Below are positions 1 through 64,000 of a stretch of DNA of 64,000 nt, in pieces. How positions within the stretch are numbered: position 1 is the stretch's first letter; each line of letters starts with the position of its first letter. The position numbers and the translations under genes are program-made. The notes under the pieces are model-generated. The model was given only the letters and a program-made list of their open reading frames with translations. It was not told the origin of the DNA and did not search any database. The DNA is from Mobula birostris (taxonomy: Eukaryota). The stretch is from the NCBI RefSeq assembly GCF_030028105.1, contig NC_092377.1, positions 77,158,569-77,222,568 of the forward strand, given 5' to 3'.

Positions 1-2399
1 GAAATGTCACCCTTGCGGTACCAAGTTCTATATTTTAATCACTCGCTGGTTAAAGACACTTATTCTGAATACTCCAGTGGATTTATCAATAATTGTCCAC
101 AGTTAAGATCCAAGGTGCTTTTGAGGCCAGCTTGTTTCACTGCCTCTGCTTATGTGAAAACTAGAATCAGTTGAGGTTTCTCATTTCAACACCACTTTGT
201 AGGCCTGCATTAGTTCAGATGCTGGCAACACTTTATGTTCGACTTAAATAATTTGCTTTGACTGAACACAGACCAAACATCAGTCCGGATGCAACCTCTT
301 CAATCCTCTTATCTTCACAGCTGTATTATCCTTGCTCCACGTCATGATGCTCAAATCTCTTGGCTGGTATTAATGCAACATACCAAGTTAACAGAGCCTG
401 GACTCTATCACTTCTTACCTCCTAACACTAATCCTTACAGAAAGTTATAGCATGCTGTTGTGTCCTATCCTGAAGAATTTCAGAAAATGCCTCACCAATA
501 GCTTCAGCATTCTTTTGTGTCCTTTTCATTATGTTTCATTAACACAGCGCTGACCTTAAGGTGTGAGAATTAGTTTACATTATAAACCTCTTTTGGCCTG
601 ATTAATTTTGTGAAAATGCCCAAAATATATTTTACCTCTGATGTCACTGTGTGTGATGGGGCCTGTTCCTGTTTGAAGATTGTAGATAAGACCTGAGGAG
701 TGAGGAGGGGGTAGTTTATCAAAGTAGTGTGTAAGGAGTGCTGACCCTCCTGAGGCTGAACTACCTCTCTTCCACACATGGCTGAGGAAAAGTGGTATAG
801 ATTTTGTTGATTTCTTATTTTTTCCATCTTTGATTACAACAAGACTCATGGCTTCTCCCCCCATCCCTGCCCTTACGTTCTGCATTGAAATTTCCCTACC
901 TCAAGGACTTGGCTAGGAGTCACTGGATGTGAGGCAAGTGGCCTGCCATTGATCCCTTCGCTCAAGCAAGCTGCGCTGGAAAACTCATAGCATCAGGCAT
1001 TCTGTTTCCCCATTGGCTAAGGGCTAACACGGTGCATTATTGTTGAGATAGTTTTCTTGAGAATAGCTCTTTCATCATAATAAGGTTGAGAAAACATAAG
1101 GGGCCAGGATCGCATTATAGTTCCTTTATTCTCACTGGTTATATATTGGGAGTGGCATCTTTATCTTCATTAAACTTGTGGGGTCTTTAAATATATTTCT
1201 GTAGTAGGTTCTTCTCTGCATTGTGAATCCTGTCTTCAAAATGATCTGCCCAGAAGCTTCCTGTTTGCAACTCTCAACCATCTCTGAGATCATGTATTTC
1301 TTTCAAATGCATGCCTTTATACCCAGAAGCCTTTGTTTTGATCCCTCCAATCGGGTTTTGTCCTTCACAACTGCAATAGCACTTAAAAGTTACAAGTGGC
1401 ATAAAATGTGACAATGGCAAACTATTTGTTCTCATTCTTCATCTCCTCTCTGCAGCCTTTAATTACCCCCCCCCAAAAAAAACTCATTTACCAGAATGAG
1501 TTTGGGTTCAACTAATACTATTGTTGATAAGCAGCTTCTGTTGCTTAATTTCCGACACCCTTTCCATTACTTCAGGGCTTGCCTGGAATTTATCCTTGAT
1601 CCCATTTTTTCCTCAATTAGTCCCCAGTAAAACTTGCTAATCTAGTCCAACTCTTGTGAACTCTTTGCTTTCCATTAGTGTTTTTCTCTGTCATACGAAT
1701 TGGATCCTGCAACACTTAAAAACATGGCTATGTATGGTCCAATTTCTAGGCAAAAACATCTCATTTGTCTGAGTTGTACGCCCTTCTTAACATCCGGTAT
1801 CCTACGTGACATTCCCTGCCATGTAAAAATAAGTCATGACAGGTGGAATGTGTGGGAAGGTGGACGAGAGTGAGGCCAGGGAAAGAGCATGGTGTGATTG
1901 GGCATTGAGGGAGGGATTTGCTGCTGATGGTGTTTGCCATGAGGTCTTGCTAGGTTCTGGGATTAACCCTGTCTGCAATGCATTTCAATTGCTTCATTTT
2001 GCTTGGGTAAGGCTCAAGGATACTAAACGATAAGAACATTTTTAAGTTTATAGTAGGAAACAAAATTGGAATTGTAAAATTGGAAAGGTTAAGAAATGAG
2101 TCTCTATTTGCCTCTCCTATTTCATTAACTTGGCCTGGTGATGGCCCTTCTGCCAGGGAAGAGGTTCAACAAATAGCATATACTATTTATATAGAACCTC
2201 TGACATATGAGGTTCACGTATGAGCCCTCTACCACTTGTACTGCATTCCTGTGTGTAATATTTCTACTCAAGTGTTAACCTGTTTATTTTAAACTGGAAT
2301 GCCAGTCACTGGCAAGGCTGCCTCTGGTCACTAACTTGCCTTCCTTCTCTGTATGCTTCCCTTTCCCATTCCCACGAAGATCTACGTTTCCCCACAGCT

Positions 2400-2610
2400 G
2401 CTTCACCAGTGTAGGCTCCGATTACCAGCTTCCCTCAGGCCTTCCACCTGCTACCATGCCCTCCCCCAGTACTGAAACAGGTCTTTATAAAAGTCACAGA
2501 TGACCTTCTTTCGGACTGGGACCACAGTATGCTGTTCAACTCACCCTTATTGGCTGATTTAGGGTTTAAAGCTTTCGGACTATTGCCTATGCTAGACTCC
2601 TTCAAATCCC
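2400..2610 (+). mobile_element. Decayed L2-clade LINE reverse transcriptase fragment; its L2-like 3' tail resumes at ~3400-3455 after a CR1 insertion
   Basis: With one frameshift it reads STETGL/IKVTDDLL..D......LLADL..AF, matching the L2 RT motif STETAL.KV.NDLL...D.G....L.LLDLSAAFD. An L2-type tail 'gtgaagcaccttggg...attaaaag' follows at ~3405. Confidence 0.6.
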
Positions 2611-2644
2611 ACCTCCCCCCCCCCCCCCCACCTGCCACCCTGGT

Positions 2645-3225
2645 GTCAAAGGTGGTGTGGAGGAGGTTCACCAGGTTGATTCCAGAGATGAGGGTGTTAG
2701 CCTATGAAGAGAGATTATAGTCTATTTACAGACTATCTACATCTCTCTACAGACTCTCTGCATCCTCTGCACCACTTGAAGGGGTTAGTTTATGAGAGTC
2801 ACCTGGGACTATACTCACTGGAATTTAGAAGAATGAGAGGGGATCTTATGGAACCATATAAAATTATGAAAAGGATAGATAATATTGAGGGAGGAAAGTT
2901 GTTTCCCCTGGGGAGTGAGACTAGAAATAGGGGGCATACCTTCAAGATCTGGGGGAATAGATTTAGGTTACAGATTAGGAGAAACTGCTTTTCCCAGAGA
3001 GTAGTATATCTGTGGAATTCTCTGGCTTGGGAAACAGTAGAGGCTGCCTCATTAAATACATTTACAACACAGTTAGATAAATGTTTGCTTAGCAGGGGAA
3101 TTAAGAGTTATGGGAAAAGGCAGGTATGCAGAGCAGAGCCCATGGCCAGATCAGCCATGTTCATATTGAATGGCTGAGCAGGCTTGAAAGGCAAGATGGC
3201 CAACTCGTGCTCCTGTTTCTTATAT
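2645..3225 (+). mobile_element. CR1 LINE 3' fragment (ORF2 C-terminus and 3' UTR)
   Basis: The ORF track gives RRFTRLIP and LGLYSLEFRRMRGDL..YKIM...RNCFSQRVV.LWNSL, the CR1 ORF2 C-terminus. A CR1-type 3' UTR ends 'ctcctgtttcttat'. Confidence 0.92.
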
Positions 3226-5619
3226 TTGAACACTGCTTTATTCTCCACTACTCTCCATAAATATTGCCTCCTTACTTCTCTTCCTAACTTTCTCAGAGCT
3301 CAGCATGTTAATTCTCTAATGGGCTCAGAATTTAATCTTTGTTGTCAAAGGTTTCATTTCAGTCAAGCTTAGATTGCTTCCATTCTGGGCTCCGTGCTCT
3401 CCTATGTGAAGCACCTTGGGCTGTGTTATCATATTAAAAGTGGTGTAAAAATATTTACTCCTGTTACATTTCTCAGAACCTTGAAATCCTTACTAAAAAC
3501 TCCCAGAGGCACATTTTCTCATACTTTTGGATGGAGTGTAATAGGAAATGGTTAAATCCCCCAAGTTTTGTTCTCACAGTATATCAGTAAATTAAATATC
3601 CAGGGATAGTCTTCCATGACTTACAAGCTTTAAAAAAGTAATAAAGGATGAAGGGACAAGAATTCTATGTGGATTTAAAGAGTGTGATACCATCTTGATT
3701 TTATTTGTACAGATCTTGTCTTTGATCGACTTTCCTTTCGAGGCTGCTTTTTATTGAATGGAAAGGGCAGGTGTGTGTAACAATACACAAGTGCACATTC
3801 AGATAGACACACATTCTGACACAATCTCACACTTGTGGAATACACTTACTCTGCTCATACACTCATTTAGACTCCACACTCTGCCGTTCACATACACTGA
3901 CACGTGCACACTGAACTAACACACAAAAACGAACACATACACGTAGCTTCAAAGAACAGTACTTTCTTTACTTTCTCAAACCCGAGCTGTTTCTAATAGG
4001 AGAGCCACCATGTACTTCCTTAAAGCCAATTGTTGTTTAATTTGTTACCAGATGCACAAATAGCAACCCTGTATTCTCAAAAGCCGCCTTATTATGGAAA
4101 CTATGCACTTTCTTAAATTCTCCTCAGCTTAACCCAGGCTGTCATTTCATGAAGAGTTGGATGTTAAGCATAAAATTCATGGGAAATAAAGAAGCTTGTC
4201 ATGGCAGAGGCATGGGAGGTCACCAGTGCTGTTGACTCTTATCAGAGTTGATTCAATTAAAGGGTAAGACAGCTTTTCCATCGTTTTAGGGCTGAAGCCT
4301 GCAAAGATCAGGCACTTCCCTTATTTAGCGGAAATTCCTTTGCTGGTGACTGGAGCACTGAAAATCTGTTGGACTGACAAGAATGTGCCACAGTTATTTA
4401 TGTGTCGGCTGATAGATCTTGGATTGATTTCAGTTTGTTTTTAAATTTCACTGCTCCTGAACAAAGGGTTTTGAACCTTGAGACTGCTGCTTGTGAGCTA
4501 TTCAGGGATGGAAAATAGTTATTACATGTAGCAAGAGTAACTGGTTTATTAACTTTGTGCAATATGTGAAATTACCTCTGCCAAAATAAGGAGCTCCAAG
4601 TTTATGCAGTTTAATCCAAGGCTCTTCCTATACTAGTCTTTGAAACTCTTATAAATTTGTTGCAGCCCACAGAGTAGGTAATCACATGACACATTTCTTG
4701 AAAGTATGATTGCCTTAAAGTAACAGTTGTTTACAATCAATGCTACATATACTGTTGCGTCTGTATTCATCTTGAGGGTGAAGTGCATGCTGTTACACCA
4801 GCCACAAACTCAGCAATCGATGTAGAAGGAAAACACACTCGATGTCTTTCTGAAGACGTTGGAGAGATTCTCACTATGCGATTACATAGCTGGTAGAATA
4901 TTAAATCTAATCCTCTAGTCACTGGGGAATGATGCAGATGTATGAACAAAGAAGCAAATGGTTTGCATTAAGATGCAAGCCGCATGATAATGGATGAATT
5001 CAATATTATGAAGAGAGTTCAAAATTACTGAAATAGCTGAAGCCAGAGTTACAAAGACATCAATAGGAGAGTGTCAGCAGCAGATGAAAGGAGGTGGGGG
5101 TAAAGATTGGAAAAGAGCAAAATGCACAAGGAGAGGAGATGGGTGTCTGAAGCTCATCTTGGAATGCCAATCCCGTGAACAGTCAGGCCTAGGTCCAGCA
5201 GTGGGGAGAGAAACAAAGGGGGATGTGGAGTTTGGTAAGAGGCAGCAGTGTTTATGAAGTGGGCAGACATGAATTTGGTCTTCCTGTTGTTAATTAAATG
5301 AAACTGTCTTTCATTTAGGAACAGATACTTGGCAAGACTTGCTACTGCACAGCACCAAATGGCTGCAGCAGCTTTATGTCTTACTGCCCAGCTGTTTGTC
5401 ATGCAAAGGCCCATTTGTTGCATTACACTGACACCCTGAATCCATTTCTCATTTCTAATGGATCATTTTCAGAGTTCTTTCTCCCCACCTTTCCTGCTGT
5501 TGGAGTAAGTACTAAGACATTGCTGTAAATTCAAACTCATATCACATGTAGCACAGATATTGTGGGCCAAAAAGCTGTTCCTGCACTGTACTATTCTATG
5601 TTCGACACTGGCTATTTCA

Positions 5620-6080
5620 TAAAACATAAAATATAGAACAGGAATAGGCCCATGATTTCTATGCCAAACATACTGAAAATCCAAACTAATCTCACCCGCC
5701 TGCACGTGATCTATATCCTTCCAGTCCTTGCCTGCTCATGTGCCTACCTAAATGCTTTCTAAACATTGTATCTTATTCCTCCACTTCCCCTGGAAGCAAG
5801 TTCCAGGCACCTATCACTCTGTGTAAAAAAAAAACTTGCCTCAGGAATTTCCTTTTAACTTTCCCCTTTTCAATTTGAAGCTCTGCCCTCTAGAATATGT
5901 TATCTTCACTCTGAGGAGAGGCCTCTGACTATCCGACCTATGCAAATCCAAATTTGTCCAACCTCTCCTTACAGTTAATACTGGTGAACTTCCTCTGCAC
6001 CCTCTCCAAAGCCTCCACATTTTTCCTGTAATGCACAATACTTCAAGTGCAGCCCAGCCAAAGGAATATTATAACTGCAA
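5620..6080 (-). mobile_element. Decayed CR1 3' fragment
   Basis: The reverse strand shows LKYC..., RGQSFKL.RGK..G and a CR1 tail ('aaacataaaatatagaac' on +). Confidence 0.75.
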
Positions 6081-6084
6081 CATG

Positions 6085-7640
6085 ACTTTGCAACTTCACT
6101 CAGTGTCAGCAAATCTAAAGAGCTGATGGATGACCTCAGAAAGAGGAAGAAAGGCAACCATGTGCTAGTTTACATTGGGGAGGGGGCGGAATTGGTAGTC
6201 GAGAGAGTCAGCAGCTTTAGATTCCTGGGTGTTAACAAATTGGATTACCTTTCCTGGTCCCAGCACATCAGCACATAGTGGCATTCATAAAGAAAGCATG
6301 CCACCATCTTCACTTTTTTAGGAGGTTAAGATGGTTTGGTTTGTAATCAAGCACTCCAATAAGCTTCCACAGATTTGCTGTTGAAATATCCTGACTAGTT
6401 GCATCATGGTCTGGTATGGCAGTTTGAAAGTGCAGGAATTTACTAAGCTGCAGAGAGAAGTGTATTCTGCCTAATGCATTCTCCTACTACTGGTAGTATC
6501 TACAGGAGAAACTGCATCAAGGAGGCATCATATAACATCAAGGATCACCACCATCCAAGCTGTGCCATCTTCTCGCAGGAGGAACAGAAATCTGAAGTCC
6601 AACAAAGGACTTGGCACAGAATGTCAACTATTTATTTCCCTCCACAGATGCAGCTTCACCTGTTGAGTTCCTCCAACGTTTTTCACGTTTTGCTCCGGAA
6701 CGGCTACTTTCCTTCAACTAATTTGTTCTTCAACCAACCAGCAAAATCCTAATTACTTCAGTGAGCAGTTTCAAGTTCCTTGGTGTCAAGATCTCTGAGG
6801 ATCTACGTATCGATGCAGCTATAAAGAAGGCAAGACAGCAGCTATACTTCATTAGGAATTTGAAGAGATTTGGTATGTCAACAAATACACTCAAAAACTT
6901 CTATACATGTACTGTAGAGAGCATTCTGACAGGCTGATTCACTGTCTGGTATTGGGGGATGTGGCTACTGCACGAGACAGAAAGAAACTGCAGAGGGTCA
7001 AATTTAGTTCGTTTTATCTTGGGTACTAACGTACAAAGTACCCAGGACATCTTCAAGGAGTGGTGCCTCAGAATCCATTATTAAGGGCCCCCAACATGGC
7101 CTTTTCTTACTGTTACATTCAGGTAGGAGGTACAGAAGCCTGAAGGCACACACTCAGCGATTCAGGAACAGCTTCTTCCCCTCTGCCATCCAATTCTTAA
7201 ATGGACATTGAACCTGTGAACTTTTTAAATATATATTATTTCTGTTTTTGCACAATGTTTAATCTACTCAACATATGTGTACTGTAATTGATTTACTTAG
7301 TTATTATTTTTTCCCTGTTCTTCTATATTATGTTTTGTATTGAACTGTTGCTGCTAGGTTAACAATTTCACGACATATGCTGGTGATAATAAACCTGATT
7401 CTGATTCTAATTCTGATTTGAACAACACTATGACTTCTTTAACTACTGTGCATTGAAATAGACTTTTTAAAAATTCTAATTGTAAAAATAGTATATAATT
7501 TTTGTTTATGTTTTCCTTGCGAATACTGTTTATATGATGCAATGCCTGTGATGCTGCTACAAGTGAGTTATACATTGCGCCTGTGCATACATGGTACTTG
7601 TTCAGATGATAATGGACCCAACTTTGATTTTGACTTTATA
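6085..7640 (+). mobile_element. Nested Rex1/Babar-type LINE 3' fragments: outer copy ~6085-6760 plus 7420-7640, inner copy ~6760-7420, and a Penelope terminal scrap at ~6600-6695
   Basis: The motif block 'ttcaagttccttggtgtc...aagaaggcaagacagcagctatacttcattagg' (FKFLGV...KKARQQLYFIR) occurs twice. Two separate tails are present: 'aataaacctgattctgattc' at 7388 and 'actttgattttgacttt' at 7621. Confidence 0.8.
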
Positions 7641-7860
7641 CTCAACCCACTGACCAATGAATGCAAGTGTACCATCCATCATTTTTACCATCCTATCTGC
7701 TTGTGTTACCATTGCTTGCACCACAACATCTCTCTGTACATCAGTGTTTCTAAGGGCTGTGCCATTTGCTGTAAACTTTCCTCCCAAAGTGCAACAAGAC
7801 CTCACACTTGTCCAGAGTACACATCATCAGCCATATCTCAGCCCACCTTTCCAATGGGAC
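7640..7860 (-). mobile_element. Decayed CR1 RT C-terminal fragment
   Basis: The minus ORF reads NGTALRNTDVQRD..V...TQADRMVK...GTLAFI..VEYK. Confidence 0.75.
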
Positions 7861-7867
7861 TATATTG

Positions 7868-7985
7868 TCACAAACAAGAGGAAATCTGTGGTTGCTGGAA
7901 ATCCAGGCAACACACAAATGCTGGAGGAACTCAGCAGGCCAGCCAGCATCTATGGAAAAGTGAACAGTAGATGTTTTGGGCCTAT
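7868..7985 (-). mobile_element. Penelope-like element terminal (pLTR) fragment
   Basis: 'acacacaaatgctggaggaactcagcaggccagccagcatctatggaaaag' is shared with the copies at 23460, 31000, 41100 and 55890. The 31000 copy is attached to a Penelope ORF C-terminus. Confidence 0.7.
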
Positions 7986-8099
7986 ATCCTGTGATCGTTT
8001 CTTAAGCCACATTTCTAAGAAAAAGAATTAAATGACAGTTACTTTAGCTCTTCAGATTATGGTCTTCAGAATGACGCACTGTGGGCTGGCTTAGGTGTC

Positions 8100-8770
8100 T
8101 AAGCTTCTCCCTCTCTCCTTTTATTGTACATAGTTACAACATTTACACACATTACAGCTGTCCTCTTTTCTGGCATCACCTCCACATTTAAAGAGGAATG
8201 AAAGACTGCAGCTATAACCATACTTACTTCCCTTAGGAACCAAGAGTGCAGCTGATCCAGATGGGTTAACTTTTCTAATTCAAGTACTACTGATTTACTT
8301 GGCACAGCTTACACTATTCAATCTAATTTCTAGGTCTCCTACACTGATATTTGCAACTTTATGATTTTTCAAACAACTAAACAAAGTACTTATGAAGTAC
8401 TGCATCCATGCCCCCTGGCTCCATTAAAAGACTTCCTTTTGGTCCCTAATCAGCTCCACCCTTTCTTTGAAATCCTCTTATTCTATTTATTTATAAAGGA
8501 AAATCATGTTCCCTGGTAGTTGGTAGTTTTTTCATGCACTTTCTCTGAGCTTTTCTTTTTCTATTTTCCTCCATGTGCTCAGTTTATTCACCCAGTGTAT
8601 TATAATCCTAACCTTTGTTTTATGCTATTTTATGCTTCCATTGATTGCTCCATTTTAATCTTCCCTGATCATCTGGGGAGCTTTAGGTCCAGCCAAGCTA
8701 TATTATTTCAAAAAAATCTGTACCTTCTCAAGCTTCTCAAAGGCCACTCTTCTATCATTTACTGTCCTGC
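8100..8770 (-). mobile_element. Old CR1 ORF2 remnant
   Basis: The minus ORF D.LH..FLRE...IA..F.SSL...MPE..A.V resembles the CR1 motif PDG.HPR.LKE...IF..SL..G.VP.DW..A.V. Confidence 0.55.
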
Positions 8771-8919
8771 TGTGTCGCCGTTAGCATAAACAAACACAAG
8801 TCTAAAGCTTCAACTTTTAACTACAATGCCTGGGTACAACTTGTATCAGGAGTCACTCCAAGTAATACAAATTGATTCCTAAAGACACCTTACTCTGCAT
8901 AAGTGGGCCAGTCCACTTA

Positions 8920-9200
8920 GTCTTAGAGTCATACAGCACAGAAATGGGCCCTTCGTCCTGTGTAGTCTCTGCCAAGCATTAACATTAATCAAACTTTTTT
9001 ATTCTTTCCATATTTTCCTCAAATCCCTTCTGATTCTACACACACTAGCAGCAATTGCCAGTGGTTAGTTAATCTACCAACCTGCACGCCTTTGACATGT
9101 GGGCATGTACCAGAGCACCCAAAGGAAACTCACACACGGTCACAGGGAGAAACATAAATCATACAAACAGCGACTTGGATTGTGACGTTGTGCTGCCTCT
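8920..9200 (-). mobile_element. HE1-like tRNA-derived SINE. Other copies: ~13250-13560(-), 20780-21120(+), 21340-21550(+), 21560-21870(-), 25770-26100(-), 27500-27680(-), 30745-30980(-), 33920-34148(+), 50530-50800(+), 61830-61965(+)
   Basis: A recurring core 'tgtgggaggaaaccggagcacc...gaaacccac...gtcacagggagaac' is paired with a CR1-like 3' tail. Confidence 0.7.
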
Positions 9201-9631
9201 CAGCGTTTCAACTCCTCCACAATCTATCCCTCTTCAGGTTACTACTTATACGACTAATTATTTTCTTGTTCTTATCCACAAATGCACCAAGACTTCCTTG
9301 ATGTCCTCGCTTCCATTGCTGAAACTTCCCCCACTTCCCTCGACTCCCATTCCCAGTAGTCCTATAGTCCTTCATTCAACTGATTCAAGAATTTCTACTA
9401 TTCAAATTTCAGGAGTTTCCCTCCTTGTCCTTAGCAATTTTTCTTAGTGCTGCTTTATTGATTCTACATCTTTCTGAAACAATACCAAGCTTACTCTAAA
9501 GCTATGACTAAGACAACACTACTTTAAAACATAAATCCTTTCAGGTAATGATGGAATGAATTCAAATGTTGCAAGTGACTCTTCAACTTGGGATGTCTGC
9601 ACATCAAGGCATTGCTGTCAGAGAATACTGA

Positions 9632-10672
9632 TTCAAGATTCATTTATTATCAACGAATGTATAAATTATACAACCTTGAGATTTCTTGCTCACAGGTAGC
9701 CACAAAGCAGAAACCCAATTAAAGAAAAAGACAATAAAAATAAAAATAAAACACTCACTGCTGCTGGGTCAAAGTCATGGAATTCCCTCATTCATAGCAC
9801 TGTGAGTGTACCTACACCTCAGGGACTCCAGCAGTTCAAGAAAGCAGCTCGTCACCACTTTCTCAAGATCAACTAGGGATGGGCAATAAATACTGGCTTA
9901 GATGGCGATGCCCACATCCCATAAATGAATAAATAAAAAAAAAACTTGATGTGCATGAGAAAAAAATACAAACCATAAAAACAATTGAAGCAAGTAACAG
10001 CATTCTGAACCAAAAATGAGTCCTCAGTTCCAAATCCTGGAGCAGCCCGGAGTAGGCCCAAAGCCTCGCTTATCAGTTCATCATATTAGTGGGCACAGAG
10101 TGCAGTGGTCGGGGCAGTCTTCATAGCCTCAGTGCCATGGAGATGACCAGAGTGGAGAGCGAGCGAAATTGGCTCTTGCCTCCAATCTGGCTGGTATTTA
10201 AATTTTCTAAACAGCATATCGTACCTCGCACTAAGACCCAGGCTTCTGGGCCTAGACCACATTACTCAGCAACTTGCTCTGTGCCCAGATTCAGTCGTCC
10301 AGCCTGAAGCTGCTCTCAAGTTCTTCAGATCAGCCTTATGCCCAGAGGAATCCAATCACGCACCCAGGCCAGTTGAACGAGCATCGAACTTCTCAGCCTG
10401 GGCCTCAACTTCTCCTTTCAGTGCCCAGAATAATCCAGCTTTGCACCCAGACCAGCTATATGGGCATCGGAACTCTATCTGCAACGATTTTGCAACACAC
10501 CATCTCAGCTCATCCCCCGAACTCTCCTCGTCAACGCTCATCCCTTCTTTGTTTGCAGTGATTACAACATAATTTACTACAGAAACGATATATTTAGTAA
10601 TGTGTTTAGTCGGATTTCTTATCTTTTTGACTACCAGATGCTGTTGTTATGTTTGGTAGTGCCATCTCACCA
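9632..10672 (-). mobile_element. Non-coding non-autonomous LINE-derived element with a Rex/Babar-type tail, interrupted by another LINE 3' end (+, ~9755-9945)
   Basis: The minus 3' end reads 'aataaatgaatcttgaat' and the 5' end 'gagatggcac'. The inserted piece ends 'gcccacatcccataaatgaataaataaaaaaa'. Confidence 0.55.
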
Positions 10673-11827
10673 GCTGATCCTCAAATTGTGAGATTTCCCA
10701 GTTGAGCTCTTCTGCCTGGAAAATTATAATCACATTGAAAGTATTACCTCAACTGTTTCTTAATATTTGGATTAGAAGTATGCTAAAATCTTTCAGATCT
10801 CAATTGAAATGAAACAGTCTATTAACTGTCAGGACAATTTCAATGGGATGTCATCTTAAAGGTATCTTATTTGCATTTTGCTTAGAATTCATATAATTGT
10901 TCAGTCAGTTTTATTCCATTAGAGGGTTTTGAAGTCATCTTGTTTTTGATTATTTTGGTTTAGTATTCTTGCACTTCTTGGGGCAAATTTTCATGAAGTC
11001 AGAGGAATGGACAACCAATTGGAAACTCTATGATTATTAAAATAACATTATCTCCACCCATGAAAAAAATGAGTGAGTGCTCTGCCTTCTTGTGGCCTCC
11101 AGAAATACTCTCCTTAAGTGACGATTCAGCTAAGTAGTCTCTACATTTACATCATGTTGGGTCTTAAATGACTGGCACACTCTTGAAAAAAGTAACCCAA
11201 ATAAATCCCACAATGTCGTAGGTTTGTTGATAAGGACCTTGCAAATCAAAGCTTATTTCCCATCTGAATGGCCTTTCAAAGTGGGTCGGATGGAAGGTTA
11301 CACCATGACATCATGGAATCATCAACGCAGGACCTTTGGCCCAGTCTATTTGCGCCCACCAAGTTGCTTAACTAAGGAAGTTCCATTTGCCTGTGTCTTG
11401 CTTAAATCCCTTTAAATCTTTCCTATCCATGTACTTGCCTACATGTGTTTTTGAGAACATTGTAATTGTACCTGCCTCTACCATTTCCACTGGAATCTCT
11501 GTCCATACACCCACCTCCCTCTGTGTGAAAAAGCTGCCCCTCAGCAACCTTTTAATGCATATGACTCAAACCCTTCAATCCCAGTAATATCCTTATAAAT
11601 CTATTTTGCACCCTTTCCAATTTAGGATGGCTATGGTTAAGAAATCCAACTAATCTGTGTGTTTTTTAGAGCCCTTGAAACTCTGAAGCACTGCAGACAT
11701 TGCGCAAGGCCTCCCAGAGCCTGCACTATGGTAGTTTTTGACCCCATTTAATTTTAGTTCTCATAAACACAAGGGATTCTGCAGATGCTGACAATCCAGG
11801 GCAACACACATTTTGGGTTTGTTGGTT

Positions 11828-12518
11828 AGTCATAGTCATAGTCATACTTTATTGATCCAGAGGGAAATTGTTTTTTGTTACAGTTGCACCATAAATAATT
11901 AAATAGTAATAGAACCATAAATAATTAAATAGTAATATGTAAATTATGCCAGGAAATAAGTCCAGGACCAGCCTATTGGCTCAGGGTGTCTGACCCTCCA
12001 AGGGAGGAGTTGTAAAGTTTGATGGCCACAGGCAGGAATGACTTCCTATGATGCTCGGTGTTGCATCTTGGTGGAATGAGCCTCTGGCTGAATGTACCCC
12101 TGTGCCCAACCAGTCCATTATGTAGTGGATGGGAGACATTGTCCAAGATGGCATGCAACTTGGACAGCATCCTCTTTTCAGACACCACTGTCAGAGAGTC
12201 CAGTTCCATCCCCACAACATCACTGGCCATACGAATGAGTATGTTGATTTTGTTGGTGTCTGCTACCCTCAGCCTGTTGCCCCAGCACACAAAAGCAAAC
12301 ATGATCACACTGGCCACCACAGACTCATAGAACATCCTCAGCATCATCTGACAGATGTTAAAGGACCTCAGTCTCCTCAGGAAATAGAGATGGCTCTGAC
12401 CCTTCTTGTAGACAGCTTCAGTGTTCTTTGACCGGTCCAGCTTATTGTCAATTCGTATCCCCAGGTATTTGTAATCCTCCACCATATCCACACTGACCCC
12501 CTGGATGGAAACAGGGTT
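11828..12518 (-). mobile_element. Rex1/Babar-clade LINE, 5'-truncated young copy
   Basis: ORF 11973-12629 reads VEDYKYLG.RIDNKLD..NTEAVYKKGQSHLYFLRRLRSF...RKSFLPVAIKLYN. The tail is AATAAA plus (GACTAT)n. Confidence 0.92.
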
Positions 12519-12719
12519 CATTAGGTTTTTCCAGACTTTGGCCTCAGGAAACATTTGGGGTTCAAACAGGTTAAAACTGCAAGAGCTGGCTGACGGAGTA
12601 ATTAAAAGCTCAGTCTTCACGCACCTCATTCAGGCTGCATAATTGTTGCTGTTTGTTATATTCATTTTACCGTTGGTCCTGTAGATCCTATTTACATTAC
12701 CTCCACTGCAGAAGCATTG

Positions 12720-13890
12720 TCACCCTCAACTTCAGCTACTCAGATTCATTGACGATTGATTATGTCCACATTCGAAGTCTGGGCCGCACATCATCATAGA
12801 GGAGAGAATAGGTCCTTGCCCTCAACGTCCCCAAAACAAAGACCCTCTCAGCCCACCAGCCCCGACCAGTAAAAGACCATGGCTACTTGCCTAATCTTGT
12901 GGGCTATCTCTCAGCAAATTCAGAAATTTGCCATTGCCTTCAGTACACCAGCGTGGCTCTTGGCCATTGCTGGGAAAGATTGGGAAAATCTGGCTTACCA
13001 GGCAGCAGTGACCCCTGCCTTGTTTCTGAGCCTTGGTCTATCCACAGCAGACATGTAAAACTTCTGCAGAGATGCCATATATAGTTTTTCCACAGATATC
13101 TCAAAGTACACTGGCAGGATAAAGGAAGCAGTGCCAACAACATCTTTCAGGTCATTCTCCCTGAAATATTATACTCTATTGGTTCTGATGGGTAAATCAT
13201 ATTCTTCATTTCCTTGACAACAATCTCCTGAAGTAAATGCCCCACCTTGATCTCATTTATTTATTTGTTTACCTATACCACGGGGAGTAGGCCCTTTCAG
13301 ACCTTCGAGCCACGCTGCCCCAGCAACCCCACAACCCCGATTAACCCTAACCTAATCATGGGAAAATTTACAATACCTATTAATCTACCAGGTATATCTT
13401 TGGACTGTGGGAGAAACACGGAGCACCCGGGGAAAGACCACGCATTTGACAGGGAGAACGTACAAAAGACTTCTTACAGAATAGCACCGGAATTGAACTC
13501 CAAATTCCAGAACTCCCGAGCTATAATAGCATCACACTAACTGCTACATTACCTTGGCGCCAGTTGGACAAGTTCTCTGGGTGGCAGGGGAAGCAATTCT
13601 CGGAAACATGCACCTGTGGGAATTGCTGGCCCGTGATGACTCAACATGAGGATGGAGCATTCAGGTTGGCACTGAGAACTTTGGTTCCGTTTGGCCAGAG
13701 TACGCAGAAGCTGAGCATAAATGGCAGGTGGTGTACACTGTCTAATAGACAGCCCACAGCCCACAGCCCACCCGATACCTTCTGGCCCATTTGAGAGTCT
13801 GCGCATAGATTGACTTCGTGAGCCTCCTTGGAATGTAGAGAACTGGAACAGAAGCAAGTCATCCATATCCCTGAGGACAACTTAAAATCA
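12720..13890 (+). mobile_element. RTE-clade LINE remnant (RT C-terminal region to 3' end), split by an HE1-like SINE at ~13250-13560
   Basis: EPWSIHSRHVKLLQRCH...WQDK matches the RTE motif ETWT.Y.RH...LE.FH.RCLR...WQD. There is a C-terminal CCHH-like remnant and an RTE-type 3' end 'gaagcaagtcatcc...ccctgagg'. Confidence 0.7.
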
Positions 13891-14865
13891 AAAAGTAACT
13901 TTCAACTCATTGCTGCAAGGGATGTAAAATAAAATTTGGGGGAGGATTTGGCTGGCATGTAGGGAGGAGTTGTGAACTCTTGTTCCTTCTTACTAGTCCG
14001 CCTCCATCACTGGCTCTCTTCCTTGAGGAGAACGAGACAGCTGTTTGCCTGGGACAGCTGTACAGAGCAGCTTGTTGGAAAGGGCCTAAAAACCTGGCTC
14101 ATTTATTTATTGGCTCTAATCAACAAGACAGCTACTCCTGCCTTTGAAGTGAAGTAGTAGTTAGAAATGCCAGTAATTATTTCACAATAACATATCTGTT
14201 TCAGTAAAGGATTACAATTTCAGATGTTGAAAATGTTTCTGTGAGGCTCCAGAATAAGCAGCTTGGTTTTCTGTTTGGGTTGTGGCCGAAGGAAAAATTA
14301 GACTGCAGTTCACAATTATCGGAAGGATCATTTTCATCTATAGGTTCGTAGCTCAAAAAAAATTGACCAATGGATTAGTGCCAGCTATAGTTTAAGGAAG
14401 GGATGTCAGACATAATTTGCAGTCCTGGTTTTAATCAGATGGATGCTTAAAATGGAGACTATGGGTGGTTTGCATGCTATTTGCTTTGTGACTGTTAAAT
14501 GGAGTGAGGGCAGCCTGCTCTTGGCAGGTGCATGTCTACTTTTAAAGAACTAATCAAACTTCCAGAGAGATTTTGATTCCATAGGAACTTGTAGACAAAT
14601 TGATCAGGGCATCTGGCCTCATTCTGCTTTTTGACTCAACATTAAGCCCAGTGGTGGAGCACTGACTTTCTGGGAAGTGGCCTCCTAAAAGTTCAAAAAG
14701 TTCAAAGTTCAAATTTATTACCAAAGTACATGTATGTCACCTGAGATTAATTTTCTTGTGGGATTTCATAGCAAATACAAAGAAACACGCTAGACTCAAT
14801 GAAAAACCATGCACAACAGGATGGACGAGCAACTAATTTGTAACTGTGCAAATACAGAAGAAAAA

Positions 14866-15567
14866 ATAATAATACAGGATAAGCATGCAAGAACAACTCA
14901 TTTAACATATGTAACCATTCCAAACACACACACCTTACAGAAATTAGCAAGTGAAAAACACCAGAAATATGCTGACTTAAAAGAGGAAATTGAAAGACTA
15001 TGGAACATGAACAGGGCATACATTGTCCTGATAGTAATATCTGCAACTGGTGTCATCCCAATGGTACTACACAATAATATTAAACAATTATTGCTAGAGA
15101 GTTATATAGGCATCTGTTAGTCTCATGAGACCATGGATTTGCGCCTTGGAAAGTTTCCAGGGCGCAGACCTGGGCAAGATTGAATGGAAGACCAGCAGTT
15201 GCCCATGCTGCAAGACCCCCCTCTCCACACCACCGATGTTGTCCAAAGGAAGGGCATTAGGACCCATACAGCTTGGCACCGGTGTCGTCGCAGAGCAATG
15301 TGTGGTTAAGTGACTTGCTCAAGGACACACACGCTGCCTCAGCCAAGGCTCGCACTAGCAATCTTCAAATCACTAGAGGCCTTAACCACTTGGCCACGCA
15401 CCAACATATTGCTAGAGAGTAATATTTATGTAAATCTCCAGAAAGCCACAATACTAAACACCACTAGAATAGTCTGAAAATTCCGAGCAATTGACAATGA
15501 GTGTGCTTGGCTATGCCCCTACCTCAGATTTTACCAGCCTGAGCTGAAAAAATCAATAATAATAATA
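14866..15567 (+). mobile_element. R4/Dong-type non-LTR retrotransposon 3' fragment with a restriction-like endonuclease (RLE) domain
   Basis: Removing the inserted SINE gives IIIQDK..RTTHLTYVTIPN...EKHQKYADLKEEIERLW......IVISATGVIP..LH...LLLESNIYVNLQKATILNTTRIV, the PD-(D/E)xK RLE C-terminus of R4-like elements. It has a (TAA)n tail. Confidence 0.8.
15103..15406 (-). mobile_element. tRNA-headed SINE with an RTE-like 3' tail
   Basis: The minus strand starts 'gttggtgcgtggccaagtggttaagg' (A-box-like) and contains 'gtgtccttgagcaag..acttaacc'. A 14-bp TSD TATTGCTAGAGAGT lies at 15089-15102 and 15407-15420. Confidence 0.85.
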
Positions 15568-15689
15568 AATAACTAGGCAATAAATATCAAGAACGAGTTC
15601 ATAGGTGTGGAAACAGTTCATTGTTGAGGCGAGTGAAAGTGAATGACATTATCCCCTCTGATTCAAATACTTGATGGTTGGGAAAATGT

Positions 15690-16198
15690 CAGGCCAGCAA
15701 GCACAGTGGATGAAGGCCAGCGAGGTTGAGGGCTGGAGCCAGTCCCCTGCCCCAGGCCAGCGAGTCCCCCCATGGGATCAGGAAGCACGAGGGTCGGTGA
15801 CCCAAGGTACATGAGTCGGGGAGTCTGGAGTTCAGGGAACTGTCATCGGCAAGACTTGGTGTGGATACTGAGATCGAAACCCGAAGGTTGATCAGAAGTC
15901 CAGAAATCGAGGCTTGACGTCCAAAGCCCTGATTCTAATGGAGGCTGGAGACCCGGGGCAGCCTGCCCAGGGGTTGGAGGACCATGTGTGTGCAGGAGTG
16001 GGTTGGTAGGTGGATGGGAAGGAGGAAAGGGGCTCGTTTTGTTGCTGTTGTTCTGCTGTACATTGTGGACACACTGTGTTGGTGCCAGAATGTGTGGCTG
16101 TCTCCAGCACATCCTTAGGTTGTGTTGTTTGTTAATGTAAACTACGTATTTCATTGTTAGTTTTGACATACATGTGATAAATAAATTAATCTGAATCA
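15690..16198 (+). mobile_element. Non-coding LINE-tail-bearing element (SINE-like)
   Basis: A GC-rich body ends 'ttttgacatacatgtgataaataaattaatctgaatc', a Rex/Babar-type tail. Confidence 0.55.
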
Positions 16199-17227
16199 GA
16201 GGGGGTCCCAATGCACCTTATGTATGTCCCCTGAGCACAAACCAGAGACGTCTGCCAGATGGAAGGTTAACGTGCAGGTTCTTTGACATATTTCCCTTTA
16301 ATTTAATAGTTTTAATAATTTGTCAGTTAATTAAAGCGCTTTTAATTTTGTTATAATCCCATGGAATAGTGTCTGTTAATGTGAAACTCTACTGGAGGCA
16401 TAGGGTTGTAATCTTTACTTTCTAAAGACTTTAAAGTCCACACTACAAAGTGCTGCAGTTCTGTGAGTGACACTGACAGTGAAGGTACTTCTCTAACTGT
16501 CCATTTAGACAATTTTACACTTAATTTCCTTGCTGTTCCCCGATGCATGTTACCAACTCCCTAGACCAGGCCAGCCCTAAAAAGGAAACTGAGTTTCATC
16601 AAAATCTCACTAATTATTGAGGTTGTGTTTTAATTATCCCTGGTGGCATTACATGAGTTATCATGTCATGCTACCTGACCTTGTGGAAAAGAAGGCATAG
16701 CTGATCTTCACTTTTCATTGCCCTTCTACCACTCAGTGCAATTGACCCAAACTGGTATGGATACCTCGTGAACAGTACTGATAGATTTATCTCCACAGTG
16801 CAGCCAGTATTCCGATTCCCACTGGCTGTTCATTAACTTTATGTTTTTACCAGTTAGTGAATATCTAGCAGTGCATAGAGGACTGCTGCTCACAAAGAAA
16901 ATAGCTTGATACTCATTCAGTCACTAGAAGTGAAAAACAGAATGACGCTATTCCATATACTGATTGGCCATGTGGATATCTGACCAAAAGTTTGAGCTGA
17001 GCTGGCCTAAACTGGCCTGACACAAATTTCAGGCCCGCTTGAAAGTGGGAGTGAACCTCTGTTCATCTGGAGCTTCGAACAGCTTGGCTAAGTATGTAAA
17101 CTTGGGGGCCACAATGTTCATGAGCCCCCATCACAAATTCTAGTTTCAAAGGGACACATCACATTTGCAATTGTTGCAGGTGAGTGGCCTGATCAGTAGC
17201 CTCTTAAATAGTTGCTCACAAATTAGT

Positions 17228-18128
17228 TGTACAGAGTTTTGCCATCTTCAGAAGTTTTCTGATGACTCTGCCATAGTTGGATGCATCAGCAAGGGAGATG
17301 AGGTTGAGTACAGGGCTATGGTAGGAAACTTTGTCACATGGTGTGAGCAGAATTATCTGCAGCTTAATGTGAAAAAGATTGAGGAGCTGGTGGTGGACCT
17401 GAGGAGGGCTAAGGTACCGGCGACCCCTGTTTCCATCCAGGGGGTCAGTGTGGACATGGTGGAGGATTACAAATACCTGGGGATACAAATTGACAATAAA
17501 TTGGACTGGTCAAAGAACACTGAGGCTGTCTACAAGAAGGGTCAGAGCCATCTCTATTTCCTGAGGAGACTGAGGTCCTTTAACATCTGTCGGACGATGC
17601 TGAGGATGTTCTACGAGTCTGTGATGGCCAGTGCGAACATGTTTGCTGTTGTGTGCTGGGGCAGCAGGCTGAGGGTAGCAGACACCAACAGAATCAACAA
17701 ACTCATTCGTAAGGCCAGTGATGTTGTGGGGATGGAACTGGACTCTCTGACAGTGGTGTCTAAAAAGAGGATGCTGTCTAAGTTGCATGCCATCTTGATC
17801 AATGTCTCCCATCCACTACATAATGTACTGGTTGGGCACAGGAGTACATTCAGCCAGAGACTCATTCCACCGAGATGCAACACTACGCGTCATAGGAAGT
17901 CATTCCTGCCTGTGGCCATCAAACTTTACAACTCCTCCCTTGAAGGGTCAGACACCCTGAGCCAATAGGCTGGTCCTGGACTTATTTCCTGGCATAATTT
18001 ACATATTACTATTTAATTATTTATGGTTTTATATTGCTATATTTATACTCTATTCTTGGTTGGGGCAACTGTAACGAAAATCAATTTCCCTTGGGATCAA
18101 TAAAGTATGACTATGACTATGACTATAA
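17228..18128 (+). mobile_element. Rex1/Babar-clade LINE, 5'-truncated young copy
   Basis: ORF 17165-17968 has KFSDDSAIVG (RT catalytic motif), LQLNVKK..ELVVD.R and YKYLG. The (GACTAT)n tail and body are near-identical to the copy at 11828-12518. Confidence 0.93.
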
Positions 18129-19299
18129 CTGTTCCTATTTGGTTGTATAGATAAGAAACAATGAATACATTGTTAGTTCCCAATTTGTGATCAATATACA
18201 TGAGTATTTTTCAAGCCGACACTGATGCATGCCAGTGCATTCTCTTGAAATCTGGAGAATCTACATTACAGTTTCAGCAATTGGAAGGGAGTAGCTTTGA
18301 GAGCTTAGATCAATTCTGTTCTGTTTTATTAATGGATTTATAGCCTCACATAGCCGCACTAGCTCAGTACAAATGAGTGCAGAGTTAAATCAAGAATTGG
18401 TCCATTCATCTGGAAGGTAGCTAAAGAAAATACAATATTTCTGATACAGAACTGAATGTGGTCAGGGTTCATAATAATGCAGGAATATAATATATGCTAT
18501 ATAGTTCAGGAGACTAAATTAGATCACCTCTTATATGCCTGACTAATAATTGGTCTTAAGTAAGCCTCAGAGAGACCAAGAGTCAGTAGAAATATAATCA
18601 GAATAACAGACCTGAATTGGTGACATTAATTTCAGAGGTAGATTTTCCGAGGGCCTTTCTAACTGACAACTTCCCACATAACTGAAGGCAGCTTGTTGGA
18701 AGGAAGCTTTTAGCGGAGACATAGAGGGTGTTGGGTACAGTAGCTTGCTTAAGGATAGCTTACTGATGTCGGATAGCTATTGATTAACTGATGATGTCTC
18801 AACATAAACCTTAAGCGAACTGGCAGTCCTCACTACAAAGCTAAGGGTTAGCACAGAGACATGTCTCTCTTTGAACTACTTTCATCTAAGCTATTATTGA
18901 GCTGGAGAAATGAATTGTATCTTAGAGACAAATTAAGGCAAATCAACCAAGCTTACAGTTAGTTCATTAATCACCAGGAAAGAGGTAATGATTTAAATGT
19001 CATCAAAAGCATCACCTCAACGTGATCTCATTATGACTACAAAGAACTAGTGTTCTTTGATTATTCACAGTAGTGTCCGACCTACATAACTATCATTTAT
19101 AACCTTTAAGTCTGGTTGCTGCATCTTGTGCCTTATTAGAGATGATTATAATTTAGGAAATTGTTCACAAAACCATCTAATAAGATATTAAAGCATTTGA
19201 TCCTCCAAGTGAAAGGATGAGACTTGAATTCATATAATTTCTTTTTACGAATAGGAGAAATACCTTAAAATCTTGTATATAGTTGAATAGCTTTTGAAG

Positions 19300-19590
19300 T
19301 GAGTCCCAGATCCACACAGTAAAGAGATGCCCCTTTAGAACTAAGATGAGGAGGAATTTGTCCAGCCAGAGAATGGTGAATCTATAGAAATTGTTGTTAT
19401 ATTGGGTGACGGAGGCCAAGTCATTGGCTATATTTAAGGTAGAGCTTGTGAAGTTCCTGATTGGTAAGAGGAATAATGGTTATAGGGAGAAGCGGGAGAT
19501 GGAGTTGAAAGAAGTCGGCCAGGATTGAATGGTGGCACTGACTCAATGAGCCAAAAGGCCTAATGCTACTCTTAAATCTTATGGTTACAG
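19300..19590 (+). mobile_element. CR1 3' fragment
   Basis: It reads 'ccctttagaactaagatgaggaggaatttgtccagccagagaatggtgaatct' and has a CR1 tail 'tcttatggtt'. Confidence 0.75.
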
Positions 19591-19904
19591 TCTAATCTGT
19601 TGTTTCTCAAAGAAAAGCATTTCTGTGTTTACAGATCTAATCATATTAATCTATGTGAAAAAAGGCCTGTATCACTGAATTCATTTGTTTTCTTCTTCAC
19701 CAAAAAAGTATGTTGAGGTATTCAGCACTTTTCAGATCAGTTGAAACAATTTCCACTGCCAGTAGGTATATGTCCCATTTCATTCCAGTTGGGATAGACT
19801 TAGCACCTATCGTCAGGGCAGTACTGTATTGAGGACGGACTTCAGCATTGCCAGGAGTGCACTGCTCTCAGTAACATATTAAGGTTGCATATTGTATGGG
19901 GCAG

Positions 19905-20750
19905 TTCAACGGTTCAAAGGTCCAATTTAATGTCAGAGCAATGTATACAATATACATCCTGAAATGCATTCTCTTCGCAAAACGTCCATGAAAACAGAGG
20001 AGTGCTCCAAAGAATGAACTACAGTTAAATGTTAGAGCCTCAGAGTCCCCCCAAGCTCCCCTCCCTCCCGCGTGTAAGCAGCAGCAAGCAACAATCCCCC
20101 CTTCCCCACCGGCACAAAAAAACATCAGCACCTACCACCGAGCACACAAGCATGAGCAAAGCAATAGCAAAGACACAGACTTGCAGTTACCTCAAAGACT
20201 TGGCGTTTCACCGGGTATTCAACATACCACAGGCTCTCTCTCTCCCTAATGGGAGAAGGAGGTGTCTCTGGTCTCCATTTTCCCAGTGAGAGGGGAAACA
20301 TAACAAACAACTCATTGGTTTACGATGTTAAAAGTCCGTTACGCCACTTTTTCGAGATCTGTGCCTGCAGATCTCAAAGATCTCGGGTCTCCAGACACAC
20401 AGTCGTAGATATTTCAAGCCCCCCCCCCCCCCCCGACAACACACGGGTCTCCTGCCATGACACTGACCCTCGATCTGCCCGTCTCCAGAGCCCCAAGATC
20501 CTAGGCTTCCAAATCCAAGCCGGACTCTTAGGCTGATCCCTTGGCATGCTGAACAACGGCCAGTTACGAAACCCCGAAAGTGGGTCCCATTCCTGCAAAG
20601 AACGGAAGTCAGCATGTAACTCCAGGTCAGGGTCTTCAAAAGAACCCTGAAAGGGAAAAATAAAGATATTAAAGATGGAAATAGAGCTGTTTCTGAAGAT
20701 GCAAGCAAAGGAGTTGCCGTTTAGCGCCATCGTTACTCCGCTCCGCCTCT
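19905..20750 (-). mobile_element. Non-coding non-autonomous LINE-derived element (~850 bp)
   Basis: The minus 5' end is 'gagaggcggagcggagtaacgatggcgc' and the 3' end is 'attaaattggacctttgaacc'. The body is CpG-rich, which suggests a young copy. Confidence 0.6.
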
Positions 20751-23019
20751 CAGTTTGTTACTGATGCTGGTGTAACTTACGTGTACAGGGCATTGGTACA
20801 GCTAATAGAACTTTATCTCATCGTGCCAGAATCCCAGGTTCAAACCTGACCCTGGCTGCTGCTTTTGAGTAAATTAAGAACCTTCATGGTCATCATTAGC
20901 TCCAGTTTTCTCTGATATTCTAAAAATAATAGTTAGTTGTTTGGCCATTGTAAATTGTCTCTAGCGTGTGGTTAAATGGTAGAATCTAAGGGGAGTTGAT
21001 AAGAATGTGGGGTAAATAAAAACTAGCACTAACATAGGGCTAGTGTAAATGGGTTGTTGATGCTTGACATGACTCAGTGGACCATCTGGTTGGTTTATGG
21101 ACCGTATCTCTGTATGACTCCATTCACCACAATTTACCTTGCATATTTTTTGAACGGCATAACCTTCAAAATGGTGACAAGAAGTACATGTAAAATTCAA
21201 TTAAAGCAAACTAGCTCAATGATGGGGAGATGAGTGGCTTCACTTCAAAACTACTTCATTTGCTGAAAAGTTCTCTGGGATGTTCCAGAGCTGTGAAAGG
21301 TATGCTGTCAATTTTTGGCTTTGTTTGTATTTTCTTATGACATTACATAACGCCAATGACACAGGTTCAATTCTGCCGCTGTAAGGAGTTTGTACTTTCT
21401 TCTTGTGACTGTGTGGGTTTCCTCTGGATTCTCAAGGATGTTTGGGTTAGCAGCGTATTTGGTCAAATGGGTGCAATTGGGCAGTGTAGACTTGTTGGGC
21501 TGGAAGGGCATGTTACCATTCTGTATCTCTAAATATTTAAAAATAAATAAATAAGAGGATCCTTCGATCTATCGAGTCTATCCTGGCTCCCAGAGCATTC
21601 TCATCAATTCCATTTCTCATTTATTTTACAATAAACTATTCTCTCTCACATGCCCATCAACACAGCCTGATTCTCCTGTCACATGTCTACACAATGAGCA
21701 ACATGCCATAGTCAGTTAGCTTACCATCAGCACATCTTTGGGATGTGGGAGAACTCTGAATCCCAACCTGATGCAAGGCAGCACTGGGTGACAAGATTGA
21801 ACTTGAGTGACAGGGAGCTCTTGAGGTACGGCAGCAGCACTACCTGCTGCATCAATGAACTGCCGTTCAGGTCAGTCGTGAACTTCTGGGCCAATGAGGA
21901 CAAGATGAGTGGGGCCAAATCACAGCACTTTCCAATATTTCACCTTCAATCAAAAGACATTCATTTTATTTGTGGAATTAAACATGCTGCAAAGCTTTTT
22001 GAAATGGACAGGAAAAATAAAAACTCAAAGTTCAAAAAAAGAATGTATTAGTAATGTGCAAATGAAAATCATATCCCCTCTCTGGATATTGTTAAATAAG
22101 CCTAATTATCTTAGACTTACCACAAAAACCACTGTCTTTGGAAAAATGAAAAAAGTCATTGCAGTTACCCATGAAAAGCGTCTGACACCTTTGGGTAATT
22201 AATATGCAGTGGATAGCAGCAAAAGGCTTCTGGCTGCACTAACTGCAGTAATATGATGAACAAGCCTTGTCACACATTTCACATTGCTTGCCTTTGATTG
22301 CAAAGTGACCTTAACTGCGGAGTCAATTGATGGTCAACAGCAAAATTGCGAGCTGATTGTGTCAGGCTGGAGTGAGGTGTGAGGCCAGCGGTAAGAAGTT
22401 TACATTATCTAACCTGGTTTAGCCACGTCCGGTGCCAGACTGCAAATGGAATAATATGGGTAGCAGCTAAAGAGGGAATTACTTTGTGTTGGCTCAGTGC
22501 AAAAGGAAGCGTAAATAAACACTGATCCCTGCACAGACTAAACTGTCAGCCCGATTATGTGTCAGAATGGCTTAATACCTCACAGGTCCTTGCATCGTAA
22601 CCCCTGACCCCTTCCGCTCCTGTGCCTGAGGTGGTTTCTGATTGAGGCAGTTGTACTTAGACACAGTTACATCACTGCTAGAGGTCAGGTTTGTCAGCAA
22701 CAACACTAATCCTTCCTGCTTATTATCAATGCGGTGTCTCCTGGACTTTGTGGTGTCATTGCACAATCTTTCTGACATCTATCTGATAACATAGCACTTC
22801 TCTCTCTATTTCTGTCCTTGTCTCTCCTTCTTAATCCTGCTCTGCCTAATATCTTAATGGTCCTCTGAAAGTTTCAGTAAAAGGCGTATAATTGCATTTC
22901 TGCCCAATCTTATTAATTTATCACATCTTAGCATTCAAACACAGCTTACAGTAATTCTTTTATAGAGGCATATTCATAAATAAATAACACAGAAGCTGCA
23001 AGGTTGGGCGGGGACTCAC

Positions 23020-23206
23020 CTCCGGATTACAGGAATCTGGCCTAGAGTTCCTGTCAGCTGTGATCCTCTTGCCGATGGAGGACAGCTCGAAGAACTCATC
23101 GTGTGGCTGAACTGGAGAGAGATGACTGTGCTGCTGGCAGCCAGCTTTGCAACTGCTGAAACCGCTATCATGGTAGCTTTCCTGGGAGTGGATGAATCTG
23201 ATGGCA
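23020..23206 (-). CDS. Candidate internal coding exon (187 nt, phase 2 to phase 0) of an unidentified host gene
   Basis: The acceptor is 'tttactttgctcttttttcacatctcag|' and the donor is 'GAG|gtgagt'. The frame AIRFIHSQESYHDSGFSSCKAGCQQHSHLSPVQPHDEFFELSSIGKRITADRNSRPDSCNPE is open with C/G-ending codon bias and retained CpGs. It is not similar to any repeat in the window. Confidence 0.6.
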
Positions 23207-23431
23207 CTGAGATGTGAAAAAAGAGCAAAGTAAAATGGAACTGATGGTTTCCTTTGCATTTTACCTGTTTCAGACACATGTTCATAAATCCTTGACCTTT
23301 CCCATCCTTGAATGACAAGACAACTCATACTCATACTATCCACACCAGGCAACAATGGCAAGTAGAATCTACCTGCCAAAACAAAAGCCCACACTCAAGG
23401 TTTTCATCCCTTTGCTATATGTGGAGTGAAA

Positions 23432-23655
23432 TAAACACAAGAGATTATTCAGATGTTGAAAATCCAGAGCAACACACACAAAATGCTGGAGGAACTCAGC
23501 AGGCCGGGCAGCATCCATTGAGAGGAATAAACAGTTGATGTTTTGTCCCAAGACCCCTCATCAGGACACATCTTGGCCAAAACATCAACTGTTTATTCCT
23601 CTCCATCGAAGCTATCTGACCTTTTGAGTTCCTCCAGCACTTTGTGTGTGTTCTT
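23432..23655. mobile_element. Penelope-derived fold-back (inverted pLTR pair) with a decayed hammerhead motif
   Basis: Arms 'acacacaaaatgctggaggaactcagc...aaacagttgatgtttt' and 'aaaacatcaactgttt...gagttcctccagcactttgtgtgtg' are inverted repeats. Confidence 0.75.
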
Positions 23656-23697
23656 AATGTAAATGATGGTCAAAGAGTCATTGTCAAGAGGGTGAAG

Positions 23698-24000
23698 TCA
23701 GAATCAGAATCAAGGTGTTATCACTGATAAATATCATAAAGTTTGTTTACTGTGGCAGCAGTTCAGCGCAATACAAAGTATTACTATGTTACAATAAAAA
23801 AAAGTAAAAAATAAAATAAATAATGCAAAAAGAGAGTATGGGTTCATGATCCATTCAGAGATCTGATGGTGGAAGGGAAGAAGCTGTTCTTAAAACATTG
23901 AGTGTGCATCCACTGGCTCCTGTGCCTCCTCCCAGAGGATTGTAATGAGAAGAGGGCATGTCCTGGATGGTGAGGGTCCTTAGTGAAAGATGGATGAATA
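23698..24000 (-). mobile_element. Rex1/Babar 3' fragment
   Basis: It reads KDPHHPGHALFSLQSSGRR...FKNSFFPSTIRSLN and has a (GATTCT)n tail. Confidence 0.85.
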
Positions 24001-24084
24001 ATGAAGAAATGGAGGAAAGCTTGAGCTTTATAAAAAACATGGTCTCCAGACTGTCCTGTTGCACTCAATGCTTCTGTGCTGTAA

Positions 24085-25386
24085 GTGCTTTGTAACCCTG
24101 TGACCAAATCTAGAGAGGCTGGTCCTGGGTCACCTCCGAGCCATGGTCAGATCAGCCCTCGATCCCTTGCAGTTTGCCTAACAGGATCATGTTGGAGTCG
24201 ACTATGCTGTCATCTATCCGCTGAACACAGCCTACAGTGCTGCCCTGCTTATCTACATTTGGATAAGCAAGGCAGCACTGTGAGGATCATGTTTTTTGGT
24301 ACCATACAGCCCTCATTGCTGGGGGAAAAATGCTGTTCAGTGCAGGTTGGCACTTCCATTGTATCCTGGATAATGGACTACTTGACTGGCAGACCACAGT
24401 CTGTGCGTCTTCAGGGCTGTGTGTCAGATACGGCTATAAGCAGCACTGGGTCCCCACAGGGGACCGTATTGGCTTCCTTCCTGTTTACCCTGTATACCTT
24501 GGACTTTAGATGCAACGCTGAACTATATCATCTGCAGAAATGCTCTGATGACTCAGCAATAGTTGGGTGTATAAAAGGAGGACAGGAGGATGAATACAGT
24601 GCTCCTGGTGGAGGACCTTGTCAAACGGTGCAAAATGAATCATCTGCAGCACAACATCAGTAAGACAAAGGAGATGGTGATGGACTTTAGGAAGACTAAG
24701 CCTGAACTGCTCCCTGTTACGATTGATGATGAGGATGTGGAGGTGGTGAGAACCTACAAGTACCTGGGGGTGCTCCTGGACAACAGACTTGAGTGGAGCA
24801 CCTACACAGAGGCTGTGTACAAGAAGGGCCAGAGTCACCTCTACTTCCTGAGGAGACTGAGGTCATTTGGAGTGTACAGGCCTCTCTTTCACCGGTTCTA
24901 TCAACCTCTTGTCACCAGTACAATCTTCTATGGGACAATGGCATCAACAAGGGTAATGCCACAGGCTCAATAAACTGATTAGAAAGGCAGATTCTGTTAT
25001 AGGAGTCAAACTGGACACACTGGAGGCTATAGTAGAACAAAGGACCCTCTAGAAAATCCTGGAAATTCTGGACAATGTTTCCCACCCTCCGCATGCCACC
25101 TCGGTTAAGCAGAAAAGCAATTTTAGTAATAGACTAAGATAACTGCACTGCTCCAAAGAGTGCTATATGAGATCATACTTACTGTCGGCCATTAGACTCT
25201 ATAATGAGTCAACGTATAGCCAGAGGAGTGATGACCCCCTTCCTGTTAGACTGTTTGAGGTAAATTACTTATTCTCTTTCACTTCTCCTCTAATATTTGT
25301 ATATTTGTATAATTGTGCACTTGTAATGCTGCTGTGAATCTGTCATTTCCTTTGGGATAAATAAAGTATCTATCTATCTATCTATC
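24085..25386 (+). mobile_element. Rex1/Babar-clade LINE, RT to 3' end, frameshifted
   Basis: The ORFs show WIMDYLTGRPQSVR, TGSPQGTVL..FLFTLYT, KCSDDSAIVG and YKYLG. The tail is AATAAA plus (TATC)n. Confidence 0.92.
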
Positions 25387-26121
25387 TTGCTGACTAGAGC
25401 TGAAGGGAATAGCTGGCAGTGAGCCCTTCACAGGCACTTAATTGTTCCCCTGTGAGTCTCGAACTTTCTGACAGATTCAAGGGTAAGGGTGTTGATGTGA
25501 ATTGTCAGATTGCCTTGCTGATGGAGAGCCCATGCAATCTAGTGGCGGAACCATATCATGCTGAGACTACCCAGCATTACAGTGGGAGTTGTCACTCATC
25601 AGATCACAACTGAAACAGGATCCAAGTCTATGTTACTTTCAAATGAGCGTTCCAGATCAATGTGATTAGGATGCAAACTTTGTTTGCTTTCATTTAATAT
25701 GCTTAACTTCTGATTGTTTTAAATATAATTTGTACAGCTGCAAGTTTTTCTTTTGTAAAATTGATTTTATAGTCATACAACACAGAAACAGGTTCTTCAG
25801 AAAACCAAGTCCCCAGTGAGCATCAACAACTCATTTACACTAATCCTACATTCATCCCATTTTTTAATTCTTCCCAAATTCCACAATATCTACCACTTAC
25901 TCATACATTAGGACCAATTTTCAGAGATTAGTTAACTTAAAAATTGCATGCTTTTGGGATGTGGGAGGAAATTGGAGCACACAGGGGAATACTACATGGC
26001 CACAGAAAGAACATGCAAACTCAATACATGTAGCATCCGAGGTCAGGATCAAATCTGAGGTGCTAACACTGTGAGGCAGTGCTTCCACATGCTGTAACAT
26101 TGTACCATCAAATCTCTCAAA

Positions 26122-27415
26122 ACATTATGATTAGGAATAGTCAGCATGGCTTTGTCAAGGGCAGGTCGTGCCTTACGAGCCTGTTTGAATTTTTTGAGGA
26201 TGTGACTAAACACATTGATGAAGGAAGAGTAGTAGATGTAGTGTATATGGATTTCAGCAAGGCATTTGATAACGTACTACATGCAAGGCTTATTAAGAAA
26301 GTAAGAAGGAATGGGATCGAAGGGGACATTGCTTTGTGGATCCAGAACTGGCTTGCCCACAGAAGGCAAAGAGTGGTTGTAGACAGGTCATATTCTGCAT
26401 GGAGGTCGGTGACCAGTGGTGTGCCTCAGGGATCTGTTCTGGGACCCTTACTCTTCATGATTTTTATAAATGACCTGGATGAGGAAGTGGAGGGATGGGT
26501 TAGTAAGGCTGCTGATGACACAAAGATTGGAGGTGTTGTGGATAGTGTGGAGGGCTGTCAGAGGTTACAACCGGACATTGATAGGATGCAAAGCTGGGCT
26601 GAGAAGTGGTAGGTGGAGTTCAATCCAGATAGGTGTGAAGTGGTTCATTTTGTTAGGTCAAATATGATGGCAGAATATAGTATTAATGGTAAGACTCTTG
26701 GCAGAGTGGAGGATCAGAGGGATCTTGGGGTCCGAGTCTATAGGACGCTCAAAGCAGCTGCGCAGGTTGACTGTGTGGTTCAGAAGGCATACGGTGCATT
26801 GGCATTCATTAATCGTGGAACTGAATTTAGGAGCCGAGAGGTAATGTTGCAGCTATTTAGGACCCTGGTCAGACCCCACTTGGAGTATTGTGCTCAGTTC
26901 TGGTCGCCTCACTACAGGAAGGATGTGGAAGCTATAGAAAGGGTGCAGAGGAGATTTACAAGGATGTTGCCTGGATTTGGGAGCATGCCTTATGGAAACA
27001 GGTTGAGTGAACTCAGCCTTTTCTCCTTGGAGCGACGGAGTATGAGAGGTGACCTGATAGAGGTGTATAAGATGATGAGAGGCATTGATCGTGTGGATAG
27101 TCAGAGGACTTTTCCCAGGGCTGAAATGGTTGCCACAAGAGGACACAGATTTAAGGTGCTGGGGAGTAGATACAGAGGAGATGTCAGGGGTAATTTTTTT
27201 ACTCAGAGAGTGGTGAGTGCGTGGAATGGGCTGCCGGCAACAGTGGTGGAGGTGGATACAATAGGGTCTTTTAAGAGACTTTTGGATAGGTACATGGAGT
27301 TTAGAAAAATAGAGGGCTATGGGTAAGTCTAGTAATTTCTAAGGTAGAGAAATGTTCGGTACAACTTTATGGGCCAAAGGGCCTGTATTGTGCTGTAGGT
27401 TTTCTTTGTTTCTAT
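26122..27415 (+). mobile_element. CR1 LINE, 5'-truncated (RT to 3' UTR), with an in-frame TAG at 26610
   Basis: It reads [50 protein letters not shown] and FFTQRVV..WN.L. Confidence 0.96.
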
Positions 27416-27851
27416 TAGAATCATCTATAAAAATCGGTTAAAATATTCAATATCCCAACCCAGGAGGTACCTAATAAAGTGGCCACTGAGTGTATATTCT
27501 CCACTCATTCCCATCACCTACACACTAGGGTCAATTTACAGTAACCGATTAATCTACCAGCATGCAACTTGTTGGAATGTGAGAGCAAAACTGGAGCACC
27601 CTGAAGAAACCTATGTGATTACAGCGAAAACATGCAAACAAACTCCACACAGTCAACACTGGAGGACAGGATCAAGCCTAAGATCTAATGACGGGTCTTC
27701 AATCTGAAATGATAGCTCCATTTCTGTTCCCACAGATGCAACTTTACCTGCTGGGTCTTTCTGTCAGTTTCTGTTTTTATCCTCGATTACAATACTCTTA
27801 CATATTTATAGGTCATATTCTCATAGCTAAATACTGTATGTAAGATTATAT

Positions 27852-28428
27852 ATTAGATTAGATTATGATTGTCATTTAGTAATGCATGCATTAAGAAATG
27901 CTACATTATTTTCTCCGGTGTGATATCACAAAACACAGGACAGACCAAGACTGAAAAAACTGACAAAACCACATAATTATAACATATAGTTACAACAGTG
28001 CACAATACCATAACTTGATGAAGAAGTCCATGAGCACAGTAAAGTTCAAAGTTTCTCAAATGTCCCACATCTCACGCAAACAGGAGAAGGAAGAAAAACT
28101 CTCCCTGCCATGCCAACCACAATCTGACTCTGAGTCATCCGAAAACTTAGAGCTCCGATCAGCTCTCCGACACCGAGTACTGAGCGCCATCTCTGTCCGA
28201 ACGATTTGACCTCCTTCTCGGTCGCCAGTAGCAGGCAAGGCTGGGGATTTTGAGGCCTACCCTCCGAAAGATTCCCAACCACACAGTAATGACAGCAGTG
28301 AACGGGCGTTTCAGAAATTTCTCCAGCTGTCCCTCTGTGCTTTCACGTCCATTCTCCATCAAATCAGAATTGTCCACGGCCCCTATTTAACAGATACGAT
28401 ATCATTTCCTCCATCTTCTCCTCCCGCC
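27852..28428 (-). mobile_element. Non-coding non-autonomous LINE-derived element (~580 bp)
   Basis: The minus 5' end is 'ggcgggaggagaagatgg' and the 3' tail is (AATCT)n. The body retains CpGs. Confidence 0.5.
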
Positions 28429-28525
28429 GTTTAATCCTTCAGCTTTTCAATAATAACCCTATCAAACAATGAGTTAATGATGTTTTATATTGTAATTGAT
28501 TTTTTGTTGGGTCACCCATCTACAC

Positions 28526-29341
28526 CAGCAGTCTCCAACCACCGGGCCGCGAACCCGTACCGGGCCGCAAAGCACATGCTACCGGGCCGTGAGGAAACGA
28601 TATGAGTCAGCTGCACCTTTCCTCATTCCCTGTCATGCACTGTTGAACTTGAACATAGGGTTGCCAACTGTCCCATATTTGCCAGGACATCCCGTATATT
28701 GGGCTAAATTGGTTTGTCCCATATGGGACCGCCCTTGTCCCGTATTTCCCCCGCTAAGGTATAGTGTTCCTATGAAAACTTTCGTGCAGAAATGGCGTAA
28801 AGCAAAGAAGCAATTACCATTAATTTATATGGGAAAAATCTTTGAGCATTCCCAGACCCAAAACATAACCTACCAAATCATACCAAATAACACATAAAAC
28901 TGAAAATAAATAACACTAACATATAGTAAAAGCAGGAATGATATGATAAATACACAGCCGATATAAAGTAGAAATAATATATGTACAGTATAGCCGGGAA
29001 GATGAAGGCAAAACTGATTTGTGGGGGGAAAATATCAGCACGTACGTGCATGCGTACATCATATGCGCACGTCACGCATGCGCACACAGGTGCCTGCGCA
29101 AGGCTTCATGGTCATGGTAGTCTTTCCTGGGGTAAAGTGTCCTGGGATTTGACTGCTACTTTTGTCCCTTATTTGGGAGTGAGAAAGTTGGCAACCCTAA
29201 CTGTAAAAGACATGCTGAGGTGAGTTTAACCCTACTTGAACACCAACGCGCCCCACCCCCCCCCGCCCCCGGTCTGCCGGTCCGCAAGAATATTGTCAAT
29301 ATTAAACTGGTCCACGGTGCCAAAAAGGTTGGGGACCCCTA
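28526..29341. mobile_element. hAT/Charlie-type MITE (a partial end copy also lies at ~56195-56250)
   Basis: TIRs are CAGCAGTCTCCAACC and GGTTGGGGACCCCTA. Flanks ATCTACAC and CCCTACAC match at 6 of 8 positions as a TSD. Subterminal CCGGGCCG repeats are present. Confidence 0.85.
28656..29234. mobile_element. hAT MITE with TAGGGTTGCCAACT ends, nested in the Charlie MITE
   Basis: A perfect 14-bp TIR lies at 28656-28669 and 29186-29199. An 8-bp TSD CTTGAACA lies at 28648-28655 and 29235-29242. Confidence 0.85.
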
Positions 29342-30224
29342 CCCTACACAATATGGGTATCCTTTCTCCAATTTTAATTCAACTTTTCCCCAATCACTGA
29401 TTTTCCAAGGTCCTTCTTACATTTTGTCTTATACTCCGGATAATTACGCTCTCTTATTCTGACAGTTCAATGTTTTTCCTGTCGAACTGCATGCATTTTG
29501 TTTACTCCCTCATGCCGAACTTCCTTCAAGTGTATCCTCCTCACTCTTTCTTCAGTCTCTCTGTGAGCCTTGCCCACACATTCCTTTATGGCCTTAAGGC
29601 TTAGATCACACTTCCAGAGGAAATTAACATATTGATCTAGCAGTTATCAAGAGAAAGATTCTTAAAGAATCATCAGCAAAGTAAATCCATTAAACAATGG
29701 AAATTTCTTCTGAAAATTAGATTTGAAAAGATCCACTGAAGATTTACAACGTGGGCTAAGTGCATGCAACATGACCCAAATTCATCCAACCTGAAAGGAA
29801 CTGAGTAAGATGTTGTCTGCTTCATGCTGACAATAAAAGAAGTGGTTTTAACCACCACTCCAAAGCTCTGTTTTATCTTCAGTAGTACTCTTAATCTAAG
29901 AACCACTTTAGAAAAAGCTTTTTAATGACACTGGGGCTCAGATAACAATTTTGTCCAAAGAGGAAAATTGCCATCTGATAGCTGAGTGAGCACAAGGTGA
30001 AATTTGAAAAGCAATGGTCATGGTGCATTAGGCCAGAAATGGCAGATTATGCAATTAAGCTAAAAGATAATAGTCTCATACAGCCAGATCAGGCTGCCAT
30101 CATTAATGAAATAGTTTTGCCATCCTTTCTGCTAAGTCTTTCTCAAAACTGGAACAGAACTGGAACACTATCAACAGAAATAACCATAATATTATTTATA
30201 TTGTGACGTTAAATTTGTAGAATG

Positions 30225-30720
30225 TCCCAAAACGCTCACCATTGAAATTCTCATGCAAAACTTGACATCGGGTCAAGTTTGCCATGCAAAAGGATACTGG
30301 GATCAGTGACCAACTGATAGGTCAGACAATAGGGATCAAAGTGTGACTCTCAGGAGGCAAATAGGGGGAGATGTTTGAGGAGGGAACTCCATTCCTCGGA
30401 GTCTTGGCAACAGAAAGCTAACATCTTAGTATAATGGGGTCTTGCTCTTCCTCATATCCATTTGGAAGAGATTGCAGCTTGTCCAAGACCGGATCTTAGG
30501 GAAACTGTCCTTCAGAAAAGAGACCCTGGTGGAGCAGTACATGGGTGAGATTGATGTGGTTGAGGGCCAGTATTTAGAAAACAAGAGAAGATCATTATGT
30601 TTGCTGGAGTAGTTCCTGAAATTACAATGCAAGGAAGGGAGATGATTTGTGGAAGTGCTCAGGTGTCAATAGGATAGCACAGAATAGAAACACAACTGGA
30701 CAATAGATAGGGTCTGTTGG
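30225..30720 (-). mobile_element. Old L2-type LINE 3' remnant
   Basis: 'tgtcccaaaacgct...gagggaactcca...ggcaacagaaagc' resembles a reversed L2 3' end. Confidence 0.4.
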
Positions 30721-30997
30721 GGTAATTGTTTTATTTGTTTTTTTCTTAGAAATACAGCACGGTAACTGATACTTCCATCTCAATGAGCTTGCACTGCCCA
30801 ATTACTCCATGGTGGCTAATTAACCTACTAACCTGTAAGCCTTTGGAATGTGGGAGGAAACAGGCGCATGATGAGGAAACCCACACAGTTACAGGGAGAA
30901 CATGTAACCTCCTTACAGACAGTAGCAGGAATCAAACCCAGGTTTCTCGTGCTGTTCAAACATTATGCTAACCACTCCACGACTGTTAGAGGAGTTT

Positions 30998-31525
30998 CAA
31001 AAACATGAGAAAATCTGCAGATGCTGGAAATCCAGAGCAACACACACAAAATGCTGGAGAAACTCAGCAAACCAGGCAGCATCTATGGAAAAGAGTAAAC
31101 CGTCCATGTTTTGGGCCGAGAGCCTTCATCAGGATTGGAAAAAGAGATGAGGTCAGAGAAAGAAGGTGGGGGGGAAGAAGTACAAGATGGTGTGTGATAG
31201 GTGAAACTGGAAGGGGGGAAGGGTGAAGTAAAGAGCTAGAAAGTAGATTGGTGAAAGAGATAAAGGGCTGGAGATGCGGAATCTGATAGGATTGGATAAA
31301 AGACTATGGAAGAAAGGGAAGGGGAAGGAGCACGAGAGGGTAAGGAGATAAGGTGAAGGGGGAAACGGGAATGGGAAATGGAGTAGGGGGGAGATGACAA
31401 TTACTGGAAGTTAGAGAAATCAAAGTTCACGCCATCATGACATCTTGGCCCGAAACATCTACTATTTACTCTTTTCCATAGATTCTGCCTTGCCTTCTGA
31501 GTTCCTCCAGCATTTTGTGTGTGTC
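30998..31525 (-). mobile_element. Penelope-like element 3' fragment with an inverted 5' segment
   Basis: The minus strand at ~31400-31437 reads DGVNFDFSNFQ*, the C-terminus of the vertebrate Penelope GIY-YIG ORF. A pyrimidine-rich UTR and pLTR follow, with an inverted partial pLTR at 31440-31525. A 10-bp TSD AGAGGAGTTT lies at 30988-30997 and 31526-31535. Confidence 0.85.
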
Positions 31526-32602
31526 AGAGGAGTTTGTTAATACTCCTCTGTTCCAACTATGGAAATTCTTGCTATATTAAAGATACAATGTAAAATGTAA
31601 GTTGTGGATGTTGCCATTCTGAAATCATATTGTAGAGTCTTTTGAAGGAAAAGGAGGAGAAATAATCCACCTTGGTGACAGTTGCAGTGAATTTCAATCA
31701 AAACATTAAGTAGGAGGATTTCAGCGTGATGCTGGGATTCCAACAGAGACTGATTGGTGTGGATTTGGGACCTTACAGTCTGAAGCCCTCACCCGACCAA
31801 TTTAGCTATTACTTTGTACCAAGTTGGGATTTCTATCCAAATGTCATAAACAGTACGAAGGCCAATTCTCTCAGAAAGCGGAAATCATGGAACTCCTGAT
31901 CCTGCTCACTGCCCAATCTGAGCACATTCCCACTTGTAGTGCAGGATGCTTCCCTAACAGATGAAAATTGACTGCTTAAGCAAAGTAGTCAGGGATGGAC
32001 TGGTACTGTAACAGGGGCATGTTTAACAACAGGGGAGATGACAAGGGAATATTGGAAAAGAGAAAATCACTCTATTAATAAAATGCAAAAGCATTTCCGA
32101 CTAAACATGTATTATTAATTATTACTATTATAGGAAAAAGCTGCCAAAGATGACCTTCCAGTAATGTGAGAGGCCAAGAACCGTATTAGAAGGTCACCAC
32201 AGCAGTGAAAGCATGAATCCCAACGTTAGCACAAAAGCTTCAATTCAACAGTTTGCAAGCTGCAGCTACAGTAACAAACATTAAATCAGAAAATAATTGC
32301 ATCTGGGATTGTTTACTCTCTTCTTTCAGGCATATCTTAATGCATTTGTTAGGAAATTTAAATCACTGTATTTCATCTGATCTAAAGGATAAAAGCTGAA
32401 ACCTTTGTACTGATTCTAATTGTACTATTCCTCTCCTGAAATGGTTTAGTTTCCTGATTGCATAAAACAGCAAAGTGGATTAATCTTTTGGAAGATCAAT
32501 CACATTCTTTTGAAAAAAAAAGTAGTTCTTTCCTTTGAGTTTCTTTCTGTGCTGTCCAGAAGAATTTCTCTCAAGGACGTGGCATCACCTCTGGATGATC
32601 TA

Positions 32603-33215
32603 CAATATTGTGCAGAAGTTTTCAGCACATATATATAGCTAGGGTGCCTAAGACCTTGCACAGTACTGTAGTAATTTTATGTATTGCACTGTACTGCTGC
32701 CGCAAAACAAAAATTTTTTTATGACCTATGCGAGTGATGATGCACTTGATTTTGATATGGGTCTCTATTGTGGACTGATGGGCCACACTACAAAAACAAA
32801 TTTCAGGACATATGTGAGTGATGTTAGACCTGATTCTGATATGGGTCCTTATGGTGGGAAGGGGACAGGGAGAGGGGAACCATGGCTGGGAAAGGAAAAA
32901 GGAGCAGGAAGCATCAGAGGGACATTCTGTAATGACCAATAAACCAATTGTTTGGAATCAAGTGACCTTGCTTGGTCTCTCAGGGCTAAGTATGTCTGCA
33001 CCTGCACAACTACCACCCTCCCCTGCCCTTGGCACTCCTTCTCCGTCATCTGTCCCACACCCATCCAGCGGTGCTCCATCCTCGCTATTCCCAACATCTT
33101 TTGCTCCCGCTAGATTTAAAAACTTGCTCGCCACTCCACGATGACAAACAGTACTGTGCAAAAGTGTTAGGCACATATATATATTTAGGGTCCCTAAGAC
33201 ATTTGCACTGTGCTA
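32603..33215. mobile_element. Tc1/mariner-type composite MITE: two ~66-bp mini-elements flanking ~480 bp of cargo
   Basis: Each end unit is CAGTACTGTGCAAAAGT.TTAGGCAC-(AT)n-GTGCCTAAGAC.TTGCACAGTACTG-like. The outer flanks are TA. Confidence 0.75.
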
Positions 33216-33689
33216 TATATTCTTGCCACTAGTTCTTTGTCCTGATCGCCAATCTTTCTATTGAAGCATAGTTCCAAAGTCATCTGTGTTCTCTGCTTTC
33301 CCTGTCTTTACAAATGTTACTTTCTCTACATCTTCACTCTCTCCCTCTTCACTCATCTCTTGACTGTTTTATCACTCCATTATCAGTGGTTCTGCTTTTA
33401 GCTGTCAAAGCTAAAACCCATGGATTTACCTTTCTGAATCTCAGCCTTTCTGCATCACTTTCCTCTTTAAGGCATTGATTAAAATCCACCTCTTTGACAA
33501 AGTTTGGTGATCTTCAGTTGCATCATCATTACGTGACTAGGCCTCAAACATTTCTCAATAACTCCCTACGTTCAAGGCATTACCGGATTTCAGTTGTCAC
33601 TTTCAATGTAAAATCAATGTCATGATGTGATTTGATGCTGGAAACGGTTGCTACTCTGTAAGAAGTTAAACTTGAGAAGTTTTCCCCTT

Positions 33690-33920
33690 TTTATTCATAC
33701 ACAGAGTTGGTCCCTAATTGCCTTCTTAAATTGTTGCAGTCCTTACAGTTAAGGTCTATAGTGCTGTTTCCTGGACAATTCCGGTGGTATGACCTGCTGA
33801 CAATATGATTCCACATCACACCACTTGAAAGCTTGCTGATACCCCTAATATGGGAAAAAGATACAGACCACATATGCTTCATAATTTTATATTCCTTTAT
33901 CAGGTTATCCCTCAGAGGTT
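33690..33920 (-). mobile_element. LINE 3' end remnant, same family as 9755-9945
   Basis: It reads 'tttttattcat...ccctaattgccttct...ggtgg...ctgctg' on the reversed tail. Confidence 0.5.
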
Positions 33921-34150
33921 AGTGAAACAGCCTGCTGTAAGATTAAGGTTCAATTCCTGCTGCTATCTGTATAGAGCTTTTGCTTTCTCTTTGTGACCAC
34001 ATAGGTGTCCTCTGGGTGCTCTGGTTGCCTCCCACATTGTAAAGTTAGTGTTACGGATGTGCGTGTGCTATGTTGGTACTGGAAGTGTGACTGCCCAGGA
34101 CACCCTCACTGTTGACACAAGCAACCCATTTTATGATACGTTTTGATGTA

Positions 34151-34706
34151 CACTCAGGGGCCACCTCCTGTACCTAAGAAAATGCCCACAGAGCTTATAC
34201 TTGTGGTTTTTTAGCTGCTGTAACCCATCCACTTCAATGTTTGGCATTTTGTGCACTCAGAGATGCTCTTCTGCAAGACCACTGTTATAACGTGTGGTTA
34301 GTTGAGTAACTGTCACCTTCCTCTCAGCTTGAACTAATCTGGCCATTCTCCTCTGACCTCTCATTGGCAAGGCATTTTCACCCACAGAACTGCCACTTAC
34401 TGGATTCTTTATTTGTTTTTTCGCAACGTTCGCTGTAAACTCTAGAAACTGTTTTGCATGAAAGCCTCAGGAGATCAGTAATTTCTGAGATACTGTAACC
34501 ACCCCATCTGACAAGAACGATCATTCCACAGTCAAAGTCACTTAGATCACATTTCATCCCCATTCCGAAGTTTGGTGTAAACAAAAACAGAACCTCTTGA
34601 CCATGTCTGCATGCTTTTAGGCATGAGTTGCTGCCACATGATCGGTTGATTAGATATTTGCATTAAAAGCTGGAGTACAGGTGTACCTAATAAAATGGGC
34701 AGGGTG
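34151..34706 (-). mobile_element. Tc1-family non-autonomous transposon with a transposase N-terminal remnant (a solo end also lies at ~27462-27492)
   Basis: ORF 34378-34584 MGMKCDLSDFDCGMIV..R..G.SISE..DLL..S..TVSRVY.E...SS..QFCG is the Tc1 paired-like DNA-binding N-terminus. TIRs are related to CACTCAGTGGCCACTTTATTAGGTAC and the flanks are TA. Confidence 0.88.
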
Positions 34707-35889
34707 TATATAAGTGACAAATAAAGCAATTCTCTTTTATTTACCATATTTAAATCCAGTGAAAACAAAACCAGCCTATTTAATATTGCCCCATAACTAA
34801 AGTCCTCCAATCCAGGCACTAAAGTACAGTGTATTATAAAAATGAATTAATTTCCTGAGACAACTTAGCATTAATGAGCCTCTTCCATTTCACTCTTGAA
34901 CAGTATTATGATAAATGTAGGTACTTGCATTCACTTACTCGACTTCTAATCAGTTCCAGAAATCCATTAGTTCTGAATGATTAAAAAATGAAACCAGCTG
35001 TCATGTTAATTTGAGTAATCTTATTTTTTCTCTATTGCTTTAATGGAAATTTAATAAATGGAAGTGTGCCTTTCATTTATTCTCATTGTAGGTAAACCTA
35101 ATTACGAAAGACATTTTGCTGTAAATTATGTTAGTTTGAAAACAATGGCTCATGTGCCATTGTCAGATACACCCCAGTTAATGACTTGGATAATATTAAT
35201 TTCCATTCAGTTTTCAGGTATTATTTTTGGGATCAAGCCTGGTAATTACAGCTCTGCATCCCCACCATTTATAACTGCTGAAAATCTCAACCTCCTTCCA
35301 CAGAACCTGCCATTCACATTGCTTTTGTTTTGGGAAACTCAAGTTTTAGAAGACAGTCATCTTTCAGAGGAATTGTAATAGCATAAATGTACAATTTTTC
35401 AAAAGAAAACTCCTATCAGCAATTATTGCTTGTCTGGAGCCCAATTAGGAGCATTCTGATAAGATCTCATTATTTTTCTAGCCATTAAAGTCAAATATTT
35501 GATGTCATTTGTTCAAGGTGTCAAGTATTTATGGTTGTCTTAAGTATTGAAGGGTGAGCATCAAAGCCAATACCATAACAATGTAAGTGATACCATTTCT
35601 TCTTCGTCTTGTTTTACGGCAGTTGGCACCCAAATGTAAAAGGTTAGAAAGCATTATTTGATGTAAAACTGAATAATTACACTTTCAGCATTTACATTAG
35701 GTCTATATATGTGAACTGGACTGTCCTTTTTCTGGACTTGCATGTTCAGTTCTTTACATAAGCTGTAAATTATAATGTAGTTTCATTATCCAATGACAGT
35801 TCAAAGCTAGATTCACATGAATACTTTTACGTGCAGATTCTCCTCCAAGTCACACGCATTTATAATTAGATCAGTCTTCTATCATCATC

Positions 35890-36200
35890 ATCACTGGATC
35901 TCAATCCTGAAACATTCCACCCAATTCGGGATCATGTCACCCTGGCCACTAGGGGAACGGACAGACGGGACCATGTTTATACAAACAGATGTGGTCCTTA
36001 TAAAGCCATCCCATACTCTTATCTTGGCTTCTGTGACCAGTTTGCATAATGTTAATCCCATCATACCGACCACTGCTGAAAATGTAGAAACCAGTTTAGA
36101 GGACCATCACTGTATGGCCTAATGAGGCAATCTCTGTGCTCCGGGAATGTCTTGAATGGACTAACTGACAGATATTCAAGCAGGCCACCTCAGACAGAGA
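35890..36200 (+). mobile_element. Old Rex1/Babar-type ORF2 endonuclease C-terminal remnant
   Basis: It reads TRG...DHVYTN...YKAIP...LG..D and LRECLE.TN*.IFK, against the family pattern TRG.N.LDH.YTN..AYKA.P...LG.SDH ... LQDCF..TDW..F. Confidence 0.6.
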
Positions 36201-36229
36201 ATACAACTCATCTGTCATCAGCTACATCA

Positions 36230-36410
36230 CTAAGTGTGTAGACAACGTTGGTACTTTCAAGGAATTATGGATTTGTATTCCCAGATTCCTGTTGCGCTGC
36301 ACTCCACTCCTCAGTGCCCGAGCACTCACCATGTAAGCCCTGCCCTGCTTTACCCTCCCAAAGTGCAACACCTCACACTTGTCTGTATTAAATTCCATCT
36401 GCCAAGGAGG
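36230..36410 (-). mobile_element. CR1 RT C-terminal scrap
   Basis: It reads WQMEFNTDKCEVLHFGR...RNLGIQIHNSLKV. Confidence 0.8.
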
Positions 36411-36534
36411 TAAAATCATCTTCTCTCTCTCAAAGCTAATTGGAATAGGTAATAAAGTGCTACCTTTGCCCACTTTCTGAACTATGTGATAAATAAAATA
36501 GTCTTGCACGTTAACACTGTATTTCCTAGATGAG

Positions 36535-38230
36535 TAACAAGGAGAAGGATATTGAATTGTGTAAAGTAAAGGAAACAAGTAGGATAGTTATGGAAAATAT
36601 GACAATTAAAGAAGAGGAAGTACTGGCACTTTTAAGGAATATAAAAGTGGGTAAGTCTCTGGGTCTGGACAAGATATTCCCTAGGACTTTGAGGGAAGTT
36701 AGTGTGGAAATAGCAGGGGCTCTGACAGAAATATTTCAAATGTCATTAGAAATGGGAAAGGTGCCGGAGGATTGGCGTATTGCTCATGTGGTTCTATTGT
36801 TTAAAAAGGGTTCTAAGAGTAAACCTGGCAATTATCGGCCTGTGAGTTTGGCGTCAGTGGTGGGTAAATTATGGGAAGTATTCTTAGAGAAGGTATATAT
36901 AATTTTCCGGATAGGCAGGATCTGATTAGGAACAGTCAACATGGAGTTGTGCGTGGAAGGTCATGTTTGACAAATCTTATTGAATTTTTTGATGAGGTTA
37001 CTCGGAAAGTTGACGAGGGTAAAACGGTGGATGTTGTCTATATGGACTTCAGTAAGGCCTTTGACAGAGTTCCACACGGAAGGTTAGTTAGGAAGGTTCA
37101 ATCATTAGGCATTAATATGGAAGTAGTAAAATGGATTCAGCAGCGGCTGGATGGGAGATGAGAGAGAGTAGTGGTGGTAACTGTGTGCCAGATTGGAGGA
37201 CAGTGTGTGGCGGTGTGCCTCAGGGATCTGTACTGGGTCCAATGTTGTTTGTAATATATATTAATGATCTGAATGATGGGGTGGTAAATTGGATTAGTAA
37301 GTATGCAGATGATACTAAGATAGGTGGTGTTGTAGATGATGAGGTAGGTTTTCAAAACTTACAGAGAGATTTAGGACAGTTAGAACAGTGGGCTGAAAGA
37401 TGGCAGATGGAGTTTAATGCAGAAAAATGTGAGGTGCTACATTTTGGTAGAACTAATCAAAATAGGACATACATGGTAAATGGTAGGGCATTAAAGAATG
37501 CTTTAGAACAGAGGGATCTAGGAATAATGGTGCATAGTTCCCTGAAGATGGAATCTCATGTGGATAGGGTGGTGAAGAAAGCTTTTGGTATGCTGGCCTT
37601 TATAAATCAGAGCATTGAGTATAGTAGTTGGGATGTAATGTTGAATTTGTATAAGGCATTGGTAAGGCCAAATCTGGAGTATTGTGTGCAGTTCTGGTCA
37701 CTGAATTGTAGGAAAGATGTGAATAAAATTGAGAGAGTACAGAGGAGATTTCCTAAAATGTTGCCTGGGTTTCATCTCCTAAGTTACAGAGAAAGGTTGA
37801 ACAAGTTAGGTCTTTATTCTTTGGATTGTAGAAGGTTGAGGAGGGACTTGATAGAGGTGTTTAAAATTATGAGGGGGATTGATAGAGTTGACAGGGTTAG
37901 ACTTCTTCCATTGAGAGTGGGGAAGATTCAAACAAGAGGACATGGGTTGAGAATTAGAGGACAAAGGTTTAGGGGTAACATGAGGGGGAACTTCTTTACT
38001 CAAAGAGTGGTAGCTGTGTGGAATGAGCTTCCAGCAGAAGTGGTTGAGGCAGGTTCTATGTTGTTGTTTAAAGTTAAATTGAATAGATATATGGACAGGA
38101 AAGGAATGGAGGGTTATGGGCTGAGTGCAGGTCGGTGGGACTAGGATAGGGTAAGAGTTTGGCACGGACTAGAAGGGCCGAGATGGCCTGTTTCCGTGCT
38201 GTAATTGTTGTACGGTTATATGGTTATATA
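36535..38230 (+). mobile_element. CR1 LINE, 5'-truncated ORF2 in three frameshifted pieces
   Basis: It reads VPEDWRIA.V..LFKKG...[40 protein letters not shown] and YADDTK. The tail is 'ggttatatggttatat'. Confidence 0.96.
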
Positions 38231-38694
38231 TGAGTTTATACGGTGCTTTGAAAACCAGGATTCAGTAGCATTACCTCATTTAAATTATATCTTTCTTCAC
38301 TGTTCTTCATACTAAATTCCATTTCTCCACATGATGATTCACAAGCTATTTTTTACCCATTACTTACACACCTATAATCCTTTGTAGAGTTTGTATGTCT
38401 TCCTCACAACTTACTCCTTACCATCTATATAGCAGAATCTGAATCAGGTTTAGTATCACTGTCTTCTATGATATAAAACTAATTGATTGATGGCAGCTGT
38501 ACAGTGCAAAGACATAAAATTACTATAAATTTCAAATTAAATTCATAGTCCGATAAAGTAATAATGACGCAGTGTTCATAGAAACCTTACAGCAGCAACT
38601 ATTGGTATAATGTACTTGGTTGCTTCATTTAAATCCTCAGCAAGGATTTTTAATAGCTGAGGTCCCAGCACTGAACCCACAGCATGGTCATAAT

Positions 38695-39070
38695 TATGTG
38701 TCATATGACATAGGCGATCATGGTCCATGACCATGATTTTTCCTGGCAAAATTTTCCACAGAAATTGTTCGCCCTTGCCTTCTTCTGGGAAGTGCCTTTA
38801 CAAGGTGGGTGACTCCAGCCATTGTCAATACTCTTTAGAGATTGTCTGCCTGGCGTCGGTGGTTGCATTACCAGGACTCATGATATGCACCAGCTGCTCA
38901 TACGACCATCCACCACTTGCTCCCATGTCTTCATGTGACCCTAATCGGTGGGGGTGGGGGTGGGGGTGTGGTTAAGCAGGTGCTACACCTTGCCCAAGAA
39001 TGACCTGCAGGCTAGAGGGAAGGAACAGCTTACACCTCCTTTGATAGAGACATATCGCCACCCTGCCACC
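38695..39070 (-). mobile_element. Non-coding RTE-type bipartite element (SINE-like)
   Basis: The minus strand has an RTE-like 'cagaagaaggcaagggcgaac...ttttgccaggaaaatcatgg' segment, a 3' hairpin 'atcatggtc atg gaccatgat' and a structured GC-rich 5' end. Confidence 0.6.
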
Positions 39071-42000
39071 TTAAAACAATTAGCCATTTCTCCTTGCTCT
39101 ATAATTTCGGTCATATTTCACTCTCTGCTTTCCTATGGGGCAAGCTGTCATGTAGCACCTTACTTAATATTGTTTAAAAATTCATATGCCCACTATATCC
39201 TTTGGATTCCCTCTATCTACTCTGCTAGTTATAACCTTTGTGCTGCCTTAGTAGTCAGTTATTTTTATTTGTCATTTAGCACCCTTTGCTAGTAGTTTTG
39301 TATAGCAGTCATTTCGGTCATGTGATCTGTCTCTCTAGTTGATGACATCATCAGTAGGCGTCGAGACAGTTCTCCATGTAGAGTGGAGGGAGAGCTTGTG
39401 CCTTTTCATCCGACATCATCCTGACGTTCAGGTCTTTGAAAGCATCGTCAGTATGTAAAAGTAATCTTTGGGATTATTACTTATTGATGTATATGCATAT
39501 TTCCACAAATCGGAGATACTTGAACAGTTTGTGTGCAGTTAAAATACAGATGGAATATTCATGCGGGCCACATGTTCTGGCTAACCTGTAGTGAGAAAAT
39601 GTGCATAAGATACATTGTATGTAGCAACATCTTGCTTACCAGTAGCCTATCTTTATGATATATTTGGAACTTATTTGTATACAGTATCATGTGTATTATT
39701 TTGTATCATTTGTGGTATACTTAATGCTTGCCTTGTACTTACCATAATGGGAATTTGGACACCTTTTGATTGTATGTTTTTCTTTCTGTCAATTTTACAC
39801 TAGCGCCAGTTGCTACATTAAAGAAAGTCAACTTGGAACGACTTTGTCAGTGTAGTAATTGGGGATGGATTTCATCTGCCTGTCAATTCATGCAAGGCAT
39901 GTGAAGAGGACAGGACATCCTTGAAGAATTCTAATACATTTTTCAAACGTAATTTCCCTTTCATTAAGCTATATCACTTCTGCCTAATTGTATTTTGATT
40001 TTCTAAAGGTACTTTCCTAATTCCTGAGTTTTATTCAAGGAAAGGGTTTGATTGGCCAAATAATCTGTTTTGATGTGATTCCTTGTTTTTGAAGTTGATC
40101 TTATGATGCCATTTTTGGTTAGAATTAAACACCAATTTCATCAGAAGCCATCAATACTCAAAGAGCTAGGTCATCATCTAGCTTCTTAGTACTATAAATT
40201 ACCATGGAAAGCAGCCTGCTTGGTGTCTATTATTACAAGGATTTGTGACAATAACTTCCTGTTTCCATAAGGATATCAAGAGGTCACAGAGAACATCATC
40301 AAGAGGTAGAACGTTTGATGAAATACTAGTTTATCTTTAAGGTAGTTTCTATCTTTATTGTCATACTGCCATAGAGAGTCATAGCATGGAGATAGTTCCC
40401 TTGGTCCAACCCAATCACTCTGATTATGGTGCCCACAAAGCTAGTCCCAATTGCCTGTGTTTGGCCCTGTCTCTCTAAACCCTCCCATCTATGAACTTAT
40501 CCAAATATCACTTGGAATTGTGTTGAAATAGTTGAATTCTAAGATTTGCTTATAATCTGGAACCTGAGAAATGAGCTGTAAAAATCTTTCTGTTTATAGG
40601 AGGTTGGTTCTGCCAACTTCTGCGAATTGGCTACATTAAGGTTAAAGCTACCACTGCAAAGACAAAAAGCTGTGGAGGAATGTAGTTTATTGGAAAGGTG
40701 ACTTCAAATTGGTGAGGATTGTTCATTTACTATTTACTCAAAAAGAGAGCGAAAGAAACAAAAAGAAAATTGAGTTACAGTGCGCCTTCTGTCCAAAACC
40801 ATGGAATATGCTGGCCATTGGCAAGTTCGCATCTAATTCATGCATCACCCTGGTTCAGAGTATTTAATTATTCTGTTTTAAAGTTCAAAACTCAAAGTAA
40901 ATTTATGATCAAAGAATGTATATGTCATAATATACTACCTTGAGATTCATTTTCTTGTAGGCATTCACAGCGTAACAAAGAAATACAATAGAATCAATGT
41001 AAAACTACCGACAAAGACAAACAAACAATTAATATGGAAAAGAAGACAAACTAGCAAGTACAAAAATAATAATAAATAAATGAGCAATACGGGGAGACAA
41101 GAGATTCTGCAGCTGCTGTAAATCCAGAGTTACACACATGAAATGCTAAAGGAACTCAGCAGGTCAGGCAGCATTTATGGAAAGGAATAAAGACATGACA
41201 TTTCAGGTTGAGGCCCCTCACGATACAGAGAACATGAGTTGCAGAGTACTTGAAAGAGAGTCCATAGGTTGTGGAATCAGTGCAGAATAGTGGTGACTGA
41301 AGTTAGCCACACTGGTGACTGAAGGGTGTGGTTGAAGGCAGCTTTACAGCTGGTCAAGAGAAGACTGTCTACTACATGGTCCAAAGCATTAAATTTCGGC
41401 CTTGCCAATAGCGGTCACATCCAGCAATTGAATATAGAAAATGTCTTATCCTAGATTTTCAATATTTGCCAAAGCCACTATAATACCACACACATTCTTA
41501 CATTCTCTCACCTTGAATACTTGCAGGCTGCTATTTCTCCCCTGTTAATAGCAGAAAGGATGCGGTTCCTCTTATCACTTCCCAGCCCATCTTTATTAAG
41601 ATGCTGCTTCAGGTCCACAGCTTGTGTGTACACTGTCAGATTCCCTTCCAACTTTAGCTGGCAGTCATCTTGTCAACATCTTACCCATCAAGAGCTAATA
41701 GTACACCATCAGCAGGTGAATTATAACAACCCTCCATCAGTATCTGTTTTTTTTATTTATTTTTTGGAACAGTCATCTCAATTGGCAAGATTCCTCTTAA
41801 AGCCTCATTTAACATTAGACAAACTAAGCAAGTCAGACAATGTGCACATAGCTGGTAGACGTCCAAAAGTTATTGCTGCGTAAGTTCAAATGATTAAAGA
41901 AAGGAAGTATTGATCAGAATAAATCAACATCATAAAATAATGCCGACTATGGGATCAGCACCATTACACTGGTAGATCACTCAGCCCTTGACTCTTGCCT

Positions 42001-42700
42001 GGAGTACAATAAGGTCCAATAATGGGGTTTAAGCTAAATTTGCAGGGGGCAGGGATCCAGAATGTGAGAGAGGATAGCGAGATGAAGTATAAAGGACAGG
42101 TGGGGACTACACAGTTCCGGCATATTAAGTGTGAAGTAGAGAAAGGTGAGGCGGAATGAGTGATAAGGAGGATACATGTGCAGAGGGATGGTCTGATGGA
42201 GCGTGGAGTTAAATGTGCAGAAAGAGTAAGTAAATTTAAGAAGGACAACAAAATTCAAGGAGCGTATAGCCCGGTGAGAGTTCGGGGAGCTGGGTTATGC
42301 ACAATAGGTAGCGATTTAAACAGAGAGAGGAGAAGTGGGTTAAAAATTCTATATCTGAATGCACGAAGTGTCAGAAATAAGGCGGATGAGCTTGAAGCCC
42401 AGGTGCGAATAGGTAACTATGACGTTGTTGGGATAACGGAGACATGGCTGCAGGGGGATCAGACCTGGGAATTGAATGTACAAGGGTATACGTGCTATCG
42501 AAGGGACAGAAAGGTGCAGAGGGGGTGGGGTGGCCCTGTTGGTGAGGAATAAGATTCAGTCCCTTGCAAGGGGGGACATAGAATCAGGAGAAGTAGAGTC
42601 AGTGTGGATAGAACTGAGGAACAGTAAGCGCAAAAAGACCCTAATAGGTGTTATCTACAGGCCCCCAAACAGTAGCATGGATATTGGGTGCAAGTTGTAT

Positions 42701-43273
42701 TGTTGTTGTTCGTCCATCGTTGATGTCGATGAGGACCTCGACACCATAATGATGGTGTCGAGACTAGCGCGTGATTTGGATTTAAGTGAGGGAGAGTTGC
42801 GCAGCGTCAGCCTCACTCTCTCTTCCCAATTCCCATCTGGGTCCAGTGGCAAGACAGAGTCTAGACGGCTAGAGATGGGACTAGGCGTAGTGGATGACCA
42901 GGACATCTTCTGTGTCTTGTCCTGCTCTACACGTTCCACGATGCTTGCAGAGACCGCCTTCTTGACCGTTGGACCTTCCATTGGTCTCGTCCGCTCAATC
43001 CGCCAGAGTCTGTCTTCACATGCTGGGATAGACAACTCCCTATCTCACCGAGGGTTTGAGACCCGTCGGCTACCCTCACCTGGTTTAGCCGGCTTGTCGA
43101 AGCCGTTGCCTGGGTTGTGGCCGCTGTCGCATGCAAACAGCTACGGGGAGCCACAGGTGAGAGCTGAGTGCCAGGTGGGGACCAAAGGTGGACTAACCGC
43201 CCTGAAAAGGATGCGACATGTTCTCCCACCAGAGGTGCTACCCCTCCCTGACACCCCATATACCATATAACCC
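42701..43273 (-). mobile_element. Non-autonomous RTE-type retroelement inserted in the CR1 endonuclease
   Basis: A perfect 10-bp TSD CAAGTTGTAT lies at 42691-42700 and 43274-43283. It has an (AAC)n tail, an 11-bp perfect 3' hairpin CTCGACACCAT/ATGGTGTCGAG and a CpG-rich body. Confidence 0.9.
43075..43257 (-). ncRNA. Putative HDV-like (delta-like) self-cleaving ribozyme at the 5' end of the RTE-type element
   Basis: The helices appear in canonical nested double-pseudoknot order: P1 GGGGUGU/ACAACCC, P2 CUCACCUG/CAGGUGAG, P3 GGC/GCC, L3 starting UCC, AG-GCAA, P4 CGGCUU-CGAC-AAGCCG, J4/2 GCUAA. Folded by eye only. Confidence 0.6.
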
Positions 43274-46200
43274 CAAGTTGTATAGGGAGTTAATAATGGC
43301 ATGTGGCAAAGGAAATGTCGCAGTAGTTATGGGGGATTTCAACATGCAGGTGAACTGGGAAAATCAGGTTGGTACTGGACCCCAGGAGAGGGAGTTTGTA
43401 GAGTGCCTACGGGATGCATTTTTGGAGCAGCTTGTACGAGAGCCGACCAGGGATAAGGCTATTCTGGATTTAGTATTGTGCAATGAACAGGATTTGATAA
43501 GTGATCTTGAAGTAAAGGAACCATTAGGAGGTAGTGACCATAATGTGATAAGTTTTTATCTGCAAGTTGAGAGGGATAAGGGCAGATCAGAAGTGTCAGT
43601 ATTGCAGTTGAACAAAGGAGACTATGGAGCCACGAGGGAGGAGCTGGCCAAAGTTGACTGGTCGGATATCCTAGCAGAAAAGACAGTGGAACAGCAATGG
43701 CAGGTATTCTTGGGAATAATGCACAAGGTGCAAAATCAGTTCATCCCCTGGAGAAGGAAGGATTCAAAGGGGGGAAAGTGGCCACAGTGGTTGACAAAGG
43801 AAGTCAGAGATAGCATAGCATTAAAAAAGAAGTATAACAAAGCTAAGGTGAGTGGGAAGACGGATGATTGGGAAATTTTTAAGGAGCAACAGAACTTAAC
43901 TAAAAAGGCAATACGGGGAGAAAAAATGAGGTATGAACGCAAGCTAGCTAGGAATATAAAGGAGGATAGCAAAAGTTTTTTTAGGTATGTGAAGAGAAGG
44001 AAGATAGTTAAGAACAATGTTGGGCCCCTGAAGAATGAATTGGGAGAAATTGTTATGGGAAACAGAGAAATGGCAGACGAATTTAATAAGTACTTTGGAT
44101 CTGTCTTCACTAGGGAAGACACAAGCAATCTCCCAGATGTATGGATGGGCCAAGGACATAGGGTAACAGAGGAACTGAAACAGATTGACATTAGGAAGGA
44201 AACGGTGATGAGTAGACTGATGGGACTGAAGGCTAACAAATCCCCAGGTCCAGATGGTCTGCATCCCAGGGTACTAAAGGAGGTGGCTCTGGAAATTGCG
44301 GATGCATTGGTGATCATTTTCCAATGTTCCTTAGATTCAGGATCAGTTCCTGAGGATTGGCGAATGGCTAATGTTATCCCACTTTTTAAGAAAGGAGGGA
44401 GGGAGAAAACAGAGAACTATCACCCTGTTAGCCTAACATCAGCAGTGGGGAAGATGCTAAAGATGAAATAGCGGCATATCTTGATAGCAGTGATAAGATT
44501 GGGCCGAGCCATTATGGATTTACCAAGGGCAAATCATGCTTGACTAATCTATTGGAGTTTTTCGAGGATGTAACCAGGAAGATAGACGCGGGAGATCCAG
44601 TGGATGTGGTGTACCTTGACTTTCAGAAGGCATTTGATAAGGTACCACATAGGAGATTGGTGGGCAAAATCAGAGCTCATGGCATTTGGGGGAGGATATT
44701 GACATGGATAGAAAACTGGTTGGCAGATAGAAAGCAAAGGGTAGCAGTGAATGGGTGTTTTTCGGAATGGCAGGTGGTGACAAGTGGGGTGCCACAGGGC
44801 TCGGTATTGGGACCACAGCTGTTTACGATTTACGTCAGTGATTTAGAGGAAGGCATTGTGAATAACATCAGCAAGTTTGCTAATGATACTAAGCTGGGTG
44901 GCAGTGTGACATGTGATGAGGATGTTAGGAGAATTCAAGGTGACTTGGATAGGCTGGGTGAGTGGGCAGAAACTTGGCAGATGGCGTTTAATGTGAATAA
45001 GTGTGAGGTTATTCACTTTGGGAGCAAGAACAGGAAGGCAGATTATTATCTGAACGGTGTGGAGTTAGGTAAGGGAGAAATACAAAGAGATCTAGGAGTA
45101 CTTGTTCATCAGTCTCTGAAGGTGAATGAGCAAGTGCAGCCGGCAGTGAAGAAGGCTAATGGAATGTTGGCCTTTATTACAAAGGGAATTGAGTACAAGA
45201 GCAAGGAAATCCTTTTGCATTTGTACAGGGCCCTGGTGAGACCACACCTGGAGTATTATGTGCAGTTTTGGTCGCCAGGGTTAAGGAAGGACATCCTGGC
45301 TGTGGAGGAGGTGCAGCGTAGGTTCACTAGGTTAATTCCTGGGATGTCTGGACTGTCTTACGCAGAGAGGTTAGAGAGACTGGGCTTGTACACGCTGGAA
45401 CTAAGGAGATTGAGGGGGGATCTGATTGAGACATATAAGATTATTAAGGGATTGGACAAGATAGAGGCAGGAAATATGTTCCAGATGCTGGGAGAGTCAA
45501 TACCAGAGGGCATGGTTTAAGAATAAGGGGTAGGTCATTTAGGACAGAGTTGAGGAGGAACTTCTTCTCCCAGAGAGTTGTGGAGGTGTGGAATGCGCTG
45601 CCTCAGAAGGCAGTGGAGGCCAATTCTCTGGATGCTTTCAAGAAGGAGCTAGATAGGTATCTTATGGATAGGGGAATCAAAGGTTATGGGGACAAGGCAG
45701 GAACCAGGTATTGATAGTAGATGATCAGCCATGATCTCAGAATGGCGGTGCAGGCTCGAAGGGCCGAATGGTCTACTTCTGCACCTATTGTCAATTGTCT
45801 ATAAGGTCAAAGTAATCCTATATTTCAATTTTGTCTTCTTGTTCTGATTGAGATCACCAGAACCCCTTCACGTTCCCTATAGCTGTTAGAGGAGGTGTTT
45901 GCAGATTAAGAACAGTATGAAGACAAGCTTTTTGGTGGAGTGACAGAGTATCTACCATCTCCTAGCAGACTGACTTTCCTTCTCCAGATGACTGTTTAAA
46001 ATTATTTTTAGAAGGATTTCCAAAGTTCTGTGTTATATCTACATGAATTCTACATTGAGTATTCCATATTTAATATTCAAAGTAAATTTATTTTCAAAGT
46101 ACGTATATAATCACCACATACTACCAAGAGTTTCATTTTCTTGCGGGCATTCACAGTAAATATAAAGAAACACAATGAAAAGCTACACACGAACAAAGAT

Positions 46201-47254
46201 GGGCAAACTACCAATGCACAAAAGAAGAAAAACTGTGCAAGCTTTAAAATAATAATAATAAATAAGTACTAAATAATACTGAGAAGATGAGTTGTAGAAT
46301 CCTTGAAAGTGAGTCCATGGGTTGTGGAATCAGTTCAGTGTTGGGTTGAGCGAGGTTGTCAAGGAAATTGCTGATGATGTGTGAGAGAGGGGGAAGCTGT
46401 ATCTGACTAACAGTGTCTGTTCCTTTGGGGAGTAGAAGCTGAGACCTCTTCGTCAAATGGAAAACAAGACGTGGATGCACTGGAAGGAGAAGGAAAGTGT
46501 GTTTCCTAAAACACCAATATTTGGAGTAGTGGTAACCACAAAGTCCAAGATTTGAATGGCTGAGCTAACCTGAACTACCTGGCTCTGATATTCAGCTCCT
46601 GTGCTGGTCACATCCAGCAGAAGAAATAGTTTCCCTCCATCTATTGTATCGACATCTTTGATCATCTTAAACATTGCAATTAAATAACCCCTTAGTCTTT
46701 ATCCATGAGGGAATGTGCTTCATTGCTTCCTGGAGTTCACTCTAATTATGGAAGAACCAACTTAAGGGAACTATTAACTACCATCTAATAAATGTGACAC
46801 CAAAAGATGCTGTTTTGCGTTAGGATTCAGCATATGAAGTTGAATGGTCCTTTCCTTTCCATTGTTAGATCTGAAGAAATACAGTCACTTCATCAGTATC
46901 ATTGTATGCAGCTGTCAGGATTTGCTCTATCCTGCTGTGACTGCTAATTATGAACCTTGCACTTCACAGGACAAATCACCCAGAGGCCTGAGTTATTTTT
47001 CCCACTCTGGCAACTGATTATGTAAATATGTATCATTCTAATAAGCTGGTGCCAGTAAAGGTGGCCATGAAATCAGTGAGAACCAATTTGGCTCTCTCAG
47101 TCCTTCAGGGAAAGAAATTGTCCACCTTTTATCTGGTCTGTTTGTTGCATATTTCTGGACCAAAGTCAATTTGGTTGACACTTAACTCCCTCCGAAACTG
47201 CTAGGCAAGCCACCCAATTCAAGACCAATAAAAAAAGCAGGATTGCTGATGACT

Positions 47255-48000
47255 GCGGAGTGCTGTAGTCTCAGCCAGCTCCAGCACAAGCACAACCCTC
47301 CTGCCATCAAAGAAGGATGCCTCAAGAAGATACATCAAACATGAATGGCTCTCACCATCGGGCAAACGCCCCCCTTCGTGGTATTACAATCAGGGTGGAG
47401 CTACAGGAGCCTGAAGACCTATACTCAATATGTTAGGAACAACTTCTTCCCCCCACCATCAGACTTCTGAACAGCCCATATCGTGTGGATAGTCGGAGGC
47501 TTTTTTCCAGGGCTAAAATGGTTCCCACCAGAGGACACAGGTTTAAGGTGCTGGGGAGTAGGTACAGAGGAGATGTCAGGAGTAAGTTTTTTATGCAGAG
47601 GGTGGTGGGTGCGTGGTATGGGCTGCCAGCATTGGTGGAGGAGACGGATACGATAGGGTCTTTTAAGAGACTTTTGGATAAGTACATGGAGCTTAGAAAA
47701 ATAGAGGGCTATGTGTAAGCCTAGTAATTTCTAAGGTAGGGGCATGTTCAGCACAACTTTGTGGGCCGAAGGACCTGTATTGTGCTGTAGGTTTTCTATG
47801 TTTCTATGTTTCTAACTCATGAACCTCGGGATTCATCTTTTCATCTTATTTATATAATGATCTTTCCATCATTATTCATCTTTTGCACTATTTATTCTTA
47901 TAACTTATAGTAATTTTTCTGTTTTGCACTGTAGTGCTGCCACAAAACAACACATTTCACTATATATGTCAGTGATAGTAAAGCTGATTCTGATTCTACT
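47255..48000 (+). mobile_element. Rex1/Babar 3' fragment interrupted by a CR1 3' fragment (47480-47815)
   Basis: The outer copy reads 'aggaacaacttcttcccc...' and ends in a (GATTCT) tail at 47985. The inner ORF DSRRLFSRA....TRGHRFKV...FF.QRVV has a (TTTCTATG)n tail. Confidence 0.85.
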
Positions 48001-48217
48001 TTTAATCCTTCCAAGTCAGGATTCTGCAAGCAGCCTCTGCTGCTTTTGGCTGCAATTTGAAAAGATAGATATTTTTAGAAACAAAACTATCAAATAGTTG
48101 GAACCAAGTTATGTAAGGAATTAAGATCTCGAAATCAGTGCCAAATTAAAAACAAAATCAGACCTCAGAAGAGCAAGGTTCAATGCATGGAAAGTTAGGC
48201 CAGCTCATGTACCTCTA

Positions 48218-48408
48218 GCAAAAAATGAACTGTTAGAGGAGCTCAATGATTCAAACAGCATCTGTTGGAGCAAGGAATTGTCTGCATTTCCGGGCAAGGC
48301 TCTAGATTTTTCCTCCTCTACCCCTCACTCTGCTCCCCCACAGATGCTGAGTTCCTCCAGCGTTTTGATTTGTTGCTGTAGGTTCCAGCATCTGTAGTCT
48401 CTTGAGTC
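48218..48408. mobile_element. Penelope-derived inverted terminal fragments
   Basis: 'cagcatctgttggag' and 'cccacagatgctgagttcctccagc...ccagcatctgtagtc' are inverted pLTR pieces. Confidence 0.55.
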
Positions 48409-51400
48409 CTCGTGCACCTCTGGCACGAGTACCAAAATGCAGGTGATGGCTGGAGCCTTGTAAAGAAGGCAGAGAGAAAGGTAAGGTAGGGCCACAGAGG
48501 GAGAATCATCTGGCTCGAGACCAGATCATCAAAGTATAAAAACTACAAAGACCAGAGGTGGTGATGATAGCAGAAGGAGGATAGGTTCACCTACAAAGGC
48601 AGGAGACAGGTGTGGGATCTAAGAGATGGGATTGCATTTTAATCTGGAAGTGTAAAATGATTTAAGGAGAAATATTTGTTGCAAAAGCAAAAATGTTATC
48701 TATGGGATCACTTTAAATTTGGTGGGCTTACTTGAAACCATGGATTTTGGAGACTAACTGTGTTCAGAGGGCCAAGGCCTACTCCAATAGATAGTGAAAG
48801 TTAAGAATTATCCCAAATTTTACCACAATGAAGGAAAAACCATTAAATCAACACATGCTCTAATTATAGAATCAGTAGATGCAAGATTTTATTAGTACTA
48901 CGGAGAGGAGGGTCCTTCTTATTTTGACCATAGGTGAAATCAGCTGTCCCCAGGCACTGTAAGTTGGACAATTGTCTGTCACCTTTGGATGTGGTTTTAA
49001 ATCCAGCTCAGACTGATCAGATGAAGATGTCTAGTGGCAGTAAGGGATTTATTTTAAATGGCTTGTGTCAGTTGCAGCTTACATCAGGAATTCAGATCAG
49101 GTTAGCTGCCATGCCACCTGTCCTGACTGCAGTTGCTGAAGGGTTTGACAGACGTTAAGAAACTAATCTAAAGATTTAGGAAATAAGCAGTTGGCAAATT
49201 GTCAGCTGTACTATATATAAGCGTAGGGGTCAGAGAGAATGAAAGTCTAATTTTAAGTTAGGATGATAAGACAGCAGGAGTTAGAGAGTTGGTGGATAAA
49301 ACATACCTTACATAATGTTGGCTACATTTCTTGTGAAGATTCACTGCTTCTAACTATTAGCCTGAGCAAAATGGTTTAAATCAAGTCTTACAGGGTATAA
49401 TGGAGTTGGACATTAATGCCTTTCATTTTTTAATGCAAACTCTTTTGGTGGGATAATTGGTGAACAGGACTCTCTGCCCTTGTACCAGAAAGGATGCCTG
49501 AGGAGGTTAAAACTTTTCAATGTGTTCTTTCTACACATATTTATTGTCTCCAGTTCACAACAAACAATAATTATTTAATGAAGAACTATATGTATAAGAA
49601 TGTGTAGGTCAAAGAAACTACTTTTGAATCTTTTTAGGGAATTATATTTTCACTGCAGACCAAATCAATAAGCTGTACATTAGTTAGATCAATAACTTCT
49701 CCTCGCATTCACCACATGTGTAATGATTCAAAAACTTCCACTGGACAATAAATTTCAGATATTGCACCACAATCTATTAATTTCATGATAAGACTTTAGA
49801 TAGCTCCCATTGTGAATCCATGGAATTTTACACACCAGAATGTAAAGACTCAAAGTGACGGAAGCAGCACTTTTTCAGCATGGGTAAGCCTGCTTTTTAA
49901 AGTTCATTTGCTAATTTGCTTTTTGTGTACTAGCACCAGTCTAAGAAAAGGTCATTGGTTTGTGGGTTTTGAAACAGTTTAATGGCTTCAAACATAAACA
50001 GTGTTGCACTACAAAAAAAGTGACGCGATCTTTGCAGGTTTGTGTACTCAATAAAGTTGTGTAAGTGTGGGAATGTGCACTGTAACCTGGCACAGTGAGA
50101 TCATTTATTGTGTTTTCGCAAATGCAGCTGGTTGTGGAGAAAATTGAGCCACGCTGTGGGAAGACATGCAATTGTTTTTGCAGTGTCTTCTCTAATAGGT
50201 TATAAGACCTTAGATATGTGTGGAGAGCCTTTGAAACATTGCCATAATTCATCATGGTCAGCAAGTCCATAAGAAATGGAAGTTACAATAGACTGTGCAT
50301 CCCCCTGAGTCTATTCCATATAGATCATGGCTAATATTTCACAATACTTTGTGCTTGATCCCCATGTCCCTTGATTCCTTTCACATCCAAAAAAAATCTA
50401 TCAATCTTAGCCCTGAACATACCCAATAACATCCACAGCTCTCTGGAGCAGAAGACTCTAAAGATCTACAGTTGAGTTATTGTCCAAAATGATCTTTATC
50501 CTAAGATTCTGCTGTCATGCCCAGCATTGCACGGCAAATACCGTAGTGGTTAGCACAACGCTTTACAGTACAGACTATCCGCGTTCACATCGCAGCACTA
50601 CCTGTAGGGAGTTTGTACATTCTGTCCATGACCATGTGTGTTTCCTTCTGCCACAGTCCAAAGGCATACTGGTTAGTAGGTTAATTGTTCATCGTAAATT
50701 GTTCTGTGCTTAGGCTAGGATTAAATTGAGAGGATTGCTGGGTAGTGTGGCTTGAAGGGCCAGAAGGACCAATTCCACATTGTATCTCAATAAAATAAAA
50801 TTTAAAAAAAATTCTGGGCCTTTAGCACCTTCAGTGCCTCTCCTATCAACATTTATCATAACTGTATAAATTGTAATGTCATTTATTGCAATCCTCTTTA
50901 TTGTTCTCTTAAATACCATGGAAAGTAGGCTCACCCGCTCGAAGAAGTTTGCCGTCAAGTGAGAGTGGGAAATTTTAGGGGATAAAATGTAAGTTCTGTT
51001 GAAATCAGTACTAGAGTCATTTTGATTTTCTATTTTTATTGGGCAAACATTGATAAAAGAGGGATGATACTGCAGTTTAATAATTATGTAAATTTCAAAG
51101 AAGAATGCAGAGTGAGGCTAGTGGTTAGATGCAGGTCAAAACAAATATATGCATCAGTATATTTAGGTAAAAGAAACAAAAGTCTAGAGTAAGATAATCG
51201 TTATAATTTATGTTATAATTTTGAACCTAGTGAACAATGCACTGATCTTCAAAGAGGACATCAGTTAAAAGAGGTTGAATTTTGACAGCAAAGATAAGGA
51301 TTTTTTTGTTCAATTTGTACTTTTATTTGTTTTAACAATTTATAGAGTATGATATGGAGCTTTAGACAATCAGGCTGAACCGTCTTGCCTGATTGTGTTC

Positions 51401-51614
51401 CATTTAGTACATTCCCATTTTTCCCATTTTGCAAAAAAAGGGGTCCCAAGAGATAAGGATTTGAATGGTCTAAGAGCAGGAATCGAGCATTTCTTGATGC
51501 AGAGGGCCTTAGATAAACTGCCTTTCCAGTGGTTTATTAAAATTATGCTCATTTGTATTCACAAATGAATGCTAAATATTCACTTACACGAATCTGAAAT
51601 AGAGAAAAGAGCAA

Positions 51615-51830
51615 TGCCTGGTATCTTGTTCAATAATTATTCTTCAACATCTCAACAAAATTCTTTGGTCATTATTGTCATTTGAGTGAGTTTGCTGCAT
51701 GCAAATGGGATGTGGCATTTTCTGATTTACTATAGTGACAACACTTTAAGTGTGTCGCACTTCCTGGTATACACTTCCAATCCCAAAAGCACTACAGGAA
51801 TGGACAGTCTTCCTTGTTTTTTTTTCATGG
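51615..51830 (+). mobile_element. Deu-domain SINE remnant (SacSINE1/AmnSINE1-like); further scraps at ~19800-19890 and ~21230-21310
   Basis: 'tggtcattattgtcattt...gtttgctgcatgcaaatgg...tttctgatttactatagtgacaacactt' resembles the Deu domain and its L2-like tail. Confidence 0.5.
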
Positions 51831-54284
51831 AGTGAAGCAACACACCATTAATTATCTTGATGCCATTATTAAACCACAGAGCATTGGTATGACGTCTGAT
51901 GATTGGGTAGAGAGGAAAAAATTGTAATTAGCAGTTGATTTGACTTATATTGCATCTTTCATGCAGTTTGACCTACTAGGCACAATGTTGAATATTTGTT
52001 TTCAATTTTATACCATTGAATAAACTTGGAAGGTGGTGGAGGTTCGGAGGAGGGTGGGGTCAGTAGAAGCTCCTGAAGTTTGCTAAGATTGATGATTTCA
52101 ATATGGCATTTTGCTTTCCTGTATCAATTTTAGTTGGATTAGCAGCATAGCTACTTAAGAATCAAATTTCTGTTCAAGCACAGATGATCTTAATCATTTT
52201 ATTTATCTCCCTGTGTCTTTGTTCACATTTCTCTTTTCTTAAACTCTTCTCAACATTGAGGATATTAGATGAAGAAACACATTGGGCTGAACATTCCTGA
52301 GGGTGAAGTGGGGTGAGGAATACACAGCCTAAGTCTGAATCTAATTCCCAAGATTGCACTCCATTTGACAAGACTTAGATTCTGACCTGGGTTCTTCTGT
52401 CTTTTGCTCCAAATCAAGAAACATGCTTGCAAACTCACACGTGGCAGCCTTGTCAGCTGAGAGCTGGAGCATAGAAACAGATGATCTCAGCATGTGAGAC
52501 GGCATCCTTGGATCCCTTCAGCATTTTCTGCTTTTGATTGCCATTTTTAGCATCGGCACATTTTTAATTGATTCTACAATTGCATTCCTTTGAGAGAAAG
52601 CATTAAATGCTATCAGTTAGCGGTCAAACAGCTCATTTATTGGAATAAGTATTGAGATACATTTAGGATTTCTATAAATGCAATGATATTATTTGTCTTA
52701 ACCAGTCAGTGAAGTAGCAAGTTCCACATCCTAATCATCATATCTGAGGAAATTTATTGACTGCTTACTGGATTTATTGAAGACAATCTTCTATTTATGG
52801 CCCTTAGGTTTGTCCTGCCTGATAATTGAAAACTTTGAGGTAAAGTATTATTCTCTGCTGTTCTTGCTAAATGGATAATAATATTTTAATTTATGGGTTG
52901 AATGGAACCAAATTTCATAACGTGTGTTCTAACTGCATTCACTGCAACTTTGTATGTTTAGCAAATTCAGGAGTGATTATCCTATCAAAACCCTTTACTG
53001 TTGTAATAGTCTCCAGGACATCAAATAGCCCTGAGTGTTCTTTCTCTTGGATAACCAAGCCTCACTTGATGCCACCTAAACCCTATAGTTACATACATAA
53101 TTTTTTTGTTATATTAGGAGCAAAAAGCATAACACTTATGTTTTCACTGTACCTCAGTACATGTGACAATAATAAACCAATTTATTAACTTTGGACAACT
53201 ATATGAGTATCAATCTTAAAATGGTATCAGCAAAAACTCCCATTGATAACCAGCAAGTTTTGATGTGCCCAACTTGCATAGATTCCTGGAGTTTAGGCAA
53301 TTTGAGTCTTCCAATGAAAAGGCTAAATTTCTGTCAAGTTGTCAGCCCTTTAAATCCAAAGAAAGGGAAACATCTGTGTAAAACCCCTTGCTTTAATGAA
53401 GTTTAAAAGTTAAAAACTGGAGGATTGAATTAGTAGGCTACATTACTTATTATGAACATTTTGCCGCAAAGAACATTTTAAAAATTGTTTGCCTTTAATT
53501 ACTTTTAAAAATCAAATGCATATTTTTCATGGACTGAGGGGAAAGATGCTACCAATTGCACTGATAGAACTGAACTGGCTCATTGTTTAAAAATGAAGCC
53601 AGACAAAGGCATGGATCTCTACAACGCTGGAATTAGAAACATAGGTGAATTTGGGAACTCTCTTTAGATACTGGGATGATGGACATGGGGAAGCATTAAT
53701 TCCATGCCCAGGGCTATGCAAAGCACATAAGGACTTCATGTAAGAATATCAACCACCATGTTGAAATTCAAATTCTACATAAAATAGTGATAAATTCAAT
53801 CTATGTATTGCAAAAAATGCAACTTTGTGTGCCTGTCATATAATAATTTAATTTTAGTCCTGGAAACATGGCAAGCAAAAAGCACTTTAAGAATTTTCAG
53901 TAGCCGCGTGGATTCACCTATTTTGCTCCTTCTAAAATATTCATGATACAGAATTATAAAGATATGTTTATGTACAATATAATCAAACAGAAGAATCAAA
54001 GAGAATTAAACTAGGGCATATCGGAATAGTAAGTGTGACACAGAAATTTGCTCTTTCATAGTCAGGAAGTCCTTGGCCAAAAACATTGAAGTCTTCAAAC
54101 CCAGGAATTTCCTCTGTAAACCTTACTATTCTCTTCCCTACTAGAAGAGGCTTTTTAATGGACGCCTTCTGCCTGTGCTTCTATCTCCCTATATGCTTCT
54201 TTCATAATATTCTTATAAATCAGTATTGAAGCTTGTGCTGTTAAATGTGAAGACCACATTCTGTGTGGATTGGAAATTACAGCT

Positions 54285-55582
54285 CTACCCAGCTGACAAT
54301 CAACACTGGTGCACTTTAAGGATGTGTGCTTAGCCCTCTTTACTCTCTCGTTACTCTCTCTACACCTATGACTATGCAGCTAGGCACAGTTCAAATGCCA
54401 TCTATAAATTTGCTGAACAATACCACCAATGTTGGCAGAATTTCAGTTGTGATGAGAGGGTGTACAGGAGCAAGATACACCAGCTAGTTGAGTGGTGTCT
54501 CAGCAATAACCTTGCTCTCAACATCAGTAAGACCAAAGAACTGATTGTGGACTTCAGAAAGGATAAGAGAAGGGAACACACACTAGTCCTCATAGAGAGA
54601 TCAGATGTGGAAAGAGTAAGCAATTTCGAGTTCCTGGGTGTCAGCATCGCTGAGGACCTAACCTGGACCCAACATGTTGATGCAGCTGTAAAGAAGACAA
54701 AACAGTGGTTATATTTCATTAGGAGTTTGAAGAGATTTGGTTTTTCAAAGAAAACACTCAAAAATTTCTGCAATTGTACCCTGGAGAGCATTGTAACTGG
54801 CTGTATCACCGTCTGGTATGGGGGTGGGGGGTGTGCTACTGCACAGGGTGCTGTACAGTAAGCTGCAGAGAGTTGTAATATTAGTCAGCTCCATCAGAGG
54901 CACTAGTCATTGTAGTATCCAGGACATCTTCAAGGAGCAGTGCCTCAAAAAGGTAGAGTCCATCATTAAGGACCCCCATCACCCAAGACATGCCCTCTTC
55001 TCATTGCTACCATCATGAAGGAGGTACAGAAGCTTGAAGGGGCTCACTCAATGATTCAAGAACAGCTTCTTCCCCTCTGCCATCTAATTTCCAAATAAAT
55101 TGAACCCATGAACACGATCTCACTACTTTTTTATTTCTTTTATGGACCATCCAGGACATGCCCTCTTCTCAATTTACCATCAGGAAGGAGGTACAGAAAC
55201 CTGAAAGCACACACTTAGCGACTCAGGAACAACTTCTTCCCCTCTGCCATATGATTTCTAAATGGACATTAAGCCCATGAACACTATCTCACTTTTATAT
55301 ATAACTTCTGTTTGTGCACTATTTTTAATCTATTTAATATACATAGATATATACTTACTGTAATTGATTTACTTATTTATTATTCTTACTTATTACTTTT
55401 TACTATTCACTTATTTCTTTTTTGCACTACGTACTTAACTATTGAATATATATATATATGTTCATACTGTAATTCACAGTTTTTTCTCTATTATTAGGTA
55501 TTGCATTATACTGCTGCTGCAAGGTAAACACATTTTACAACATATGCCAGTGATATTAAACCTGATTCTGATTCTGATTCTG
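54285..55582 (+). mobile_element. Rex1/Babar-clade LINE, RT to 3' end, with an internal tandem duplication of the ORF end
   Basis: It reads WC..NNLALNISKTKELIVDFRK...FEFLGV.I.EDLTW..H..A.VKK..Q.LYFIR. The tail is ATTAAA plus (GATTCT)n. Segment ~54975-55130 is repeated at ~55146-55295. Confidence 0.92.
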
Positions 55583-55749
55583 AGTATAAATACAATATGT
55601 TAGATAGAATGGAGTAACACTTAGTATCTGCCTATAAAGCTATTCCATTGGGATGCATTTGAGAGAACAGGAATAAATTGTGAGGCAATTTTGTTGTTCT
55701 TGTGTCTTTAGTGCAGATACAAGACATTTCACAGAAGTACAAGACAAAA

Positions 55750-56030
55750 AAATCAGAATCAGAATCAGGTTTATTATCACCGGCATGTGATGTAAAATTT
55801 GTTAACTTAGCAGCAGCAGTACAATGAAATACATGATAATATATAAAGAAGAATAACAAATAATAATAAAAATTAACTGTATCAGCACACATAAACTGCT
55901 GGCGGAACTCAGCACGCCGAGTAGCATATATGGAAAAGGGGTAAACAGTCGATGTTTTGGGCCAAGACCATGTCTTGATGAAGGGTCTTGGCCCGAATCA
56001 TGGACTGTTTACGCTTTTTCATAGAATCAT
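55750..56030. mobile_element. Reversed Rex/Babar tail followed by a Penelope fold-back with a decayed hammerhead motif
   Basis: It starts (AATCAG)n 'ggtttattatcacc', then reads 'aaacagtcgatgttttgggccaagacc...ttgatgaagggtcttggcccgaatcatggactgttt'. Confidence 0.7.
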
Positions 56031-57039
56031 AGAATTGTTTGGATGGCCAGGCAACATCTGTGCAGAGAGCATCAGAATTAATATTTTAGGTCCATTGGCA
56101 TTTTATCAGAACTACTTGAGAAGATTCTAAATGTTAAATTCCTAGAGATGCTTAAAAACATTTCTCAAAGCCTTTGACAGAGGATCTCTAGGGTTGCACA
56201 TGCTTTGCGGCCCAGTACCAGTCCGTGGCCTGGTGGTTGGGGACCGCTGCAGTATATAACCCTGAGATTTGTGCAAGAGAAAATTATTGCAGTGGGCCAG
56301 TTTTCTCAGAGATTTATAAACCAAGTAGGAGCCATAGATATTGATAAGCTCATCTGTGGATGATGAACGATCGGAGGGTGGCAAAGGACTATGAGTAGAA
56401 TATTCAGCAGATACATATTAGTGTAGGCTGATCTAGTCCAGTCCTTTTTCATCTCATGCCACCAGAATAATCTTCTGTTTTTCAATTGTTCAAGGGGTTA
56501 CCTAGATTCCCCTTAAATCTACCTTCACCCTTCACCTCAACCAGTCTTTGTGCTCTTCACTTACTGGGCAAGAGAAGTTTCCTTTGAATTTCCCACTGGA
56601 TTTATTAGTAGCTGTCTTATATTTGTGGTTCCTTTTTCTGGTCTCTAATAACTGACAGTAAAGGTGAAAAGAAAGCATTACGAGGGTTTTGGTGATAACT
56701 CAGGGAGTTAAATTAAAACAATCTTATGGAAGTTGCAGATCAGGAAGAAGGTCAATTGAGGTTTGTTTTTGCCTTAATACAGTCACTTGTTGACTTCTTT
56801 GCTTGTATTGGTTACTTGGCAGCCTACGACTGGTCCAGCTAGCAACTGTGGTGTGCCAGAGCCACGGTGAGATCTGATAGGGAAAGTAAATCTAATCAGG
56901 ATGTGAGAGGCAACTATGCAGTAATATGCTTTTAATATTAACAGCACGTGCAAATCAGCAGAGGGAAATCCCGTGAACATGTGGAGAACTTCGAGCATTT
57001 CCTTCTCATTATCAACTCAAATTGAGCTTATTACCATAT

Positions 57040-60000
57040 AGAAACATACAAACATAGAAAAACTACAGTACACACTCCAGGCTCTTTGGCCCACAATGCT
57101 GTGCCGAATATGTACTTACTTGAGACATTACCAAGGGTTACCCACAGCCCTCTATTTTTCTAAGCTCCTTTTACCTATCCAGGAGTTTCTTAAAATACCC
57201 TATCGTATTCACCTCCACCACTGTTGTTGGCAGCCCATTCCATGCACTCACCACTCTCTGCGTAAAAAAAATTACGCCTGACATCTCCTCTATACCTACA
57301 TCCAAGCACCTTAAAACTGCGCCCTCTCATGTTAGCTATTTCAGCCCTGGGAAAAAGCCTCTGACTATCCACATGATCAATGCCTCTCATCATCTTATAT
57401 ACCTCTATCAGGTCACCTCTCATCCTCCATCTCTCCAAGGAGAAAAGGCCAAGTTCACTCAACCTATTCTCATAAGACATACTCCCCAAATCAGGCAACA
57501 TCCTTGTAAATCTCCTCTGCACCATTTCTATAGTTTCAACATCCTTCCTGTAGTGAGGCGACCAGAACTGAGCACAGTACTCCAAGTGGAGTCTGACCAG
57601 GGTCCTATATAGCTGTAACATTACCTCTCAGCTCTTAAACTCAATCCCACGGTTGATAAAGGCCAATGCACCATATGCCTTCTTAACCACACAGTTAACC
57701 TGCATAGCAGCTTTGAGTGTCCTATGGACTCGGACCCCAAGATCCCTCTGATCCTCTGCACTGCCAAGAGTCTTACCATTAATACTATATTCTGCCATCA
57801 TATTTGACCTACCAAAATGAACCACCTCACACTTATCTGGGTTGAACTCCATCTGCCACTTCTTAGACCAATTCCTCATCCAGGTCATTTATAAAACTCA
57901 TGAAGAGAAAGGGTCCCAGAACAGATCACTGAGGCACATCACTGGTCACCAACCTTCATGCCGAATATGACCCGTCTACAACCATTCTTTGCCTTCTGTT
58001 GGTAAGCCAATTCTGGATCCACAAAGCAAGGTCTCCTTGCATCCCATGCCTCCTTGTTTTCTCAATAAGCCTTGCATGGGGTACCTTATCAAATGCCTTG
58101 ATGAAATCCATATGCACTTCTCCTGCTCTACTTTCATCAATGTGTTTAGTTACATGCTCAAAAAATTCAATCAGGCTCGTAAGGCGTGACCTGCCTTTGA
58201 CAAGGCTATGCTGATTATTCCTAATCATATTATGCCTCTCCAAATGGTCATAAATCCTGCCTGTCAGGATCTTCTGCATCAACTTACCAAACACTGAAGT
58301 AAGACTCACTGGTCTGCAATTTACTGGGCTATCTCTACTCTCTTTCTTGAATAAGGGAACAACATCTGCAGCCCTCCAATCCTCCAGAACTTCTCCCGTT
58401 CCCATTGATGATGCAAAGATCATTGCCAGAGGATCAGCAATCTCCTCCCTCGACTCCCACAGTAGCCTGGGGTACATCTCGTCTGGTCCCATTGACTTAT
58501 CCAACTTGATGTTTTCCAAAAGCTCCAGCACATCTTCTTTCTAAATGTCTATATGCTCAAGCTTTTCAGTCTGCTGTAAGTTACCAAGGTCCTTTTCTGT
58601 AGTGAATACTGAAGCAAAGTATTCATTAAGTACCTCAGCTATCTCCTCTGGTTCCATACACACTTTTCCATTGTCACACTTGATTGGTCCTATTCTCTCA
58701 CGTCTTATCATTTTGCTCTTCACATACTTGGAGAATGCTTTGGGGTTTTCCTTAATCCTGCTCACCAAGGCCTTCTAATACCCCCTTCTGGCTCTCCGAA
58801 TTTCAATCTTAAGCTCCTTCTTGCTAGCCTTATAATTTTCTAGATCTCTATCATTACCAAGTTTTTGGAGCTTCTTGTAAGCTTTTCTTTATTTCTTGAC
58901 TATATTTTCAACAGGCTTTGTACGCCATGCTTCCTGTACCCTACCATCCTTTCCTTCTCTCATTGGAATGTACCTATGCAGAACTCTACACAAATATCCC
59001 CTGAACATTTGCCACATTTCTTCCATACATCTCCCTGACAACATTTGTTCCCAATTTATACTTCCAAGTTCCTGCCTGATTGCTTCATATTTCCCCTCAC
59101 TTCAATTATATGCTTTCCTAACTTGTCTGTTTCTATCCCTCTCTAATGTTATGGCACAATGATCACAATCTCCAAAATGCTCTCCCACTGAGAGACCTTA
59201 CACCTGACCAGGTTAATTTCCCAATACCAGATCAAGTACAGCCTCTCCTCTTGTAGGCTTATCTACATATTGTATCAGGAAACCTTCCTGAACACACCTA
59301 ACAAACTCCACCCCATCTAAGCCCCTTGCTCTAGGGATATGCCAATCAATATTTAGGAAATTAAAATCTCCCACCACAACAACCCTGTTATTATTACACC
59401 TTTCCAGAATCTGTCTTCCTATCTGCCTCTCGATGTTCCTGTTAATACTGGGTGGTCTATAAAAAAACACACCTTAGAGTTATTGACCCCTTCCTGTTCC
59501 TAACTTCCACCCACAGAGACTCAGTAGACAATCCCTCCATGACTTCCTCCTTTTCTGCAGCTATGACACTAACTCTGATCAGCAGTATCATGCCCCCACC
59601 TCTTTTGCCTCTCTCCCTGTCCTTTCTGAAACATATAAAGCCTGACACTTTAAGCAACCATTCCTGCCCTTGAGCCATCCAAGTCTCTGCAATGGCCACA
59701 ACATCGTAGCTCCAAGTACTGATCAACGCCCAAAGCTCATATGCTTTATTGCATTAGAGTAGGCACATCTCAAACCATCAGTCTGAGCGCATCCCTTCTC
59801 TATCACCTGCCTATCCTCACTCTCATACTGCCTACAAGCTCTCTCTACTTGTGAGCCAACCACCCCTTCCTCCATCTCTTCAGTTTGGTTCCCACACCCA
59901 AGAAATTCTAAGTTAAACTCTTCTCAATAGCCTTAGCAAACCTCCCTGCCAGGATATTGGTCCCCCTCAGATTCAAATGCAACCCATCCTTATTTTACAG

Positions 60001-60372
60001 GTCATGCCTGCACCAAAAGAGGTCCAAATGATCCAGAAATATGAATCCCTGCCTCCTGCTTCCATCCCTCAACCACACATTTATCCTCCACCTCACTCTA
60101 TTCCTATACTCACTGTCTCGTGACACAGGCAGTAATTGCAAGATTACTACCCTTGTGGTCCCACTTCTCAGCTTCTTTCCTAACTCCCTGTAGCCTGTTT
60201 TCAGGACCTCCTTCCTTTTCCTACCTATGTCGTTGGTACCAATATATACCACGACCTCTGTCTGTTCACCTTCCCACTTCAAGATATTGTGGACGAAATC
60301 AGAAACATCCCGGGCCCTGGCACCTGGGAGGCAAATTACCATCCATGTTTCTTTCCTGCATCCACAGTAGTG
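57040..60372 (-). mobile_element. Long CR1 LINE: ORF1 SGNH-esterase half, ORF2 endonuclease and RT, 3' UTR; frameshifted, with the RT F/YADD region deleted near 57870
   Basis: ORF1 reads CLPGAR.RDV......WEGEQ.EVVVYIGTNDIGR...IN.WL....QGF.FLDH. The endonuclease reads YDVVAIAETW, YRPP and GDFN. The RT reads HMDFIKAFDKVPH. It belongs to the same family as 26122-27415. Confidence 0.96.
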
Positions 60373-60429
60373 TGGACAAGTGTGGTGAGGTACAGGCATA
60401 ACTAAAAACTTGCTTGCATTTCTCACTGA

Positions 60430-61050
60430 TCTTGCTGATTAAAACACCGAGGAAGGTTGAAATCATGGAGGATGTGCGACGAAGGTGAGCAGGTGTTCAG
60501 CACCATCCAACTGCGGGTGACCGGTCCCTTCCTTTCACTGGCTGCTGCTGGAGGAAAGTGATTATGTGTGAGGTCTCTCTCCCCCTCATCTACTGCTCCC
60601 AGAGGAAGGTCCCTGTGTTGAAATGGTCTCTCTCTCTCTCTCTCTCTCTCTTCTTGCTCGATGTTGCTGGAGGATGGTGCCAGAGTCCTGAGTTTTGGGC
60701 AAGGTTTAATCTGCACGGTTTGTGTATTGGACTCTGTAAATCACGTTATGACTGTTTTGGGTTTCTGGTCCCTCCTTTCTTGCTGCTATTCTGTTTAATT
60801 TTTATTGGTGAGGACTGGCTCGGTGACCTGCAGTAAACGTACGAGACAGTGCTAGTTTGAACTGAACTGAGATGAGCTGAATACGCCTGGACTGGTTCGA
60901 TGAATTGTGGCTTGGTGTTTTATATTCTGTGTTTCTCACTCTTTTTTTGCCATCTGTTCTTTTTTTGCACACTGGGGTTTGTTTTTTTTTGTGGGAAAGC
61001 AAATCACAAGTATCTTGCATAATAAATGTACTTTGAATCTTTGATTTTGA
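60430..61050 (+). mobile_element. Non-coding LINE-tail-bearing element with an internal (TC)n tract
   Basis: It ends 'aataaatgtactttgaatctttgattttga'. The (TC)n tract is at ~60627-60651. Confidence 0.55.
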
Positions 61051-61054
61051 TGAT

Positions 61055-61460
61055 ACATGCCACTGCCTTGGGATGACGTCCCCTGTAGGTGCTTTTACTG
61101 TGGAGGCCCGTGTCTGAGGTGGGTCAGGCCTGCTGCTTTCTGCAGCCTCTTGTGTTCCTGTGCACAGGAATTCATACGTTAATGCACAGCGCATGTATAG
61201 AAAGGTTGTTCGGATATTTGGTGACTTGCCTGATTCCTTAAACCTCCAAGAAAGTAGAGGTGCTGATGCTTCCTTGGTGATTGCATTAACATGCTGGGAA
61301 CAGCATAGGTCATCCACGATATTGATGCCCATATAGCTCGGATGACCTATGCTGTATCCAGCTGTTAAGTCTCTCCATCAGTGAGAAATAGCACATGGTC
61401 CGCTGACTTGCTTCTTCCTGTCAGCAATTATCTCCATGGTTTATTATTAGCAATAAAGTG
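61055..61460 (-). mobile_element. Decayed Rex1/Babar RT C-terminal fragment
   Basis: MGINIVDDLCCSQHVNAITKEA matches the family pattern FLGINI.DDL.W..H.N.I.KKA. Confidence 0.65.
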
Positions 61461-62692
61461 CTTCTTGTTAATAAATAATTATCAAATGATCCTTTCACAG
61501 ATATAGGGACTGTAAAAACCCCTGGACAAAGATATTTCTATAAGTTAGGTTATATTAACTACATTTATTTAGTGATACGCTCTAAGTGGAAATACTTCAG
61601 TCAAACATTTCTTGCTTGGTACTGGCAACATGTTCTAAGGGAAGTTATTACTGACTCTTCTGACAAGTGGAGGTGATTCAACTTGTTTTCACAAAATAAC
61701 AGAGCAGTAGGATGCAAAAATGCATTCGGTTCATTGACTCTGTACTGGGTCTTTCAGAGAAGGAATTAGTTGGTCTCACTCTCCTGCATTTTCCCTAAAT
61801 CCCAGTCTTTCCTCAAAGCATGAATAGGGTGGCGTGGTAGTGTGGTGGTTAGTAGGTTGGTAGGTTAATTGTCCCATGATTAGGCTCGGATTAAATTGGA
61901 GGATTGCTGGGCAGCATGGCTTGAAGGGCTGGAAAGGCTTATTGTATGATGTATCTCAATAAATGATCACAATTACTTTTTCAGCACTGTACTTACCACC
62001 TAAATGTAGTGTACCTTCCAAATCCCAACAACTTGTATAAAAGTATTCATTCTCAGTGGTGTCTCTGGTTTTATTGCAAGTCAATTAAAATCTGTGGGCT
62101 GTGGCCATAAGCCATCCTACCACTAGAAATACAGTATTTAGACTTTAATTATGCCTCCTAACCAACTTGTAATTTCAAACACCTCTGTCACACCCTCTTT
62201 TAAGGGAAAAAAATTAACACACTTATCCAGACAGCTCTGCTTTGGGTTTTAAATTTATTTTTGGCTGTCCACTATACTCCTCTCACTCTATTTAGTTCCA
62301 CATATGAAGGGAGGAATGAACAATGGGCATGCAGATTCTGATACTCATTCAGCCCTGATAACCTATGAGACTTCAAACATCACGTGCTCACAAAAGATTC
62401 TTAATAATATATCTTAGTGAAGAAGACCTTATTCCCTCCCAGTCCCAGAAGCCTATTAATAAATGCAAAAGTTCTATGTGTTATGAGAAACGTATTTGAC
62501 CATGTTTCCATTATCCCAAGTGCACCGGACTGTAGAAGTCACAATGAGAATTCAAAGTGGAAGGTTTGCCTCAAAATGCCGTTAATATGTAAACATGTAG
62601 TGTGGCTGATTCAATCTGGTGTGTTGACCTTCAGCAGCTGCTCAGTGATAAAGGCTCAGTCTATTTTGAATAACATATGTGCCTTTTTGAAT

Positions 62693-64000
62693 AGGTTCTT
62701 TCTTTTCAAATCTTTTTATTGTTATATTATACAGAAAAAATAACATGAGTACATTGAAGTAACAACACTTACAATGTCTCAAAAAAGATATTATCTTAAA
62801 GATTGAAAAAAACTTTTGTGATAATAAAAAAAACCTACTAAGCAGAAGAGCGAGAAAAAGGAGAACCCATTAAGTGTACAACCCCGGAGTCATGCGTCAT
62901 ACAAAAAGCTTCTAAAAATAAACATCAAACTGCCAGCAAGAAAAGAAAATACACTAAAAAATTTACAGTTAGATCGTGGAAAAATTATATCAATTAGCTC
63001 AAATGATAATAACGAGCAAATGAGCCCCATCTTTTCTCAAAATCAAAACAACTTTTCTGTTACAGATTGTTCCTTTAACAATTAAAAATCTACTATTTAC
63101 AATATGATTCAATATCCTCTTGAATAAATATATTAGGTTTAATAAAAATAGACACGCCTTTTGTTTTACTCTGAGAAGTAGAGTGGAATTGCAAACCATT
63201 CCACCATCCAAAAAATCTATTTTGATCTCCTGCCCTGATATGTGTCTCTTGAGCAAAAATTATATCAGGTTGGAATCGGTTAATAATTTTAAAAGTCTTT
63301 TTTCGTTTAATAGGATGATTCCAACCATGTATATTCCAACTTATTATATTAATCCATTTAAATACCATACTATAATTTTATTCTACTTTATACATGCACA
63401 GAGCACATACCCATACGGGATGATCAAAAATGGCGGTGATGAAGAATACAACCACATAAAAAACATGCATGCTCCAGAACCACCCAATGGGAAAAAAATC
63501 CTAACTCTAAACCCACCCACCCACACCCGGAAGCCCAAAAAAGGCAAGCAATCTACGATAGAGTTTAAAGCTACTGACCGCTCTGTCTGTGATTTCTTTC
63601 CCTCCCCCCAGTTAGCAAAAAAATAGAGTGACCTTGTAAAAAAAATGAAGTCTCAGCAAAGAGAGGTATTTACATTCCATCGACTAATAAACAAGAAAGA
63701 ACCAAAATAATGTTATCTCTTAGAGAGAAAAACCAGCGCCATCTTTAAGTTTAATATTAATTCCCTAAAAAAGCTTTAAATTCAATTATAAAATGTTATA
63801 ATAAAACAGAAAAAATATATTAAAAGCCCTATTAGTAGGAAAACTTTTTGAATAGGTTGTCCCTGTGTAAGCAGTGAAGTGGTAATCCACAAGGCCTAAA
63901 ACTAACAAACCGGTGGAAGCCTACCAGAGAATGGATGATTTCAATGTGTGTATTATGTCAGATTCCATAGCTAATCTTGTGAATTTTAGATTCTTTACAG
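62693..64000 (-). mobile_element. L1-clade LINE with most of ORF2 deleted; it probably extends beyond the window
   Basis: The ORF2 start IISWNIHGWNHPIKRKK.......DIIFAQETH...KGVSIFI...RFLIVKG (L1 APE endonuclease) joins directly to the ORF2 end FDFEKRWGSFARYYHLS*. The 3' UTR ends AATAAA plus an A-rich tail. Confidence 0.85.

Follow-up and report, generated by a model that had tools for sequence, protein, structure and literature searches.

Bipartite retroelements that lack ORFs and consist of the 5′ and 3′ ends of an RTE LINE, among them RTESINE1/2, WALLSI3, MAR4_MD and Bov-A, keep the 5′ end of their parent and have been linked to predicted RTE ribozymes, according to the portion of Kojima (2018) available here (PMC5786205). 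HDV-like ribozymes at the 5′ ends of RTE LINEs have been proposed to free the elements from co-transcripts (Ruminski et al., 2011, as cited in parts of PMC5786205 and PMC6765202). As far as the available sections of the sources go, the combination of a ribozyme with an internal deletion is already published for R2 (PMC3414825) and for L1Tc/ingi (PMC4035085). Drosophila R2 SIDEs and R2/R1 hybrid SIDEs carry an HDV-like ribozyme and a 3′ end joined by internal deletion, and are mobilised in trans (Eickbush and Eickbush, 2012; PMC3414825). NARTc/NARTco and SIDER1/2, found with the Pr77 of L1Tc/ingi, are dispersed non-autonomous elements with active 5′ HDV-like ribozymes, and the ribozyme head of L1Tc/NARTc can double as an internal promoter (PMC4035085). 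For R2, the 5′ extension model of Eickbush et al. (2013) involves a doubled P1 whose inner copy falls out of use (PMC3774820).

The element considered here lies in a 64,000-nt stretch of the Mobula birostris genome, referred to below as the window, and shares something with each of these systems. Like RTESINE1/2, WALLSI3, MAR4_MD and Bov-A, it joins the 5′ and 3′ ends of an RTE LINE and has no ORF; the available part of the source gives no ribozyme structure for those elements, whereas here a fold, a predicted cut register, a parent and a junction helix are resolved (PMC5786205). In the account consulted, R2 SIDEs are rDNA-specific and rare, with cleavage assayed, while the present element is dispersed, RTE-derived and of high copy number in a 4-Gb genome, and its ribozyme is predicted (PMC3414825). 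NARTc/NARTco and SIDER1/2 are likewise dispersed, with the ribozyme (here a predicted one) at the 5′ end, but they belong to the ingi clade and are described with ribozymes of 77–94 nt, as against about 192 nt here (PMC4035085). A duplicated P1 offering two possible P1 strands, with loss of the inner one extending J1/2, follows the same logic as in R2; in the R2 model, as far as the available account goes, 28S target sequence is what is duplicated and mutation erodes the inner copy, whereas the present element has doubled its own first 9 nt and pairing is predicted to take the inner copy out of use (PMC3774820). The 5′-end position is also that of the RTE LINE ribozymes, to judge from citations of them (Ruminski et al., 2011, via PMC5786205 and PMC6765202).

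The insertion and its host site

A preliminary description of this DNA had reported a 573-bp insertion with a perfect 10-bp target site duplication (TSD), an (AAC)n tail and no RT ORF. Inspection of the minus strand found all of these, and neither an RT nor an endonuclease ORF is present. The duplicated sequence is CAAGTTGTAT.

42701–43273, minus strand: whole insertion, a bipartite non-autonomous RTE element with a 566-nt family body and a 7-nt 5′ extension
43274–43283: TSD on the element's 5′ side, perfect 10 bp
42691–42700: TSD on the element's 3′ side, perfect 10 bp

The host sequence is another LINE, presumably of CR1 type, interrupted in its endonuclease region; the right flank matches Exo_endo_phos_2, and when the element and one TSD are removed in silico the endonuclease frame is open again, so that the empty site reads through. 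Five further copies (L001, L018, L031, L032 and L281) are located within the same LINE, likely because that LINE is abundant rather than because it is targeted.

A Pfam search with the two longest open frames of the element matched no family. A coding role for the sense strand was rejected, as its 114-codon frame is frequent in shuffles (P 0.29) and has no Pfam match. The antisense strand (window 42701–43270, plus strand) has 188 stop-free codons, also without a Pfam match; this was equalled in 20 of 3000 shuffles.

The family and its relatives

A search of the whole genome (4.0 Gb) gave 4,025 candidates, the best 40 of which are full length with 96–100% identity. Exact matches number 894 for a 25-mer from the ribozyme core and 1,933 for a 20-mer close to the family's 3′ end, with none for the reversed control in either case; all of 30 loci sampled via the 3′ 20-mer belong to the family, whose copy number is put at 1,933 or more. 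Its majority sequence has a length of 566 nt, and the median identity of copies to it is 96.6% (22 copies). TSDs of at least 8 bp were found at 41 of 60 family loci. With its TSDs, microsatellite tail and many uniform copies, the family has the features of a bipartite non-autonomous RTE. Set up here independently of Repbase, it may already carry a name.

Leads from contigs of other organisms led to two further variants in this genome, H1 and H2 (955 exact 18-mer matches), making four related families, N, F, H1 and H2, that are 75–85% identical overall. Contigs of several other organisms (runs X1, X3, X11, X12, X16 and X18) also hold related families; in X3 the 5′ boundary is the same as here, and in X16 there is a LINE-type continuation. 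Among individual copies, L036 has about 60 nt inverted at its 5′ end, and several (L036, L060, L180, L195 and L205) have a similar SINE-like insert of about 130 nt, located in the loop of the junction hairpin described below or adjacent to it, which may represent a sub-family or a preferred target.

A predicted HDV-type fold in the 5′ region

Every helix of the HDV-type fold proposed earlier lies where it had been placed. Read along the minus strand, the order is GGGGTGT (43257–43251), CTCACCTG (43161–43154), GGC, L3 with a hairpin at 43141–43123, GCC, ACAACCC, AG, GCAA, P4 (43105–43090), GCTAA with C43088, and CAGGTGAG (43082–43075). P2 can be extended up to P3 by pairing CUCACCUGU with AC-(C)-AGGUGAG, with one bulge. 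The predicted ribozyme is about 192 nt long, with a structured J1/2 and a 28-nt L3.

43153–43161, minus strand: P2, 5′ strand, invariant in the four family consensus sequences
43119–43152, minus strand: P3 (GGC/GCC), closing a 28-nt L3 of UCCCCG, UA, the hairpin and G
43123–43141, minus strand: additional L3 hairpin of 5 bp and a U-G pair, with a 7-nt loop, 94% of alignment cells paired, no double changes
43110–43118, minus strand: P1′ and 3′ strand of P1.1, ACAACCC AG here versus ACACCCC GG in the family (43115 and 43111 changed)
43090–43105, minus strand: P4 hairpin, three pairs with double changes between families
43075–43089, minus strand: J4/2 (GCUAA, predicted catalytic C43088) and 3′ strand of P2, 14 of 15 positions invariant in four families
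43048–43069, minus strand: conserved hairpin directly downstream of the ribozyme, found by eye in the four-family alignment

An HDV descriptor was written from the general anatomy of HDV ribozymes, in strict and relaxed versions. The strict version is passed by the family consensus and by nine of 30 copies picked via their 3′ ends, and has no matches in 30 shuffled windows or in 3000 shuffles of the first 200 nt. The copy at 42701–43273 requires the relaxed version, which has 14 matches in 30 shuffled 64-kb windows. Since the relaxed rules match shuffled sequence, this single copy is not significant alone, and the case rests on the family. There the HDV-type fold is supported by a consensus that follows the nested double pseudoknot order P1, P2, P3, P1.1, P4. 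The consensus also restores both the P1′ ACACCCC and the P1.1 GG, as had been anticipated in the preliminary description. Against it the copy in the window has 11 differences over 566 nt, two of them in the core and located exactly in P1′ (43115) and P1.1 (43111), where damage had been noted before. P1.1, formed by CC in L3 with GG after P1′, is present in all four family consensus sequences and broken at 43111 in this copy which, lacking one P1 pair and one P1.1 pair, is probably inactive.

Of the 42 positions that make up the core (P2-P3-UCC, P3′-P1′-GG and J4/2-P2′), 41 are invariant in N, F, H1 and H2; by comparison, J1/2 keeps 50 of its 91 positions and J1.1/4-P4 keeps 8 of its 20. In the 15 positions of J4/2-P2′, the sole variable base is the one after the catalytic C, giving GC(U/C)AA in the four families. 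For covariation, 21 real copies chosen as the best preserved were aligned. In this set 90% of cells pair, against 35–47% in slid controls, the structure having been derived from the same sequences; double changes are seen in 14 of 54 pairs of the whole structure, a number reached by 8 of 500 shuffles in a control inflated by the relatedness of the copies. Of the helices for which covariation had been proposed as a check, P4 shows it (three pairs), and it is also seen in J1/2 (eight pairs). P1, P2, P3, P1.1 and the L3 stem have no family-level double changes; P1 and P2 do contain a few cells with double changes, but these trace to sequences that are truncated or misaligned.

An Rfam search gave no ribozyme or HDV-clan match at E values up to 5, nor at values up to 10 with an intact copy. 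This, and a relaxed descriptor that matches about once per two shuffled windows, is what would be expected if the HDV-like helix order had been read by coincidence into a 5′ UTR rich in GC and in hairpins. Such a coincidence appears very improbable, given that the strict descriptor has no matches in the controls, that the fold sits at the exact 5′ end, and that P4 covaries and the core is invariant.

The preliminary description had called the L3 hairpin atypical, and so it is: all four families have the hairpin, which in H1 is shorter by 2 nt, and L3 is 28 nt long (26 in H1), not the 7–8 nt or so that is the norm for HDV-like ribozymes. The hairpin sits 3′ of a conserved UCCNNG. The HDV positions that match the site after this motif are exposed, and the hairpin would point away from the active site. 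A genome-wide search for an intact family with a short L3 found none; 10 matches with a shorter L3 are all deletion variants of these families. An alternative P3 (GGC/GCU) with a canonical 8-nt L3 was rejected on inspection, as the bases that follow give no P1′ or GG. Folded alone, the L3 region forms a competing longer hairpin in two of the four families. No description of an L3 insertion turned up in a literature search confined to papers other than the main ones on RTE ribozymes, which may contain one.

The 5′ end and a doubled P1

The family begins GGGGTRT-AT-GGGGTGT, that is, with two GGGGURU units, the second 9 nt downstream of the first. Unit 1, overlooked in the preliminary description, is damaged to ATGGTAT in the window.

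43267–43273, minus strand: copy-specific 5′ extension, an extra degenerate unit (GGGTTAT) outside the TSD, with similar extra units in L038, L047 and L074
43260–43266, minus strand: unit 1, the family 5′ end and predicted 5′ strand of P1, with predicted cleavage just 5′ of 43266 (from 5′-end clustering and energies)
43166–43257, minus strand: J1/2 domain, in which unit 2 (43257–43251) pairs with 43175–43166 as a basal helix (RNAfold)

G43257, at the start of unit 2, had been taken as both the 5′ end and the first base of P1, with the expectation that the 5′ ends of copies would cluster there. They do not. Among 90 loci not selected on their 5′ ends, 14 were dropped (duplicates, including the copy in the window, or below 88% identity); 55 of the remaining 76 copies contain the whole of unit 1, beginning 9 nt upstream of G43257 (48 by script and seven by eye), seven have 3–7 nt of it, two start at unit 2, and 12 are cut deeper or rearranged. 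Of 5′ ends mapped by TSDs, 14 of 41 are exactly at position 1 and one is at position 10. At family level, a P1 of 6–7 bp beginning with G at the RNA 5′ end is found with unit 1, and not with unit 2.

Unit 2 is predicted to be paired in all four families. Opening it is predicted to cost 11.6 kcal/mol here and 5.2–10.1 kcal/mol in the other families, about equal to the gain from P1. In J1/2, eight inner-helix pairs have double changes and three basal pairs have one-sided changes. With the 5′ ends clustered at unit 1 and unit 2 predicted to be locked in the J1/2 helix, P1 most likely uses unit 1. It would then form with the first GGGGURU, placing the cut at family position 1 (window 43266), and the basal helix of J1/2 would hold the second unit.

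Pairing of P1 with unit 2 and cleavage at G43257 would have the merit of a perfect 7-bp match to P1′ throughout the family, including a subfamily in which unit 1 is mismatched, and part of family F does start near unit 2: 12 of 21 anchored F copies match for no more than two bases upstream of it by a strict count, or about eight of 25 by eye. Few copies of the element's own family start there (2 of 76), and the predicted pairing of unit 2 in all four families is a further objection. Moreover, the AT in which unit 1 ends differs from the CA that continues unit 2, which means that successive insertions cannot regenerate unit 1 from unit 2. On balance this register seems improbable, and the HDV-type reading survives with P1 shifted to the upstream unit, the most likely cut on this model being 9 nt upstream of G43257.

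Unit 1 itself is not perfectly matched everywhere; family F has C-A at pair 7, one subfamily of the element's family has A-C at pair 6, and the copy in the window has a P1 mismatch in either register. The first 7 nt of this copy (GGGTTAT) do pair with its own mutated P1′, which was considered as compensation and rejected as coincidence: none of the other 29 of 30 P1′ position-4 mutants examined (56 in the genome) has a matching change. A third unit outside the TSD is seen in a few copies, those listed above and the one in the window. In L038, one mutation is common to both upstream units, as would be expected had the first 9 nt of the RNA been copied again; the doubling of the unit could have arisen in the same way, by reverse transcriptase re-copying those 9 nt.

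Position −1 is T in 36 of 48 full copies, with a weaker A/T bias at −2 and −3. In most cases this T falls within the TSD (13 of the 15 ends that map to position 1), which suggests that the cDNA ends in an additional A able to pair with the target; a clean cut at G1 does not by itself account for it. The bias would also be compatible with a real fold in an RNA whose start is fixed by an internal Pol II promoter; the structure would then serve translation, RNA stability or protein binding, and would cut poorly or not at all. The long L3 insertion adjoining the active site and the P1 mismatches of F and the one subfamily could be read in the same sense, and the head of L1Tc, in the available account, is promoter and ribozyme at once (PMC4035085), a precedent to be weighed against the preliminary hypothesis of a promoter-less element that cuts itself out of host transcripts. 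A promoter of this kind is nevertheless unlikely, if less so than a cut at unit 2, as the catalytic C, P1.1, P3 and the A residues of J4/2 are fixed in four families while their neighbours drift, and the 5′ boundary coincides with the predicted cut site of a ribozyme using unit 1.

The parent RTE LINE

Three loci (L281–L283) run on from the 5′ part of the family into an RTE 5′ UTR. In L282, of about 4.1 kb, family positions 8–518 match its start at 95% and positions 520–564 match its end at 89%. The family thus corresponds to ~520 nt from the start and ~46 nt from the end of an RTE LINE of 4.1 kb in the same genome, which bears out the earlier suggestion of a non-autonomous RTE derivative and locates the parent.

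42746–43266, minus strand: part from the parent RTE 5′ end, 93–95% identical to L281–L283
42701–42747, minus strand: part from the parent RTE 3′ end, with the (AAC)n tail, 89% identical to L282:4396–4440
42737–42762, minus strand: junction hairpin, 11 perfect bp, with arms 42762–42752 (parent 5′ UTR) and 42747–42737 (parent 3′ UTR)

Between its matching ends, L282 has broken frames with a match to RVT_1 (E 4e-21) and weak matches to endonuclease (APE) and zinc-finger families, below the Pfam cut-offs. It is taken to be a member of the RTE clade from its motifs and architecture. The coding 3′ end of the parent has 375 candidates in the genome, and 20 parent 3′ ends are 96.4% identical to their own majority sequence; compared with the median of 96.6% for the family, this indicates, as far as sequence divergence can, that parent and family copies are of similar age. 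Together with the shared 3′ end, it makes the parent a likely source of proteins for mobilisation.

There are two more autonomous RTE families in the genome, E, with copies 99.1% identical and no ribozyme match, and F, with the same ribozyme core. Neither is a suitable parent. Family E is 74–78% identical over family positions 232–505 only, has no descriptor match at its 5′ end and is younger (99.1%); F has the ribozyme in common but is 76% identical over positions 8–431. Four DUF6451-type RTE groups were likewise rejected as a source, with no similarity to the element and no descriptor match, and so was a Pol III SINE with a tRNA, 5S or 7SL head, as the whole length of the element aligns to the two ends of the parent and has no Rfam tRNA, 5S or 7SL match.

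Some other features of these LINEs were noted in passing. The 5′ ends of family E (L164:1100–1300, L172:1086–1190) are ragged and GC-rich, without a ribozyme match. The two copies L164 and L172 have a common upstream sequence resembling a host gene exon, which hints at transcription from a host promoter; the exon-like sequence bears a likeness to methylmalonyl-CoA epimerase. In L163 and L174, unlike other E copies, several hundred bases between the 5′ UTR and the start of the endonuclease are absent; the gap lies just after the start of the RTE frame, and its left boundary is not GT, so it is no obvious intron. On G000:C38, about 20 near-identical DUF6451 matches between 14.8 and 17.3 Mb, spaced roughly 140–170 kb apart, suggest a large tandem segmental repeat.

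The junction hairpin and a possible helix in the parent

In the parent, the two arms of the junction hairpin lie 3.5 kb from each other, and the 3′ arm is perfectly complementary in 16 of 20 copies. The homologous arms of family E are 3,551 nt apart, and 11 of 12 positions pair, with five changes on both sides (read from the sequences). Judged by duplex energy, the junction arms have better partners than each other, both in family E and in the parent copy. The deletion that produced the bipartite element may have fallen between the arms of such a 5′ UTR–3′ UTR helix. A literature search found no paper describing a helix of this kind. In one H1 sub-group (L264 and L274) the 3′ end is preceded by another, unlike long hairpin, which may be a junction helix of independent origin, and other H1 copies have an unrelated 3′ end, which suggests tail exchange.

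Interpretation and significance

Taken with the observed bipartite origin, copy number, 5′-end position, conservation and partial covariation, the probable history is that the 5′ and 3′ ends of an RTE LINE were joined by a 3.5-kb internal deletion and spread to some two thousand or more copies, likely by means of the parent's proteins, as an RNA in which an inherited ribozyme of HDV type is predicted to cleave the 5′ end. As a kind of element this is real and ordinary; the predicted ribozyme variant is unusual. More tentatively, and with somewhat less than even confidence, a distinct and active subclass of delta ribozymes, characterised by an L3 stem-loop and by a P1 strand present twice, the inner copy being withdrawn into a structured J1/2, might head a whole vertebrate RTE radiation unseen by Rfam, and a short covarying helix might bring together the 5′ and 3′ UTRs of RTE RNA, with deletions falling across it, which would explain why two-part elements come so frequently from RTE.

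The junction helix would offer a testable answer to the question of why few LINE clades make bipartite elements, left open by Kojima (2018) in the part of that paper available (PMC5786205). The doubled P1 would be a snapshot of the growth of ribozyme 5′ ends and J1/2 domains. If the ribozyme cleaves, HDV-ribozyme searches restricted to a short L3 overlook a large class, and thousands of copies in one vertebrate genome could cut the transcripts that host them.
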